A DNA stretch of 64,000 nt. Origin: Candidatus Cloacimonadales bacterium. GTDB lineage: Bacteria > Cloacimonadota > Cloacimonadia > Cloacimonadales > JAFGVF01. Below the pieces are notes generated by a model. It made no database searches, was not told where the DNA came from, and saw nothing but the letters and a program-made list of their open reading frames with translations. The position numbers and the translations under genes are program-made. Location of the stretch: assembly GCA_963678315.1 (NCBI GenBank), contig OY782781.1:2237482-2301481 (forward strand), read 5' to 3'. Within the stretch, counting starts at the first letter, position 1, and every line of letters begins with the position of its first letter. Positions 1 through 64,000 of this stretch are shown here, piece after piece.

Positions 1-1246
1 AGCCCTTATCAAGAATAACAGAACCTTTTGTGGTAAATTCAGCAATTCCTGCTTCAACCAAGACTTTTACATTCTCAAGTTTCATTGGAATCATTTGAGT
101 AGCAACAAATCTATTCCAGATAAGACTATACAACCTAAACTGTTCAGGTGTTAACGAAGCTTTTATTGATTCAGGAGTTTTATAAACATCGGTAGGTCTG
201 ATTGCTTCATGAGCATCTTGTGCTTTAGATTTAGTCTTATAATTACGAACTGTTGGATTAAGCTTTTCAGCTCCAAAACGTTCTTTAATTAAACTTCTAC
301 AAGATTCTTTCGCTTCATCAGCAATTCTTAGAGAGTCAGTTCTCATATAAGTTATCAAACCGCTATGCTCTCCATTAATAGAAATGCCTTCATACAATTC
401 TTGAGCTATTCTCATTGTTCTTTTAGGACTAAATTTAGATATTCTTGAAGCATCTTGTTGTAATGTAGAAGTTATATAAGGTGCAGGAGGATTAACACTC
501 TTTTTATTTTTAACTATATCCAAGAGTTTTGCTTGGGACTTTTGAATCCCTTCAACAATAGCAAGAGCTTCTTTTTCATTAGCAACTTTTTGCTTCTTAC
601 CGTTAATTTTGGTGAGTTCTCCTGAAAAATCAGCTAATTGGTCTTTCCAAAACTTTGCTGAAATCTTCCAATACTCTTCAGGAACAAAAGCATTTATTTC
701 TTCTTCTTTTTCACATATCAATCTAAGAGCAACAGACTGTACTCTACCAGCACTTAGTTCTTTAGCGATAACTTTCCAAAGAATAGGACTAACCTTATAG
801 CCAACTATTCTATCAAGAATTCTCCTCGCTTGTTGAGCATTAACTTTATCCATATCAATATTACCAGGATTTTTAATAGCTTCTCTAATAGCTTTTTTGG
901 TAATTTCATTAAAAGTAATTCTATGAACAGGCTTTCCTTTAATCTCTTTCTTTAGCAACTCTTGTAAATGCCATGCAATTGCTTCCCCTTCTCTATCATG
1001 GTCACTTGCTAAATATATTTCAGGTGCATCTTTAGCTTTGCTTTTTAACTCTTTTACTATCTTAGTCTTTGTTCTATCAGTTACATATCTTGCTTCAAAA
1101 TTCTTTTCTACATTGATACCTAAAGTTGTTTTAGGTAAATCTCTAATATGCCCCATTGAAGCAGCAATTGTATATTTATTATCTAAGAATTTACTTATTG
1201 TCTTTGCTTTGGCAGGTGACTCCACAATAATCAGTTTTTTAGCCAT
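1..1246 (-). CDS. topA: DNA topoisomerase I, N-terminal part (CDS runs off the window start)
   Basis: Own translation of the minus strand from ATG at 1246: MAKKLIIVESPAKAKTISKFL...ASMGHIRDLP...DHDREGEAIAWH, the classic TopA Toprim N-terminus. No stop before position 1, so absent from the ORF track. Confidence 0.9.
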   Translation of the reverse strand, partial: MAKKLIIVESPAKAKTISKFLDNKYTIAASMGHIRDLPKTTLGINVEKNFEARYVTDRTKTKIVKELKSKAKDAPEIYLASDHDREGEAIAWHLQELLKKEIKGKPVHRITFNEITKKAIREAIKNPGNIDMDKVNAQQARRILDRIVGYKVSPILWKVIAKELSAGRVQSVALRLICEKEEEINAFVPEEYWKISAKFWKDQLADFSGELTKINGKKQKVANEKEALAIVEGIQKSQAKLLDIVKNKKSVNPPAPYITSTLQQDASRISKFSPKRTMRIAQELYEGISINGEHSGLITYMRTDSLRIADEAKESCRSLIKERFGAEKLNPTVRNYKTKSKAQDAHEAIRPTDVYKTPESIKASLTPEQFRLYSLIWNRFVATQMIPMKLENVKVLVEAGIAEFTTKGSVILDKG

Positions 1247-1253
1247 TTTTCCT

Positions 1254-1685
1254 CTAGTGTTCGTATTTGAAAATACTATTTATATTTTTTCCATTATCTG
1301 TTAAAAGTGTTTCTATAAAGTCTTTCATTGAAGCTTGATCTACTTCTGCAAAATTAACCATAGTTATAATCTTATCCATTTTTAATTTTGAAACTGGTTG
1401 ATCTGTATTGAAATAAAGATGTAAACATAGTTGAAGTATCTTCTCTAAGCTAACATCATCTATAGAATTTATATTATACATATTCATCAGATACCCATAA
1501 GCTTTCACAGTCATTGCTCTTGATTCAATAATATCAAGTGTTCTATGGTATTTTTTCTTTACATCTTCCTTGGATATATGTTTCTTTACTAAGTCTATGA
1601 GTTGATCTTCTGTTAATCCATCAAGAAAATCTTCTTCAAATATATGCATCAAACTCTTCTTTAGTACATCCAAACTTTTCTTCAT
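1254..1685 (-). CDS. Hypothetical 143-aa protein between secA and topA
   Basis: ORF packed directly between secA stop and topA start on the same strand. No recognisable motif. Confidence 0.45.
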   Translation of the reverse strand: MKKSLDVLKKSLMHIFEEDFLDGLTEDQLIDLVKKHISKEDVKKKYHRTLDIIESRAMTVKAYGYLMNMYNINSIDDVSLEKILQLCLHLYFNTDQPVSKLKMDKIITMVNFAEVDQASMKDFIETLLTDNGKNINSIFKYEH

Positions 1686-4600
1686 TTATTCCTCATCTAA
1701 AACTTTTTTGCCACAACATTTCTTGTATTTTTTTCCACTACCACATGGGCAAGGGTCATTTCTACCTATCTTTTCAGCATTCACAATTGGCTTAGTTTTA
1801 GCTTGTGAATTAGGCATATTCATCTTAGGCATTTGCGGTTTATCTTGAGTTTCTACATTTGCTTGTTTTGAGTTGTTAAAAGAACTCATTTCATTATGCA
1901 TTGTATTAATTCTATCCATAACATCTTCTAAGTTTGCCTGAGTTACAAGAACTCTTGTAAATACTCTTTTAGCAACCTGTTCTTGAATCTCAAATATCAT
2001 GTTTTGGAAAACATTGAAACTCTCTTTTTTATATTCAATAAGAGGATCTTTGTTGCCATAAGCACGTAAGCTAATACCTTCTTGTAAAAGGTCCATCTCT
2101 CTTAAGTGTTCTCGCCAATTAGTATCAACTGTCTCTAGTAGACTACGTCTTTCTAATTCACGTTGGTTCTCTTCACCAACAATATCTTCTTTATTGTTAT
2201 AAGCTTTGAGTAGGCGTTCTTCAAACTCATTTCTGATAACATTTATATCTAAGTTATTTATATCAAAATTATCGATTTTAATTGGCACTCCAAAGTTAAC
2301 TCGAATCCAAGTTGCTATTTCATCAACCTCTTCTAATGTTGGATAACTTTCATTTTCAACAATTCTATCAATTACATTATTGATTGAATCTGTAATCATA
2401 TTAAGAATCTCATTCTTAAGATCATAACCTTGTAGAACATTATTGCGATATTGATAAATGATTTCACGTTGTGACGTCATTACCTCATCATATTTAATTA
2501 ATCTTTTTCTTATTTCAAAGTTATGTTCTTCAACTCTTTTTTGAGCTTTAGATACAGCTCTAGTCATCCAAGGATGCACGATTGCTTCATCTTCTCCTGC
2601 TCCAAGTTTAATCATCATTGGTGCAATTCTTTCAGAACCAAATAATCTCATCAAATCATCTTCTAATGATAAATAAAAGCGAGATGTACCCGGGTCACCT
2701 TGTCTACCAGCGCGACCTCTTAACTGTCTGTCGATTCTTCTACTTTCATGTCTTTCTGAACCTATAACATGTAGACCATCAATAGGTCCACCGTAAGGCA
2801 TATCATCAGTTACTTTAGTCGCTTCTTTTAAATATTCATCATGTTCTTTGGTTACTACACCGTGACCAAGCTTGATATCTGTACCACGACCAGCCATATT
2901 GGTAGCTATAGTTACAGCTCCTGCTTGACCTGCAGTAGAAACAATCTCTGCTTCTTGTTGATGATTCTTAGCATTTAACACACTGTGAGCAATCTTTCTT
3001 CTGCGAAGCATTCTGCTCAAAGATTCTGAGACATCCACACTTGTTGTTCCGACAAGTACAGGCTTATTCATGCTATGCCAATACTCAATTTCTTTTATAA
3101 TAGCTTTATATTTTTGATTCTTTGTAAGATAAATTAAATCTTCATGATCTAACCTTGTAATTTCAACATTAGTAGGAATCTCAACCACGGGGAGTTTATA
3201 AATTTCTATAAATTCGCCTTCTTCTGTAATAGCAGTACCAGTCATTCCTGCTAGTTTATCAAACTTACGGAAATAGTTTTGAAGTGTAATTGTAGCAAGA
3301 GTCTGAGAAGCTTTTTGAATCTTAACACGCTCTTTAGCTTCCAAAGCTTGGTGCATACCATCACTAAATCTTCTACCTGGCATAATACGCCCAGTGAATT
3401 CATCAACAATCATAACTTGATTTTCCATAACGACATAATCTTTTTCCTTTTCAAAAAGAGAATAAGCTTTTAGTAATTGCTTAATATTATGTTGTTTTTC
3501 ACTCTTATCCATGAATTCTTTGGTAACTCTATCCTTTTCCTGAAGCTTTTCTTCAGCAGATAAACCTTGGTTATTATCAACTTCTTGAAGCAATTCATCC
3601 AGAGTAGAAACGATAAAAAGATTCTCTTCAAATCTACCCATAACTTCTTGCCCTTTTTCAGAAAGTTCAACTGTATTAGATTTCTCATCAATACTGTAGA
3701 ATAACTCAGAATTAAGTTCATGCATCTTCTTATCTCTTAAAATAATTCCTTCAGCATCGTTACATAGTTTCTTAAGTTCTCCATCCTTCATGTACTTAGT
3801 GAATGCCTTTCCTTGAGGAGAAGCATGCTTCATAAGTAATAACTGTCTTCCTACTTCGTAACTATCAATTTTATCTTGATCTAATAGAGTCTTTACTTTT
3901 GTATTAATCTGCTTTATTTGTTCAGATTGCAATTGAAATAATCTTTCTATATGAGGTCGAATTGGTTCATAAAAGTTTTTATCATCATCAACAGAACCTG
4001 ATATAATAAGAGGAGTTCTAGCTTCATCAATAAGAATACTATCTACCTCATCAACTATAGCATAATAGAAATCTCTTTGTACAAGTTGTTCTTTATTAAC
4101 AGCCATATTATCACGAAGATAATCGAAACCAAACTCACTATTCATACCATAAGTAACATCATAACGATAGATCTCTTTTTTATCTTCGAATGACATGCCA
4201 TTAACAATACAGCCAACTCTCATGCCATGGAATTCAAAAATAGGAGTCATCCACTCAGCATCACGTTGAGCTAAGTAATCATTAACTGTAACAAGATGAG
4301 CTCCTTTTCCAATTAGTGCATTTAGAAAAAGTGGTAATGTAGCAACTAAAGTTTTACCTTCACCTGTAGCCATTTCAGCGATTTTACCTTGATGTAGTAC
4401 TATACCACCAATCATTTGTACATCATAAGGAACCATGTCCCATTCAACTTCATTGCCTCTAACAAGGTATTTATGTCCGACAAGTCTACGACAAGTATCT
4501 TTCACTATAGCAAAGACTTCTATCAATTTATTATCAAGAAGCTCTTGGACTTTTTCTTTTACTTCTTTACGCTTTTCATCTAATTTATTACTAAGAGAAT

Positions 4601-4844
4601 CCTTTTTACTCTCATCAGGTTCAGTAATATATTCTTCACGTTGTTTTTCTACTTCTGCAAAGTCCTTCTTAAGTTCTTCTTGAAGTTCACTTTTTATATT
4701 ATTGATTCTATCTTTTATTTGCTCATCAGTTTCAGATGCTAATGTTTCATAGATGTCATTGATATCGCTGATTATTGGATATATATTCTTTAAGAATTGC
4801 TCTTTTTTATCACCAAAAATCTTTTTCAATAGTTTTTCAAACAT
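1686..4844 (-). CDS. secA: Preprotein translocase ATPase SecA
   Basis: DEAD-like motor domain and C-terminal zinc finger [14 protein letters not shown]. The ORF track begins at a TTG (4871). The more likely start is ATG at 4844 ([11 protein letters not shown], the canonical SecA N-terminus). Confidence 0.95.
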
Positions 4845-5126
4845 ATTTATACCACTTTTTATTTTTATCAAGTCATAATCGTTATTTTTATCTTTTTGTC
4901 AAACTAATATTGATTAACATTTATATATTATTATATATAAACACTTTAAGAATTAACTGTCGCCAAAGCATTATCCCTAATTCGTCATGGTCAAAAGCTA
5001 TAATAAAAAAAATCTATACATTATATGCACTATAATAAGTCAGTATTTTTATATAAAAGAAAAGAGAGTTAAGGTATGTCCAAAACTCTCTATAATTATA
5101 GTGTAAATTATCAGTAGAAATATATT

Positions 5127-6407
5127 CTATTTCATAAATTCAACAAAGACATCAGTCACGTATTTATGGTCTAACGTTCCCATAGTCTCTCTAGTTGAAT
5201 GCATAGCAAACATTGCATTGCCTATATCAACAGTTTTGATACTCATTTGAGCAGAACTAACAGGTCCTATTGTTGAACCAGAAGGGATGTCTGAGCGGTT
5301 AATCATCTTTTGATAAGGTACTTTAACTTTTTCACATAATTCTATGAAATAAGAAGAACTTAAAGAGGTTGTAGCATATCTATAATTAGCACTTAATTTT
5401 ATTACTGGACCTTGATTAACTTCTGGAGCGAATGCACTATCATGCTTGCTCACATAGTTAGGATGTACAGCATGCGCTTGATCAGCAGAAATCTGGAATG
5501 ACTTGTTAATTGCAATAGAATGATCTTCACTATCTTCTTTCCAAGATAGACTAATTCTTTTAAGAATCATTTTCATAAATGTTGAATTAGCACCTTGTAA
5601 AGTTTGAGAACCTATCTCTTCATTATCAAAGAAAGCACCAACAACAGTTGAAGTGTTATCTTTAACATTTACAAGTGCACTTAAGATTGCATGACACATA
5701 CCTAAATCATCTATTCTGCCAGAAGAGATTAATTCATTATCAATACCATAAATCATAGCTTTTTCAAATGGAATAAAGAATAAATCATAATCAAGAATTT
5801 TATCTTTATCGATACTGAGTTCTTTAGCAATCATTGGTTCAAAGACTTCACTTTGCTTAGATACACCTAATAATACTGGTAGCTCAGTTTGCTTATTGAT
5901 TTCAATACCTTTATTTACGGTTCTATTTAAGTGAATAGCAAGATTTGGAATTATACCAATAGGCTTGTTAATAAACAAAGATTTTGATTCAATGTTTTCT
6001 TTATCATTCTTATAGGTTACACGTCCAGCTACACATAGTTCTCTATCAAACCATGTATTGATGATGGGACCGCCATATACTTCTACAAAAATCTTGTGAT
6101 AATTTTTATATTTTGTTTCTGAACCAACTTTTACTTTTAAAGCAGGGCTATCAGTATGTGCTCCAGAAATCTTATATCCTGTCTTAGAAGGATTTTCTTC
6201 ACCATTAACAAAAGCAATAACGGCAGAATCGTTTCTTACTACAAAATATTTTCCATTTGGTTTAAGTTGCCATTTTTGGTCTTCATAAAGTTTCTCAAAA
6301 CCATTGCTTTCTAATCTATTTACTATTTCTATTGTTGCTTGAAAAGCTGTTGGACTATTGTCTAAAAATACTTTTAGGTCTTCAGCTAATTCTTTTTGTT
6401 TAAACAT
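5127..6407 (-). CDS. M18-family aminopeptidase (aspartyl aminopeptidase-like)
   Basis: 426 aa with the GAHTDSP motif and metal-binding His/Asp/Glu layout of peptidase family M18. Confidence 0.75.
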   Translation of the reverse strand: MFKQKELAEDLKVFLDNSPTAFQATIEIVNRLESNGFEKLYEDQKWQLKPNGKYFVVRNDSAVIAFVNGEENPSKTGYKISGAHTDSPALKVKVGSETKYKNYHKIFVEVYGGPIINTWFDRELCVAGRVTYKNDKENIESKSLFINKPIGIIPNLAIHLNRTVNKGIEINKQTELPVLLGVSKQSEVFEPMIAKELSIDKDKILDYDLFFIPFEKAMIYGIDNELISSGRIDDLGMCHAILSALVNVKDNTSTVVGAFFDNEEIGSQTLQGANSTFMKMILKRISLSWKEDSEDHSIAINKSFQISADQAHAVHPNYVSKHDSAFAPEVNQGPVIKLSANYRYATTSLSSSYFIELCEKVKVPYQKMINRSDIPSGSTIGPVSSAQMSIKTVDIGNAMFAMHSTRETMGTLDHKYVTDVFVEFMK

Positions 6408-6559
6408 GATAACCTCATTTTATTTTATTTTCTTAACTTTATTTGATTGCATGCTAATTTGTAAAGTATTTTCTTAAACTCTTTTTATCTTATACTTTTT
6501 ACTAATTAACAAATAAATGTCACTTTTAGTTACAATACTAAAATAAATCTTGAATTTCA

Positions 6560-7213
6560 CTAAATTAAATTGAAGTTCATATATGGCACATCCTTGAGAT
6601 CTTCTATTTTGGGAACTAGGATAATATCATTGCAATTAGTTAGATGCTGAATTATCTCAATATTTTCTCTTATCATTTGAGAATCAATACCCTTACTATC
6701 AGACATAATGATATTTATTTTACTAATGTTACAAAATTGTAGAGCTTTTATAGACAAAATAGTGTGGTTTTGCGTACCTAAACCAGCGCGAGTAACTAAA
6801 ATCACTTCTGCATCTAATTCTTTAATTAAATCTATCATACAGTAATCTTTTGTTATTGGTACAAAGAGTCCGCCGGCACCTTCACAAATCAAGATTTCTG
6901 AATCATTAGCAGTTCTTTTAATTTTATTCACAAGCTCTTGAATATCTATAGAATAATTATCATCTTTAGCAGCATAATAAGGGGCTTTAGGATTAGTAAA
7001 TATTTTATAGCACTTTTTGGTTATGTTTCCATTAGACTTACCTAGAACTTTCAAAGCATCGCTATCTTCACTATAAACATTTTTGCAGCCGGTTTGTAAC
7101 GGCTTAAAATAATCTACATCTATATTGTTTTCTTCAAAGTAATGATAAAGCAATTTCGCTATAATGCTCTTCCCTACATCAGTATCTGTTCCTGTAATAA
7201 ATAGAATTCTCAT
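6560..7213 (-). CDS. bioD: Dethiobiotin synthetase
   Basis: N-terminal P-loop GTDTDVGKS, 217 aa, last gene of the bio operon, overlapping bioF by 4 nt. Confidence 0.85.
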   Translation of the reverse strand: MRILFITGTDTDVGKSIIAKLLYHYFEENNIDVDYFKPLQTGCKNVYSEDSDALKVLGKSNGNITKKCYKIFTNPKAPYYAAKDDNYSIDIQELVNKIKRTANDSEILICEGAGGLFVPITKDYCMIDLIKELDAEVILVTRAGLGTQNHTILSIKALQFCNISKINIIMSDSKGIDSQMIRENIEIIQHLTNCNDIILVPKIEDLKDVPYMNFNLI

Positions 7214-8322
7214 TTTAAGGCTTCCTTTAATGCTTTAATTAAAACATTTACATCTTCAGTCGTGTGATTTGAAGTTAAACTTATTCTAAGCATCGCTTTA
7301 TTATAATCAACAGTAGGATACTTTGCAGGGAGAACTAATATGTTACTCTTGTACAAACTTTCATACACTTGATTACATGACCTAATTGAATCCATTGGTA
7401 TGGATATAATTTGATGTTTACCTGTGTATTTAATAATGTATTTTTTTAAGGTATGTTTTGCATAGTCGACTATGCTAGCTAGTTTCTCTCTCTTGCAATC
7501 TTGCGAGTGAACATATTCAATTGTAGAATCAAGTGCATAGAAGTATTTTTCTGGGAGTGCAGTCGTATAGATTAATTCTTCAGCAAAATTTATTAAATAA
7601 TCTTTAACCACTTTGGGACATAAGAGGAATCCTCCAAAAAGTCCATAAGCTTTTCCAAAAGTACCAATTTTAATAACTGCTTTATTGGTAAGTCCTAAAC
7701 CATTTTGTCCTAAAACACCGACTGCATGGGCTTCATCTACAATAAATTTATGACTAGCTCTTAATAAATCAACGTCATTTACTGATTTCCCTGACATACT
7801 AAACAATGATTCCGTTACGATGTAGAAGTCTTCAAAAGACTTTGATTTCTTAAGTAAGCTTTGAATATCACAATGTCTATAGCTTCTAATTGTTGCTTCA
7901 CTTTGCTTTAATCCATTAACTATACTATTATGAGATTGCTTATCATAGAACACTTTATCTTTGTTAGAAAATAGATGCTTAAAAGTTGCAATATTTAATT
8001 GGTATCCTGAATTAAATAGTAAAGCTGACTCATAATTATACATTTCAGCTAACTTCTCTTCAATATCATTAATTATTGACAGATTCCCTGAAACAAGCCT
8101 TGATGCAGAACTTCCATAATTTCTATCTTTTGTAAGTTCATCTAAGTGACTCCTAAACTTCTTATCTGAAGTTAGACCTAAATAATCATTAGATGTGAAA
8201 TTTAAGTATCTTGTCTTTCCTATATACGCATATCTGTCAGAAGGTTTAGTAATTGTCTTTAGTTTTCTATATAGATATTGTTCTTGTCTACTTATTAAAG
8301 AATATTCTAAATGCTTAAACAT
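7210..8322 (-). CDS. bioF: 8-amino-7-oxononanoate synthase (class II PLP aminotransferase fold)
   Basis: 370 aa alpha-oxoamine synthase family in bio operon context. The start overlaps the upstream gene. Confidence 0.8.
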   Translation of the reverse strand: MFKHLEYSLISRQEQYLYRKLKTITKPSDRYAYIGKTRYLNFTSNDYLGLTSDKKFRSHLDELTKDRNYGSSASRLVSGNLSIINDIEEKLAEMYNYESALLFNSGYQLNIATFKHLFSNKDKVFYDKQSHNSIVNGLKQSEATIRSYRHCDIQSLLKKSKSFEDFYIVTESLFSMSGKSVNDVDLLRASHKFIVDEAHAVGVLGQNGLGLTNKAVIKIGTFGKAYGLFGGFLLCPKVVKDYLINFAEELIYTTALPEKYFYALDSTIEYVHSQDCKREKLASIVDYAKHTLKKYIIKYTGKHQIISIPMDSIRSCNQVYESLYKSNILVLPAKYPTVDYNKAMLRISLTSNHTTEDVNVLIKALKEALK

Positions 8323-8723
8323 TTGAACCTCTTATGCATAAGTATATTGCTTTTATTATATAGTCCTTCATTAATAAGACCTATATATATCATTGATTTT
8401 GTTGTTTGTTGATTGATAATTGTTGTCACTTCATATAAAATTGCATTTGCGACTATTTCTACTACTCTTGCAAAAGTAATAACTACAATATTACTTTCAA
8501 AATCATAATGAGGATATTGTAGCTCTTTTATTGATAATAGAAAAGCATGTTTATCAAAATTCATTAAATATCTCGCATGTATTCCAGCTGATTGAGCAAG
8601 GAATTCAATAAAATTAAAATCATTCCAATCTTTCATAAGATATTTTGTTTTAATTGATTGAACATCGCAAGATAGAATTTTATTAATCATTAATGAAGTT
8701 TCTAGATTCGTGTTAATTTTCAT
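8307..8723 (-). CDS. Small hotdog-like protein (possible acyl-ACP dehydratase/thioesterase) inside the bio operon
   Basis: 138 aa, translationally coupled (overlaps) with the KAS gene upstream and bioF downstream. The assignment is weak and rests on size and context only. Confidence 0.4.
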   Translation of the reverse strand: MKINTNLETSLMINKILSCDVQSIKTKYLMKDWNDFNFIEFLAQSAGIHARYLMNFDKHAFLLSIKELQYPHYDFESNIVVITFARVVEIVANAILYEVTTIINQQTTKSMIYIGLINEGLYNKSNILMHKRFKCLSI

Positions 8724-9891
8724 TTAAATGATACCTTATGATAACTACAGAATTTTGACCTCCAAAGCCCATACTATTAACAAGTATAGTAAACGATTTC
8801 TTTTCTTTACTTAATTTCATGTTTTTTTTGAGTATATTGAAATCATCAATTGATGACTGACTAAAATTCGATTTTGGTATAAAGCCCTTATCTAAACATG
8901 ATAGTAATAAACATAATTCAGTAAGACCTGAAGCTGCTGATAAATGACCAATAATACTCTTCATAGTCATAACAATAGGTTTATAATCTCCGAATATATT
9001 TTTAAGAACCTTCTTTTCAGCAAGATCATTTGCTTCTGTTCCTGTAGCATGGGCAAGCACTAAATCTATTTGACAAGAACTTAAGTCTGCTTGTCTCAGA
9101 GCGTTAATTATTGCTTGTGTTAATCCTTTACCTTCTGGATTAGGTGAAGTTAAAGAAAAGCAATCCATTGTCGAGGAATGAGCTATTAATTCAATCTTTG
9201 TTTTATTGTACTTCTTAGCAATTTCTTCATTTGCGATAATCATAGATGATCCACCTTCTCCAGGAATAAATCCAAAATCTTCTTGATGGTAAGGTTGATA
9301 TTGACTTCTTGTTAGTTTTAAAGCACCGATTGAATTATATGCGTCTAGTCCATTCCCAGTCAATCGACTATCTCCACAACTACACAATACATAAGCAGAC
9401 ATATTATACTTGATTCTATCGAATGAAGTTCCTAATGCTTGCAGAGATGCCGAACAAGCAGTTCCTAAGCTTATACTCTCACCACAAATACCTGTTCTTT
9501 TTGCTATTACAGAAGCCGCAGTATTCGGTAAATATTGAAGAATCCATGCTTTCTTACTATTATCTGAATTAGCAATTGGAAAATTACCAAAGTTTGGTCC
9601 CGCTCCAACAATAATTGATCCATTTCCCAAGTGTATATATTCTTGATTAAGTCTCTTCCAAACAGAAAGAGCACTAGCTACAGAAAATAGAGCACCTCGA
9701 TTTAGATATCTTTTTTCTGGAAGTCTTTGGACAAAATCTTTATAGTTGAAACTTGTAATAGGAAATGTTCTAATAGAATCCTTTGATGTATAGATTGTTT
9801 GGTCAAAACATTCTAATGATGCTAATATCTCTTTACCATTATTTCCTATATGAGTTATTAATGAATAATCAAGGATAAATACTTTGTTCAT
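8713..9891 (-). CDS. Beta-ketoacyl-ACP synthase (KAS I/II-like) embedded in the bio operon
   Basis: 392 aa with the active-site Cys motif GTACSAS and thiolase fold signatures (MFACQ.., HATGT, GHLSAASG). Confidence 0.8.
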   Translation of the reverse strand: MNKVFILDYSLITHIGNNGKEILASLECFDQTIYTSKDSIRTFPITSFNYKDFVQRLPEKRYLNRGALFSVASALSVWKRLNQEYIHLGNGSIIVGAGPNFGNFPIANSDNSKKAWILQYLPNTAASVIAKRTGICGESISLGTACSASLQALGTSFDRIKYNMSAYVLCSCGDSRLTGNGLDAYNSIGALKLTRSQYQPYHQEDFGFIPGEGGSSMIIANEEIAKKYNKTKIELIAHSSTMDCFSLTSPNPEGKGLTQAIINALRQADLSSCQIDLVLAHATGTEANDLAEKKVLKNIFGDYKPIVMTMKSIIGHLSAASGLTELCLLLSCLDKGFIPKSNFSQSSIDDFNILKKNMKLSKEKKSFTILVNSMGFGGQNSVVIIRYHLNEN

Positions 9892-10286
9892 ATCTGTCTT
9901 TGTTTTGCATAGATGTAATCAACAATATCTGATACTTTTAACACTGGTCCATTACTTATATCTTCAAGGATATCATTAATTCTTTCTTTGGACAAATGAG
10001 AGTATTTCTTTTCTAACTCAAAAAAAAGCTCTTTATTCTCTGATTTATATCTCACAATATCAGTCCTTAGATTTTTTAAGAAGATGATATCGGAGCTAAA
10101 AAAGGATGTGTTACTAGCTAAGGTAAACTCTTTTTTTATATCAATCGCTAACTCCATTAAGTCGATTGATTCAGCTTCTAGCTCTCTTATTATGTAAGTA
10201 TCACTGCTAATTACATTGATATCAATATCTAGTAAATCTGAGATAATTTCTTTGAGTTTTATATAAATTTCTTTTTTATTTAACAT
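9888..10286 (-). CDS. Acyl carrier protein-like protein with C-terminal extension
   Basis: The N-terminal ~80 aa resemble ACP, with an ELEAESIDLMELAIDI motif (phosphopantetheine Ser in DSL/ESI context). Total length is 132 aa, longer than canonical ACP. Confidence 0.6.
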   Translation of the reverse strand: MLNKKEIYIKLKEIISDLLDIDINVISSDTYIIRELEAESIDLMELAIDIKKEFTLASNTSFFSSDIIFLKNLRTDIVRYKSENKELFFELEKKYSHLSKERINDILEDISNGPVLKVSDIVDYIYAKQRQI

Positions 10287-11250
10287 TATTAAATCCTTTA
10301 TCTAAATTAATTATATTCCCATGCATTAACCAAGTTTCTTCCTTAAGAAATAGAGCCATAAATGATGTAATCTCTTCAATTCCTAAGACCTTGTCTTTAG
10401 ATAGACTGACTTGCATATCATTATATCGACCACTCTCTATATATGTTGGTCTAATAATAATTGACTTAACACCCTTTTTTCTGAGTTCATTGCCTAGTGC
10501 TAAGTATATGTTTTCTATAGCAGTTTTACTTGCTAGGTAGAATGATTGTCCTTGATTAAATCTATTTACTGCATTTGATGAGACGTAGATTAGCCTACCA
10601 AAGCGTTTTATTCTCATAATATTACTTACTTCTCTCAAAAGTATAATCTTATTTGTAACATTGATTCTTAGGTATTCTTCAATATCAGCATTTAAAGATG
10701 TAGTAATAAGACTTTCATATCTTGAATGCAAAAAATCAAAAACATAAGCAAATTCTTTATCTTTGAAATAATCAATATTACTCAAAGAATTAAGATCTAC
10801 CTTTATCCATTCTACATTCGTGTTTACTTTTAAAAGAGGCTTATTTTTATTATAGCTAGCAACAACTTTATACTTAGTTAAATCAATTTTATTTATAAGC
10901 TTTTGACCAAGTTCACAAGATCCACCTAGTATTAGTACTCTTGTTTTTAAGTATATGGACTTATAAAAATATATTTTTCCTTTTGCATAAACTTGTGTAT
11001 TGTCATAGAGAGTACAAGTAGCAAGTTCTTCTTTAATCTCTATTTTTGCGCTATATATCTTTGGTTTAGCAAATTTATAAAACTTAAACCTAGAGATATT
11101 TTTTATATGATTAGGCTCAATTTCATTCTTTATAAAATTTATAAATGAAGCTATAATCAATGATCCTGGAACTAAAGGATTACTTGGAAAATGCTCCTGG
11201 TATATTAAATCTTCTTCATTGAAGTGAAATGTACTCTTTAATTGAAACAC
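10276..11250 (-). CDS. Fusion protein: FabZ/FabA-like hotdog dehydratase (N-terminal) + SDR-family ketoreductase (C-terminal)
   Basis: The N-terminus has EHFPSNPLVPGSLI (the FabZ HFPxxPVxPG catalytic His motif). The C-terminus has a Rossmann ILGGSCELGQ and an SDR catalytic YLASK (YxxxK). Confidence 0.7.
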   Translation of the reverse strand: MFQLKSTFHFNEEDLIYQEHFPSNPLVPGSLIIASFINFIKNEIEPNHIKNISRFKFYKFAKPKIYSAKIEIKEELATCTLYDNTQVYAKGKIYFYKSIYLKTRVLILGGSCELGQKLINKIDLTKYKVVASYNKNKPLLKVNTNVEWIKVDLNSLSNIDYFKDKEFAYVFDFLHSRYESLITTSLNADIEEYLRINVTNKIILLREVSNIMRIKRFGRLIYVSSNAVNRFNQGQSFYLASKTAIENIYLALGNELRKKGVKSIIIRPTYIESGRYNDMQVSLSKDKVLGIEEITSFMALFLKEETWLMHGNIINLDKGFNNVK

Positions 11251-12608
11251 TATCCGATAACCTCAAGAATAGAATCATAAGTAATGTTTAGCAATCTTTC
11301 AAAGTCATCTTGACTAATTGATAGAGGAGGCATTATAACAATGATATCTCCCAATGGACGTAAAATTAGCCCCTTTTCACGTGCTTTAAGTATAATTTTA
11401 TGGCCTACCTGGTCTTTTTGAGGAAAATTCTCTTTTGTTGTTTTTTCTTTTACTAGCTCAATAGCTATCATAATTCCTTTATTTCTTATATCTCCAACAT
11501 GTTTTAACAAAGCAAATTTATACTTAAAGTCATCGAATAATTGTATATTTTTTGCCACATTATCTAAAGTCTTTTCCTCTTCGAATAAATCTATGTTAGC
11601 TATTGCTACTGCTGAAGCAAGAGCATTACCTGTAAAAGTATGTCCATGATAAAAAGTTCTGCATTCTTCAGGCTCACCTAGAAAAGCTTCATAAATTTCT
11701 TCAGTTGTAACTGTAGCTGCTAATGGAATATATCCACCAGTAATACCCTTTGCCATACAAATTATATCAGGCTTTACATCTTCTTGCTGGCAAGCGAACA
11801 TTGTACCTGTTTTACCAAATCCTACTGCTACCTCATCACATATCATTAATATTTCATACTTTGTACATAGCCTTCTTACTTCTTTTAAATAACCCTGAGG
11901 ATGAACAATAAGTCCACAAGCTCCTTGAACTAAAGGCTCAATTACAAGAGCTGCAATTTCATTGTGATTGTTTGCCATGATTTCTTCTAATTGCCTAAGA
12001 CAATAATCTTTACATTCTTCTTCAGTCATACCACCATTTAACCTATAGCTATAAGGAGATTCAGCTTTGAATGAATTAAACAGTAGAGATGAATAAACTT
12101 TATGGAATAAATCAATTCCCCCGACACTTACAGATCCAATTGTGTCACCATGGTAGGCAGATTTATATGATATGAATTTTCTCTTGTTTTTAGAACCGTT
12201 TATTGATTGTTGTTGATACTGGTAAGCCATTTTGAGAGCAATTTCAACAGAAGTTGACCCATTATCTGAGTAGAATACTCTAGTTAGATTATCTGGGGTG
12301 ATTTCAATTATCTTATCAGATAATTCAATTGCTACTGAATTTGTCTGGCCTAGAAGAGTTGAATGAGATACTTTATGAACTTGATTAATAATAGCTTCAT
12401 TTAGTTTAGGATGATTATGGCCATGGACATTAGTCCATATAGAAGAAATACCATCTATATATTTTTTACCTTCAATATCATACAAATATATCCCTTCTCC
12501 CCTTTCTATAATCAAGTGTTCTTCATTATTTAATTGTTTCATTTGTGCAAAAGGGTACCACATGTTTTGCTTTGAAGACTTCATTAAATTTTCTTTTCTA
12601 GATTCCAT
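11250..12608 (-). CDS. bioA: Adenosylmethionine-8-amino-7-oxononanoate aminotransferase
   Basis: 452 aa class III aminotransferase (WYPF.., HGHNHP, DEVAVGFGKTG, PLP Lys in MAKGITGG), sitting between bioB and the fab-like genes. Confidence 0.85.
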   Translation of the reverse strand: MESRKENLMKSSKQNMWYPFAQMKQLNNEEHLIIERGEGIYLYDIEGKKYIDGISSIWTNVHGHNHPKLNEAIINQVHKVSHSTLLGQTNSVAIELSDKIIEITPDNLTRVFYSDNGSTSVEIALKMAYQYQQQSINGSKNKRKFISYKSAYHGDTIGSVSVGGIDLFHKVYSSLLFNSFKAESPYSYRLNGGMTEEECKDYCLRQLEEIMANNHNEIAALVIEPLVQGACGLIVHPQGYLKEVRRLCTKYEILMICDEVAVGFGKTGTMFACQQEDVKPDIICMAKGITGGYIPLAATVTTEEIYEAFLGEPEECRTFYHGHTFTGNALASAVAIANIDLFEEEKTLDNVAKNIQLFDDFKYKFALLKHVGDIRNKGIMIAIELVKEKTTKENFPQKDQVGHKIILKAREKGLILRPLGDIIVIMPPLSISQDDFERLLNITYDSILEVIG

Positions 12609-13536
12609 AAGTTACTAATCCTTGATCTCTTATCATTTGCTTATCCTCATCAATTGACCTTCCAGTAGTTGTTAAATAATCTCCAATCATAATTCCATTA
12701 GCTCCTGCCTGGAAAATTTTATCCTGTAGATGTTTTAATGTCTTCTCCCTACCACCAGCTATACAAATGTTAATATCTGGATTGATAACTCTAAATAGAC
12801 TTACTACCCTAAGAGCTTCTTCAGGATCCAATAACGCTTGTTTTTCTAATGGTGTGTTTGCAATAGGATTAAGAAAGTTCAATGGAATAGCATTAATATC
12901 TAACATGCTTATATACTTGGCCATTTCATAACGTTGTTCCCAAGACTCTCCCATACCAATTATTCCACCACAGCAAACTTCTAGTTCTGCTTCTTTTGCA
13001 TTTTTTATTGTTATGACAGAATCTTCAAAGTCATGACTTGAACAGATACTTGGAAAGAATGTTGGAGATGTTTCAATATTATGATGATATCTATCAAAAC
13101 CAATTATCTTTAACTTATCGGCTAATTGTTTGCTTAGTAATCCAAAGGAAGCACATAATCTTAAGTTTGTTTTTTCCTTGATTTTGCAAATTACAGGTTC
13201 AAGCCTTTCTAACTCTTCAAATGTAATATCTCTTCCACTAGTAACAATCGAAAATTGGGTTGCTCCATTATCAAAAGCTTTTGTAGCACTGCTAAATATC
13301 TGATCGTTACTTAGTAAATTGTATTCTGTGATATTAGTGTTATAATGAACTGATTGAGCACAATAGGCACAATTTTCCGGACATCTACCAGATTTTGCAT
13401 TGATTATAGCACATTGGTATATTTTATTACCATGTTTGCTATTTCTTAACAAATGTGTTTTTGCTAATAACTTATCTAAATCTTCATTAATAACATAATT
13501 TATTAATTCATAGTCTATCTCAAATTCATCTAACAT
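12598..13536 (-). CDS. bioB: Biotin synthase (radical SAM)
   Basis: CPENCAYCAQS radical-SAM Cys triad and YNHNIETS. The ORF track starts at GTG 13548. The likely real start is ATG 13536 (MLDEF...), with an AGGTG RBS 9 nt upstream. Confidence 0.9.
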   Translation of the reverse strand: MLDEFEIDYELINYVINEDLDKLLAKTHLLRNSKHGNKIYQCAIINAKSGRCPENCAYCAQSVHYNTNITEYNLLSNDQIFSSATKAFDNGATQFSIVTSGRDITFEELERLEPVICKIKEKTNLRLCASFGLLSKQLADKLKIIGFDRYHHNIETSPTFFPSICSSHDFEDSVITIKNAKEAELEVCCGGIIGMGESWEQRYEMAKYISMLDINAIPLNFLNPIANTPLEKQALLDPEEALRVVSLFRVINPDINICIAGGREKTLKHLQDKIFQAGANGIMIGDYLTTTGRSIDEDKQMIRDQGLVTYGI

Positions 13537-13541
13537 TTTTT

Positions 13542-13570
13542 TGTACACCTTCTATCTTTTAGGGTGTACA
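13542..13570 (-). promoter_or_regulatory. Candidate BirA operator (bioO): TGTACACC-N13-GGTGTACA palindrome over the bioB 5' leader/RBS. A TTGACA -35-like hexamer lies at 13590-13595 on the minus strand.
   Basis: Perfect 8-bp inverted repeat resembling the BirA site half-sites (TTGTAAACC...GGTTTACAA in E. coli), immediately upstream of bioB. Confidence 0.5.
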
Positions 13571-13636
13571 TTTTAATCTTTTGTATTTTTGTCAACAAAT
13601 AATGCTCTATGTGACTCTTTAATCACTAAATGATAT

Positions 13637-13833
13637 TACACCAAAAAATGTACTAGGACTTGAAAATAGCACTATATTATTCCTGTGAGGGCGTAGCTTT
13701 AGCAAAGACTCATGGTAAGAATAACTTCCATAATAACAACAAGAATATATTATTACTCGAGCGTCGATTCTGTATGCTATTTTGCTCAACTATATAGCAC
13801 TATTTTCGTCACAACTAATGCTTCATTTGGGTT
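13637..13833 (+). mobile_element. MITE-like repeat, copy 1 (~197 bp), with imperfect terminal inverted repeats ACACCAAAAAATG...CATTTGGGTT
   Basis: About 85% identical over its length to the reverse complement of 58235..58399. It lies between the bio promoter and the terminator of the upstream oxidoreductase operon. Confidence 0.7.
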
Positions 13834-13856
13834 AAATACATTAAGTATAACAATAA

Positions 13857-13890
13857 AAAGAGCGAGAATGTATGTTCTCGCTCTTTAAAT
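13857..13890 (-). terminator. Rho-independent terminator of the 2-oxoacid:ferredoxin oxidoreductase operon
   Basis: Minus-strand hairpin AGAGCGAGAA-cataca-TTCTCGCTCT followed by TTTTTATT, directly after the gamma-subunit stop. Confidence 0.8.
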
Positions 13891-13908
13891 TTATTTTAGT
13901 TATTAGAA

Positions 13909-14448
13909 TTAACTTTTTGCTAATTCAATACCTTTTTTAATTGCTACTAAGTTCATTGCAAGCAACTCAGGATTTCTTTTTTCTAAGAAAGCTGTTAAGT
14001 CACTTTCTAAAGTTTCATATTTAACCATATCAGTTAAGCCGATAATAATACCGATAGCTAACATGTTTAGAACTTTATCTGAACCGATTTCAGTTGCCAT
14101 TTTTGATAATGGTGCGCTGATAGTTTTAATTCCATCATAATTAGGAATATTATTACATAAATCTTCATTTGCAATAATAAATCCGCCTTTTGTTACATTT
14201 GAAGCAAATTTATCAATTGATGGTTGGTTAAGAGCAATAAGTACGTTAGGGAAAGTAACGATTGGTGATGCGATTGGGTTCTCTGAGATAACAGCTGCTA
14301 CATTAGCTGTACCTCCACGCATTTCGGGACCGTATGATGGCAACCATGAAACGTGTTTACCTTCTTTCATACCAGCTTTAGCTAAGAATTTACCTATAGT
14401 TAAAGCACCTTGTCCACCAAAACCTGAACTTATAATTTCATACATCAT
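13909..14448 (-). CDS. 2-oxoacid:ferredoxin oxidoreductase, gamma subunit
   Basis: 179 aa POR/KOR/VOR gamma-family sequence (GFGGQG...), last gene of a delta-alpha-beta-gamma operon. Confidence 0.8.
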   Translation of the reverse strand: MMYEIISSGFGGQGALTIGKFLAKAGMKEGKHVSWLPSYGPEMRGGTANVAAVISENPIASPIVTFPNVLIALNQPSIDKFASNVTKGGFIIANEDLCNNIPNYDGIKTISAPLSKMATEIGSDKVLNMLAIGIIIGLTDMVKYETLESDLTAFLEKRNPELLAMNLVAIKKGIELAKS

Positions 14449-15194
14449 TATTTCACCTCTCCTTCATCTCTGAATTGACCAATTGGGAAGAAAGGTAACA
14501 TGTTATCTTTAGCCCATTTTAATGAATCAACAGGAGAAATACCCCAGTTAGTAGGACAAGTTGATAGAAGCTCAACAAAAGTAAAGCCTTTACCTTCTTT
14601 ATTATATTGAAGAGCTTTTTTAACAGCTTTTTTAGCTTTAATAATATCAGCAGGAGATAATAATGAAACTCTTTCAATAAAGTATGGTGCAGATAAAGTA
14701 TTTAATAATTCACATACTTTAATTGGCATACCTACATCATCTGTTTTTCTACCATAAGGTGAAGTTGTTGTTTTCATTTCTGGTAATGTTGTTGGAGCCA
14801 TTTGACCACCAGTCATACCATAAATAGCATTATTTACGAAGAATACAGAGATATTTTCACCTCTATTAGCAGCATGAACGATTTCAGCAGTACCGATAGC
14901 TGCTAAGTCACCATCACCTTGATAAGTGAACACTTGCATATCAGGTCTAGCTCTTTTAATTCCAGTTGCTACAGCTGGAGCTCTACCATGAGCAGCTTCT
15001 GCCATATCCATGTCAAAAAACTTATATGCAAATACTGAACAACCAACAGGTGCAACACCAGTTGCAGTATCTTGAATTTCTAATTCGTCTATAGCTTCGG
15101 CTATCAATCTGTGAGCTACACCATGAAGACAGCCTGGACAGTAAGTAAACTGTAAATCAGTTAAAGATTTAGGTCTTGTTGCGATAACTTCCAT
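14448..15194 (-). CDS. 2-oxoacid:ferredoxin oxidoreductase, beta subunit (TPP-binding)
   Basis: 248 aa with the TPP-binding GDGD and conserved Cys cluster (CPGC...C) of the beta subunit. Confidence 0.85.
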   Translation of the reverse strand: MEVIATRPKSLTDLQFTYCPGCLHGVAHRLIAEAIDELEIQDTATGVAPVGCSVFAYKFFDMDMAEAAHGRAPAVATGIKRARPDMQVFTYQGDGDLAAIGTAEIVHAANRGENISVFFVNNAIYGMTGGQMAPTTLPEMKTTTSPYGRKTDDVGMPIKVCELLNTLSAPYFIERVSLLSPADIIKAKKAVKKALQYNKEGKGFTFVELLSTCPTNWGISPVDSLKWAKDNMLPFFPIGQFRDEGEVK

Positions 15195-15202
15195 TATATC
15201 TC

Positions 15203-16282
15203 CTATAAATTCTCTTCAATTTGTGCTTTGATTTCTTCAGGTGTAAATACTATACCACCAACTTTTCCGTAAAATTCAACTGGAATTTTACCATTAACAG
15301 CTAATTTTACATCTTCAACCATTTGACCTAAGTTCAATTCAAAAACCATAACTTTTTTAACTTTATCAGTTAAAGCATTAGCAATAGTTGAATATGGATA
15401 AGGCCATACAGTGATAGGTCTGATTAAACCAATATTCTTACCTTCTGCATTTAATTGGTCAATTGCAGATTTAACGATTCTTGAAGCAGTACCAAAGGCA
15501 ACACAAACCATTTCGTTATCAGGGTTTATATTATATTCTTCTACACGAACTTCATTTTCTTCGATTAATTTATATTTTTTACCTAAATCAATAACATGTT
15601 GTTCTAGAACTGAAGGATCAATTTCTAAAGAGTTGATTTCATTATGATGAGGAGCTTCACCTTCTTCTTTTGGATGAATACACCAATCTTTATGATCATC
15701 ACCTTGCTTAGCTATTTCTTCATCTGAAACTGCGTCTTTAAATTCAACAGGTTCCATCATTTGACCAAGCATACCATCAGATAAAATCATTACAGGTATT
15801 AAATATTTATCTGCTAAGTCAAAAGCTTCAGATGCCATATCAGCAAATTCTTGAACTGATGATGGAGCTAATACAACTGTATGATAGTCACCATGACCAC
15901 CACCTTTTGTTGCTTGGAAATAATCACCTTGAGCAGGTTGGATATCGCCTAAGCCAGGTCCACCACGTTGAACGTTAACGATAACAGCAGGAAGATTAGC
16001 ACCTGCAATATATGAAATACCTTCCATCTTCAATGAGATACCAGGAGATGAAGATGATGTCATTACTCTTTTACCAGTACCAGCAGCACCGTAAACCATG
16101 TTAATAGCAGCAACTTCACTCTCAGCTTGTAAAAAAGTACCATTAACGGTAGGCATTTTTTTAGCCATATATTCAATTAACTCACTTTGTGGAGTAATAG
16201 GATAAGCGAAATAGAGTCTACAACCTGATCTAATAGCAGCTTCAGCGACAGCTTCGTTACCTTTCATTAAAACTTTTGCCAT
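15203..16282 (-). CDS. 2-oxoacid:ferredoxin oxidoreductase, alpha subunit
   Basis: 359 aa pyruvate/ketoisovalerate oxidoreductase alpha family. Confidence 0.85.
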   Translation of the reverse strand: MAKVLMKGNEAVAEAAIRSGCRLYFAYPITPQSELIEYMAKKMPTVNGTFLQAESEVAAINMVYGAAGTGKRVMTSSSSPGISLKMEGISYIAGANLPAVIVNVQRGGPGLGDIQPAQGDYFQATKGGGHGDYHTVVLAPSSVQEFADMASEAFDLADKYLIPVMILSDGMLGQMMEPVEFKDAVSDEEIAKQGDDHKDWCIHPKEEGEAPHHNEINSLEIDPSVLEQHVIDLGKKYKLIEENEVRVEEYNINPDNEMVCVAFGTASRIVKSAIDQLNAEGKNIGLIRPITVWPYPYSTIANALTDKVKKVMVFELNLGQMVEDVKLAVNGKIPVEFYGKVGGIVFTPEEIKAQIEENL

Positions 16283-16293
16283 TCCTTATCTCC

Positions 16294-16503
16294 TTATTTT
16301 TCGATGGTTATTGCTACATCTGGACATGTTGTGTAGCATAATTTACAAGCTATACATGCTTCTTGGTCAAAACATTCAGCATAATTATAACCTTTTTCAT
16401 TAATATTTTCGGAAAATCTGATTATCTTCTTAGGACATGCAGCGATGCATAATCCACATCCTTTACAATAAGAAGGATTAACTGTCATTCTTGCCATAAC
16501 CAT
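16294..16503 (-). CDS. 2-oxoacid:ferredoxin oxidoreductase, delta subunit (2x[4Fe-4S] ferredoxin)
   Basis: 69 aa with two CxxCxxCxxxCP motifs. Confidence 0.85.
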   Translation of the reverse strand: MVMARMTVNPSYCKGCGLCIAACPKKIIRFSENINEKGYNYAECFDQEACIACKLCYTTCPDVAITIEK

Positions 16504-16515
16504 GACTCCTTTATT

Positions 16516-17733
16516 TTATTTTATATTGAGTTCTTTTTTAATTATTCTTGCTAATCTTATGATACCTTCAAGATTCTTTTCTTTTGAAGCATAAGAGAAG
16601 TTTAATCTTAATGTGTTTCTACCTTCACCATTACAGAAGAAAGATGTACCAGCAACAAAAGCAACATTCTCTTCAGAAATTGCTTTCTTAATTAGCTCGT
16701 TAGTATCAATACTTTCCGGTAGAGTCATCAATGTAAATAAACCACCTTCAGATTTAGTCCAAGTAACACCTTCTGGCATATACTCTTCAAGAGCATTCAT
16801 CATTACTTCTTTTTTAGCTTGGTACATTTCAATAATCTTTTTAATATTTACTTCAAGAAGACCTTTTTGCATGTATCTAGCTGCAATTCTTTGAGTGAAA
16901 GGAGGAGTACAAAGGTCAGTAGCCTGTTTAGCAACAACAATTTTATCAATAATGTCAGCATTAGCAATAACCCAACCGATTCTGAAACCAGGAGCAAATA
17001 TTTTAGAGAATGTCCCTAATAGTACAACCTGTTCAGTACCATCTAATTGGTACATTGTTCTTTGATGTTCACCTTCAAATCTTAACTCTCTATAAGGTGA
17101 ATCTTCAATTATTAGAATGTCGTACTTGCGCGCGATTTCAATAATTTCTAATCTTCTGCATTCTGGCATAGTGATACCTGCAGGATTTTGGAAATCAGGA
17201 ATGATATAGATGAACTTAGGAGCTTCATTATTATCTTTCATTTTAATAATGGCTTCTTCTAATAGATCAGAACGCATTCCTTTATCATCAAGATCAACAC
17301 CTACAATATTAGCACCATAACTGTTAAAAGCGCTTAGTCCACCAAGGTAAGAAGGCAAACCAACAATAACTTTATCACCAGGATTGATGAAAGCTTTAGC
17401 AATTAAATCAAGTGCTTGTTGAGAAGCTGTTGTAATTACTAAATTATCTGTAGTAATATTATGTCCTTCATTAACATATTTTTTAACTAACTCTTCTCTT
17501 AAAATAGGATCACCTTCAGTTGCTCCATATTGTAGAACTGTAGTTCCATCAGTATTAAGAACATCACAAGCTATGTCTCTTAATTCTTCAGTAGGGAAGG
17601 ATTCAGGAGCAGGTAGTCCACCAGCAAATGAAATAATCTCAGGTTTGTTAACCAATTTGAGGAGTTCTCTAATTGCAGAACGTTTCATTCCTTTAACATT
17701 TGTTGAGAGGATTGAATCTAAATTTTTAATCAT
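16516..17733 (-). CDS. PLP-dependent aminotransferase, class I/II (aspartate/aromatic aminotransferase-like)
   Basis: 405 aa fold-type I aminotransferase (SFSKIFAPGFRIGW Lys motif), first gene upstream of the oxidoreductase operon. Confidence 0.75.
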   Translation of the reverse strand: MIKNLDSILSTNVKGMKRSAIRELLKLVNKPEIISFAGGLPAPESFPTEELRDIACDVLNTDGTTVLQYGATEGDPILREELVKKYVNEGHNITTDNLVITTASQQALDLIAKAFINPGDKVIVGLPSYLGGLSAFNSYGANIVGVDLDDKGMRSDLLEEAIIKMKDNNEAPKFIYIIPDFQNPAGITMPECRRLEIIEIARKYDILIIEDSPYRELRFEGEHQRTMYQLDGTEQVVLLGTFSKIFAPGFRIGWVIANADIIDKIVVAKQATDLCTPPFTQRIAARYMQKGLLEVNIKKIIEMYQAKKEVMMNALEEYMPEGVTWTKSEGGLFTLMTLPESIDTNELIKKAISEENVAFVAGTSFFCNGEGRNTLRLNFSYASKEKNLEGIIRLARIIKKELNIK

Positions 17734-17765
17734 GGTTCCTCCATATTTATATTTTTTTTGTTTTT

Positions 17766-19070
17766 TTATGAATTAATGAATTTCATTTCATTGAATTTTG
17801 ATATCTGGCTTTTTACACTTTCGATATCGGTATCAGGTATATCTAAACTATACTTGAATGACTTTTCTTTCTCAATGTATATTTTCTCACTTACATTGTA
17901 CTTTTTTTCAAGAAAACTAATCAATGATACCATTTCAACTGGAACTAGTATGTTAGTATCTGATTTATTATCTCTTAAGACTTTTTTAATAATCTCATTT
18001 ATAGTGTCAACATTTGTTTTATCTTTAGCTGAAATAAATACACTGTTAGGATATTTTATGTTCAAACTTTTACGCAAAAACATACTAGCAACACTTTCAA
18101 TTTTATCAACTTTATTAAATACCATGACAGTTGGAATACTACTAGCCCCAATATCTTTAATAACAGTTTCAACATCTGCTATTCTATCATCTGCCCTAAT
18201 CTGGGAAACATCTACAACATGAAGAAGTAAATCTGCATCAATTACATCTGACAAGGTCGAGTGGAAAGAGCTAATGAGTGTGGTTGGTAGATTTTTTATA
18301 AATCCTACTGTGTCTGTTAAAACAACTTTACCAGCCTCACTATATAGAAATTGCGATTTAGAATCTAAGGTAGCAAATAATTCGTCTGCAACATAAATAT
18401 CAGATTTCGTTAGCACATTAAAAAGGGTACTTTTACCTGCATTAGTGTAACCAACGAGAGCTATTCTAAAGAAATCTTTCCTTTTCTTTCTTTGCACAGA
18501 AGATACAGTTTTTATTTTTGACAACTTCTTCGTAAGAAAAGAAATCCTTTTCTTAACCAAGCGTCTATCAATTTCTAATTGTTTCTCTCCCGGACCTTTA
18601 GTTCCTAATCCACCAGCAATTCTTGAAAAATGTTGCCATAAATTTCTTAATTTAGAATAACTATATTCTAATTGTGCTAGTTCAACTTGAATCTTTGCTG
18701 CATTAGTTCTAGCATGCATAGCAAAAATACTAAGAATTAATTCTGTCCTATCAACAACATTAGCTTTTGTAGCTTCACTTATATTCTTAGCCTGAGCAGG
18801 TGTAAGATTATCAACGAAGACCAAAGTTTTTATATCATTAGAAAAACACAATTCCCGTATCTCTTCTAGTTTGCCTTTACCAATATAAGTATCAGACTTA
18901 TTATGTGACAAAGCCTGGGTAAAACTATCTACAACATTTAAATTAGCTGTTTTGCATAGAAGAATAGTTTCTTCAACTAGCTGCAGAAAAGTATCTTGAG
19001 ATTCGGTTTTTATATAACTACCAACTATAAAAACTTTTTCACTAGGTTTATCAATAAACTTATGATTCAT
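17766..19070 (-). CDS. hflX: GTPase HflX
   Basis: 434 aa. HflX N-domain followed by G-domain motifs LVGYTNAGKSTL (G1) and DTVGF (G3). Confidence 0.85.
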   Translation of the reverse strand: MNHKFIDKPSEKVFIVGSYIKTESQDTFLQLVEETILLCKTANLNVVDSFTQALSHNKSDTYIGKGKLEEIRELCFSNDIKTLVFVDNLTPAQAKNISEATKANVVDRTELILSIFAMHARTNAAKIQVELAQLEYSYSKLRNLWQHFSRIAGGLGTKGPGEKQLEIDRRLVKKRISFLTKKLSKIKTVSSVQRKKRKDFFRIALVGYTNAGKSTLFNVLTKSDIYVADELFATLDSKSQFLYSEAGKVVLTDTVGFIKNLPTTLISSFHSTLSDVIDADLLLHVVDVSQIRADDRIADVETVIKDIGASSIPTVMVFNKVDKIESVASMFLRKSLNIKYPNSVFISAKDKTNVDTINEIIKKVLRDNKSDTNILVPVEMVSLISFLEKKYNVSEKIYIEKEKSFKYSLDIPDTDIESVKSQISKFNEMKFINS

Positions 19071-19347
19071 ATATTAAAACTTTTTTGAAATTTTGTCTCC
19101 ATTTTCTATATTCTTCTTTTATATCAAGTTCAAATAAAGTTTTCTTATCTTCGCTAGAGAACATAACAATATTCATAAAATGAGCCCTTCCATCTTTACC
19201 TTTGAAACTTTTCATTGGAAATTCGACTCTAATATCATCATCATCTCTTAAAATAGTAATTTCATTTAAGTAAATACCTTCAACAAGTTCTATGACAGCT
19301 CTAGCAAGAACTGAGCCTTGTGAAACATCGCGAAATTTAATTTTCAT
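19060..19347 (-). CDS. SpoVG-like small regulatory protein
   Basis: 95 aa. The pattern ITILRDDDDIRVEFPMKSFKGKDGRAHF resembles the SpoVG core (DIRVI...F.AMP.R...G). Overlaps the hflX start by 11 nt. Confidence 0.5.
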   Translation of the reverse strand: MKIKFRDVSQGSVLARAVIELVEGIYLNEITILRDDDDIRVEFPMKSFKGKDGRAHFMNIVMFSSEDKKTLFELDIKEEYRKWRQNFKKVLIYES

Positions 19348-19496
19348 ATTTATTCCTAATTATTTTTTTTTATTTTACTAAAGCACAACTATAATGTCAA
19401 GTTTTTTCAACAAAAATATATATACTACATATATCCTGTTAACAGTTAAGAAAAAATTCTTTCTTTTTTTATTTTACAGATTAATTGGACTAGATT

Positions 19497-21140
19497 CTAC
19501 TTGATGTGTAACAATTTTGAAGTCTTACATTTTCCTTCAGAAGAAACTTTAACCAAGTAGACACCACTTGGAAGTTCTTTATCATTTTCATTACAACCAT
19601 TCCAAACTATCTCTAAATGGCCTGATCTATTATTCTGATTCATAAAACTTTTCACTTTTTGTCCCTTAATATTGTATATTTCTACATTGACCCGAACATT
19701 TGATTTCGTATCGATTTTTATATTTGACTTGCTTCTAAATGGATTAGGATAATTATTTACCGTTAAATTATTTACAGGAGTTGAATCTTCTGAATTAGAA
19801 ACAATTTCACTTATTCCTTCTAAATTTATATTCCAGTTTGAGTTGTTAGGGTCACTTGAGGAAATAGTTAAAGATCCATTATAGCTTGATTCTTCAGTAG
19901 GGGTAAAATCAACATTGATTATTCCTATATCACCTTGTCCAATACTATTAGGAAAACTTATATTATTAAAGACCTCTACATTAGAATGAACATTATTTAT
20001 TTGCAATATGTCAGTTCCATTATTAACAACAGGTATTGATAATGTTACTGCATTATTAAGATCATAAGCATAGGCAACAAAATTATCAACAGGTATAAAC
20101 ATATCGGGATAACGTGATGTACTTGTGTTTGACGTAATACTTGCAAGTCTATCTAATAGTTCTGGGTGCTCTATGAAAGGATTTGGTTTATTTTGGACTT
20201 CTTCTATTTCTTGAGCTCTGTATAATTCATAGTCACTAACAGGGTCTTGATAATACCAATTTCTTAAAACTTCTTGCTGACCAGCACTATTTAAAAAGTT
20301 GTTAGGATTATTATATCTAATACTAAAGTAGAACATAGCTCTTGCCACATCTCCTTTGTGATCATCTCTTGGTTCAAATACGGTTGTACCGGATGAATTA
20401 GAGCCTCTCTTAGAACCACCATCAGACCAATTAGAAGAAGATACTTCACCAAATGGAAGGTTACCTCTTACACTATTAGCTTGTGAATCAGTTGGAAATA
20501 AATGGAACAAATCCGACTTTGCAGTACCTGTTGCCCCCATACTTTGAGGCCAAGTGTGTTCAGTATTGATTTGATTCCAATTAGGAATAGATCCAGGAGA
20601 ACAATTGTACCATTCATCAGTATAAACACATCTAACCTGACCATTGTCATTGTCTATATATCCAAAAATCTCTATTCTTGCATCTTCATAGCTGATTGAA
20701 GTATGATTTCTAATGATAGCCGAAATTGCATTCTTGAGTTCAAAATCATATTTGTTGTAGGTTGTGTTATAAATACTTTCAGAGAATGTTCCTTGTGCTG
20801 ATACTTCAATTGTTTGTATTTCACTTCTAGCTTCATCAACGATAAATATAGCTGTATCATAGTTGATATTTGTTTCTGGTGAGAAGGTAACAGTAACTTC
20901 TATTTCTTCATTCGCAAATAAACTAACATTATCATTACTTAATAAAATCTGTTCACTATCTTCAATTATATCTATGTTTAATTCATTATTAGTTAAATTG
21001 GTTATTGTAAAAACACCTTGAACCTCTCCCCCATCAATCACTGAGCCAAATTCTAATTCTGTTGTTGAGACTTGAAAAGAATTTGCCTTAATTGTCATTA
21101 TAACAAATAATACTATAAATATTACTAACGTTTTTTTCAT
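19497..21140 (-). CDS. Secreted endonuclease I family nuclease with T9SS-type C-terminal sorting domain
   Basis: N-terminal signal peptide. Endonuclease I motifs NTEHTWPQSMG and DLFHLFPTDSQANSVRGNLPFG. The C-terminus NYPNPF...GVYLVKV... matches the Por/T9SS CTD pattern. Confidence 0.75.
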   Translation of the reverse strand: MKKTLVIFIVLFVIMTIKANSFQVSTTELEFGSVIDGGEVQGVFTITNLTNNELNIDIIEDSEQILLSNDNVSLFANEEIEVTVTFSPETNINYDTAIFIVDEARSEIQTIEVSAQGTFSESIYNTTYNKYDFELKNAISAIIRNHTSISYEDARIEIFGYIDNDNGQVRCVYTDEWYNCSPGSIPNWNQINTEHTWPQSMGATGTAKSDLFHLFPTDSQANSVRGNLPFGEVSSSNWSDGGSKRGSNSSGTTVFEPRDDHKGDVARAMFYFSIRYNNPNNFLNSAGQQEVLRNWYYQDPVSDYELYRAQEIEEVQNKPNPFIEHPELLDRLASITSNTSTSRYPDMFIPVDNFVAYAYDLNNAVTLSIPVVNNGTDILQINNVHSNVEVFNNISFPNSIGQGDIGIINVDFTPTEESSYNGSLTISSSDPNNSNWNINLEGISEIVSNSEDSTPVNNLTVNNYPNPFRSKSNIKIDTKSNVRVNVEIYNIKGQKVKSFMNQNNRSGHLEIVWNGCNENDKELPSGVYLVKVSSEGKCKTSKLLHIK

Positions 21141-21356
21141 ATCACATCTCCGATTTTTTAGTAAAACAATTTTATTTATTATAGCTATTAAGGCAATAAA
21201 TAAATTATTCTTTCAGTCTTTGAAGCCTAGATGATGCAGAATTAGTACACCCCTATTTTAAATTTGTAAAATTAAGACGCAATTGTAATTTATCATGATA
21301 TTAACATTTATGGGCTACAATTTTATATAATCGTGAATTACTAAATATGTGTTTAA

Positions 21357-21605
21357 TTATTCTGCCAAATAATAAGCTCCTTCATAATCACCTGTTTGGA
21401 TGGTAAACAATGTGTCCAGTTTACTGACTTGATAGTTAGTGGTAATAGTGTTAAACCATGTTCTATCAGTTATCACTAAACCTGAATTGTTTCCTGTAAC
21501 ATTTATTGAAACATCACTCTTAAAGAGAATATTTCCTTCTACAAAATTAGCTGATAAAGTGCTCATAACAATAATTATAGTGATAATAACAATTATCTTC
21601 TTCAT
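21357..21605 (-). CDS. Small hypothetical secreted protein
   Basis: 82 aa with a hydrophobic N-terminal signal-like segment. No similarity recognised. Confidence 0.3.
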   Translation of the reverse strand: MKKIIVIITIIIVMSTLSANFVEGNILFKSDVSINVTGNNSGLVITDRTWFNTITTNYQVSKLDTLFTIQTGDYEGAYYLAE

Positions 21606-21625
21606 TTCTTCCTCCTATTTATTTG

Positions 21626-22582
21626 CTATTTTATAATTGTAATTTTCTTAACTTGACTCCTTTCCCCATACTTAACATTTAGAAAGTATATGCCAGACGG
21701 ATAATCTAAATTCTGAATCTGAAAATATCCTTTCTTTGATTTAAGATTGTTTTCAGAATAAACTAATCTACCTCTAAGGTCATAGAGAGACAGACTTATA
21801 TTCTTATTACTTTTTTCCATAAATTCAATATTGAAACTGTTTATACAAGGTTGCGGATATATCTGTTTGATTAGCTGATTCTGCATAGGTTCAACCTCTT
21901 GAGAATTTGACACTGTTTTATGGTAGGTTACGATTAAGTGCGGATCATATGAATTTGATGAGGTTGGGTTATTTGAATATGAAACATAATCTGCTTCATA
22001 TAGTCCTATATCATGACCTGGAGGGAATCTCAGTCTAAACTGTGAGTATCCACGTGAATGTTCTATATCATTAAGATAGCTCTCAGTAATTGGAAAGGAG
22101 ACCCAGCCAACATGACCACTATCTTGCAGAACACCTACATTGGAAGTAAGTGGTTCAAGATCAAAAACAGAAGGAGCTAAAGTCTCATACTCTATGTGGT
22201 CTATATTTACTGAGTAGGGTGTAGTGTAGTAGTGTGGCCAAACAAGATCTATCCCATTATCCCAATAGCGCCAACAGTAAAGTTGAAGTATTACATTTGC
22301 CACGACGTAATCATTGGGAACAGGAATAGTCTCGAATGAAATAAATGATCTTAATTCAAAAATACCGGTTCCAACAAACTGAGCATAACCGTAGCCAATG
22401 TCTAAAGTTGTTAGATTGGGAAAATTGTAATAATCATGATAATCCATATTATAGTATATAGTCCCAGTCATAGGATTAGGTTCAGAGTATATTGTGTCAA
22501 CAAGAACTGAGTCATCTCTATCAGCATATAATTGTAGAATTAAGCTATATAGAATTAAAAAGATTAATAGATATCTCTTCAT
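21626..22582 (-). CDS. Secreted hypothetical protein with T9SS C-terminal domain (tandem paralog 1)
   Basis: Signal peptide and C-terminal YPQPCINSFNIEF...GIYFLNVKYG...KKITIIK CTD. About 82% aa identity to the adjacent ORF. Confidence 0.7.
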   Translation of the reverse strand: MKRYLLIFLILYSLILQLYADRDDSVLVDTIYSEPNPMTGTIYYNMDYHDYYNFPNLTTLDIGYGYAQFVGTGIFELRSFISFETIPVPNDYVVANVILQLYCWRYWDNGIDLVWPHYYTTPYSVNIDHIEYETLAPSVFDLEPLTSNVGVLQDSGHVGWVSFPITESYLNDIEHSRGYSQFRLRFPPGHDIGLYEADYVSYSNNPTSSNSYDPHLIVTYHKTVSNSQEVEPMQNQLIKQIYPQPCINSFNIEFMEKSNKNISLSLYDLRGRLVYSENNLKSKKGYFQIQNLDYPSGIYFLNVKYGERSQVKKITIIK

Positions 22583-22605
22583 TTCTTCCTCCTATTTATT
22601 TGCTA

Positions 22606-23562
22606 TTATTTTATAATTGTGATTTTCTTAACTTGACTTCTTTTCCCATCCTTAACCTTGATAAAATATATTCCTGATGGATAATCTAAGTTTTGCATTC
22701 GGAAAAGCCCCTTATTTGATTTTAGATTATTTTCAGAATAAACTAATCTACCTCTAAGGTCATAAAGAGACAGACTTATGTTCTTATTACTTTTTTCCAT
22801 AAATTCAATATTGAAACTGTTTATACAAGGTTGCGGATAGATCTGTTTGATTATTTGCTCCTGCATAGGTGTAACCTCTTCAGAATTTGACACTGATTTA
22901 TGGTAGGTTACGATTAGGTGTGGATCATGCGAACTAGATGAAGTTGGGTTATTTGAATAATTTACAACATCTGCTTCATATAGAGATATATCATGACCTG
23001 GTGGAAATCTCAGCCTAAACTGAGAATAATCATGCGATTGTTCAATATCGTTAAGATAGCTCTCAGTAATCGGGAAGGAAATCCAACCAACATAAGCACT
23101 ATCCTGCAAGACCCCCACACTGGAAGTAAGTGACTCAACATCGAAAACTGAAGGTTCTAAGGCTCCAAACTGTATGTGATCAATATTTACTGAATAAGGT
23201 GTAGAATAATAGTGTGGCCATATAAAGTCGGTGCCATTATCCCAATAGTACTGACATTTAAGACGTAACATTACACTTGATATGACGTAATCATTGGGAA
23301 CAGGAATAGTCTCGAATGAAATAAATGATCTTAATTCAAAAATACCGGTTCCAACAAACTGAGCGTAACCATAACCAATTTCTAAGGATGTTTGATTGGG
23401 AAAGTTATAATAATCATGATAATCCATACTATAGTATATAGTCCCAGTCATAGGATTAGGCTCAGCGTATATTGTATCAACAAGAACTGATTCATATCTA
23501 TCAGCATATAACTGTAGAATTATGCTAAGTAGAATTAATAAGATTAAGAGATGTCTCTTCAT
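22606..23562 (-). CDS. Secreted hypothetical protein with T9SS C-terminal domain (tandem paralog 2)
   Basis: 318 aa, same length as and collinear with paralog 1. The upstream RBS/leader sequence is duplicated too. Confidence 0.7.
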   Translation of the reverse strand: MKRHLLILLILLSIILQLYADRYESVLVDTIYAEPNPMTGTIYYSMDYHDYYNFPNQTSLEIGYGYAQFVGTGIFELRSFISFETIPVPNDYVISSVMLRLKCQYYWDNGTDFIWPHYYSTPYSVNIDHIQFGALEPSVFDVESLTSSVGVLQDSAYVGWISFPITESYLNDIEQSHDYSQFRLRFPPGHDISLYEADVVNYSNNPTSSSSHDPHLIVTYHKSVSNSEEVTPMQEQIIKQIYPQPCINSFNIEFMEKSNKNISLSLYDLRGRLVYSENNLKSNKGLFRMQNLDYPSGIYFIKVKDGKRSQVKKITIIK

Positions 23563-23947
23563 TTTTCCTCCATTTTAATGTATAAATTAATTATTTTTTC
23601 AAAACATATTATTAAGATTTAATCTGATAATAAAAAACTTCCCTAACCAAGTAATAGTTTATTTTAAAGCTGATCATTGAATTTATTTAAGTTTCTATAC
23701 TTTCTTACAAGATAAAACATTTAGCAAAAACCATTTTGAAAATAGTTAGTATTTTATTTATTGTCAATTACTTTATATACTTTTTACATAAAAGGGTATT
23801 AGAAAAGGCTTTTTCATGCTAAATGGACGATCTAAACCTGATAATATTTGGTTATACTAATAAGCCATGCTTAATAGCCTCTTGCATTAAACCGCTTTTT
23901 TATGCAAGAGGCAAGTAAACACGACATAATAGCCATTAAAGACAAAA

Positions 23948-23981
23948 AAAGAGAGAGTACTGAAATTCAGTACTCTCTATA
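23948..23981 (-). terminator. Rho-independent terminator after iorB
   Basis: Minus-strand hairpin AGAGAGTACTG-aattt-CAGTACTCTCT followed by CTTTTTTTGTC. Confidence 0.8.
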
Positions 23982-24026
23982 GAACTAAAGCTTAGCTCTT
24001 AATCTTTTAATTTATATAATCTTAAA

Positions 24027-24602
24027 CTATTTTTTAGCAGCTTCGTAACCAGCTTTAAGAGCTTTTACATTAGCTTGAACAATAGCTTCACCTTTTCTAC
24101 CAAAAACAGCATTAATTGCCTCTTCAAGTTTTTCTAAAGAAAGACCTAAAATCTGTGCAGATGCTCCTAGCATTACAATATTCATTGAACGAGCTGAACC
24201 GCAATCTTTAGCAATTGCATCAGCATCTATAAGAATATGGTTTTCTAAGCTTTCAATCTTTTTATACACTTCTTCAGCTTCAGGATAATTAGGAATGTTC
24301 ACAAAAGGTGTTTTGTTAGCAACAACCCAACCTGTTTTGCTTAAGTAAGGTAGGTATCTTAATGATTCCATAGGTTCAACTGAAAGAATTAAATCAGCTC
24401 CACCCATAGGGATTAAATCAGAATGAATTTCATCATCAGAGATTCTTAAATGTGATTGTACATCACCACCACGCTGAGACATTCCGTGAACTTCTGCTTG
24501 CTTAATATTCATGTTTGTTGAAAGAGCTGCATGACCAATCATAGTAGCGATAGTCAAAATACCTTGTCCACCAACACCAGCTAAAATTATATCTTTTTTC
24601 AT
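24027..24602 (-). CDS. iorB: Indolepyruvate:ferredoxin oxidoreductase, beta subunit
   Basis: 191 aa IorB/POR-gamma-like family (AGVGGQGILT), downstream of iorA. Confidence 0.75.
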   Translation of the reverse strand: MKKDIILAGVGGQGILTIATMIGHAALSTNMNIKQAEVHGMSQRGGDVQSHLRISDDEIHSDLIPMGGADLILSVEPMESLRYLPYLSKTGWVVANKTPFVNIPNYPEAEEVYKKIESLENHILIDADAIAKDCGSARSMNIVMLGASAQILGLSLEKLEEAINAVFGRKGEAIVQANVKALKAGYEAAKK

Positions 24603-24612
24603 GTCTTGGCTC

Positions 24613-26199
24613 CTATCTTTTCTTTCTTTTTAATGTTTGGATACATTCTCTTCTTGGAATGATTACAGAAACGCCATCATACTCAATTTCTTCTCTGAAG
24701 ATTTCAACATTCTTTTCATGTTGGTTTTTAAGAGGAGTAATTACGCGGATGTGAGCAGGATCAACACCAAGACCTTCACATACAGCTTCAATTCTACCGA
24801 AACCTGTATAGTCTTGACCACCTGTCATACCTGTTGTACTGTTATCTAAAATAACTACAACTAAGTTGTTTTTATCAAATACGCAGTCCATAAGACCTGT
24901 CATACCTGAATGGAAGAAAGTAGAGTCACCAATAACGGCAATAGCAGGATGAAGACCTGCATCAGCAGCACCTTTAGCCATTGTGATAGAAGCACCCATA
25001 TCAAGACATGTATTAATAGCATTATAAGGAGGTAAGAAACCTAGAGTATAACAACCGATGTCTGAGAATACTTTGCCCATAGGGTAATCTTTTAATACTT
25101 CATTGATAGCACCAAAAGAATCAATGTGAGGACAACCAACACAAAGTGCAGGTGGTCTTCCAGCAACCATTTCTGGTACATTTTCACCGTATGTATCTTC
25201 TAAACCAAGAGCTTTAGCTACATGATTAGGGTTTAACTCACCTACACGTGGAAGAGTGCCATCTAATCTACCTTTCACTTTATCATTACCAGAGATAAAA
25301 CCTTTAAGTTGTTGCTCTACAACAGGCATACCTTCTTCAATAACAAGAACTTTATCACATTCGTTGAACATTCTTTCAACTTGTTTTCTTGGTAGTGGAT
25401 ATTGAGATATTTTAAGGATAGGATGTTTAAAATCAACTTTTTGAACATTTTCCATTAAGTAGTTATAACCTAAACCACAAGCAATAACACCAAGACTCCT
25501 ATCTTCACCATCAACATACTTGTTAAATGGAGATTCTTCAGAAGCTTTTTCTAATTCAGCTTGCATTGGTACTAATACATCGTACTTTGCCCTTGACATA
25601 GCAGGTAGAAGCATGAATTGATTAGGGTTTTCAGGAAGTTTTATATCATTAAGAGGTAAAACTTCTTTAGTTTCAACACCAGCTCTCGAGTGAGAAAGTC
25701 TAGTTTCTAATCTAAGCATTACTGGTAATTTAAACTTTTCAGAAAGTTCAAAAGCATGGAAAGCAGCATCATAGCATTCTTGTTGATTTGATGGCTCAAT
25801 ACAAGGGATTAATGCAAAATTAGCAAAGACTCTAGAGTCTTGTTCATTTTGTGAAGAGTGCATTGAAGGATCATCAGCAACTGCAACAATAAGTCCACCA
25901 TTAGCACCAGTCATAGCTGAGTTCATGAATGGATCAGCTGCAACATTAAGTCCAACGTGTTTCATCGTTACCATAGTTCTTTTGCCAGTATAAGACATAC
26001 CAACAGCAGCTTCCATAGCAGTTTTTTCATTTGAAGCCCAAGTTCTATGAACTTGTCTTTCTTCAGCTAGTTGATTTTTTTGTACATATTCAATAATTTC
26101 GGTTGAAGGTGTTCCTGGATAACCAAAAGCACCAGACATACCAGCATCTAACGCACCTTGCGCCAGAGCTTCATCGCCGAGTAGTAGTAATTTTTTCAT
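24613..26199 (-). CDS. iorA: Indolepyruvate:ferredoxin oxidoreductase, alpha subunit (TPP-binding; no C-terminal ferredoxin domain seen)
   Basis: 528 aa with a TPP-binding region (GDSTFFHSGMTGL...) and IorA-like N-terminus. It ends without the CxxCxxCxxxC motifs typical of longer IorA proteins. Confidence 0.75.
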   Translation of the reverse strand: MKKLLLLGDEALAQGALDAGMSGAFGYPGTPSTEIIEYVQKNQLAEERQVHRTWASNEKTAMEAAVGMSYTGKRTMVTMKHVGLNVAADPFMNSAMTGANGGLIVAVADDPSMHSSQNEQDSRVFANFALIPCIEPSNQQECYDAAFHAFELSEKFKLPVMLRLETRLSHSRAGVETKEVLPLNDIKLPENPNQFMLLPAMSRAKYDVLVPMQAELEKASEESPFNKYVDGEDRSLGVIACGLGYNYLMENVQKVDFKHPILKISQYPLPRKQVERMFNECDKVLVIEEGMPVVEQQLKGFISGNDKVKGRLDGTLPRVGELNPNHVAKALGLEDTYGENVPEMVAGRPPALCVGCPHIDSFGAINEVLKDYPMGKVFSDIGCYTLGFLPPYNAINTCLDMGASITMAKGAADAGLHPAIAVIGDSTFFHSGMTGLMDCVFDKNNLVVVILDNSTTGMTGGQDYTGFGRIEAVCEGLGVDPAHIRVITPLKNQHEKNVEIFREEIEYDGVSVIIPRRECIQTLKRKKR

Positions 26200-26454
26200 A
26201 CTAACTCCTTATTCATATTTATGTTTTCTACCATTTTCTGATATTTGCTAATCTAAGGCAAGGATTTTTTTAAAATAGGCTTTGAATCGCTTTAAAAATA
26301 TTGATTTAATAAAAATATAAATCATAATATAATAAAAAGTTTCAAATTGTAAGCTAATGTTGCAAGATACTTATATATCATTTACTTTGACAAAATAAAT
26401 AGCAGTCTATATTTTGACAATAATTAACAAAATTATATAATATAGGAGAATTTT

Positions 26455-27828
26455 ATGGAAAAAATGCCATACGCAGAACCGTACAAAATTAAGATGGTTG
26501 AACCAATTAAAACAACTACAAGAGAACAACGTGCTAAGCTTATTGAAGAAGCAGGATTCAATCTTTTTAATCTTAAAGCTGAAGATGTTAGAATCGATTT
26601 ATTAACAGATTCTGGTACTGGTGCGATGTCAGATAAACAGTGGTCTGAATTAATGTTAGGTGATGAATCTTATGCAGGTTCTAATTCTTTCTTCAAAATG
26701 AAAGATACAATCAAAGAAATTTTAGGTTTTGACTATGTTTTACCTACTCACCAAGGAAGAGCAGCTGAAAATGTTCTTTTCTCTGCTATAGTTAAAGCAG
26801 GTGATATTATTCCTGGTAACAGTCATTTTGATACAACAAAAGGTCATATCGAATTTAGAAAAGCTTTTGCTGTTGACTGTACTATTGATGAAGCATTTGA
26901 TCCAACATTAATTCACCCTTTTAAAGGTAACATAAATATTGAAAAGTTTGAAGAAGTTATCAAAACTAATAGAGATAAAGTTCCTTTTGCGGTTGTTACA
27001 GTAACATGTAATAACGGTGGTGGACAACCAGTTTCTTTGGCAAACTTAAAAGCAGTTAGAGAAGTAGCTGACAAATATGATTTACCTATCTTCTTTGATT
27101 CTGCAAGATTCGCTGAGAATGCTTATTTTATTAAAATGAGAGAAGAAGGCTACGCAGATAAAACTATCAAAGAAATTGTTAAAGAAATGTACCAATATGC
27201 AGACGGAATGACAATGAGTTCAAAGAAAGATGCTATTGTTAACATCGGTGGTTTTATAGCTATGAGATCACAAGAACTCTACCAAAAATGTTCAACATTT
27301 AATATAATGTTTGAAGGTTATTTATCTTATGGTGGTATGGCAGGTCGTGATATGGCTTGTCTTGCACAAGGTTTAAAAGAAAATACAGAATTTGAATCCT
27401 TGCACGCTAGAATGTCTCAAGTAGCATATCTTGGTCAAAGACTTAAAGAAGAAGGTATCCCTGTAATGGAACCATTCGGAGGTCATGCAATATATCTTGA
27501 TGCATTAAGATTCTTACCACACATTCCTCAAACTGAATTCTCTGCACAAGTATTGGGTATCGAGTTATATATCGAAGCAGGTGTACGTGGTGTAGAAATT
27601 GGAACTGTTCTTGCTGATAGAGACCCTGTTACAAGAGAGAATAGACCTCCAAAAACAGAATTGCTTAGACTTGCTATTCCTAGAAGAGTTTATACAAACA
27701 ATCACATGGAAGTAATTGTTTGGGGTTGTAAGAAAGTTTGGGAAAGAAGAAATGAGTTGAAAGGTCTTGAGCTAGATTACGAAGCACCAATTATGAGACA
27801 CTTCACAGCAACATTTAAAAGAAAATAG
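26455..27828 (+). CDS. Beta-eliminating lyase: tryptophanase / tyrosine phenol-lyase family
   Basis: 457 aa. DLLTDSGTGAMSDKQW...GDESYAGS and the PLP-Lys region closely match TnaA/Tpl. Substrate (Trp vs Tyr) cannot be resolved by eye. Confidence 0.8.
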   Translation: MEKMPYAEPYKIKMVEPIKTTTREQRAKLIEEAGFNLFNLKAEDVRIDLLTDSGTGAMSDKQWSELMLGDESYAGSNSFFKMKDTIKEILGFDYVLPTHQGRAAENVLFSAIVKAGDIIPGNSHFDTTKGHIEFRKAFAVDCTIDEAFDPTLIHPFKGNINIEKFEEVIKTNRDKVPFAVVTVTCNNGGGQPVSLANLKAVREVADKYDLPIFFDSARFAENAYFIKMREEGYADKTIKEIVKEMYQYADGMTMSSKKDAIVNIGGFIAMRSQELYQKCSTFNIMFEGYLSYGGMAGRDMACLAQGLKENTEFESLHARMSQVAYLGQRLKEEGIPVMEPFGGHAIYLDALRFLPHIPQTEFSAQVLGIELYIEAGVRGVEIGTVLADRDPVTRENRPPKTELLRLAIPRRVYTNNHMEVIVWGCKKVWERRNELKGLELDYEAPIMRHFTATFKRK

Positions 27829-27843
27829 AATAATTTCACATTT

Positions 27844-27876
27844 AGAGTAGGTTTTTACGCCTACTCTATTTTATTA
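27844..27876 (+). terminator. Rho-independent terminator after the tryptophanase-family gene
   Basis: AGAGTAGG-tttttacg-CCTACTCT followed by ATTTTATTATT. Confidence 0.7.
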
Positions 27877-27890
27877 TTATAGGAGGCTTT

Positions 27891-29144
27891 ATGATAAAAT
27901 GTATAGATGTATTAACTGAACTGAACTTTGAACATTTAGCAGGTTCAAAAGAAGAGAAAATCGCTCGTGATATTATTAAGAAACACTTAGACCAATCTAA
28001 TATTAAATATGAAGAACAAGAGTTTACGCTTCATGGCTTTGATCATGGTTCTGCACAGATAGATGTTGATGGACAATCATTAGATGCCAATCCTTATGGA
28101 CTAGTGGAAACTTGCCAGATATCAGGTCAGCTTTGTGTTTTAGATAACGCAAAAGTAATTGAGCACAATATAGGGGCTTTTAAAGATAAAATTATCATGT
28201 GTAAAGGGTCATCCAGAAACGCTTTTGATATAATGCTAAAAACAGGTGTTAAAGGATTTATCTCTGTTGGAGCACCCGGGAAATTAGAAGCAAACTCATC
28301 ACATAGACAAAAGAATGTCGAGTCTGGAATTCTTCCTTCTGTTACTATTTCTTACGATAATGCAGTAAAATTACTCAAATATAATGGACAAGAAATTAAT
28401 ATTTCCATCAATCAAGAACGTTCAGAGAGAAAGGCTTATAATATAGTAGCTACTCTGGGAGAAAACAAGTTAGATGATAATATAACTTATCTTACAGCTC
28501 ATTATGATACAGTTGCTCAATCACATGGTTCTTCAGACAATGGTGCAGGAACTGTTGTTATTCTCAAAGCAGCCCAATACTTTGCTGAAAATAATCCAGC
28601 TAGAACTTTAAAAGTTATTTTCTGTAGTGGTGAAGAAATGGGATTACTTGGTTCAAGTGCTTATGTTCAATCTAACTTAGATGAAGTTAAGTCAAATGGT
28701 GCTTTTGTAGTTAATGTTGATGTAGCAGGTGACTACTTTGGTTCTGACGCAATGATGGTTATTGGAACAAGTGATACAAAAGGCTATTTAGCTGGTATTT
28801 CTATGGAAAAAGGATTCCTATTTAATAGTTCAATCAACATATATAGCTCAGATGCTATGCCTTTTGCTGTCTATGAAGTCCCTTCTGTGAATCTAGCTAG
28901 GTTTGGTGGTAATGCCTCTTCTGTTATTCATACAGCAGATGATAGAATTGAAAATATAAGTAGTGATAATCTAGACTTCTATTACAATGCAACAATAAAT
29001 ATTCTCGATAGAGTTTTAAATTCTAAAGTTTGGCCAATTCAAAAAGAAATAGATCCTAAACTTCGTCCTAAGATTGAAAAATATATGTGGGGTTCACGAA
29101 GAGAAGCTCCAAAATTGGAATGGAAAGCTGGATTTAAGAAATAA
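27891..29144 (+). CDS. M28-family Zn-peptidase/aminopeptidase
   Basis: 417 aa. The HYDT...DNGAG...GEEMGLLGS motif arrangement matches the peptidase M28 metal ligands. Confidence 0.7.
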   Translation: MIKCIDVLTELNFEHLAGSKEEKIARDIIKKHLDQSNIKYEEQEFTLHGFDHGSAQIDVDGQSLDANPYGLVETCQISGQLCVLDNAKVIEHNIGAFKDKIIMCKGSSRNAFDIMLKTGVKGFISVGAPGKLEANSSHRQKNVESGILPSVTISYDNAVKLLKYNGQEINISINQERSERKAYNIVATLGENKLDDNITYLTAHYDTVAQSHGSSDNGAGTVVILKAAQYFAENNPARTLKVIFCSGEEMGLLGSSAYVQSNLDEVKSNGAFVVNVDVAGDYFGSDAMMVIGTSDTKGYLAGISMEKGFLFNSSINIYSSDAMPFAVYEVPSVNLARFGGNASSVIHTADDRIENISSDNLDFYYNATINILDRVLNSKVWPIQKEIDPKLRPKIEKYMWGSRREAPKLEWKAGFKK

Positions 29145-29294
29145 TTAATTACTTTAATAAACTTTCTTTATTTATTATATATTAATATTATAAGTATATA
29201 TCTAAAATGATTAAATAAAAAAGTTATAAGTAACTAATTGACAATCTAGCAGAATGTTTTAAAAAGTGCCAAAAAAACAATATTGAGGTAAGAC

Positions 29295-30137
29295 ATGGAA
29301 GAAAACAAAAGTAAAGAACAAGAAATTAAAGAAACTCAATATCAAGAGAATCTTTCAAGAATTAAGAATAGAATCGTAGTTATTAGTGGTAAAGGTGGTG
29401 TTGGAAAATCAACTACCACAGTTAATATTGCTTATGGTTTAGCCTTTGCTGGTAAAAAAGTAGGTATCATTGATGTTGATATTCATGGTCCTTCTATTGC
29501 GAAGATGATGGGCATTGAAGGTAAAAATCTTCAAGCTGACCCTAAAACTGGTCGTCCTGTACCAATTAAAGTTCATGATAATATGCATGTTCTTACTATT
29601 GCTACATTAATGCCAAATCAAGATGATCCGCTAATATGGAGAGGTCCTCTTAAAATGGGATTAATCAAACAATTCTTACAAGACATTGAATGGCCAGAAA
29701 TTGATTACTTAGTAGTTGATTGCCCTCCAGGAACAGGTGACGAACCATTATCAATAGTACAACTTCTTGGTAAAGTTGATGGTTCAGTAATAGTTTCTAC
29801 ACCGCAAGATGTAGCTTTCTTAGACGCTAGAAAGACAATTAAATTTAGCGAAAAGATGAATGTACCTATTCTAGGTATTGTAGAAAACATGGCTTCATTT
29901 GTATGCCCTCACTGTGGAGAGCCTATTGACTTATTCAAAGGTGAAGGAGCTGTTAAGGCTGCAAAAGACTTTGGTGTTGAAATCATTGGAAAAATTCCTG
30001 TTGATATTAACATTCCAAAAACAACTGACGAAGGAAGACCTTACATCTATGATTTCGGAAAAACTGCTGGTGCTGCTGAATTTACTAAAGTAGTTCACCG
30101 TATTATCGAAAAGATTGAAGATGTAAACATAGATTAA
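29295..30137 (+). CDS. Mrp/NBP35-family Fe-S cluster carrier ATPase (ApbC)
   Basis: Deviant Walker A GKGGVGKST and the CPHCG Fe-S ligand motif. Confidence 0.85.
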   Translation: MEENKSKEQEIKETQYQENLSRIKNRIVVISGKGGVGKSTTTVNIAYGLAFAGKKVGIIDVDIHGPSIAKMMGIEGKNLQADPKTGRPVPIKVHDNMHVLTIATLMPNQDDPLIWRGPLKMGLIKQFLQDIEWPEIDYLVVDCPPGTGDEPLSIVQLLGKVDGSVIVSTPQDVAFLDARKTIKFSEKMNVPILGIVENMASFVCPHCGEPIDLFKGEGAVKAAKDFGVEIIGKIPVDINIPKTTDEGRPYIYDFGKTAGAAEFTKVVHRIIEKIEDVNID

Positions 30138-30160
30138 TATAATATATCTAAACTAAATTT

Positions 30161-30191
30161 AGAGAATGTAGATTTCTGCATTCTCTTTTTT
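30161..30191 (+). terminator. Rho-independent terminator after mrp/apbC
   Basis: AGAGAATG-tagatttctg-CATTCTCT followed by TTTTTT. Confidence 0.75.
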
Positions 30192-30210
30192 ATCATAAAT
30201 GGACAGGAAT

Positions 30211-31449
30211 ATGAAATTTGATGTTATTGTTATTGGTGCTGGAGCAGCAGGAATGCTATGTGCAGGAAAATTAAGCAGTAATGGTTTAAGAACACTACTA
30301 ATAGAAAAGAAGCCAAAGGCAGGTAGTAAACTTAGGATTACAGGTAAAGGTAGATGCAATATTACTAATGATTCTAATATGAAGGAGCACCTAAGTCATT
30401 TATACCCAAAAGCTAACTTTCTACGTAATGCATATTCATCTTTCTTTGTTGAAGATATAATTAAGTTACTTAACCAATATGGTGTTGAAACTAAAGTTGA
30501 AAGAGGTAATAGGGTCTTCCCAGTATCAGATAAAGCACAAGACGTTGTAGATGCTTTTGAAAAGTTCTGTTTTGAAAATGGAACTAAGTTTAACTTTAAT
30601 GATAGCGTGATATCTGTTAGTAAGCTTGGCTCTGAGTTTAAAGTAAAAACAAAAGCTGGACAAGAATATCAGGCTGTTAATGTAATCATAGCTACTGGAG
30701 GCAAGTCATATCCAGTAACAGGCTCAACAGGTGACGGTTTTACTATAGCAAAGACCTTAGGCCATACAATAATTAAACCCTTTCCAGCCTTAGTTCCATT
30801 TGAAACTCAAGGAAACTTAGCCCAACAAATGCAAGGTGTTTCTCTTAAGAATGTTTCTGCTTCAATTTGGCAAGACAACAAGAAGCTTCATGAAGAGTTT
30901 GGAGAAATGATGTTTACCCATTTTGGAGTCACAGGTCCAATTATTTTAACATTAAGTAATCTAGTTTGCCGGTCAAACTTTGAGAACGTTGAGCTTCACA
31001 TAGATCTAAAGCCTGCCATTTCTCACAAAGAGTTAGATCAACGCATTCTTAAAGATATAGACCTGCATGGCAATCAATCATTTGAAAGCTTACTTAAGGG
31101 TTATTTACCTCGTAAAATGATATCAGTTTGTGCCGATTCGATTAAAGTATCATTAGATAAAAAAGTTAATCAGATTAGCTCAACAGACAGAAAGAATCTA
31201 AGAGCATGGTTAAAAGACTTAAGACTAATAATAAAAGGAACAAGGTCGTTCAAAGAAGCTATTATTACTTCGGGAGGTGTAAGTCTCGATGATATTAATA
31301 AAAAGACTATGGAATCAAAAATAGTAGCTAATCTATATTTTATAGGAGAAGTAATAGACCTTCATGCCGATACAGGTGGTTTTAATTTGCAAATTGCGTA
31401 TTCAACAGCATATTTAGCTGCAAAATCAATAATAAAAAGTATGTTATAA
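30211..31449 (+). CDS. FAD-dependent oxidoreductase, HI0933/YhiN (BaiN-like) family flavoprotein
   Basis: Dinucleotide-binding MKFDVIVIGAGAAG N-terminus. The ORF track start 30199 lies inside the preceding terminator; ATG 30211 with a GGACAGGAA RBS is preferred. Confidence 0.75.
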   Translation: MKFDVIVIGAGAAGMLCAGKLSSNGLRTLLIEKKPKAGSKLRITGKGRCNITNDSNMKEHLSHLYPKANFLRNAYSSFFVEDIIKLLNQYGVETKVERGNRVFPVSDKAQDVVDAFEKFCFENGTKFNFNDSVISVSKLGSEFKVKTKAGQEYQAVNVIIATGGKSYPVTGSTGDGFTIAKTLGHTIIKPFPALVPFETQGNLAQQMQGVSLKNVSASIWQDNKKLHEEFGEMMFTHFGVTGPIILTLSNLVCRSNFENVELHIDLKPAISHKELDQRILKDIDLHGNQSFESLLKGYLPRKMISVCADSIKVSLDKKVNQISSTDRKNLRAWLKDLRLIIKGTRSFKEAIITSGGVSLDDINKKTMESKIVANLYFIGEVIDLHADTGGFNLQIAYSTAYLAAKSIIKSML

Positions 31450-31491
31450 GTTTGATCTAAATAATACACAGGTTTAACTAAGCAATATAAA

Positions 31492-31516
31492 AAGCCTACT
31501 TGATAAAAGTAGGCTT
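31492..31516. terminator. Bidirectional terminator between convergent genes
   Basis: AAGCCTACTT-gataa-AAGTAGGCTT hairpin flanked by T-runs on both strands. Confidence 0.7.
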
Positions 31517-31534
31517 AATTTGTTTAAATAATGA

Positions 31535-32467
31535 TTATTTCTTATTGTTATCTACATTTAGTATTAATGGCATACCTGAAGCATTTGCATCAGTTGGAGC
31601 TATTACAAATGTAGTATTGTTACTATTTGCAAGTTCTTTGTAAGCTTGAACTGCTTCATATTGAATATAAAGTGGATCAAGTTTCTTTTGAATGATTTCT
31701 TGTGCTTCAGCAATACCTTTAGCAGTAGCTTTTCTAATTTCAGCATCTTTCTTTGCTTTAGCAAGCTCGAGTTTTTTTGTTTCAAGGTTTTGCTCTTGCA
31801 CAAGTTTATTTTCGATTGACTTCTTCACTGAAGCTGGTGGATCAACTTTTCTGATAAGAACTTTATCAGTTGTTATACCCTTAGTATCGATTATTGCTTT
31901 AAGTGAAGTTTCCATCTCAGTAGCAAACTCTTGTCTTCTTTCAATAGTTTCTTTAAAGGTATACTTAGTTGAAACATTTCTTACAACATTCTTAACTGCA
32001 GGTCTAACAATTTTTCTTTTTAACTCATTATTGTTCTTTGCAATAGTCTTATAGATTGAACTTGCTTGAGATTGATTAATATAGAACCAAACAGATAGAT
32101 CAATCTTTAACTCTAGATTATCTTTAGTGATAACAGTAATAGCATCATCACCTTGTATTTCTCCTTCTGATCTTGAAGAAGACATTGTATACTCTTGAAG
32201 TCTAACATCGTAAGTAAGAACTTCTACAAATGGTGATTTAATATTGATACCTTCAGTCAAAGTTGAATCAAGAACTTTTCCAAATAACAATTGAATACCA
32301 ACTTCACCAGCATCTATAATTGCTATACTTTGAAACAATAGTAGAACAATAGAAACAAGTGTTACGATATTACCAACAATCTTTGTTTCTCGGTTATTTT
32401 TTGATTTAGCAACTACAAAGATAATGATACCAACAATAACGCCCAATAAAGCCATAATTCCTAACAT
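31535..32467 (-). CDS. SPFH/band-7 domain membrane protein (prohibitin/HflK-like)
   Basis: N-terminal TM helix, band-7 core and a coiled-coil-rich C-terminal part. Confidence 0.75.
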   Translation of the reverse strand: MLGIMALLGVIVGIIIFVVAKSKNNRETKIVGNIVTLVSIVLLLFQSIAIIDAGEVGIQLLFGKVLDSTLTEGINIKSPFVEVLTYDVRLQEYTMSSSRSEGEIQGDDAITVITKDNLELKIDLSVWFYINQSQASSIYKTIAKNNNELKRKIVRPAVKNVVRNVSTKYTFKETIERRQEFATEMETSLKAIIDTKGITTDKVLIRKVDPPASVKKSIENKLVQEQNLETKKLELAKAKKDAEIRKATAKGIAEAQEIIQKKLDPLYIQYEAVQAYKELANSNNTTFVIAPTDANASGMPLILNVDNNKK

Positions 32468-32479
32468 CTTTTATACTCC

Positions 32480-33076
32480 TTAAAATTTAAACGTCAATGA
32501 ACATTGAGGAATGTACATTACAATCTTCTTCTCAGATGATATAGTTAAAGGCCATTCAAGTGCAAAAGAAGCATGTTTTGATAATTCTAAATCTACTCCA
32601 ATACCAGGACCGAAATAGTATACATCATCATTTACAGTTTTCGATGTCTCGATATCTGTTAAATAATAGGTTGCTCTATTACTTGCATCATATACTCTTG
32701 AATAAACTTTTTTTCTATCTAATCTAACACTTCCGCCAACAAAACAATAAAATTTAGAATGTTCATAATCTTTCAATGTCTTTATTAACATTAAGCCTAT
32801 TGAACCATCTAATTCCCATCCTTTTTTAGATTTAGTAATAGTATTACCAGAAAGTCCATATTCACTAATAGTATCACTAAAATTTGGCTTTTTGTCATCA
32901 GAAGCTGTGATTCCAACTGTGATTTGATAACCAAAGTCTTTAACATATTGCCTGTAACTAAATCCTATACCAGATACAGTACCTGCTGAAAAGCCTAATC
33001 CTCTTTCAGAGTATTGCTCTCCAAAAACACTAACAACAATTAGTAAAAACATCATAACAAAACATATTTTTTTCAT
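32480..33076 (-). CDS. Hypothetical secreted/outer-membrane protein
   Basis: 198 aa with a signal peptide and alternating hydrophobic beta-strand-like pattern, ending in F. Paired with the SPFH gene. Confidence 0.4.
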   Translation of the reverse strand: MKKICFVMMFLLIVVSVFGEQYSERGLGFSAGTVSGIGFSYRQYVKDFGYQITVGITASDDKKPNFSDTISEYGLSGNTITKSKKGWELDGSIGLMLIKTLKDYEHSKFYCFVGGSVRLDRKKVYSRVYDASNRATYYLTDIETSKTVNDDVYYFGPGIGVDLELSKHASFALEWPLTISSEKKIVMYIPQCSLTFKF

Positions 33077-33087
33077 ATGTTCCCCCT

Positions 33088-36000
33088 TTACATATATCTA
33101 TCTATCATAACCTTTAAATCATCCAATTTAAAAGGTTTCGCTAAGAAATCAATCATTCCTGCACTTTTACATTTCTCTTTATCTTCCTGGAAAACATTCG
33201 CTGTAAGAGCAATAATTTTAGGTCTAACAATGTTATTTTCCAAACAATAAGCAAAAATATAGTTACTTGCCTGAATGCCATCAACGTTTGGCATTTGTAA
33301 ATCCATAAATATTATATCATAAACACTCTTTTCAAACATATTAACTGCTTCCATACCGTCAACTGCTAAATCTATATTAATATCTAGCTTTTTGAACATT
33401 CTCTGAATTAGTTTTTGATTAATCTTATTATCTTCTGCAACTAATATTTTTACATTTTGATTTGTAACTATCTCGCTGACTTTAGATTCATCATGTTTCT
33501 TTGTTATTCTAGCAATTCCATACATATCAAATAATAGTTGATAGAACTTATTATAAATAAGAGGATAACTTAGCTGATTAACTATAGTATTATTATTGTT
33601 TTTCAATAGTTTATCTTCTGTTGTAACATAAATGAATTTTTTGTTAGTGTTTGGGAAAATAGAATTAATCTTTGTAGAATAAGCTTCATTTGAATAAATC
33701 ACAACATCACTCATTTCAATATCTTCTATGAAATTCTCGAAAGAATCGTTATCTGGAATTAATTGAACAGCTGTAACGTGCTTTTGTACAATTGATGACA
33801 CTGTATTGAACAAGAGTCTATTTGAAAGAACTAGAACTTTTAAATTCTTGATTTTATCATCATTAGTTTTGCTTATTGTTTTGTTCGATAGGCTAACTTG
33901 TATAGTGAAGGTTGTTCTTGTACCTTCTTTATATTTTGAATCAATCCATATATCACCTCCCATAGCCTTAGTTAATGATTTACATATTGCTAAGCCTAAG
34001 CCTGTGCCAGTATATCTTCTTGTATTAGAAGAATCTACTTGAGTAAATGATTCAAAAATAGTAGAAAGCTTATCTGCAGGAATACCTATTCCAGTGTCTT
34101 TTATAACAAACTCTAATTTATATCTACCATTATTTTTTCCCGCTATCTTAACCGAAATATTTATATATCCGCTATCAGAAAATTTCCATGAGTTATTAAT
34201 TATATTGATGAGTATCTGCTTTAATCTACCTCTGTCGGCAATTACATACTCTGGAAGGTCACTATCAATATCATAATATAATTTCAAGAATTTTGAATTA
34301 TCTGCATAATTAACCATTGATAAGACATCCTCAATAACACTAGGTATGTTTACTTCTGTTTCATGCAATTCAAATTTATTTGATTCAATTTTAGAAAAAT
34401 CTAATATATCGTTAATAATCCTTAATAAGCTATCACCAGATAAACTAATAGTCTCAACATATTCTCTTTGTTCTGTTGATAAACTAGTTTTAGAAAGAAG
34501 TTCAGCCATACCTAAAACACCATTCATAGGTGTTCTTATTTCATGACTCATTGTTGCAAGAAATTGTGATTTTATTTTCACTGCATCTAGTGCTTGCTGA
34601 GAAGCTATTTTAAGATTTGTTTCATACTCTAATTGTTTAGTCCTGTTTTGATATATGACAAATATTGAAACAATTTTCGATGCTACCTCAATTGGAATAC
34701 CTGTGATTTGCATATTAAGTTGTTTTCCTGTCTTAGATATTCTAATCCCATTAAAGCTAGTCTTTTGTCCATTTTTAACTTGAAAGGTCTCCCTTTTTGC
34801 TCTAGCAAGGTCATTTTTCCTAGATAATAGCAAATCGATATTCTTTCCAAGACATTCGTTTTCGTCATATTCAAATTCTTTTGTAAACAAATAGTTAATT
34901 CTTTGAATATTACCATTGATATCAACTACGGCGATTGGTTCAGGGTTATCGTTAATTAAATTATCTAAGAATAATTTATCTTGAATACTGTCGTTAATCT
35001 GTTTATGATAGTGACTAATTAATTCAATAATATGAGTTTTAATTGTGTTTATTTCATAAAATTCAGTATCAACAGGAGGAATAAGTTTGATTGTTGATTT
35101 AGATGAATCAACAAAATCATACAAATCTTCTAAGTCTCCTGAAATTCTTTGCATAAGCTTTTTACTGTAGAGGTTAAATATCAAAGAAAAAAGAAAAACA
35201 AAGGCTATGAGAATTATATTTCTTAATATTATAGTTGTATAAGCTCTACTGATTGCTTTGTTTTGCTCCAATTTTATTAGATTGGGATCTGTATAACTGA
35301 CAATCAACCAACTTAACTTAGTTTCTACCTCAACCTTTCTTACAACCCCAGAGGAGTTAATTATTTTTGAAAATTTTAAGGAGGGAATTCTATCAATGAA
35401 TGCTTCATTTACATTGTGAGTTTTATTAACATAATATTCAAACAGCTCATCATCTAAACGTGAATAAGTTTCATAAACTGACTTTGCTTCCTTGATTTTT
35501 TTATCGTGTAAGAAAAGGAACTCATTAGTGTTTTTATCGATTATTGTGAGATATTCACTATTCCCTACATTTAGAAATACCAAATCATTTAGAAGTTCCT
35601 GCTTCATTTCATCAATATATATGTTATAATAATCACCCACACCAATAATAATATCTGTATTTGGAATTCTTTTAACATATAACCATTTTGCATATTTTCT
35701 GGTGAGGTTATTAGGTAGATACCATTTCCCTTTAACAAGACCTTCATTTTCATTTCGTACAATATTGATTATATCGATGATTACTTGTTCTTGGCTAAAA
35801 TTTTGTTTTTCTAAACTAGGATTCCCTACATTTAAAATCATTTCACCATTTAAATCAACTGCGAAATAATAACCTCTTCTTTTAAAAAAGTGATGACGTT
35901 TAAAATTTTCATGTAAGAAATTATACTTTTCTTGTTTGCTTAATTTTGGGAAATCAGAACCAAATAGTTCAATGCCACCGTATAAACGTTCTTTCAGTTT

Positions 36001-36246
36001 ATCGATAAGTTGTTCATCAGTATTTTGAATCCTTTTACCAATATAAGTGGCTATATTTTTAGCTACTTTGATGTTATTGTCCATGGACTCATAATCGTGA
36101 TTTCTTATTTTAAATTCATGTTCATTTTTTTCCATAAAGAGACCAACAAACATGTTTAAAATTATCGATAACAGCACAACAATTACCATTATCCAGTAGA
36201 ATCTACTAAATTTAGCTAGAATTTTAACTTCTTTTTGATTTTCCAT
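33088..36246 (-). CDS. Hybrid sensor histidine kinase/response regulator (TM-anchored extracytoplasmic sensor, PAS, HisKA, HATPase, REC)
   Basis: H-box ATMSHEIRTPMNGVLGMAELL, G-box DTGIGI...GTGLGL and a C-terminal REC domain (ILVAEDNKINQ...IIFMDLQMP). Confidence 0.85.
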   Translation of the reverse strand: MENQKEVKILAKFSRFYWIMVIVVLLSIILNMFVGLFMEKNEHEFKIRNHDYESMDNNIKVAKNIATYIGKRIQNTDEQLIDKLKERLYGGIELFGSDFPKLSKQEKYNFLHENFKRHHFFKRRGYYFAVDLNGEMILNVGNPSLEKQNFSQEQVIIDIINIVRNENEGLVKGKWYLPNNLTRKYAKWLYVKRIPNTDIIIGVGDYYNIYIDEMKQELLNDLVFLNVGNSEYLTIIDKNTNEFLFLHDKKIKEAKSVYETYSRLDDELFEYYVNKTHNVNEAFIDRIPSLKFSKIINSSGVVRKVEVETKLSWLIVSYTDPNLIKLEQNKAISRAYTTIILRNIILIAFVFLFSLIFNLYSKKLMQRISGDLEDLYDFVDSSKSTIKLIPPVDTEFYEINTIKTHIIELISHYHKQINDSIQDKLFLDNLINDNPEPIAVVDINGNIQRINYLFTKEFEYDENECLGKNIDLLLSRKNDLARAKRETFQVKNGQKTSFNGIRISKTGKQLNMQITGIPIEVASKIVSIFVIYQNRTKQLEYETNLKIASQQALDAVKIKSQFLATMSHEIRTPMNGVLGMAELLSKTSLSTEQREYVETISLSGDSLLRIINDILDFSKIESNKFELHETEVNIPSVIEDVLSMVNYADNSKFLKLYYDIDSDLPEYVIADRGRLKQILINIINNSWKFSDSGYINISVKIAGKNNGRYKLEFVIKDTGIGIPADKLSTIFESFTQVDSSNTRRYTGTGLGLAICKSLTKAMGGDIWIDSKYKEGTRTTFTIQVSLSNKTISKTNDDKIKNLKVLVLSNRLLFNTVSSIVQKHVTAVQLIPDNDSFENFIEDIEMSDVVIYSNEAYSTKINSIFPNTNKKFIYVTTEDKLLKNNNNTIVNQLSYPLIYNKFYQLLFDMYGIARITKKHDESKVSEIVTNQNVKILVAEDNKINQKLIQRMFKKLDINIDLAVDGMEAVNMFEKSVYDIIFMDLQMPNVDGIQASNYIFAYCLENNIVRPKIIALTANVFQEDKEKCKSAGMIDFLAKPFKLDDLKVMIDRYM

Positions 36247-36400
36247 AAATCAATTCTGCATTATTTTTTTGTTTATGTCAATCTATTTGTTTTCATTAAT
36301 AAAAATATTAAGTAATTACATACTAACTTTGATAAACTATACTATAAGCTTATTGATATATTTCAATAATTTTACAACTTTTGTATTCAGTTAATGCTTG

Positions 36401-36450
36401 TATATAAGGTCACCCTTACTTGCCTCTTTGAAAAAGAGCCGATTTTTCAA
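36401..36450. repeat. Second copy of the CACCCTTACTTGCCTC...CCGATTTTTCAA repeat (the 3' arm has degenerated)
   Basis: 36 of 40 nt identical to 58652..58691 in the same orientation. Located in the divergent intergenic region between the hybrid HK and the 852-aa gene. Confidence 0.55.
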
Positions 36451-36717
36451 TGAGACCCTTAAGGCAGGAATTAGGAGTTACTGGGAACAAACAGCTGCTA
36501 GCTGGCTAATAGAAGTGATGAGTTAGAGGAGTTAGCATAAAAGTAAACAGAATCCAGGATGGAATAATATTGAAAGTCTAATATCATCAAAAGACTATAC
36601 TTGTTATAGCTTCATTATAGTTTAATATTTTCTATAAATAAGAATATTCATTGACGTTTAATATGCTCTAGTTTAAATTAATATAATAAGAGCTAAGGTA
36701 ATTAATTTATAAATGAG

Positions 36718-39276
36718 GTGCTGATTATGAAAAAGAGCTTATTGCTATTTACAATACTTTTAACATGCCTTGTGTTACAAGGATATACTGGACCATTATC
36801 TTGGAACTACATTAATAATGGAAGGTTCTATGTCTATTATCCAGATAAGTTCTATCCTTATGCAAAATATGCTCTTAACAACCTTGTTACTTATAGTGAT
36901 TCTATTGATACAATAACAGGAAATAGCAGAGAGCAAGATGTCATTGTTACAATAGAGGATGCTGGAGAATATTATAATGGCTCAGATAACCCGATTGCTA
37001 ATAGATTATTATTTTATAATAACACACCTAGAAGCAATGATGATTTTATCGCTCAAGATTGGATTAAAACACTTGCTATCCATGAATATACTCATCAATC
37101 GCATCTCACCAATGCTCAAAATACACCCCTAATTTTGTCTAAATATATGGGCAACATATTCGCTCCAAATGTCTATTCTCCCATGTGGATTATTGAAGGT
37201 ATCACTGTTAGGAATGAATCTCATTTTAATGAATATCAAGGAAGATTAAATCATGGCTATTATAGTGAAATAGTAAGAGCAAAAGCAAGAGAAAATAAAT
37301 TACCTACACCTATATCTGCTAACTACTATCTTGATGACTATCCGTGGGGAAATTTCTATGTTTATGGTGGTTCTTTTATAAAATATTTAAGTGATAAATA
37401 TGGTGAAGAAAAGTTAACAGCCTTTTTTAATGAGAATGGAGGTCGAACTTTTAATATCTTGTTTGGGGTAGTATTCCCTAGATTGACATTAGATAGGTCT
37501 GCTAAAAAAGTTTTTGGGAAAAGCTTTCCTAGTTTGTTTAAAGAATGGAGATATAGTATTAAATCTTCATTGAACTCATACCCTACGTCCTCAAACTATC
37601 TAAAAGGAATTGATTGGAGCAATGTAATCAAAGTCAATAATGTAATAAGTGATGATAATGGAAATCTGTATTTTACACTTATAAAGAAGAAATATTCATC
37701 ATATCAATATATATTAGTGAAATATGACACAAAAAATGAGACTAGCAAAATTTTATATGAATCCGATATGGGGTTTAATGCAAATTTAGTCTTTGACAAT
37801 AATAAACTATATTTTAGTGAATCAGAACAAAGATATAGTGGAAACAATCTTATGAACAGTGGCTATGAAGAGTATTCTGTTATTAAATGTATTGATCTAT
37901 TGAATGGTGAAGTTACAAGAGTCTTTTCTGATAAGTTCAAAAACTTTGAAGTCCTAGACAATAATAAGATTTTTTATACTAAAGAAAACACTAATAAAAT
38001 GACTTCTGAAATATTCCTTTATGACAATGGTATTATTGTTAAAATATCTTCTTTACCATGTTTGGTTTCGGAACTTAAAACATATAATGATGATTTACTT
38101 CTTGTTTATAAGGATTTAGGTGCTTCGTGGGATATAGGGATATTATCTAAAGAATCAGATTATACAGAAATAGAACCTTTAATAAATTCACCTTATGCTG
38201 AACGCAATATTCAAATCCATAAAAACTGGATTGTTTTTTCCTCTACTAAAGACAATCAATTTAAATCATTTAGATACAACATTGAGACAAATAATCTTGA
38301 AGATATTAGTAATGGTCTGTATTCTGATAATCCAACTGTGGTAGCTAACAAACTATACTTTAAAAATATACATGCTAAAGGAGAAAGGGTATCTACGTTT
38401 GAAATCAACAGCAAAGCTATTCCTCTTTCTGATTTCAATATAAAACAAGATAATGATAATCTTCATGTCTCAGACAGAGATTACAAACCAAGAAATGCTA
38501 TGTTAAAATCATTATCAGAATTATACAAACCATATATAAGAACACCTTTTGTTTTTATGGGGCAAGATGGTATTGGATATTTTAACTATGACTTAGCATG
38601 GGATTGGGATGCTGACGAGGGTTGGAGTGGTTCTATTGGTCTGACAACTAAATTATTAAATCCTTTGATTCTAAGTTTTGATATTGACAATGATGACAAT
38701 ACTTCAATGAACATATCCTTACCGCTTTACAAATCCAATTTAAATCTTATTAAAAATGTTAATCTATTAGTTGAAACAGATTTCAGGGAAGAAAATTATT
38801 ATGGAGCTCAGCTTTATGTTAAAAGAAGATCTTTTGATTCACAAACTACTTACTTATATTCACATATAGAAAATGGCTATTATACAAGTAATGAATCAAA
38901 TATTCATCTTAAGAATTATAAACTGTTCATGAAAAATACAATCTTAAATAATTATGATACTACTACAATTCTTTATCCTGAGAACTTAAGCGAAGATAAT
39001 AATAAAAGATACTATAATCTCAACATTGGTACAGAATTTAATGTATGGGATTCTTATATAGAATCATGGACTTTCAATTTTGCTTTAAAACATATAAACC
39101 TTGAATTTGGATATAATTACTTAAATATCGAAGATGAAGATTCTTATAGCTATTTGAATGCTGGTTTTAATACAAGAATGTTCATGTTTAACCAACTAAG
39201 TTTTAAAACACATTATGGATTGTATATAAATAAGGCTGATATTGAACCTTACCTAAAAATATCCACTGCTTTTTAA
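36718..39276 (+). CDS. Large secreted protein with HExxH zinc-protease-like motif and a C-terminal beta-rich region ending in Phe
   Basis: 852 aa with a signal peptide and an AIHEYTHQSH motif. The C-terminus YLKISTAF is reminiscent of an outer-membrane beta-barrel terminal Phe. Confidence 0.5.
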   Translation: MLIMKKSLLLFTILLTCLVLQGYTGPLSWNYINNGRFYVYYPDKFYPYAKYALNNLVTYSDSIDTITGNSREQDVIVTIEDAGEYYNGSDNPIANRLLFYNNTPRSNDDFIAQDWIKTLAIHEYTHQSHLTNAQNTPLILSKYMGNIFAPNVYSPMWIIEGITVRNESHFNEYQGRLNHGYYSEIVRAKARENKLPTPISANYYLDDYPWGNFYVYGGSFIKYLSDKYGEEKLTAFFNENGGRTFNILFGVVFPRLTLDRSAKKVFGKSFPSLFKEWRYSIKSSLNSYPTSSNYLKGIDWSNVIKVNNVISDDNGNLYFTLIKKKYSSYQYILVKYDTKNETSKILYESDMGFNANLVFDNNKLYFSESEQRYSGNNLMNSGYEEYSVIKCIDLLNGEVTRVFSDKFKNFEVLDNNKIFYTKENTNKMTSEIFLYDNGIIVKISSLPCLVSELKTYNDDLLLVYKDLGASWDIGILSKESDYTEIEPLINSPYAERNIQIHKNWIVFSSTKDNQFKSFRYNIETNNLEDISNGLYSDNPTVVANKLYFKNIHAKGERVSTFEINSKAIPLSDFNIKQDNDNLHVSDRDYKPRNAMLKSLSELYKPYIRTPFVFMGQDGIGYFNYDLAWDWDADEGWSGSIGLTTKLLNPLILSFDIDNDDNTSMNISLPLYKSNLNLIKNVNLLVETDFREENYYGAQLYVKRRSFDSQTTYLYSHIENGYYTSNESNIHLKNYKLFMKNTILNNYDTTTILYPENLSEDNNKRYYNLNIGTEFNVWDSYIESWTFNFALKHINLEFGYNYLNIEDEDSYSYLNAGFNTRMFMFNQLSFKTHYGLYINKADIEPYLKISTAF

Positions 39277-39376
39277 CGTCTCTAGCTTTATTTGGAGTTA
39301 ACTATAAACTTTACTATTGACTAAAATAACATATTATTTAAAATAATTATATAATATAAGATTTTAAGGAGACACT

Positions 39377-41734
39377 ATGTTTAGAAAAGCTATTTTAATT
39401 GCTATTACTGTTTTATTATCTAGCATATCATTATTTGCATTTGATTACGAGGAAATATATTTTAAAGTCCCTAATTTAGGAAAAGAATATATTCAACAAA
39501 TAAATGAACTTTGTTCTGTAGATAAATATGATGATAACTTTATTTATTGTTATGCTAATCCTAAGCAGTTTATTACTGTCCAATCAAAAGATAACAATAT
39601 TCAAATATTAACTAACCCTTCTGATATATTTGAAGCACCTATGGCTTTTACTCCTGAAGAAGTCAGAGAATGGGATAGTTATCCATCTTATGATGCTTAT
39701 GTGCAAATGATGTATGACTTCCAAACTAATTACCCAGACCTATGTACAACTGAAAGCTTTGGACAAAGCGTTGATAACAGAGAATTACTTGTTGTTAAAA
39801 TCTCGGATAATGTTAATATAGACGAAGCTGAACCGGAATTCTTCTATTCTGGTCAAATGCATGGTGATGAGTTGGTTTGTTCTGTACTCTTTTTAAGATT
39901 AATTGATTATCTTCTTTCTAACTATGAAACTGACCAAGATATTCAGAATATTGTTAATTCAACAGAAATATTCATTAACCCAATCTCAAACCCTGATGGA
40001 GTATACACCAATAACAATAATACAGTAAACGGAGCTACTCGCTATAATGCTAATGGAGTGGACTTAAACAGAAACTTTCCTTCAATTAATGGTGAGCAAA
40101 ACCCTGACGGTAATGCAACCCAAATTGAAAATACACATATGATGAATTTTGCAAACCAACACCATTTTACTTTCTCTTCTAATTCACATTCAGGAGCAGA
40201 AGTTATAAATTATCCATGGGATACATGGGAGCGAACACATGCAGACGATGAATGGCTTGAATATCTAAGTAGAATATATGCTGACACAGTACATGGATAT
40301 GCTCCTGATGGCTATATGGACTATCTTGATAATGGTGTGACAAATGGTTATCAATGGTACACTACATCAGGTAATCGTCAAGATTGGTTTACTCACTTTA
40401 TGAAATGTAGAGAAATTACAATAGAGTTGTCAGATGAGAAATTGCTCCCTGCCAGCCAACTCAATGATCATTGGGACTACAATGTTGAGTCAATGCTAGA
40501 ATGGATTAGGCAAGTTAACTATGGAATTTCTGGTACTATAACTGACTCAGAAGGTAATCCTTTACATGCTAAAATAGAAATATTGAATCATGATATAGAT
40601 GAATCTTTCATTTTTTCAGAAGAAGAAACTGGTTATTATCATAGACTAATATATGAAGGAACTTATGATATTGAAATTTCGTGTGATGGTTATGTTGGCC
40701 AAATAATTGAAAATGTTCAAGTAAACAATAACGAACTTCTTTCTTTAGATGTTGTACTTGAAAATGCAAATGTAATAACAGTCAGTGGAAGTATAATTGA
40801 TAATGAGACAAATGAAGCAATTGAAGGAGCCTTAATCAGCTTTAATAGTATTAATTCTTATACTACAACATCTGACATTAATGGTAATTTCAATATTGAA
40901 GAAATTTATGAAGGTAACTATGACTTTACTATTGTTAAGAGTGGTTATCAAACATACTTTGAAAATATAGTACTTGAAGAAGGAAACAACTCTTTTGACA
41001 TATCATTGAATCTCTCATCTGTTATTGGTTTTGAAGAAGGGATACCACAGGAATGGACATCATCATCAAATACTCCTTGGTTAATATCTGACATTGCTTA
41101 TGAAGGATTAAGTAGTATTAAATCTGGAGCAATTGGAAATCAAAGTGAAAGCAATATTTCTTTGAGTATCAATGTTCTTCAAACATCAGAAATAAACTTC
41201 TTCTATAAAGTATCTTCTGAATCTGATTATGACTTTCTTAAATTCTATATTGATGGAGATCTTCAAGATGAATGGTCTGGTGAAATTGATTGGACTAATT
41301 ACAGCCAACTAGTTCAAGCTGGAAATCATACATTTACTTGGTCTTACGAAAAAGATTGGTCAGAAGAGGACGGCAGTGATTGTGCCTATATAGATGCTGT
41401 TGAATTACCAATTACTGAAATTACACCTAATTATGATGGAGAGACAGTAGATCCTGTTAATTTTAATCTATCATGTTATCCGAACCCATTCAATCCTGAA
41501 CTAACTATTAGATACAATAATACTACTAAAGATGTACATACAAGTATATCAATATTTAATGTTAAAGGTCAACTAGTTAAGACATTCAGCACTAAAGTTT
41601 CACAAAAAGGCTATAATAGTCTTGTATGGAATGGTCTTGATAATAACAACAAAAAAGTTTCTACAGGAATTTATTTTGTAAAGGTTGGAAACAATCAAAA
41701 TTCTGAAATGCAAAAAGTCCTTTTGTTGAAATAA
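39377..41734 (+). CDS. M14 zinc carboxypeptidase with C-terminal T9SS sorting domain
   Basis: M14 motifs SGQMHGDE, NRNF and HSGAEVINYPWD. C-terminal CYPNPFNPELTI...GIYFVKV CTD. Confidence 0.8.
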   Translation: MFRKAILIAITVLLSSISLFAFDYEEIYFKVPNLGKEYIQQINELCSVDKYDDNFIYCYANPKQFITVQSKDNNIQILTNPSDIFEAPMAFTPEEVREWDSYPSYDAYVQMMYDFQTNYPDLCTTESFGQSVDNRELLVVKISDNVNIDEAEPEFFYSGQMHGDELVCSVLFLRLIDYLLSNYETDQDIQNIVNSTEIFINPISNPDGVYTNNNNTVNGATRYNANGVDLNRNFPSINGEQNPDGNATQIENTHMMNFANQHHFTFSSNSHSGAEVINYPWDTWERTHADDEWLEYLSRIYADTVHGYAPDGYMDYLDNGVTNGYQWYTTSGNRQDWFTHFMKCREITIELSDEKLLPASQLNDHWDYNVESMLEWIRQVNYGISGTITDSEGNPLHAKIEILNHDIDESFIFSEEETGYYHRLIYEGTYDIEISCDGYVGQIIENVQVNNNELLSLDVVLENANVITVSGSIIDNETNEAIEGALISFNSINSYTTTSDINGNFNIEEIYEGNYDFTIVKSGYQTYFENIVLEEGNNSFDISLNLSSVIGFEEGIPQEWTSSSNTPWLISDIAYEGLSSIKSGAIGNQSESNISLSINVLQTSEINFFYKVSSESDYDFLKFYIDGDLQDEWSGEIDWTNYSQLVQAGNHTFTWSYEKDWSEEDGSDCAYIDAVELPITEITPNYDGETVDPVNFNLSCYPNPFNPELTIRYNNTTKDVHTSISIFNVKGQLVKTFSTKVSQKGYNSLVWNGLDNNNKKVSTGIYFVKVGNNQNSEMQKVLLLK

Positions 41735-43885
41735 ATGCAATATAAACTAATTTCGGAAAATGAGCTCGTAGATTACATTAAATGTAATCTACGAGACATT
41801 GATATTGATATGGTATTAAGAGCAATTGAGATTGCTGAAATTGCCCATAAAAACCAAAGAAGAGATTCTGGAGAAGCATACATAACTCATCCTCTGAATG
41901 TAGCCTTCATTCTTGCTCAATTGCACTGTGACACTGACACTATTTGTGCGGGAATTCTACATGATACTGTTGAAGATACTAGTCTGACTTCATATGATAT
42001 CAAAACTCATTTCAATTCAGATATTCAAAATTTGGTCGAAGGCGTCACAAAACTAGACACTTATCAATACAAAAGAAATAAAGACCAATTAGAAAGACAA
42101 GCAGAAAACTTCAGAAAATTACTTATTTATACAGTTAAAGACTATCGAGTTCTATTGCTTAAATTAGCTGATAGACTTCATAACATGCGAACTTTACAAT
42201 ATGTATCACCTGAAAAAAGCTACAAAATTGCTTCTGAAACTTTAGAGATATATGCCCCCTTAGCTAATCGTTTTGGGCTTGCCTTAATAAGATGGGAATT
42301 AGAAGATCTTGCTTTTAAATACCTACAACCTGAAGAATACAGAAAGATTGTGGATATGGTTGTAATGAAAAGACATGAACGAGAGCAGTTCATTCAAGCA
42401 TGTGTGACTCCTGTAAAAAGTGCATTATTATCTGAGAACTTAGAAGCTGAAGTTTATGGTAGATCTAAACACTTTTATTCAATTTATAAAAAGCATATTA
42501 AAAAGAAAATCTCATATAATGATATTTACGATTTAGCTGCTATAAGAATTATTACGAAATCTGTCGAAGATTGTTATCGCGTGTTAGGTATTATTCATTC
42601 AATATTCCAACCTTTAGAGAAACGTTTTAAAGATTATATTTCTAGACCTAAAGCAAACCATTACCAATCATTACACTCCATTGTGTTGACAGATAAGGGG
42701 AAGAAAATCGAGTTTCAAATTAGGACACTAGAAATGCACAAAATAGCTGAAGAAGGAATTGCTGCTCATTGGAAATATAAAGAGAAAGATATTAAATTAA
42801 ATATTGATTTCGAGAATCAAATAAAATCTATAAGAAAACTACTGAATAAAGACTTTTTATCCGGACAACAATTTATCGAGGATTTAAAATCTAGCTTAAT
42901 TGCTAATGAGATAATAATAATTACTCCCAATGGCGATCTAGTAAAACTTCAAGAACATTCTACCCTTCTCGACTTTGCTTTTGCTATTCATTCTGATATA
43001 GGTTTAACTTGCATTGGGGGCAGAGTAAACGGAAAATTTGTTCCTTTAAAAACCGAATTAAAGAATGGCGATAAAGTTTATATTATTACAAATTCTACTG
43101 CAAAACCAAGTATAGATTGGCTTCAATATGTAAAAACAAATAAGGCAAGAAGTGAAGTTAGATCTTATTTCAAAAAGAAAGCTATGGAAGATTCAATTAT
43201 TATAGGCAAGGAACTTTTTGAAAAAAGAATTAGAAAAAGTATATACAAATATAAGAAAGAAGTAGATATTTTATTACTTGCAAGAAACTTTAAATTGTTC
43301 AATTTAGATGATTTTTATTCAGCTTTAGGAAATGGAAAGCTGGATTTCCAGAATATCATCAGTTATTTAGAGAACAAAGATAATACCGAAGTAGTTGTTC
43401 CTGGTCCAAAAACAGACAAAGAAGAGATAACAGAACATGATATAATATACTTAGATGATATAAATAATCTTATGCTTAAATTTGCTAAATGTTGTAATCC
43501 TAAACCTGGAGATGATATAGTTGGATATGTTACAAGAGGAAAAGGTATAACCATTCATAGAACTGACTGTACGAATAGCAATTTTAAGAAAATAGAAATG
43601 GAAGAAGCTTTCAGATTATTTAAGATATCTTGGTCTAAACAAGCTTTCAAAAATAAATCAAGGACTCTTAAAATATGTGGAGAATATAATAATGCTGTTC
43701 ACTACGAAATTGTAAAGACACTTACAAGTTTCAATGTAAATGTTATCTCAAATAAGTTCAATGTTGGAGGAATAGATTTCTCTTGCATTATTAAGTATGA
43801 CAATAAGCACTTTAAAAATATCAAACTGTTGATTAATCAATTAAAGAAAATAAAAGGCATCAACAAAGTAACTGATAAAAAATAG
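41735..43885 (+). CDS. Bifunctional (p)ppGpp synthetase/hydrolase, RelA/SpoT family
   Basis: HD hydrolase domain (HDTVEDT) and synthetase domain (RSKHFYSIYKK..), followed by TGS and ACT-like C-terminal domains. 716 aa. Confidence 0.9.
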   Translation: MQYKLISENELVDYIKCNLRDIDIDMVLRAIEIAEIAHKNQRRDSGEAYITHPLNVAFILAQLHCDTDTICAGILHDTVEDTSLTSYDIKTHFNSDIQNLVEGVTKLDTYQYKRNKDQLERQAENFRKLLIYTVKDYRVLLLKLADRLHNMRTLQYVSPEKSYKIASETLEIYAPLANRFGLALIRWELEDLAFKYLQPEEYRKIVDMVVMKRHEREQFIQACVTPVKSALLSENLEAEVYGRSKHFYSIYKKHIKKKISYNDIYDLAAIRIITKSVEDCYRVLGIIHSIFQPLEKRFKDYISRPKANHYQSLHSIVLTDKGKKIEFQIRTLEMHKIAEEGIAAHWKYKEKDIKLNIDFENQIKSIRKLLNKDFLSGQQFIEDLKSSLIANEIIIITPNGDLVKLQEHSTLLDFAFAIHSDIGLTCIGGRVNGKFVPLKTELKNGDKVYIITNSTAKPSIDWLQYVKTNKARSEVRSYFKKKAMEDSIIIGKELFEKRIRKSIYKYKKEVDILLLARNFKLFNLDDFYSALGNGKLDFQNIISYLENKDNTEVVVPGPKTDKEEITEHDIIYLDDINNLMLKFAKCCNPKPGDDIVGYVTRGKGITIHRTDCTNSNFKKIEMEEAFRLFKISWSKQAFKNKSRTLKICGEYNNAVHYEIVKTLTSFNVNVISNKFNVGGIDFSCIIKYDNKHFKNIKLLINQLKKIKGINKVTDKK

Positions 43886-44260
43886 CTATCGGTGCATATC
43901 ATTCTTTTGAGTATGCCGCAATACAACTATGCCACCAATAATCGCAATAACCAATACAAAGGCAATAGTAAAAGCAACTAAAGGATGAACAAAATCTTTA
44001 TAAAAGATGGGACTATTCCATGAGGTATCCTTCTTATCTTTCTTCCATTTATTCTTATCAACAAGAGTAGGATCACTTCCAGGAGTGCTTGTATATTGCA
44101 TTTTAAAAGACTCATAGTTAGTTTTAGAAGAATCAAATGTATATTCAAAAAATGAATTTACGATAAGATAAATCAAAAATAAAGCAGCTACTCCACCTGT
44201 TATATAGAGAGCCCATGAAAACACTTTTCTATAAAAGAAATACTTATGTTGTCTATCCAT
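43886..44260 (-). CDS. Small membrane protein, hypothetical
   Basis: 124 aa with two predicted TM helices. Confidence 0.4.
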   Translation of the reverse strand: MDRQHKYFFYRKVFSWALYITGGVAALFLIYLIVNSFFEYTFDSSKTNYESFKMQYTSTPGSDPTLVDKNKWKKDKKDTSWNSPIFYKDFVHPLVAFTIAFVLVIAIIGGIVVLRHTQKNDMHR

Positions 44261-45032
44261 CTAATCCTAACATCTCTTTATTATGATAAATTATTGATTT
44301 TATGGTTTTAACATACTCACTACCTTTAGCTGAGTAATGTATCAAACCGTCGGCAAGATCATATCCTAATAGTTCTTTACCTTCATTACGTTTATTAGCT
44401 CTAATTCTTCTAAGTTCTCTATAAGCTCTGTTAGTATTTAAATTATTAATATACCTTTTTATAGAATCGTTTACGGTAGCGAATATAGACACTTCATGAG
44501 TTTTACCTTCTTCCCTATCCTTAGGGACTAAACCACTTCCAATGTTATAAGTCCAATGGCCAAACAAATTATTAGCCTCCTGGGCAAAGTAAGATGTACC
44601 CCAAGCTGATTCACATGCAGCCTGAGCAATTGCCAATTCAAAAGGGATAATATCTACCCTTAAAAACAACTCAGTCCAATTAATATCACTGACAGATTCA
44701 GAAGCACTTAGCTTATATACTTTCTCTAAATTTTGTATATATTTAAAATCAATTGTTGTCAAGTTTTTTTCTTTTTCCAATAACAACAACTTATTTCTAT
44801 CCTTCATAATAGCATTATTTTCAGATTCTATAATCAGATACATAAAATCGATAAACCTTTGTTTCCGTATCTTTACATCTTTATATACTGAGAAGTCGGG
44901 AATATCATTAGCATAGTATTTATCAGTCTTAGGATTATACTTCAAATAATTATCATCAACAATTCTTGAATTAAGATTCGTGAAAGTGATCAACAAAACT
45001 ATTATGAATAACTTAAATTTTCTTTCTAGCAT
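44253..45032 (-). CDS. Bax/FlgJ-like glucosaminidase domain protein (secreted)
   Basis: Signal peptide and the C-terminal motif AIAQAACESAWGTSYFAQEANNLFG typical of the mannosyl-glycoprotein endo-beta-N-acetylglucosaminidase domain. Confidence 0.65.
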   Translation of the reverse strand: MLERKFKLFIIVLLITFTNLNSRIVDDNYLKYNPKTDKYYANDIPDFSVYKDVKIRKQRFIDFMYLIIESENNAIMKDRNKLLLLEKEKNLTTIDFKYIQNLEKVYKLSASESVSDINWTELFLRVDIIPFELAIAQAACESAWGTSYFAQEANNLFGHWTYNIGSGLVPKDREEGKTHEVSIFATVNDSIKRYINNLNTNRAYRELRRIRANKRNEGKELLGYDLADGLIHYSAKGSEYVKTIKSIIYHNKEMLGLDG

Positions 45033-45513
45033 ATTCTTTTCTAATTACTTCAATATTCTGACTATTATTAATTTTTTGTTCTTTAATTAAAGTCCAGTTT
45101 CCTAAACTAACCTTTGGGAAGTAAGTATCACCTTCGGCTTCGATAGCAAGTTCACTGATTAAGAGTCTATTAGCAAGAGGTAAGAAAAGATCATATATTT
45201 CTTTGCCACCAATAACAAAAAATAGCTCATCAGACTTCTCAATCAAATCAAACATAATCTCACCAAACCCACTTCTAAATTTAACTTCTTCAGTATCAGG
45301 ATCATTTATACTCTTGCTTAAAACATAATTTACTCTACCAGTTAAAGGTTTCCCTAATGATTCGTAGGTCTTCCTGCCCACAATAACATTATGACCCATA
45401 GTAGTTTCTTTGAAAAGTGCCAATTCTTCTGGAATATCCCAAGGCATTTCACCATGGCTTCCAATAAGGCCATTCAAGTCTCGGGCAACAATGATTGTTA
45501 TATTATTTTTCAT
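45013..45513 (-). CDS. folA: Dihydrofolate reductase
   Basis: 166 aa with IVARDLNGLIG...MPW and VIVGRKTYES, the DHFR signature. Confidence 0.85.
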   Translation of the reverse strand: MKNNITIIVARDLNGLIGSHGEMPWDIPEELALFKETTMGHNVIVGRKTYESLGKPLTGRVNYVLSKSINDPDTEEVKFRSGFGEIMFDLIEKSDELFFVIGGKEIYDLFLPLANRLLISELAIEAEGDTYFPKVSLGNWTLIKEQKINNSQNIEVIRKEYARKKI

Positions 45514-46069
45514 TGTTTTTAACCTTTGTTGTTTTTTGGATTTTACTTACAACTATTGTTTGAAGAAACTCATCATATTCAGCATTTGGGGACAATTCAG
45601 CCATACTATTAATTATTTCTAGCATTTGCTTAAACACTAAAAGCAGATTGTATTGCTTTTTGTTGTTGTTTTCGTCAAGATAGGATATAATAACATACCT
45701 TTTCTTACCAGAATTCATACTAAATTTTGTTATGGAATCCCACTTTATCTTTCTTTTAAGTCCCAGTATACTTGAAGCAATAAAATAGTCTTTGGTAATC
45801 GTTATAGTGTGAATATTAAACAAGTTTTGAAAGAGTGTATTAGCACCAGCAAATAATACAATAATAGGAACAGCTTTAGCAAATATGGTCGGGTCTTTTA
45901 CAATTGGTAATTTAAAGAACATAAAATACAAGGCATATCCAACCACTAAGAAAGAAAATGCAATCATAATCAATCTAATTACTAGATTAAATCTATACTT
46001 TCTTGGTAGTCCCTTCTTTCTATTAATATCAACAAAATCATTTATATCTAAATTAGTCTTTGTTTTCAT
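45503..46069 (-). CDS. Hypothetical membrane protein (bPH/YdbT-like?)
   Basis: 188 aa with two N-terminal TM helices and a soluble C-terminal domain. Confidence 0.4.
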   Translation of the reverse strand: MKTKTNLDINDFVDINRKKGLPRKYRFNLVIRLIMIAFSFLVVGYALYFMFFKLPIVKDPTIFAKAVPIIVLFAGANTLFQNLFNIHTITITKDYFIASSILGLKRKIKWDSITKFSMNSGKKRYVIISYLDENNNKKQYNLLLVFKQMLEIINSMAELSPNAEYDEFLQTIVVSKIQKTTKVKNNEK

Positions 46070-46896
46070 AAATTAATCCTCTCTTCTAATAACTTATTAA
46101 GTTCATTAATAACACAATCAGGAGCAGTATATTCTCCTATAGTTTGATGCTTCAGCTTTCCATGGAAATCACTACCACCGGTTGATATTAGATTATTATC
46201 ACGACAAATATTCTCACATCTCGCAATTTCTTTAGGACTGTGGTCATAATAATATGTTTCTATACCGTCAATTCCTGCTTTAACGAAATAGGAAATATTC
46301 TTTATATCTATTGATTTAAAGGGATGAGCTAGAACCACGAAGCCACCTGCTTGATGAACTATATCTATCACTTCCTTTGGGGATACATCTAATTTAGGCA
46401 CGTAGGCTGGTCCATTGTCAGAAATATATTTATTAAACGCTTGCTGAGGATGCTTAAAATAACCATTATTAACTAAAGCTCTAGCAATATGGGGTCTACC
46501 AATAGAAGCATTAGAATCTGCCACTTCTAAAACATCATTAATTGTCACATCTAATCCCAACTCATTAAGCTTGTTAATCATCTTCTTAGCACGTATATTA
46601 CGGGAATTCTTAATATTATTTAGAAGTGTAAACAATTTACTATTGTTTATATTGAAATCATAAGCTAGAAGATGAACTTCTCGGTCTGCATATCGTGAAC
46701 TTATCTCAACACCTTTTAACACTCTCATTTTCCCTTTGTACAAAGTAGTAATATCATTGTATGCATCAATAGAGTCATGGTCAGTTATTGAAATAACATC
46801 ATAACCTAGCTGATAGTATGATTCTAAAACATTAAGTAAAAGCTCTTCACCATCAGAAAAAGTAGTGTGTATGTGTAAATCTATCTTTCTTTTCAT
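46066..46896 (-). CDS. PHP-domain metal-dependent phosphoesterase
   Basis: DLHIHTTFSDGE N-terminal PHP motif and additional His/Asp metal ligands. 276 aa. Confidence 0.75.
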   Translation of the reverse strand: MKRKIDLHIHTTFSDGEELLLNVLESYYQLGYDVISITDHDSIDAYNDITTLYKGKMRVLKGVEISSRYADREVHLLAYDFNINNSKLFTLLNNIKNSRNIRAKKMINKLNELGLDVTINDVLEVADSNASIGRPHIARALVNNGYFKHPQQAFNKYISDNGPAYVPKLDVSPKEVIDIVHQAGGFVVLAHPFKSIDIKNISYFVKAGIDGIETYYYDHSPKEIARCENICRDNNLISTGGSDFHGKLKHQTIGEYTAPDCVINELNKLLEERINL

Positions 46897-46898
46897 AA

Positions 46899-47525
46899 CT
46901 AAAGCTTCTTGTGTTGCATAAGCATATGTTTCAACCTCGATGTTATCATATCTATGGCAATTTTATTCTGTCCACCCTCAGGAACAATAACATCGGCATA
47001 ACGTTTGGTTGGTTCTACAAATCTAATATGCATTGGTCTAACGGTTTCTCTATACTGTTCTACAATACTATCAAGACTCCTTCCTCTTTCTGACATATCT
47101 CTTTGGATTCTTCGTAATATTCGCAAGTCTGAATCTGTATCAACATATATTTTAATATCCATTAAATTCCTTAACTCTTCATTCTCAAAAATAAGTATTC
47201 CTTCTATGACTATAATTGAATTTGGATATACTTTAAGAGTATTTTCGAGTCTGCTATGTGTAGTAAACTCGTAAATAGGTTGTTCTATTGGTACTGACTC
47301 CTTCAACGCCCTAACATGCGATATTAGGAGGTCTGAATCAATAGATTTAGGGTGGTCATAATTTATCTTGGATTTTTGCTCAAAAGTCATGTCAGAAAAG
47401 TCTTTATAATAAGCATCCTGTGGAATAATAGTAATATGCTCAGATATTGCAGATTGGATAGCATTAGTAATACAAGTTTTTCCTGACCCAGTTCCTCCAG
47501 CGATTCCAACTATCAACGGTTTCAT
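46899..47525 (-). CDS. udk: Uridine kinase
   Basis: P-loop GIAGGTGSGKT and uridine/cytidine kinase family pattern. 208 aa. Confidence 0.8.
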   Translation of the reverse strand: MKPLIVGIAGGTGSGKTCITNAIQSAISEHITIIPQDAYYKDFSDMTFEQKSKINYDHPKSIDSDLLISHVRALKESVPIEQPIYEFTTHSRLENTLKVYPNSIIVIEGILIFENEELRNLMDIKIYVDTDSDLRILRRIQRDMSERGRSLDSIVEQYRETVRPMHIRFVEPTKRYADVIVPEGGQNKIAIDMITSRLKHMLMQHKKL

Positions 47526-47534
47526 TTATACCTC

Positions 47535-48641
47535 TTAATTTTTCCATTTATACTTGCCTAAAGTACCATTAATTGCAAAGATAACGAATATCAAAATATA
47601 AACTATCATAAATGCAAAATAGCACCACAAGTATCTAAGTCTTTTAATTTTGTATGAGAAGTAGCCCAAATAGAGCAATTCAATAAAAACTTTACTAATA
47701 ATAATATACATAAAGATACTTATTGGCATTGAAGCAATCAATGCTGAATATATCATATATCCCAGACTAATAAAATACATGAACATAAAGATGCTAAATA
47801 GCTGAAGTACTTTTGGATGGTACTTAAACTTAGAAGCCCTTCTAGTTTCTAAATTAGCATGAGCGCTAGTAGATTCTTTTTCTATAGTAGAGATTTGTGA
47901 ATCTGATGAAGTAAGATACTTAACATTACGTAAATTAACCCACATATTGAATAACTGCAAATCATCATCACCTGAAGGTATATGTTTAAATCTTCCGAAG
48001 CCTCCACTCTTTAAGTACACAGATTTCCTGTAAGCCATATTAGAAGCTGAAGCTGTAATTGGTGTACGATTACCTAATCCACTGGCAGCTAGGGCTCGAT
48101 AAACTATTGCTTCAAAAGTTTTAAGCTTATTAAGGAAGGTTTTATGCCTAAATATGACATGAGTGTAACCTAAAATATAATCTGTTTTATCATCAAACTC
48201 ATTGGCAAAAGTCTCTATCCATTTACTATTAACAACACAGTCAGAATCTGTAAACATAAGAATATCATTTGCAGCAGACTCAATTCCTTTTGCTACGGCT
48301 TGCTTTTTACCGGTAGTTCCATCTTTTTTGTTAATACTAATTAATTTGATATTAATATTCGAACTAATTATGTATTTTTGAACTTTATTATAGGTATTAT
48401 CATGACTTCTATCATCAACAATTAATACTTCGAATAAGTCCTTTGGATAAGTTTGTTCTTCTAGTGATTCAAGAAGATTTATAATGTTGGCTTCTTCATT
48501 TCTAGCAGCTACGATTACAGAAACTTTGTTCTTCTTTTTGCTTGTATTATTCTTTCTGTAACATATTCTAACTACACCAATAATTAGATATATAATCAGT
48601 AAAACATATATGACATTTATTGCTATTAAGGTATTTATCAT
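47535..48641 (-). CDS. Family 2 glycosyltransferase, membrane-anchored
   Basis: N-terminal TM helix, GT2 core (VSVIVAARNEE...DSDC) and multiple C-terminal TM helices. Confidence 0.7.
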   Translation of the reverse strand: MINTLIAINVIYVLLIIYLIIGVVRICYRKNNTSKKKNKVSVIVAARNEEANIINLLESLEEQTYPKDLFEVLIVDDRSHDNTYNKVQKYIISSNINIKLISINKKDGTTGKKQAVAKGIESAANDILMFTDSDCVVNSKWIETFANEFDDKTDYILGYTHVIFRHKTFLNKLKTFEAIVYRALAASGLGNRTPITASASNMAYRKSVYLKSGGFGRFKHIPSGDDDLQLFNMWVNLRNVKYLTSSDSQISTIEKESTSAHANLETRRASKFKYHPKVLQLFSIFMFMYFISLGYMIYSALIASMPISIFMYIIISKVFIELLYLGYFSYKIKRLRYLWCYFAFMIVYILIFVIFAINGTLGKYKWKN

Positions 48642-50326
48642 TATCTATTTTGAATATTAACTATCTTTGAATTTGTATCTTTGATAAGCTTTGCTAAATC
48701 AGGACTTTTTTTTTCAATGTTATCAATAGTTACTTCTTCAATTACTTTCTTATCTTTTTTTTTTAGTAATACTTCTAATGTAACTTTATTATCAAAGAAT
48801 TTCGATAATTCTTCTTCAAGTATTATCATATCAGTCTTAAACTTATTCTCAATTAGTGTAGAATCGGTAGAAATTATAATCCTGTTATTAATAACATCTT
48901 CAACTGATACTCTCAATAAGTAAGTTGCAAGAAGACTATAATTCTTTTTTACAAATCTATTAAGTTTATCCCAATTATTATTCACTACATCAAGGGATAT
49001 TTTTTGATTACTATTTACAGCTTCTGGTTTCGTACGAATATTCTCTGTCGGTGTATTATCTAATTTTTCTACTTTCTTTTTTGTATCCTCAGTTCGTTTT
49101 TCTTCAAGCTTTTTTGCTTCACTTGCTTGTGAGTTAACATTTGATTCAGTTATAGTAACAGTTTTCTTTACTTGAGAATTATTAGCATTAGTAGATTGGA
49201 TATTTATTGTTGTAGGAGGAGCAATTACATCATCAATATTTACTAAGTCATGAATTTTAGAAAGCTTTATAAGGACTATCTCAATCATTATCTCTGGATG
49301 ATCGGCATATTTCATATCCATCTTAGTTTTCATCAAAATAGATATTATATAAAGAATATCTTCATCATCAAATTTTCTAGTTACATTAGTAAGAGATTCC
49401 ATCTGACTATCAGAAACTTCTCCAGAATTAACACCATAGTTAGCTAAAAGACAGAATCTTAAATAATCAAGGAAGCCATTTACAACTTCAATTATATCTT
49501 TTCCAGTTGCAATAACACTGTGTAAATTCTCAATAACTGCTTTTGTATTACCTGAGTTAATGTTCATCATTATGTTTTCATAGACATCGAAGGACAATAT
49601 CCCGAACACTTCTCTTACTGTAACCTCATCAATGATTTCATTACCAGTAGAGATTACTTGATCCATAAGAGAAAGTGCATCACGCATTCCACCATCAGCC
49701 TTTTTAGCTATTTGGAATAAGGCCTCTTCTTCATATTTTAGATTCTCACTATTGCATATATTCTTAAGGTTTTTAACTATTGATTCAACTGGAATACGTT
49801 TAAAATCATATCTTTGACAGCGTGATATAATAGTAGGAATAACCTTATGAGGCTCTGTAGTAGCAAATATAAAAATCACATTTTCAGGTGGCTCTTCTAA
49901 TGTCTTTAGTAGGGCATTGAATGCATTCTTTGATAGCATATGAACTTCATCAATTATATATATCTTATACTTAGAGCTATTGGTTGTATATAAAAGTTCT
50001 TTTTGAAGCTCTCTAATGTCATCAACACCAGTGTTAGAAGCACCATCTATTTCTATTACATCTGATGATATACCAGAAGTAATCTCTATACAATTTGAAC
50101 ACTTATTACATGGGTGTCCTTTGCTACCTTCTGTGCAGTTAAGAGTTTTAGCTAAAATACGAGCCAAGGATGTTTTGCCAACACCTCTAGGACCTGTAAA
50201 AAGAAACGCATGTGCAATTCTATCATTTTCAATAGCATTAACCAATATTTTAGTTATATGCTCTTGTGCATAAACATCTTCAAAAGTCTGGGGTCTATAT
50301 TTTCTAGCTAAAACAACGTATGACAT
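48641..50326 (-). CDS. dnaX: DNA polymerase III subunit gamma/tau
   Basis: ARKYRPQTF, Walker A GPRGVGKTS and the zinc module CxxC..C..C. 561 aa. Confidence 0.9.
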   Translation of the reverse strand: MSYVVLARKYRPQTFEDVYAQEHITKILVNAIENDRIAHAFLFTGPRGVGKTSLARILAKTLNCTEGSKGHPCNKCSNCIEITSGISSDVIEIDGASNTGVDDIRELQKELLYTTNSSKYKIYIIDEVHMLSKNAFNALLKTLEEPPENVIFIFATTEPHKVIPTIISRCQRYDFKRIPVESIVKNLKNICNSENLKYEEEALFQIAKKADGGMRDALSLMDQVISTGNEIIDEVTVREVFGILSFDVYENIMMNINSGNTKAVIENLHSVIATGKDIIEVVNGFLDYLRFCLLANYGVNSGEVSDSQMESLTNVTRKFDDEDILYIISILMKTKMDMKYADHPEIMIEIVLIKLSKIHDLVNIDDVIAPPTTINIQSTNANNSQVKKTVTITESNVNSQASEAKKLEEKRTEDTKKKVEKLDNTPTENIRTKPEAVNSNQKISLDVVNNNWDKLNRFVKKNYSLLATYLLRVSVEDVINNRIIISTDSTLIENKFKTDMIILEEELSKFFDNKVTLEVLLKKKDKKVIEEVTIDNIEKKSPDLAKLIKDTNSKIVNIQNR

Positions 50327-50327
50327 A

Positions 50328-52253
50328 TTATCCTCTTAAATCTATTTCCTTTCCGGTAAAAACTCTAGTATCTTCCATTCTTTTAGTAATAGCAATTTTG
50401 TCAAAGATTTCTAAATAATATAAAGTGATTTTTCTATTAACTCCAAGAGCATCTCTAACTTCACTTACTTTAAAATTCTTAGGACATTTGTCTTTAATAG
50501 CTTCAATTATACTTAAAATTATACTTGCTGAAATGAAGACATTATTTTGAGGTATAATTAGCTTTTGTTCAATCAGGTGATTGATTATTGAATTATAATC
50601 TTGCCCTTTTAACGAATACTTTTTTATAGACAGATCTTTCAAGTCCTCTTCGGGATAGTCTACACCAATCTGATTTATATCTTCAAGAATGCTTTTTTCT
50701 GTGTTAATCAAGTAATTTGCATCTTCTGGATTATGAGAACTTAGCAAATATGTACTATCAAATGCCTTTACAGAATTTTCTTCAGTCATGCCTTTTAGAA
50801 TGCTTATTAAAACTGACTTTGTAATAGTAGTGTGTTTACTCGAGATATATTTAAATATATCATTTATTGATAATCCCTTATTACTTAGTTTATTTTGTAA
50901 ATGATGTCTTCGAAGGACTTTATTTACTTCCTCTTCAATAATTTCTTTCCTCTCTCGTAAGACTAATAAACTTTCATTATCTTCTTTGATAATTGTAATC
51001 ATATCCGGAATTTCTTTTATAGCAGAATCCAACACTTCTAAAGTAATATTTAGATATCTACAGATAGTTGTAGCTTTCAATAAATCAAGCGACTTTTCCA
51101 GTTCATTGAGAATAACCCATTTTACTTCGTTATTAGCTAGTTGATGTAACTTATCAATTAGTTTTTTAGGTCTTTTCTTATGTTTTAAAGGGTAAGCATC
51201 AATAATTCTACCACCGCCAATAGTCTTTGTATTAGAACTGTCTCTTATAATGTACTTGTCGTTATAGTAAAATACTCCAGCTTTATCTAACGTAATTTGG
51301 ACTATAGCCGTTTCATTTTCAGTTAGTTCATTTTTATCAATCAAGTGCATTTTGGCTTTCGATTTGTAAGTACCAGATAATAGGATTACTGTTGACCATA
51401 ACTTCAATGTTTCTTTAGAGTAATTTACTAAATGACAATCAATCCTATCGCTGTTATCTCTATCATGAGATGTAATCAACATACCTCGTCTAAATTCAGA
51501 AACTTTCAAACCTGTTACGTTAAGAGAAGCTCTGTCTCCTGGAAATATACTATCTACAGAATGTTTAAATCTTTCGATTCCTCTTATTCTTAAATTTTTT
51601 CTATCAGGGAGTAATAAGACTTCATCAGTTTTAACCAATTTCCCACTTAATACTGAGCCATTAACAACAGTTCCATGACCTGTAACTGAAAAGATTCTAT
51701 CTATATACATTCTAAAAACTAGACCTAAGTCTTTTTCATTAACCATAGAAATTTGATTAGCAATCTCTTTTCTTATATCATTCAGTCCATTCCCTGTTTT
51801 ACTGGATACTTTTATAATATTACAATTTTCAAGAAAGCTACTTGAAACAAACTCTTTAACCTCTTCAATTGCTAATTCTGTCAATTCCTCGTCTACTAAG
51901 TCAGTTTTTGTTAATGCAACGAAGCCAGATTTAATGTCTAATAGCTCCATGATTTTAAGATGTTCTTGTGTTTGTGGCATAATTCCACTATCTGCTGAGA
52001 TAACTAACATAACAAAATCAATGCTTGAAGCACCAGCTATCATAGTATTTATGAAGTCCTTATGACCTGGTACATCAATTATTCCCACTTCCTTATCTTC
52101 ATCAATCTTAATATGACTAAAACCTAGATGAATTGTTATACCCCTATTCTTTTCTTCTTTATGAGTGTCACAATCAAAGCCGGTTAGAAGTTTTATTAAA
52201 GACGTTTTTCCATGGTCAACATGGCCTGCAGTTCCCATTGTTAAGTGTTTCAT
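50328..52253 (-). CDS. selB: Selenocysteine-specific translation elongation factor SelB
   Basis: EF-Tu-like GTPase GTAGHVDHGKTSL with long C-terminal winged-helix extensions. 641 aa. Immediately downstream of selA and tRNA-Sec. Confidence 0.85.
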   Translation of the reverse strand: MKHLTMGTAGHVDHGKTSLIKLLTGFDCDTHKEEKNRGITIHLGFSHIKIDEDKEVGIIDVPGHKDFINTMIAGASSIDFVMLVISADSGIMPQTQEHLKIMELLDIKSGFVALTKTDLVDEELTELAIEEVKEFVSSSFLENCNIIKVSSKTGNGLNDIRKEIANQISMVNEKDLGLVFRMYIDRIFSVTGHGTVVNGSVLSGKLVKTDEVLLLPDRKNLRIRGIERFKHSVDSIFPGDRASLNVTGLKVSEFRRGMLITSHDRDNSDRIDCHLVNYSKETLKLWSTVILLSGTYKSKAKMHLIDKNELTENETAIVQITLDKAGVFYYNDKYIIRDSSNTKTIGGGRIIDAYPLKHKKRPKKLIDKLHQLANNEVKWVILNELEKSLDLLKATTICRYLNITLEVLDSAIKEIPDMITIIKEDNESLLVLRERKEIIEEEVNKVLRRHHLQNKLSNKGLSINDIFKYISSKHTTITKSVLISILKGMTEENSVKAFDSTYLLSSHNPEDANYLINTEKSILEDINQIGVDYPEEDLKDLSIKKYSLKGQDYNSIINHLIEQKLIIPQNNVFISASIILSIIEAIKDKCPKNFKVSEVRDALGVNRKITLYYLEIFDKIAITKRMEDTRVFTGKEIDLRG

Positions 52254-53612
52254 TTATTTTGAATACTCTCTATTGATTTGACTTGTTATGTATTCAATAT
52301 CATCATCATTAATTGCAATCACATCTAACACTAACTTACTTCCTTTCAGAAAACCGAGAATAGGTTTTTCTAAAGCTAGCAGATTATAGAAAGCTCTTTT
52401 ACTTACTTCTTCAGTTGCATCAATTTCAATTGCATATGATTCTAATTTAATTTTTGGTAAAGAACCACCACCAACTTTAGCTGAGTGCTCAATAATAGAA
52501 GTCTTAACAAATATACGCTTACCCAAAGAATATGCTCTATTATAAAGTATTTCTTTAGACTGTCTTATTTGTCTAAAAAATGGTAGGTCTATCTCACTAA
52601 TAGGCTTGTTATGCTCTTTTATAGTTTCGTATAAAATAGTTTCTGTCACTTTACCAACTCTCAACACACGATACAAAGGGTTTTTCTTTAATCTATCAAT
52701 GTACTCTCTTTTTCCTACAATAATGCCAGCTTGTGGTCCGCCTAATAACTTGTCCCCACTAAAACTTACTAAATCTACTCCATATTTAAGAATTTCGGAT
52801 ACGCTCTCTTCCCATTCAAAAGTAGAAGAAGAGTCTTTAGTTAAAATTGCTGATCCAACATCATAATATGAAATCAGATTATTTTCTTGTGCTAAACTTG
52901 CGATTTTATCAATTAATACTTCTTCAGTAAAACCTTCTAAGAAGAAGTTTGATCTATGAACTTTCATCAGCATAGTTGTATTTTCATTAATGTTATTGAT
53001 GTAATCATTCAGTTTAGTTTTATTTGTAGTACCAATTTCTTTAAGTTTTGCCCCACTCATATTCATTATGTCTGGAACCCTAAATGAACCACCAATTTCT
53101 ACTAATTCCCCGCGTGATACAATGACCTCAGATTTTTTAGCTAATTCATTTAATATAAGAAATACAGCACTTGCATTGTTATTAACAATGAGACTTGCCT
53201 CAGCCCCAGTTGTCTTACAAATAATGTTTTTAAGATAAGCACCTCTCTCTCCTCTCTTCCCTTTCTCTAAATCAAATTCTATATTTAAATAATTAGCTAG
53301 TTTTTCAGATGTTGATTCCAAAATCTTTTTACTAATTTTAGCCCTTCCTAAATTAGTATGAATTAAAACCCCGGTGCAATTAACAACATTCTTTAATTCT
53401 GTGGGTAAATATTGTTTAAGTTGATTATCTAAGAGAATTAATATCTCTTCACTTGTATAGCCTGAGCCTGATAATATATCTTTCTTAATTGATGAAATGA
53501 AAGCCTTAGTTAGTTCCTTTGTTCTTTGTTCACCTAAAACTTTAAAATATTCTTGTAATCTATTGTCTTCATATATCTTATTCATTGATGGAACATTAAT
53601 CATTTCATTCAT
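52254..53612 (-). CDS. selA: L-seryl-tRNA(Sec) selenium transferase SelA
   Basis: PLP-Lys motif SFSGDKLLGGPQAGIIVGK, as in E. coli SelA. 452 aa. Confidence 0.9.
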   Translation of the reverse strand: MNEMINVPSMNKIYEDNRLQEYFKVLGEQRTKELTKAFISSIKKDILSGSGYTSEEILILLDNQLKQYLPTELKNVVNCTGVLIHTNLGRAKISKKILESTSEKLANYLNIEFDLEKGKRGERGAYLKNIICKTTGAEASLIVNNNASAVFLILNELAKKSEVIVSRGELVEIGGSFRVPDIMNMSGAKLKEIGTTNKTKLNDYINNINENTTMLMKVHRSNFFLEGFTEEVLIDKIASLAQENNLISYYDVGSAILTKDSSSTFEWEESVSEILKYGVDLVSFSGDKLLGGPQAGIIVGKREYIDRLKKNPLYRVLRVGKVTETILYETIKEHNKPISEIDLPFFRQIRQSKEILYNRAYSLGKRIFVKTSIIEHSAKVGGGSLPKIKLESYAIEIDATEEVSKRAFYNLLALEKPILGFLKGSKLVLDVIAINDDDIEYITSQINREYSK

Positions 53613-53630
53613 AAAAACCTCTTATTAGAG

Positions 53631-53660
53631 AAGACGAGTCGGAAATTATTCCGACTCGTT
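53631..53660 (-). other. Stable hairpin between selC and selA (GACGAGTCGG-aaattatt-CCGACTCGTT)
   Basis: A 10-bp perfect stem directly 3' of the tRNA on the transcribed strand, followed by the selA RBS (AAGAGG). It is not followed by a U-run, so it is a processing or partial-termination signal rather than a canonical terminator. Confidence 0.5.
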
Positions 53661-53669
53661 AATTTATTT

Positions 53670-53765
53670 GGCTGAGAGGGCAGGAATCGAACCTGCCAAA
53701 AACGGTTTTATCCGCTTCCTATCGGTTTTGAAGACCGACTGAACCACCAGATTCATCCTCCCGGC
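53670..53765 (-). tRNA. selC: tRNA-Sec (selC), anticodon UCA
   Basis: Folded by eye on the minus strand. It has a GGTTCGATTCC T-loop with a 5-bp T-stem. The 6-bp anticodon stem (GTCGGT/ACCGAT) carries loop CTTCAAA, giving anticodon TCA. The D-stem is 6 bp (TGAATC/GGTTCA) with 4-nt loop TGGT. The variable arm is long (~23 nt) and the acceptor is extended (8-9 bp) with one C.A mismatch. Exact ends are uncertain to within ~3 nt. Confidence 0.8.
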
Positions 53766-53777
53766 AATTTCTATTTA

Positions 53778-55616
53778 TTAATAGATATCTTTTTCTGCTT
53801 TTGCTGCAACATTCATCATTTCTGGGTGCATACCAGGTAATATATCTACAGCATGTACTGGACATACGTCAGCACAGTTTCCACATTTAACACATTCAGG
53901 TTGTGAGATAGTGTATTTTTCTTCTCTGCTACCTGAAATACAGTTAACAGGACATTTTCTAGCACATAATGAACAACCGATACATTTGTCTTTATCAATG
54001 TCGAAGTGAATAAGTGATGTACAAACTTTAGCAGGACAGCTCTTATCTTTAATATGAGCTTCATATTCACTTCTAAAGTATCTAATAGTACTTAAAACAG
54101 GATTAGGAGCAGTTTGACCTAGTCCACATAATGAAGATTTTTTAATATCTTTACCTAATCTAATAAGTTCCTCGATATCACCTTCTTTACCTTTGCCTTT
54201 AGTAATATTATCTAATATACCGTACATTTGTTTTAGACCTAAGCGACATGGGAAACATTTACCACAAGATTCTTCAACTGAGAAGTCTAAGAAGAATTTA
54301 GCAACATTAACCATACAGTTACTGTCATCCATAACAATAACACCACCAGAACCCATCATTGCACCTTTTTCAGTCAATGATTCATAAGTAATAGGTGTAT
54401 CAAGATCTTTTTCAGTTAAGCAACCACCTGATGGTCCACCAAGCTGAACAGCTTTGAATTTCTTGCCATTAGGAATTCCACCACCAACTTCAAAGATAAG
54501 CTCTCTAAGTGTGATGCCCATAGGCACTTCAACAAGACCTGTGTTTTTCACGTCACCTGTTAAAGCGAAAACTTTAGTACCTTTTGATTTTCCTTCACCC
54601 ATTGAAGCAAACCATTCAGCACCTTTATTAAAGATTGTAGGAATATTAGCTAAAGTTTCAACATTGTTAACTGTAGTTGGTTTATCCCATAATCCTTTTA
54701 CAGCTGGGAATGGTGGTTTTGGAGTTGGTTGTCCTCTCATACCTTCGATAGAGTGGATAAGAGCTGTTTCTTCACCACATACGAAAGCACCAGCACCAGT
54801 TCTAACTTCAGCATCAAACTCGAAACCACTAGCAAAAATATCTTTACCTAAAAGACCTATTTCTCTCATGTTTTCTAGAGCTTTATTGATTCTAGCAATA
54901 GCTAAAGGATATTCAGCTCTGATATAGAAATAACCTTTTGTCGCACCAATAGCATAACCTTCTACCATCATACCTTCAATGATTCTATAAGGATCACCTT
55001 CAAGTAATGATCTATCCATGAATGCACCTGGATCACCTTCGTCAGCATTACAGATTACATATTTTTGGTCAGCTTCATTGTTATAACAGAACTGCCATTT
55101 TAAACCTGTTGGGAATCCACCACCACCACGACCTCTAAGTCCAGATGCTTTGATAAGATCGATAGTTTCTTGTTGTGACATTTCTGACAAGACTTTACCT
55201 ATAGCTTCAAATCCGCCTGTAGCAATGTATTCATCCATAGATTCAGGATCAATATGTCCACAATTTTCTAAAGCTACTTTAACTTGTTTTTGGTAGAAAG
55301 GAATATCTTTCTTAGTAGCAAGAACTTTTTCAGCTTCAGAAATCATTAATCTTTTAACAGGTCTACCTTTTAAGAAGTGTTCAGTAACAATTTCATCTAC
55401 ATCATCAACTGTTACTTTTTGATAGAATACACCTTCAGGGTAAACCATCATAACAGGACCGAAATCACATGGTCCCATACAACCTGTTTCAATAATATTT
55501 ACTTCACTTCTTAAATCATTTTCTTCTAATAATTCAACGAATCTATTTTTAATTTTTAATGCACCTGCTGATACACAACCAGAGCCACAGCAAATAAGTA
55601 AATCTAATCTCTTCAT
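53778..55616 (-). CDS. NuoF-like NAD(P)H-binding flavoprotein subunit (HydB/HndC/FdhB-type) with N-terminal thioredoxin-like [2Fe-2S] and C-terminal 2x[4Fe-4S] domains
   Basis: 612 aa with N-terminal CCGSGC...C, an FMN/NADH site (GRGGGGFPTG...) and C-terminal CIGCSLCARKCP / CVKCGNCADVCP ferredoxin motifs. Confidence 0.85.
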   Translation of the reverse strand: MKRLDLLICCGSGCVSAGALKIKNRFVELLEENDLRSEVNIIETGCMGPCDFGPVMMVYPEGVFYQKVTVDDVDEIVTEHFLKGRPVKRLMISEAEKVLATKKDIPFYQKQVKVALENCGHIDPESMDEYIATGGFEAIGKVLSEMSQQETIDLIKASGLRGRGGGGFPTGLKWQFCYNNEADQKYVICNADEGDPGAFMDRSLLEGDPYRIIEGMMVEGYAIGATKGYFYIRAEYPLAIARINKALENMREIGLLGKDIFASGFEFDAEVRTGAGAFVCGEETALIHSIEGMRGQPTPKPPFPAVKGLWDKPTTVNNVETLANIPTIFNKGAEWFASMGEGKSKGTKVFALTGDVKNTGLVEVPMGITLRELIFEVGGGIPNGKKFKAVQLGGPSGGCLTEKDLDTPITYESLTEKGAMMGSGGVIVMDDSNCMVNVAKFFLDFSVEESCGKCFPCRLGLKQMYGILDNITKGKGKEGDIEELIRLGKDIKKSSLCGLGQTAPNPVLSTIRYFRSEYEAHIKDKSCPAKVCTSLIHFDIDKDKCIGCSLCARKCPVNCISGSREEKYTISQPECVKCGNCADVCPVHAVDILPGMHPEMMNVAAKAEKDIY

Positions 55617-55631
55617 TTTAAAAAACTCCTC

Positions 55632-55991
55632 TTATTTACTGATGATAAAATCAGCTACAGGTTGTCCATTCACTATATGTTCAGCAACAACTTTTTTAGC
55701 TTTTTCTACATCCATGTTACCATAAGTAACAGCTTCTTTACCTTCTACAATGATATCAACCACTGGTTCCATAGAAGAAAGACCTTTTTCTCCAGTTTGA
55801 CTAACTACAACATCTTTGATTTGTCTTGTAGCTATTTCGTCTAGAAAAGTTTTCATAACTTCTCTAGCTCCCATTGCGATACCTGATGTACCCATTCCAA
55901 CAACTATCTTTATTCTACTGCCTGAATTTCTCAACTTCATATCTTGTTGAGCTTTCTCACGTATTTTTCTGAGTTCAGCCAATGTTTTCAT
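55632..55991 (-). CDS. Small thioredoxin-like-fold protein (HndB-like) lacking Cys ligands
   Basis: 119 aa in the position typical of HndB / (2Fe-2S)-ferredoxin-fold proteins in NuoEF-type modules, but containing no cysteine. Confidence 0.45.
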   Translation of the reverse strand: MKTLAELRKIREKAQQDMKLRNSGSRIKIVVGMGTSGIAMGAREVMKTFLDEIATRQIKDVVVSQTGEKGLSSMEPVVDIIVEGKEAVTYGNMDVEKAKKVVAEHIVNGQPVADFIISK

Positions 55992-56560
55992 TAGATATCT
56001 CCCATTTTTGTATTTTTAATTCCATTTTTTATATTTTCATCTATAAATTGAATAACATCCGGATATGTAAGAGGTATGTCTCCCAACTCTTCTTTAATAA
56101 TTCTCGTATCAAATTCAAAATAAAATTCTTGTTCCAACGTATTATGAATAATCTTTAAGAGAAAATCTGTCTCTGGATGTCCAATTATCGAACCAATTAC
56201 TGTGTCTGCCAAACTTCCAACTGGCATTCTATCAATATGGTCTTTTTTAAATATTGCTTCTAATGTTGTGCCTTTATTTACTTCGCTGGTCATTAAGAAT
56301 TTACCATCACAAAGTTCAGCATTTTGTTTGAATAAAGGAATTCCTAATCCAACTTTTTTCTTTCTTTCTGACTTTGAAGTATAAAAAGGATTTAAAGCAT
56401 TCTGAAGTGTTTCATTATCCATTCCTATCCCATCATCGATTATTTTAAAGCTTAGATAATTGTCCTTTTCATCAGCTTTCATAATAATTTCAACAAGCGA
56501 CGAATCCGCTCTTGCTGAATTCTCAATAATGTCCAATAAATGTAGGGATAAGTCTTGCAT
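55991..56560 (-). CDS. Histidine-kinase-like ATPase (HATPase_c only) associated with the NuoEF module
   Basis: 189 aa with N-box/G-box-like motifs (HLLDIIENS, IIDDGIGMD, GLGIPL) and no HisKA or sensor domain. Confidence 0.6.
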   Translation of the reverse strand: MQDLSLHLLDIIENSARADSSLVEIIMKADEKDNYLSFKIIDDGIGMDNETLQNALNPFYTSKSERKKKVGLGIPLFKQNAELCDGKFLMTSEVNKGTTLEAIFKKDHIDRMPVGSLADTVIGSIIGHPETDFLLKIIHNTLEQEFYFEFDTRIIKEELGDIPLTYPDVIQFIDENIKNGIKNTKMGDI

Positions 56561-56563
56561 AAT

Positions 56564-57046
56564 TTATCTGTACTGGTTTAAAATTTCAATAACCTTATCT
56601 TTTGAATCGATTCTACCGTAAGTTTCTTCACCGATAACAAAAACAGGTGCTAATGAACATGCACCAACACATCTAACAGCACTAAGAGTAAACATACCAT
56701 CTTTGGTTGTTTCACCCATTTCAATACCTAATTCATCACTAAACATTTGAATCAATCTAGGAGCGCCTTTAACATAACAAGCTGTACCTGTACATACGTT
56801 GATAACGTACTTACCTCTTGGTTTCATTGTAAAGAAGTTGTAGAATGTCACTACACCGTAGATTTTATTAAGTGGAACACCTAACTCAATAGAAATAAAT
56901 TTTTGAACTTCCATTGGTAAGTAACCAAAAATAGCTTGAGCTTCTCTCAATACTTCAATTAAAGGATTTCTAAGCTGTTTTTTAACATCAATAATTGCTT
57001 TTAAATCCCTATACATTTGGTTGTCGTAATTAGCTATTTGCGACAT
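56564..57046 (-). CDS. NuoE-like thioredoxin-fold [2Fe-2S] ferredoxin subunit (HydC/HndA-type)
   Basis: 160 aa with the Cys pattern CTGTAC...CVGACSLAP characteristic of NuoE/24-kDa subunits. Confidence 0.8.
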   Translation of the reverse strand: MSQIANYDNQMYRDLKAIIDVKKQLRNPLIEVLREAQAIFGYLPMEVQKFISIELGVPLNKIYGVVTFYNFFTMKPRGKYVINVCTGTACYVKGAPRLIQMFSDELGIEMGETTKDGMFTLSAVRCVGACSLAPVFVIGEETYGRIDSKDKVIEILNQYR

Positions 57047-57406
57047 TTTTCCTCCAGTTTATATATTTTTTTAGAAATTTTTTATAAATCTGTTACCTAT
57101 GAGTGTTAATCTTCATTAAATATGAATTAAGTCAATGAATATTTGCATATTTTAATAAATTTATGGCCTATTTTTATTTTCTGATTATTGTCATAGCTTT
57201 TTGTCTTACAAAAAAGAATAAAATTGATTACTTCTAATGAGTTTTGGCAAGATGAAATATCAGTATTTTATATTCATTATTATCCAAAAATAAGTTGTGT
57301 TTATAGCTCTAAGTATTCTATATGACCTACTATTTAAGTTTTTTAGATAATGTTATTGTTTTTCCTTCATCTGCATTGCAAGCTAAAAATTAAATAAATG
57401 TTTAAG

Positions 57407-58603
57407 CTAATGAATTGCATATTGCTGCACTTCTTCGAACAATAATCTATCTCTTTTTATTTCGTTAGCTAACTCCTCTTTAGTAGGCAAGTAGTGTTTA
57501 TATTTTGAAGCAAAAAGCTGATTATTATCATTTAATATAGAATATTTTACGATAGTAGAATCCGTCTCACTACATAAAAGCATGCCAATTGTAGGATTAT
57601 CATCCTCACCTCTTTCTAAATCATCAAACATACGTACATACATATCCATCTGCCCAACATCTTGATGAGTCAATTTATCTGTCTTTAGATCAATTAGAAC
57701 AAAACATTTGAGAATATAGTTATAGAAAACTAAATCAATATAGAAATCTGAAGTTTCGGTCCTAATAAGCTTTTGTCTAGCAACAAAAGAAAAACCTTTT
57801 CCTAGCTCAAGAAGGAAACTTTGCAGATTAGTTATCAGAGAATCTTCTAATTTAGATTCTGTATAGCTTTTATTTCTTGGGATATCTAAGAATTCTAAGA
57901 CATAAGGATTTTTAAAGAAATCTTTTTGATTTTGTTTCATTTTGGCTGTCTTTTTTTCCATTTCTGCAATAACTGGAGCAGTTTCTTGAGAACTTAACAA
58001 TCGTTCATAGTAGAGAGTATTGTAATTTCTTTCTAATGTTCTATAAGACCAACGCTGTGACACAGCCTCATCTGTATAGTACTGTCTAGCATCACTATTT
58101 GTAATTCTGATTAGTACTCTATAATGACTCCAACTCAATTCGGGTCGCACTGCGGACCGAATTGGGTAAACATTATAAAACTGTCTCATTCTTCTAAGTG
58201 ATCTTTCATTAAAGCCTTTGCCAAATTCTTTTTTAACCCATATGATGCATTAGGTTTGACGAAAATAGTGCAGATTATTTCAGCAAAATAGCTTACAGAA
58301 TCGAAGCTCGAATAATATATATTCTAGTTAAGATTATGGAAGTTATTCTTGCCAAATAATATAGTGCTATTTTTCAAGTCCTAGTGCATTATTTGGGTTT
58401 AACTCCAAAGATAGTTCTTTAAGTAATTTCCTACCATAAGTTGCTCTATCCGCTCCTTTCTGTTCTTCTTCTACAATTCTTTTACCTATGAGCCAATAAG
58501 CTTGAACCATAGCGGAATTTACAACATTACGTGCTTTACTTCTAGCTTTATTTAAAATCTCTTTAATATCTTTTATAAGTTCATTTTCATGTATTTTTAC
58601 CAT
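57407..58603 (-). pseudogene. DUF1016/YhcG-family PDDEXK nuclease gene interrupted by a MITE-like insertion (N-fragment 58367..58603, C-fragment 57407..58250)
   Basis: N-fragment ...AMVQAYWLIGKRIVEEEQKGADRATYGRKLLKELSLEL and C-fragment KKEFGKGFNERSLRRMRQFYNVYP... are contiguous in YhcG-family proteins. Between them lies a 165-bp element introducing a stop. Confidence 0.75.
58235..58399 (-). mobile_element. MITE-like repeat, copy 2 (165 bp), TIRs AACCCATATGATGCA / TGCATTATTTGGGTT, inserted in the YhcG-like gene
   Basis: About 85% identical to the reverse complement of 13637..13833 apart from a ~32-bp internal deletion. Removing exactly 58235..58399 restores a continuous in-frame YhcG-like ORF (…LSLEL|KKEFGKGF…). 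Confidence 0.75.
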
Positions 58604-58651
58604 AATTAACCAGCTCTCATTTGCTTTACTAACTTATTTCCTTCATATATT

Positions 58652-58703
58652 CACCCTTACTTGCCTCTTTAAAAAAAAACCGATTTTTCAAGGAGGCAAG
58701 TAA
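58652..58703. repeat. Palindromic intergenic repeat (13-bp perfect stem CCTTACTTGCCTC / GAGGCAAGTAAGG around an A/T-rich loop containing CCGATTTTTCAA)
   Basis: Shares a ~40-nt block (CACCCTTACTTGCCTCTTT.AAAA....CGATTTTTCAA) with 36401..36440. A related palindrome with GAGGCAAGTAA is at 23877..23920. Confidence 0.6.
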
Positions 58704-58777
58704 GGAACAAGTATAAATTATATAGTTTTTAATTAAGAATAGCCCCTTATTACTTTGTTATTTAAAACAATAACACC

Positions 58778-60142
58778 TTATTTTCTTTCAAGAACGATAT
58801 AGTTTTCTATATGGTAAGTGTTAGGAAACATATCAAAAGGAATAACTTTGGAGACATTAAAGTCAGCTTTAATCAAATCTTGTACATCTCGCTTTTGAGT
58901 CATTGGGTTACAAGATAAGTAGAGTATTTTTTTAATAGAAGAACTTTTTATGAGCTCTCTAATTGATGTATCTAGTCCTTTTCTTGGAGGATCAAAAACT
59001 ATAGTATCAATGTTAACTTGGCTTATGAGCTTATTGAAGATTTGTTCAAGATCGTTATTGATAACTTTTAAGTTTCTAACACTATTGATTTGTGTATTTT
59101 CAATAGCATCCTGAGTTGCAAATTCGTTATTCTCTACAGATATAACTTGCTTAGCTTTTTTAGCAATGTATAAGCCAATAGTAGAAACTCCACTGTAAGC
59201 ATCTAAAACTATTGAATCTTTATCAATATCACGCAATATCTGATTATAAATATTCTCAGTTTGATCTCTATTTATTTGGAAGAATGATTGATAATGTATC
59301 TTATATTTCAATTGACCAATATAATCAAAGAAATAATCATTGCCGTATAAGACTTTATCTTCAGAAGCAAGAATCTTATTAGTGTTGGAGCTATTGATAT
59401 TCTGGATAATCCCAATAATTTCAGGGTATTCACTGGTCAAAGAACTAACTAATTGATTAGTAAAAGCAAGTTTTCTCTTTCTGGTTACAATAACTATCAG
59501 GAGTTGGCCTTGCTTGTTGATTCTAAAACCTAAATGTCTTATATTCCCTTTATGTGATTTCTCGTTATAAACTTGCTCTTTTGCTTTGGTTAAATGTAGG
59601 CAAATAAGTTTTGCAATGTTGATTATTTTTGGAGAAACTAGCTTACATTGGTCAGCTGAAATTACGTCATGAGTCATTGTTTTAAACAAACCAAAAGTAA
59701 TCTCATTTCCATTATTTGTAACAGGGAAATACATTTTATTTCTATAAGAATAGAATTTTAAAGAAGAACGGCATTGTTCAATTTTATCAACATATTGAGG
59801 AAATATATCTTCTATAATTGATTTCTTAAACATTGTTTGATCATTATAGTTAACATCAAGCCAATTACAACCACCACATTTAAGAAATGATGGACAGGTT
59901 ATTTCTTTTCTTTCTATACCTGGTGATATTAGTTTAATGATTTTCCCTTTAAAATAGTCTTTCTTTTCAGAGATAACTTTGATATTAACTACATCATTAG
60001 GATATGCGTAAGGGACAAAAACTTTCTTACCTTCGTACTCCCCCATTCCAAGACCTTTGAAGACAACTTTATCTATTTTAACATCTTTTAGAATCATAAT
60101 TTCCCAATCATTTTCATTATTCTTAATTGCCATACCATCCAA
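58778..60142 (-). CDS. 23S rRNA (uracil-C5)-methyltransferase RlmD/RumA family (TRAM + [4Fe-4S] + SAM MTase)
   Basis: Cys cluster CPSFLKCGGCNW, and SAM-binding VLDAYSGVSTIG, DPPRKG and C-terminal catalytic Cys motifs. 454 aa. Confidence 0.8.
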   Translation of the reverse strand: MDGMAIKNNENDWEIMILKDVKIDKVVFKGLGMGEYEGKKVFVPYAYPNDVVNIKVISEKKDYFKGKIIKLISPGIERKEITCPSFLKCGGCNWLDVNYNDQTMFKKSIIEDIFPQYVDKIEQCRSSLKFYSYRNKMYFPVTNNGNEITFGLFKTMTHDVISADQCKLVSPKIINIAKLICLHLTKAKEQVYNEKSHKGNIRHLGFRINKQGQLLIVIVTRKRKLAFTNQLVSSLTSEYPEIIGIIQNINSSNTNKILASEDKVLYGNDYFFDYIGQLKYKIHYQSFFQINRDQTENIYNQILRDIDKDSIVLDAYSGVSTIGLYIAKKAKQVISVENNEFATQDAIENTQINSVRNLKVINNDLEQIFNKLISQVNIDTIVFDPPRKGLDTSIRELIKSSSIKKILYLSCNPMTQKRDVQDLIKADFNVSKVIPFDMFPNTYHIENYIVLERK

Positions 60143-60807
60143 ATAGCTTCATAAACTATTGATTTAGACATCTTGGATTTACCATCCCTTCTTTCATAGA
60201 ATACGATAGGTACTTCTTTCACTTTAAAATTTCTTATAACAGTACGATAATTCATTTCAATTTGAAAAGAATAGCCATCAGATAATATTTTATCAAGATC
60301 GATACTTTCAAGCACCTGAGTTTTAAAACACTTAAAGCCACCTGTTGGGTCGTCTATCTTCATTCCTGTAATCACTTTCACATAGAAAGAAGCAAAGTAA
60401 CTCAACATTAACCTTGACATAGGCCAATTTACTACATTTACACCTTCAGAATACCTAGAACCAATTGCTAAATCACAATCATTCATAGCCGAGATTAAGC
60501 GAGGTAAATCACTAGGTGAATGAGAAAAATCAGCATCCATTTCTATTACATAATCAAACTTGTTTCTAATTGCAAATTTAAAGCCTTCAACATATGCTGT
60601 ACCAAGTCCTAGCTTACCTTTTCTTTCTATAAGGTGTATCCGGTCTGTTTCAGTCATTAACTTGATAACTTCTTTTCCAGTACCATCAGGAGAATTATCA
60701 TCTACTACTAAGATTTCAATTCTTTCATCTTGCTCTAGTACTACATTGATTATCTTTTTGATATTATCAATTTCATTATATGTTGGAATTATAACTAATA
60801 TTCTCAC
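60094..60807 (-). CDS. GT2 glycosyltransferase, polyprenol-phosphate mannose/glucose synthase-like
   Basis: 237 aa with IIPTYNE...VVDDNSPDGTG and a DAD acceptor motif (EMDADFSH), as in the DPM1-like family. Confidence 0.75.
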   Translation of the reverse strand: MRILVIIPTYNEIDNIKKIINVVLEQDERIEILVVDDNSPDGTGKEVIKLMTETDRIHLIERKGKLGLGTAYVEGFKFAIRNKFDYVIEMDADFSHSPSDLPRLISAMNDCDLAIGSRYSEGVNVVNWPMSRLMLSYFASFYVKVITGMKIDDPTGGFKCFKTQVLESIDLDKILSDGYSFQIEMNYRTVIRNFKVKEVPIVFYERRDGKSKMSKSIVYEAIWMVWQLRIMKMIGKL

Positions 60808-60883
60808 CTAACCATCCTAAAATAACTTAAGACTGAGCAAACAGCCTTAAGTTAACAAAATATTATATAAAATTAATAAAATA

Positions 60884-61633
60884 CTAATCTAAATTATTGT
60901 CAAGTAATTGCTCTTGCGGAACATCTCTAAACTTTCTTGCTGGATTTCCTGCATATATTCCTGGTTCAGTATAATCTTTTGTAACTAAAGAACCTGCAGC
61001 TATAGCAACATCTTTTCCTAACGTTTTACCAGGCAATAAGGTAGAATTAACACCAATACGGCAACCTGTCTTAAGAGTAGCACCTTTAAAGTGGTTAAAT
61101 CTTTCTTTATCTCTAGCCATATAATTATCATTACTTGTAGCAACACATGGAGCAACAAAGCAGTAATCTTCAACTTCTGAATATGCTGTAATATAGGCAT
61201 TAGTTTCAAATTTATTCTTGTTACCTATTTTAGTAAAATTCTCAATTGTAACATTCCTACCAATTATATTTAAATCACCAACTTCAACATTCTCTCTTAC
61301 TGTAGCTAAGTCAGCAATCAGATTATTATTACCAATTTTAGATTGAACATAAATTACTACATTAGCACCAATTTGGCACATATCTCCGATTATAGCAGCG
61401 TCCATATTATCTTTAACCTTAAAGATACTTCTAGGAGAAGATAGTGGCTTCTTTCCAATAATAACATTGTCGTCTATTCTAACATGATGTCCTATCTTAG
61501 AACCTTCGTAAATTACAACATTGTTAGCGATTTGGCAACCATCACCAATCTCTACATTATCCATAATAATAACGTTAAATCCAATTTTAACATCATTACC
61601 AATCTTAGCTGTTTTTGAAATAACTTGATTCAT
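60884..61633 (-). CDS. Hexapeptide-repeat (LbH) acetyltransferase
   Basis: Many tandem [LIV]-G-x-x-x-x hexapeptides and a C-terminal AGSLVTKD...AGNPARKF, as in sugar O-/N-acetyltransferases. Confidence 0.7.
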   Translation of the reverse strand: MNQVISKTAKIGNDVKIGFNVIIMDNVEIGDGCQIANNVVIYEGSKIGHHVRIDDNVIIGKKPLSSPRSIFKVKDNMDAAIIGDMCQIGANVVIYVQSKIGNNNLIADLATVRENVEVGDLNIIGRNVTIENFTKIGNKNKFETNAYITAYSEVEDYCFVAPCVATSNDNYMARDKERFNHFKGATLKTGCRIGVNSTLLPGKTLGKDVAIAAGSLVTKDYTEPGIYAGNPARKFRDVPQEQLLDNNLD

Positions 61634-61683
61634 ATATTCACCTTTATATAATTTTTAGATTAAAATTTTTATAATATTGAGCA

Positions 61684-62220
61684 TTATTTGATTAGTTTCG
61701 ATATTTCTCTAAAACTTTCATGTTTTGCATCTTGCATTAATTCAAATAGAATCATCTCTGTTGATAAGATATCTATTCCCTTGTTTTCTAAACGTGTAAG
61801 AGCAAATAGTTTGTTTTCTATATTTCTTGAGGAAACAGCATCTGCTACAATACCAACTTTATATCCTTTGCTTTTCAATTCTATAGCTGTTTGCATTAAA
61901 CAAACATGAGTTTCTACACCATATATTACAATACTTGACTTTTTCAAATCAACTATAGCTTTTTCAACTTCTGCAGTAAGAGCGCTAAACTTATACTTTT
62001 CAAAGATAGGAGTACCTTTAGGTATATATATATGGTCAATAGTATGACCCAATCCTTTAGGATATTGTTCAGTGATTATTAATGGTAAACCTAGTAACTC
62101 TGAAGATTTATTTAATATAATTGAGTTATTTATAACTTCATCCATAGAAAATATTACATTTGTGAACTTTTCTTGCATATCAATCATTAAGAAAAGTGTG
62201 TCATCTTGTTTAAAACGCAT
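61684..62220 (-). CDS. Isochorismatase-family cysteine hydrolase
   Basis: 178 aa with LFLMIDMQEKF and a catalytic Cys in GVETHVCLMQT. Confidence 0.7.
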   Translation of the reverse strand: MRFKQDDTLFLMIDMQEKFTNVIFSMDEVINNSIILNKSSELLGLPLIITEQYPKGLGHTIDHIYIPKGTPIFEKYKFSALTAEVEKAIVDLKKSSIVIYGVETHVCLMQTAIELKSKGYKVGIVADAVSSRNIENKLFALTRLENKGIDILSTEMILFELMQDAKHESFREISKLIK

Positions 62221-62350
62221 TTATACACTCCAAAAATTTATTGACTAATCTCTGTCTATATTGTATAATGACTAATATTAATATAAATGATTTCTTGTAA
62301 ATTAATATTTTACAAGATTTCATTTCAGACCTTTATATAAAGGAGCTAAA

Positions 62351-64000
62351 ATGTTTAATCTATGTGACAATGCTAAAATAAATACAGTCTTAAATGATAT
62401 AGTTAAAAGAGTCAATAATCTTGCTGAAGAACAATTAGACCATATAAACAGACTTACAGAAATTGGTTTATCACTTTCTCAAGACAATAAAATTGAGGAT
62501 GTATTTGATTTAATCCTTTCTGAGGCAATTGCATTTACTAATGCTGATGGTGCAACTATCTATTCTGTTACTGAAGACAAAAAGAGTTTAGAATTTGCTT
62601 TAATGGTTACCCGTTCTAAAGGAATTAAGGCTGGCGGTAAATACGGTCAAGTTAAACTCAAACCTGTTCCGATATACAGAGAAGATGGACTACCAAACAT
62701 GTCGCATCAAGCCTCTTGTGTTTTTCATACAAAAGAATTTTTAGAGTTTGATGATTATTACCATCAAGATAGATTTGATCCATCTGGAACCATAGCCTGG
62801 GACAAAGCTAATGATTATAGATGTAAATCAATGTTGGCTATCCCATTAATGAATCATGAAAAGGATGTTCTTGGAGTAATCCAGCTTATTAACGCAATAG
62901 ATAAGCATACTGGTGAGATAATAAGCTTCCCTAAAGAATCCATAACCATGGTTATGTCCTTAGCTTCCCAAGCTGCTATAGCATTAACAAACAAATACTT
63001 GATATACTCTCTAGAGAAGCTATTCAAGGAATTTATCAAAGCTATTGCGCTCGCACTTGATAGAAAATCCAAGCATACTGGTGGACATATTGAAAGAGTT
63101 GCCAAGATATGTATGATGATTGCTAATAAAGTCAATAGTGATAAAACTGGATATTACAAGAATGTGGAGTTCTCAAAAATAGAACTTGATGAACTATCAA
63201 TTGCTGCCTGGTTACATGATGTTGGTAAAATAGCTACTCCTGATCATATAATGAATAAAGCAACAAAACTTAATCTACCATTCGATAAGATAGACCTTAT
63301 AGATTCTCGAAAAGACACAATATTAGCTTTACATAATAATGATAAGTACATACAAACTAATTTTAAAAACAGGACTAATTTCAATTATCTCGAACTTGAA
63401 CCTTCAACTGAACAAGAATATCAACAAGCAATAATTAAGAAAATTGAAGATGACTTCTTATTCTTGCAAGAAGTAAATATAGGTGGCGAATACTTTAGCC
63501 ACGAAAAAGAACTTAGTGTCAAAAGAATTGCTAAGTTTGTTTATTTCATAAATGATACAAAAAAGAATTTTATTGAAGCAGATGAACTTAAAAATCTTCT
63601 CATAGCTAGAGGTACCCATACTAATGAAGAAACCAAGATTATGCATGATCATGTTAAAATATCTTATGAAATATTAAATCAGATGTCTTATCCTAAAAGA
63701 TATTCTAATGTACCAATCTATGCTTCTTCACACCATGAGAAAATGAATGGAGATGGCTATCCATGGGGATTCTCAGCTGACGAGCTTCCTCTTCAATCAA
63801 GGATATTAGCAGTATCGGATATATTCGAAGCTTTAACTGCTCCTGATAGACCATACAAATCTGGGAAAAAGCTCTCTGAATCAATGAAGATACTTGCATA
63901 TATGGTTAAAGATGGTCATATTGATAAGAATCTTTTCAAATTAATCCTTGACTCAAACTTTATTGAAGAATATTCGGAGAAACATATTCCTGCTATCCAA
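62351..64000 (+). CDS. GAF domain-HD-GYP phosphodiesterase (partial; runs off the window end)
   Basis: Own translation shows an uninterrupted frame from ATG 62351 to the window end. The N-terminal region is GAF-like. The HD-GYP signatures are AAWLHDVGKIATPD and HHEKMNGDGYPWG. Confidence 0.75.
   Translation, partial: MFNLCDNAKINTVLNDIVKRVNNLAEEQLDHINRLTEIGLSLSQDNKIEDVFDLILSEAIAFTNADGATIYSVTEDKKSLEFALMVTRSKGIKAGGKYGQVKLKPVPIYREDGLPNMSHQASCVFHTKEFLEFDDYYHQDRFDPSGTIAWDKANDYRCKSMLAIPLMNHEKDVLGVIQLINAIDKHTGEIISFPKESITMVMSLASQAAIALTNKYLIYSLEKLFKEFIKAIALALDRKSKHTGGHIERVAKICMMIANKVNSDKTGYYKNVEFSKIELDELSIAAWLHDVGKIATPDHIMNKATKLNLPFDKIDLIDSRKDTILALHNNDKYIQTNFKNRTNFNYLELEPSTEQEYQQAIIKKIEDDFLFLQEVNIGGEYFSHEKELSVKRIAKFVYFINDTKKNFIEADELKNLLIARGTHTNEETKIMHDHVKISYEILNQMSYPKRYSNVPIYASSHHEKMNGDGYPWGFSADELPLQSRILAVSDIFEALTAPDRPYKSGKKLSESMKILAYMVKDGHIDKNLFKLILDSNFIEEYSEKHIPAIQ

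Follow-up and report, generated by a model that had tools for sequence, protein, structure and literature searches.

A putative MITE insertion splits a YhcG/DUF1016 gene in one strain of an uncultured relative of Cloacimonadota

Between positions 57407 and 58603 of the DNA analysed here (the window, a stretch of 64,000 nucleotides from contig OY782781.1), the minus strand carries two open reading frames that resemble the two ends of a single YhcG/DUF1016 protein. The locus raises three questions: whether these frames were once one gene, what the DNA between them is, and by what route it arrived there.

The split gene and its intact counterpart

The native 5′ part of the yhcG-like gene occupies 58400–58603 (minus strand) and encodes codons 1–68 (MVKIHENEL...LSLEL), as seen from its translation. 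Its DNA is 98–100% identical to positions 10001–10204 of a contig from a sister strain (L001, described below), and its product aligns to the N-termini of 22 homologues. The native sequence ends in ...KELSLEL at codon 68, and the insert starts thereafter. The truncated 78-aa ORF (58367–58603, minus strand) is made of these 68 native residues followed by NPNNALGLEK and a stop codon, both supplied by the insert. The native 3′ part (57407–58234, minus strand) holds codons 69–343 and the stop codon, and its translation, the match to PF06250 and the homologue alignment place the whole PDDEXK domain within it. Gene callers annotate this C-fragment as an ORF of 260 aa that begins at the internal Met84 (57407–58189, minus strand; P0002). 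The open frame extends 5′ of that ORF to 58234 and reads KKEFGKGFNERSLRR in translation.

Joining 58400 to 58234 on the minus strand yields a protein of 343 aa. The rejoined protein matches DUF1016_N (PF17761) over residues 12–146 (E 6e-45, 153 bits, cut-off 32.8) and YhcG_C (PF06250) over residues 173–326 (E 3e-55, 187 bits, cut-off 32.5), the cut-offs being the Pfam gathering scores. The rejoined protein has both domains of the YhcG/DUF1016 family at full length, and it shares 59–72% identity with hundreds of homologues from many phyla. When 22 homologues from many phyla (59–97% identity) were aligned, the junction ...LSLEL/KKEFGKGF was collinear with all of them, and no residue was gained or lost. 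Residues D235 and K252 of the nuclease motif fall in invariant columns, position 250 is D or E throughout, and the window allele has all three. A search by sequence for a solved structure matching the YhcG protein gave none.

A protein search identified an intact 343-aa homologue (P0001) that is 97% identical to the rejoined protein. Its gene lies on the 3.02-Mb contig L001, with neighbours as in the window, and the intact allele spans L001:10001–11032. Upstream is the gene of a tRNA (uracil-5)-methyltransferase; downstream are genes for a 2Fe-2S thioredoxin-like protein, a HATPase and a NuoF-like protein, followed by selA, selB and dnaX. The two genomes share 98.9–99.1% DNA identity around the gene and 97.4% elsewhere, and the value around the gene identifies them as strains of one species. 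The alignment of the window with L001 contains a single gap of exactly 165 bp, at window 58235–58399. The empty site in L001 reads GGAGTTAAAAAAAGAA (in the sister sequence, CTTTGGAGTTAAAAAAAGAATTTGG) and is identical to the one predicted from the window. Only one assembly shows the filled site, and a single contig, of 2,988,751 bp, provides the sole record of the exact 78-aa protein.

The preliminary description of this locus had proposed that a MITE splits one YhcG/DUF1016 gene and that removal of 58235–58399 restores it. Both proposals are borne out: the two Pfam domains lie on the rejoined protein, the element is repeated and polymorphic, and the sister strain carries exactly such an intact sequence. 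Two findings would have refuted it, fragments that do not follow each other in one protein and a related strain with the 165 bp as native coding sequence. Both checks came out in its favour: the junction is gapless among the 22 homologues, and the site in L001 is empty. The reading of the 78-aa fragment as YhcG needs to be narrowed: the ORF is as described, but only 68 of its 78 residues are native.

The window and sister alleles differ by 12 synonymous and 12 non-synonymous codons. At several of the 12 positions at which it differs from the sister protein (e.g., E46, E47, R94 and D260), the window allele has the family consensus residue. As the allele keeps both the invariant and the consensus residues, the MITE is its sole lesion; decay of the gene before the insertion was considered and ruled out on the same consensus residues. 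The yhcG gene is also the most diverged stretch between the strains in a 16-kb region (window 57835–58800), the differences per 400 nt numbering 14 both before and after the insertion point but approximately 3 in its neighbours. Several proteins encoded beside it are identical between the strains, and the changes in yhcG fall on both lineages. In GC content the gene matches the genome. A fast-evolving defence-type gene, an imported allele and relaxed constraint are all possible sources of this divergence.

YhcG/DUF1016 proteins are predicted PD-(D/E)XK nucleases (PMC1189080), and the family is enriched beside R-M and BREX loci (PMC9881135). The intact allele matches the models of the PADLOC candidate PDC-S02 (E 2.7e-143, residues 5–336), and we regard the gene as a candidate, predicted defence nuclease. 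In contrast to family members near R-M or BREX loci, the window gene is solitary and lies between the tRNA (U5)-methyltransferase gene and a hydrogenase/selenocysteine cluster. The genes around it encode the tRNA methyltransferase, glycosyltransferases, NuoE/F-like hydrogenase subunits, SelA, SelB and DnaX. The link to defence or mobile contexts that had been suggested earlier thus survives at the level of the PADLOC candidate PDC-S02 but not at that of the locus, which sits among housekeeping genes and shows neither a defence island nor a mobile region.

Immediately beside selA and selB lies a tRNA-Sec gene (window 53670–53764, minus strand), an arrangement that indicates the use of selenocysteine by the organism. 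Further away, at 21626–23562, two tandem genes encode secreted proteins of 318 aa with a T9SS sorting domain and a mutual identity of 82–83%. This protein family was seen only in a handful of related genomes, and the named relatives of the lineage-specific protein come only from Candidatus Cloacimonas and Cloacimonadaceae (47–52% identity). Small indels that distinguish the strains, one of them of 25 bp, are concentrated in the spacer by the tandem genes (to approximately 23900). The host is, judging by its sequence, an uncultured relative of Cloacimonadota.

The 165-bp element and its family

The 165 bp absent from the empty site (copy B, 58235–58399) run from AACCC to GGGTT by alignment, and the A-run leaves their position free to shift by as much as 2 nt. 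Within them is a symmetric core, CCC...GGG, of 161 bp (58237–58397); should the TTTAA on either side be a target duplication, this core would be the actual element. The element ends read CCCARATNRTGCA..., and 17 of the 20 terminal bases are inverted-identical, the AACCC/GGGTT termini being perfectly inverted. Copy B folds end to end as one hairpin with an energy of −33.7 kcal/mol, compared with −11.0 ± 2.5 for shuffled sequences (z = −9.1).

The element has no coding capacity: stops occur in every frame, and ORFs confined to it reach 56 aa at most. The best-conserved reading frame of the MITE returned no match in a protein search, and the protein collection contains none of the spurious copy-A ORFs. 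In Rfam, no family reached the threshold for the element, and the hairpins gave only sub-threshold chance matches to plant miRNAs. A sigma-70 scan of the gene's strand found no outward promoter in the element; the counts were not above those of shuffles, and such a scan is weak evidence in this phylum.

Copy B belongs to a set of five independent insertions in three related genomes. Copy A (13636–13836, minus strand) is intergenic and lies between the gene for the gamma subunit of a 2-oxoacid:ferredoxin oxidoreductase and bioB. Its core spans 13641–13831, flanked by TTTAA at 13832–13836 and TGTAA at 13636–13640. Copy A is 85–89% identical to copy B and carries an extra internal module of 31 bp, and its orthologue stands at the same place in the sister genome (L071:10613–10811). 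Copy C (contig L256 of the sister strain, just outside the range of the window) is 165 bp long, 97% identical to copy B, and placed between a DUF2391 gene and uvrB. Copies D and E reside in the circular 2.88-Mb genome of another species (L264) and are approximately 79% identical to copy B. The element measures approximately 161–165 bp in copy B and 190–220 bp in variants with extra internal modules; the copies together range from 165 to 221 bp. When the two strains are compared, copy B is present in the window strain only.

Five independent sites, the filled/empty polymorphism, the TIRs and the lack of coding capacity together justify the term MITE for this element. The 97% identity between copies B and C indicates recent activity of the element in the species. 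No further copies were found in 21-kb samples of two more genomes. In genome contigs, the 18-mer ATTATGGAAGTTATTCTT matched 69 loci, every one of them by chance; a scan of metagenome contigs with TTAGNTNTGACGAAAATAGTGC gave one chance match, on a TARA contig; and scans of viral contigs gave no true copy. As far as seen, the family is confined to a few related Cloacimonadota-like genomes. Our literature search returned no paper on MITEs in Cloacimonadota, none on a TTNAA target and none that cites the sample accessions, and by Rfam and the literature the family appears to be undescribed.

The copies also differ in their internal architecture. A module of approximately 31 bp, GCTAAAGCTACG-N4-5-CACAGG, is found inside MITE copies only: at window 13672–13702 in copy A, at L264:8150–8180 in copy E and at L264:17131–17161 in copy D. 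Its orientation is constant, but copy A carries it in the right arm and copies D and E carry it in the left; copies B and C lack it. This module could be a nested mini-insertion, or it could have been exchanged between the arms. Copy E contains an additional GC-rich hairpin of approximately 25 bp, CCCCTTCTTCGAGGGG. Between the strains, the orthologous copies A have diverged by 5.1% (10 of 196 positions; window 13641–13836 against L071:10613–10808), approximately twice the regional average, and the copy A of the sister strain is closer to copies B and C than the window version is. The cause could be gene conversion within the family, or the window strain's version may have decayed faster.

A second family of short repeats is present in the same genomes. 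It is an intergenic palindrome of approximately 50 bp, CCTTACTTGCC(T/A)C-CTTGAAAAATCGG-T(n)-...GAGGCAAGTAAGG, which occurs in the window at 58655–58705 (just upstream of yhcG), at approximately 36410–36454 and at approximately 23870–23918, and beside MITE copy C at L256:16395–16458. The palindrome looks terminator-like or REP-like, and it explains the sub-threshold miRNA matches in Rfam. At approximately 36478–36525 of the window, adjoining one of these palindromic repeats, lies a segment of 47 bp (TAACTCATCACTTCTATTAGCCAGCTAGCAGCTGTTTGTTCCCAGTA) that the sister strain lacks.

The junction and the course of the insertion

On the plus strand, the filled site reads AATTC-T6-AA-CCC...GGG-TTTAA-CTCC and the empty site reads AATTC-T7-AA-CTCC. 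The T6 run of the window (58229–58234, plus strand; A6 on the coding strand) corresponds to a run of 7 in the empty site (A7, L001:10203–10209). Copy B is bordered by two direct repeats on the plus strand, TTTAA at 58398–58402 (TTAAA on the coding strand, on the promoter-proximal side of the gene) and TTTAA at 58232–58236, which stand at a period of 166. The flanks directly abut the CCC...GGG core in every copy of the family. They are TTTAA on both sides in copies B, C and D and in the copy A of the sister strain, TTTAA and TGTAA in the copy A of the window, where one flank is mutated, and TTCAA on both sides in copy E; the flank is thus TTTAA in four of the five insertions and TTCAA in one. 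In copy E the middle base is changed on both sides together, exactly as duplication of a TTNAA target predicts. Five matching 5-bp flanks point to such a target duplication.

Two statements of the preliminary description have to be revised here. It saw no clear target-site duplication at the junction, and a 5-bp direct repeat (TTTAA or TTCAA) lies beside CCC...GGG in all five members of the family. It also held that the boundaries of the element could be read to the base, which was overstated: the TT/AA can be assigned to the TIR or to the TSD, and copy B is 1 nt short of the TSD model.

This missing nucleotide is the main difficulty in the interpretation of the site. The TSD model expects a gain of 166 bp, the sole filled/empty pair shows a gain of 165 bp, and one A of the adjoining homopolymer is missing. 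TT/AA is self-complementary, so that the duplication could formally be of 1, 3 or 5 bp with longer TIRs, and each of these versions predicts the period of 166. The frame of the gene and the sister strain both need an ancestral run of 7, which leaves the window one T short of the duplication model. Read literally, 165 bp (AACCC...GGGTT) lie between T6 and TAACTCC, and at most TT is duplicated. The same site could then have arisen by insertion of the full 165-bp AACCC...GGGTT without any target duplication, if TTN^NAA (in this case TTT^TAA) were cut bluntly at its centre; what look like TTTAA repeats would then be the AA/TT ends of the element itself together with the halves of the target. This is the sole model that gives the filled from the empty site without an extra mutation, and the perfectly inverted AACCC/GGGTT termini agree with it. 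It is also favoured by the constancy of coding homopolymers: none of 100 A/T runs of at least 6 nt in coding DNA differs in length between the strains, as assembly-type indels would make them do, so the A6 is probably real. In non-coding DNA, 2 of 27 A/T runs of at least 6 nt, and 1 of 10 of at least 7 nt, differ by 1 nt. At this slippage rate, the duplication model costs one extra event with a probability of approximately 5–10%.

The flanks of the other copies weigh on the opposite side. Without duplication, copy E would need a TTC^CAA target, for which the chance of the C is approximately 0.15 at 31% GC, whereas duplication explains its flanks directly, and identical paired middle bases would be needed in five of five insertions. 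TIR elements without a TSD are rare. We consider insertion without duplication the less likely reading and favour, by about two or three to one, duplication followed by the loss of one nucleotide as the probable history of the site. The in-frame length of 165 bp is then probably a coincidence with a one-in-three chance, since copy B is 1 nt short of the TSD model.

Two further readings deny that the element entered an intact gene in the window strain. The 165 bp might be ancestral and the sister might have lost them by excision, which would make the window gene an old pseudogene; only two strains are available, and no outgroup polarises the event at the locus. Yet none of the 22 homologues has an insertion here, the window allele shows no decay beyond the insert, and copy B is young, being 97% identical to copy C. 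A deletion between the flanking repeats would, moreover, take out 166 bp and put the gene out of frame, whereas L001 has an intact A7 gene. We judge this reversed order of events to be very improbable. Slightly less credible still is an assembly artefact, in which a misjoin at a repeat put the 165 bp into a yhcG gene that is in truth unbroken. The filled site does come from one contig only, but the two junctions, clean to the base, fall within unique coding sequence, and copy B has private differences from all other copies. The contig is of megabase scale, the hifiasm-style names (ctg...c/l) of the sister assemblies suggest long accurate reads, and all 100 of the coding A/T runs are equal in length between the strains.

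Other ways of delimiting the insert were tried and rejected. Duplications of TA, TAA/TTA or TTAA each need 166 bp relative to the empty site, and the same holds for insertion 3′ of TTTAA in the manner of IS200/IS605. An intron or an intein-like in-frame segment is excluded by the stop after 10 codons, the lack of a matching RNA family and the absence of the 165 bp from all homologues.

The best explanation, taken whole, is a recent insertion of the MITE into the yhcG/DUF1016 gene with presumed loss of the full-length nuclease; we assign it a probability of approximately 90%. In its most likely mechanism, the TTNAA target was duplicated and 1 nt was then lost. A non-autonomous TIR element (MITE) entered the solitary yhcG/DUF1016 PD-(D/E)XK gene at a coding-strand TTAAA, where it separates codon 68 from codon 69. 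A DDE transposase was most likely supplied in trans by an autonomous IS, acting by cut-and-paste or copy-in. This transposase would target TTNAA and duplicate 5 bp (1 or 3 bp are formally possible) next to the CCC...GGG ends of the element. One A would have been lost from the adjoining A7 run, at gap repair or by later slippage, and this loss would make the net insert 165 bp, by coincidence a multiple of three. The in-frame stop of the insert, after 10 codons, would allow at most a 78-aa N-terminal stub, and an N-terminally truncated protein of 260 aa could be made only if the internal ATG is used. From this in-frame stop, loss of the full-length nuclease in the window strain is expected to follow. 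The 260-aa C-fragment retains the complete PDDEXK domain, which counts against loss of function. The insertion is recent, as the sister strain (approximately 99% DNA identity) is empty, copy B is 97% identical to copy C, and the split gene has no other lesion.

The event is real, recent and ordinary, and it reveals no new type of system; genes interrupted by MITEs are already well known, as are strains that differ in their defence genes. It provides a base-level, two-strain record of recent transposition in a lineage of uncultured anaerobes (relatives of Cloacimonadota) and establishes for that lineage a MITE family that clearly prefers TTNAA sites. It also suggests the strain-level loss of a candidate defence nuclease (PDC-S02/YhcG). 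The locus is useful for annotation and as a population-genetics marker, and its two alleles form a natural knock-out/wild-type pair for the function of the family. The mechanism, TTNAA duplication by an IS1380-like enzyme or insertion without duplication, is a point of some interest.

Relation to known mobile elements

The Cloacimonadota element shares many features with described bacterial MITEs, such as Correia/NEMIS of Neisseria, RUP of Streptococcus pneumoniae and IS-derived elements. Like them, it is short, non-coding and multi-copy, has long imperfect TIRs that fold into one hairpin and short AT-rich direct repeats, and varies in position between strains, so that it can split genes. It differs from them in having no sequence similarity to any described family that could be tested through Rfam, and in its variable internal modules of approximately 31 and 25 bp. 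The flank also differs: it is TA in Correia and IS630-type elements and TTNAA here.

No autonomous IS or transposase with the same ends was found in approximately 190 kb of related sequence, and several known types can be rejected as the parent. A MITE of the IS630/Tc1-mariner type does not fit, as no symmetric delimitation leaves a duplicated TA in any copy and the flanks of copy E have no TA. A PATE derived from IS200/IS605 does not fit either, the element being one end-to-end inverted repeat and not a set of separate subterminal hairpins. The piggyBac elements begin with CCC, end with GGG and target TTAA; an exact, piggyBac-like duplication of TTAA was rejected because the repeat here is of 5 bp and TTCAA flanks copy E.

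In ISEcp1, a member of the IS1380 family, the inverted repeats start with CC (IRL CCTAGATTCTACGT) and the direct repeats are AT-rich and 5 bp long (PMC6061673), and the IS1380 transposases form the prokaryotic outgroup of piggyBac (PMC10813416). The Cloacimonadota element is alike in its CCC...GGG ends beside 5-bp AT-rich repeats, with the reservation that its TT/AA may belong to the ends or to the repeats. It is unlike ISEcp1 in its TIR sequence, which is unrelated by eye, and the net insert of copy B is 1 nt short of the core plus 5. We treat the relation to IS1380 as a resemblance of ends, which offers a lead and not a membership. Tentatively, and with confidence well below even, we suggest that the element may be the first member of an undescribed Cloacimonadota MITE family with a TTNAA target, CCC...GGG ends and an IS1380/piggyBac-like transposase, or else a TIR element that inserts without duplication; either way, it would be active in a species represented only by MAGs.
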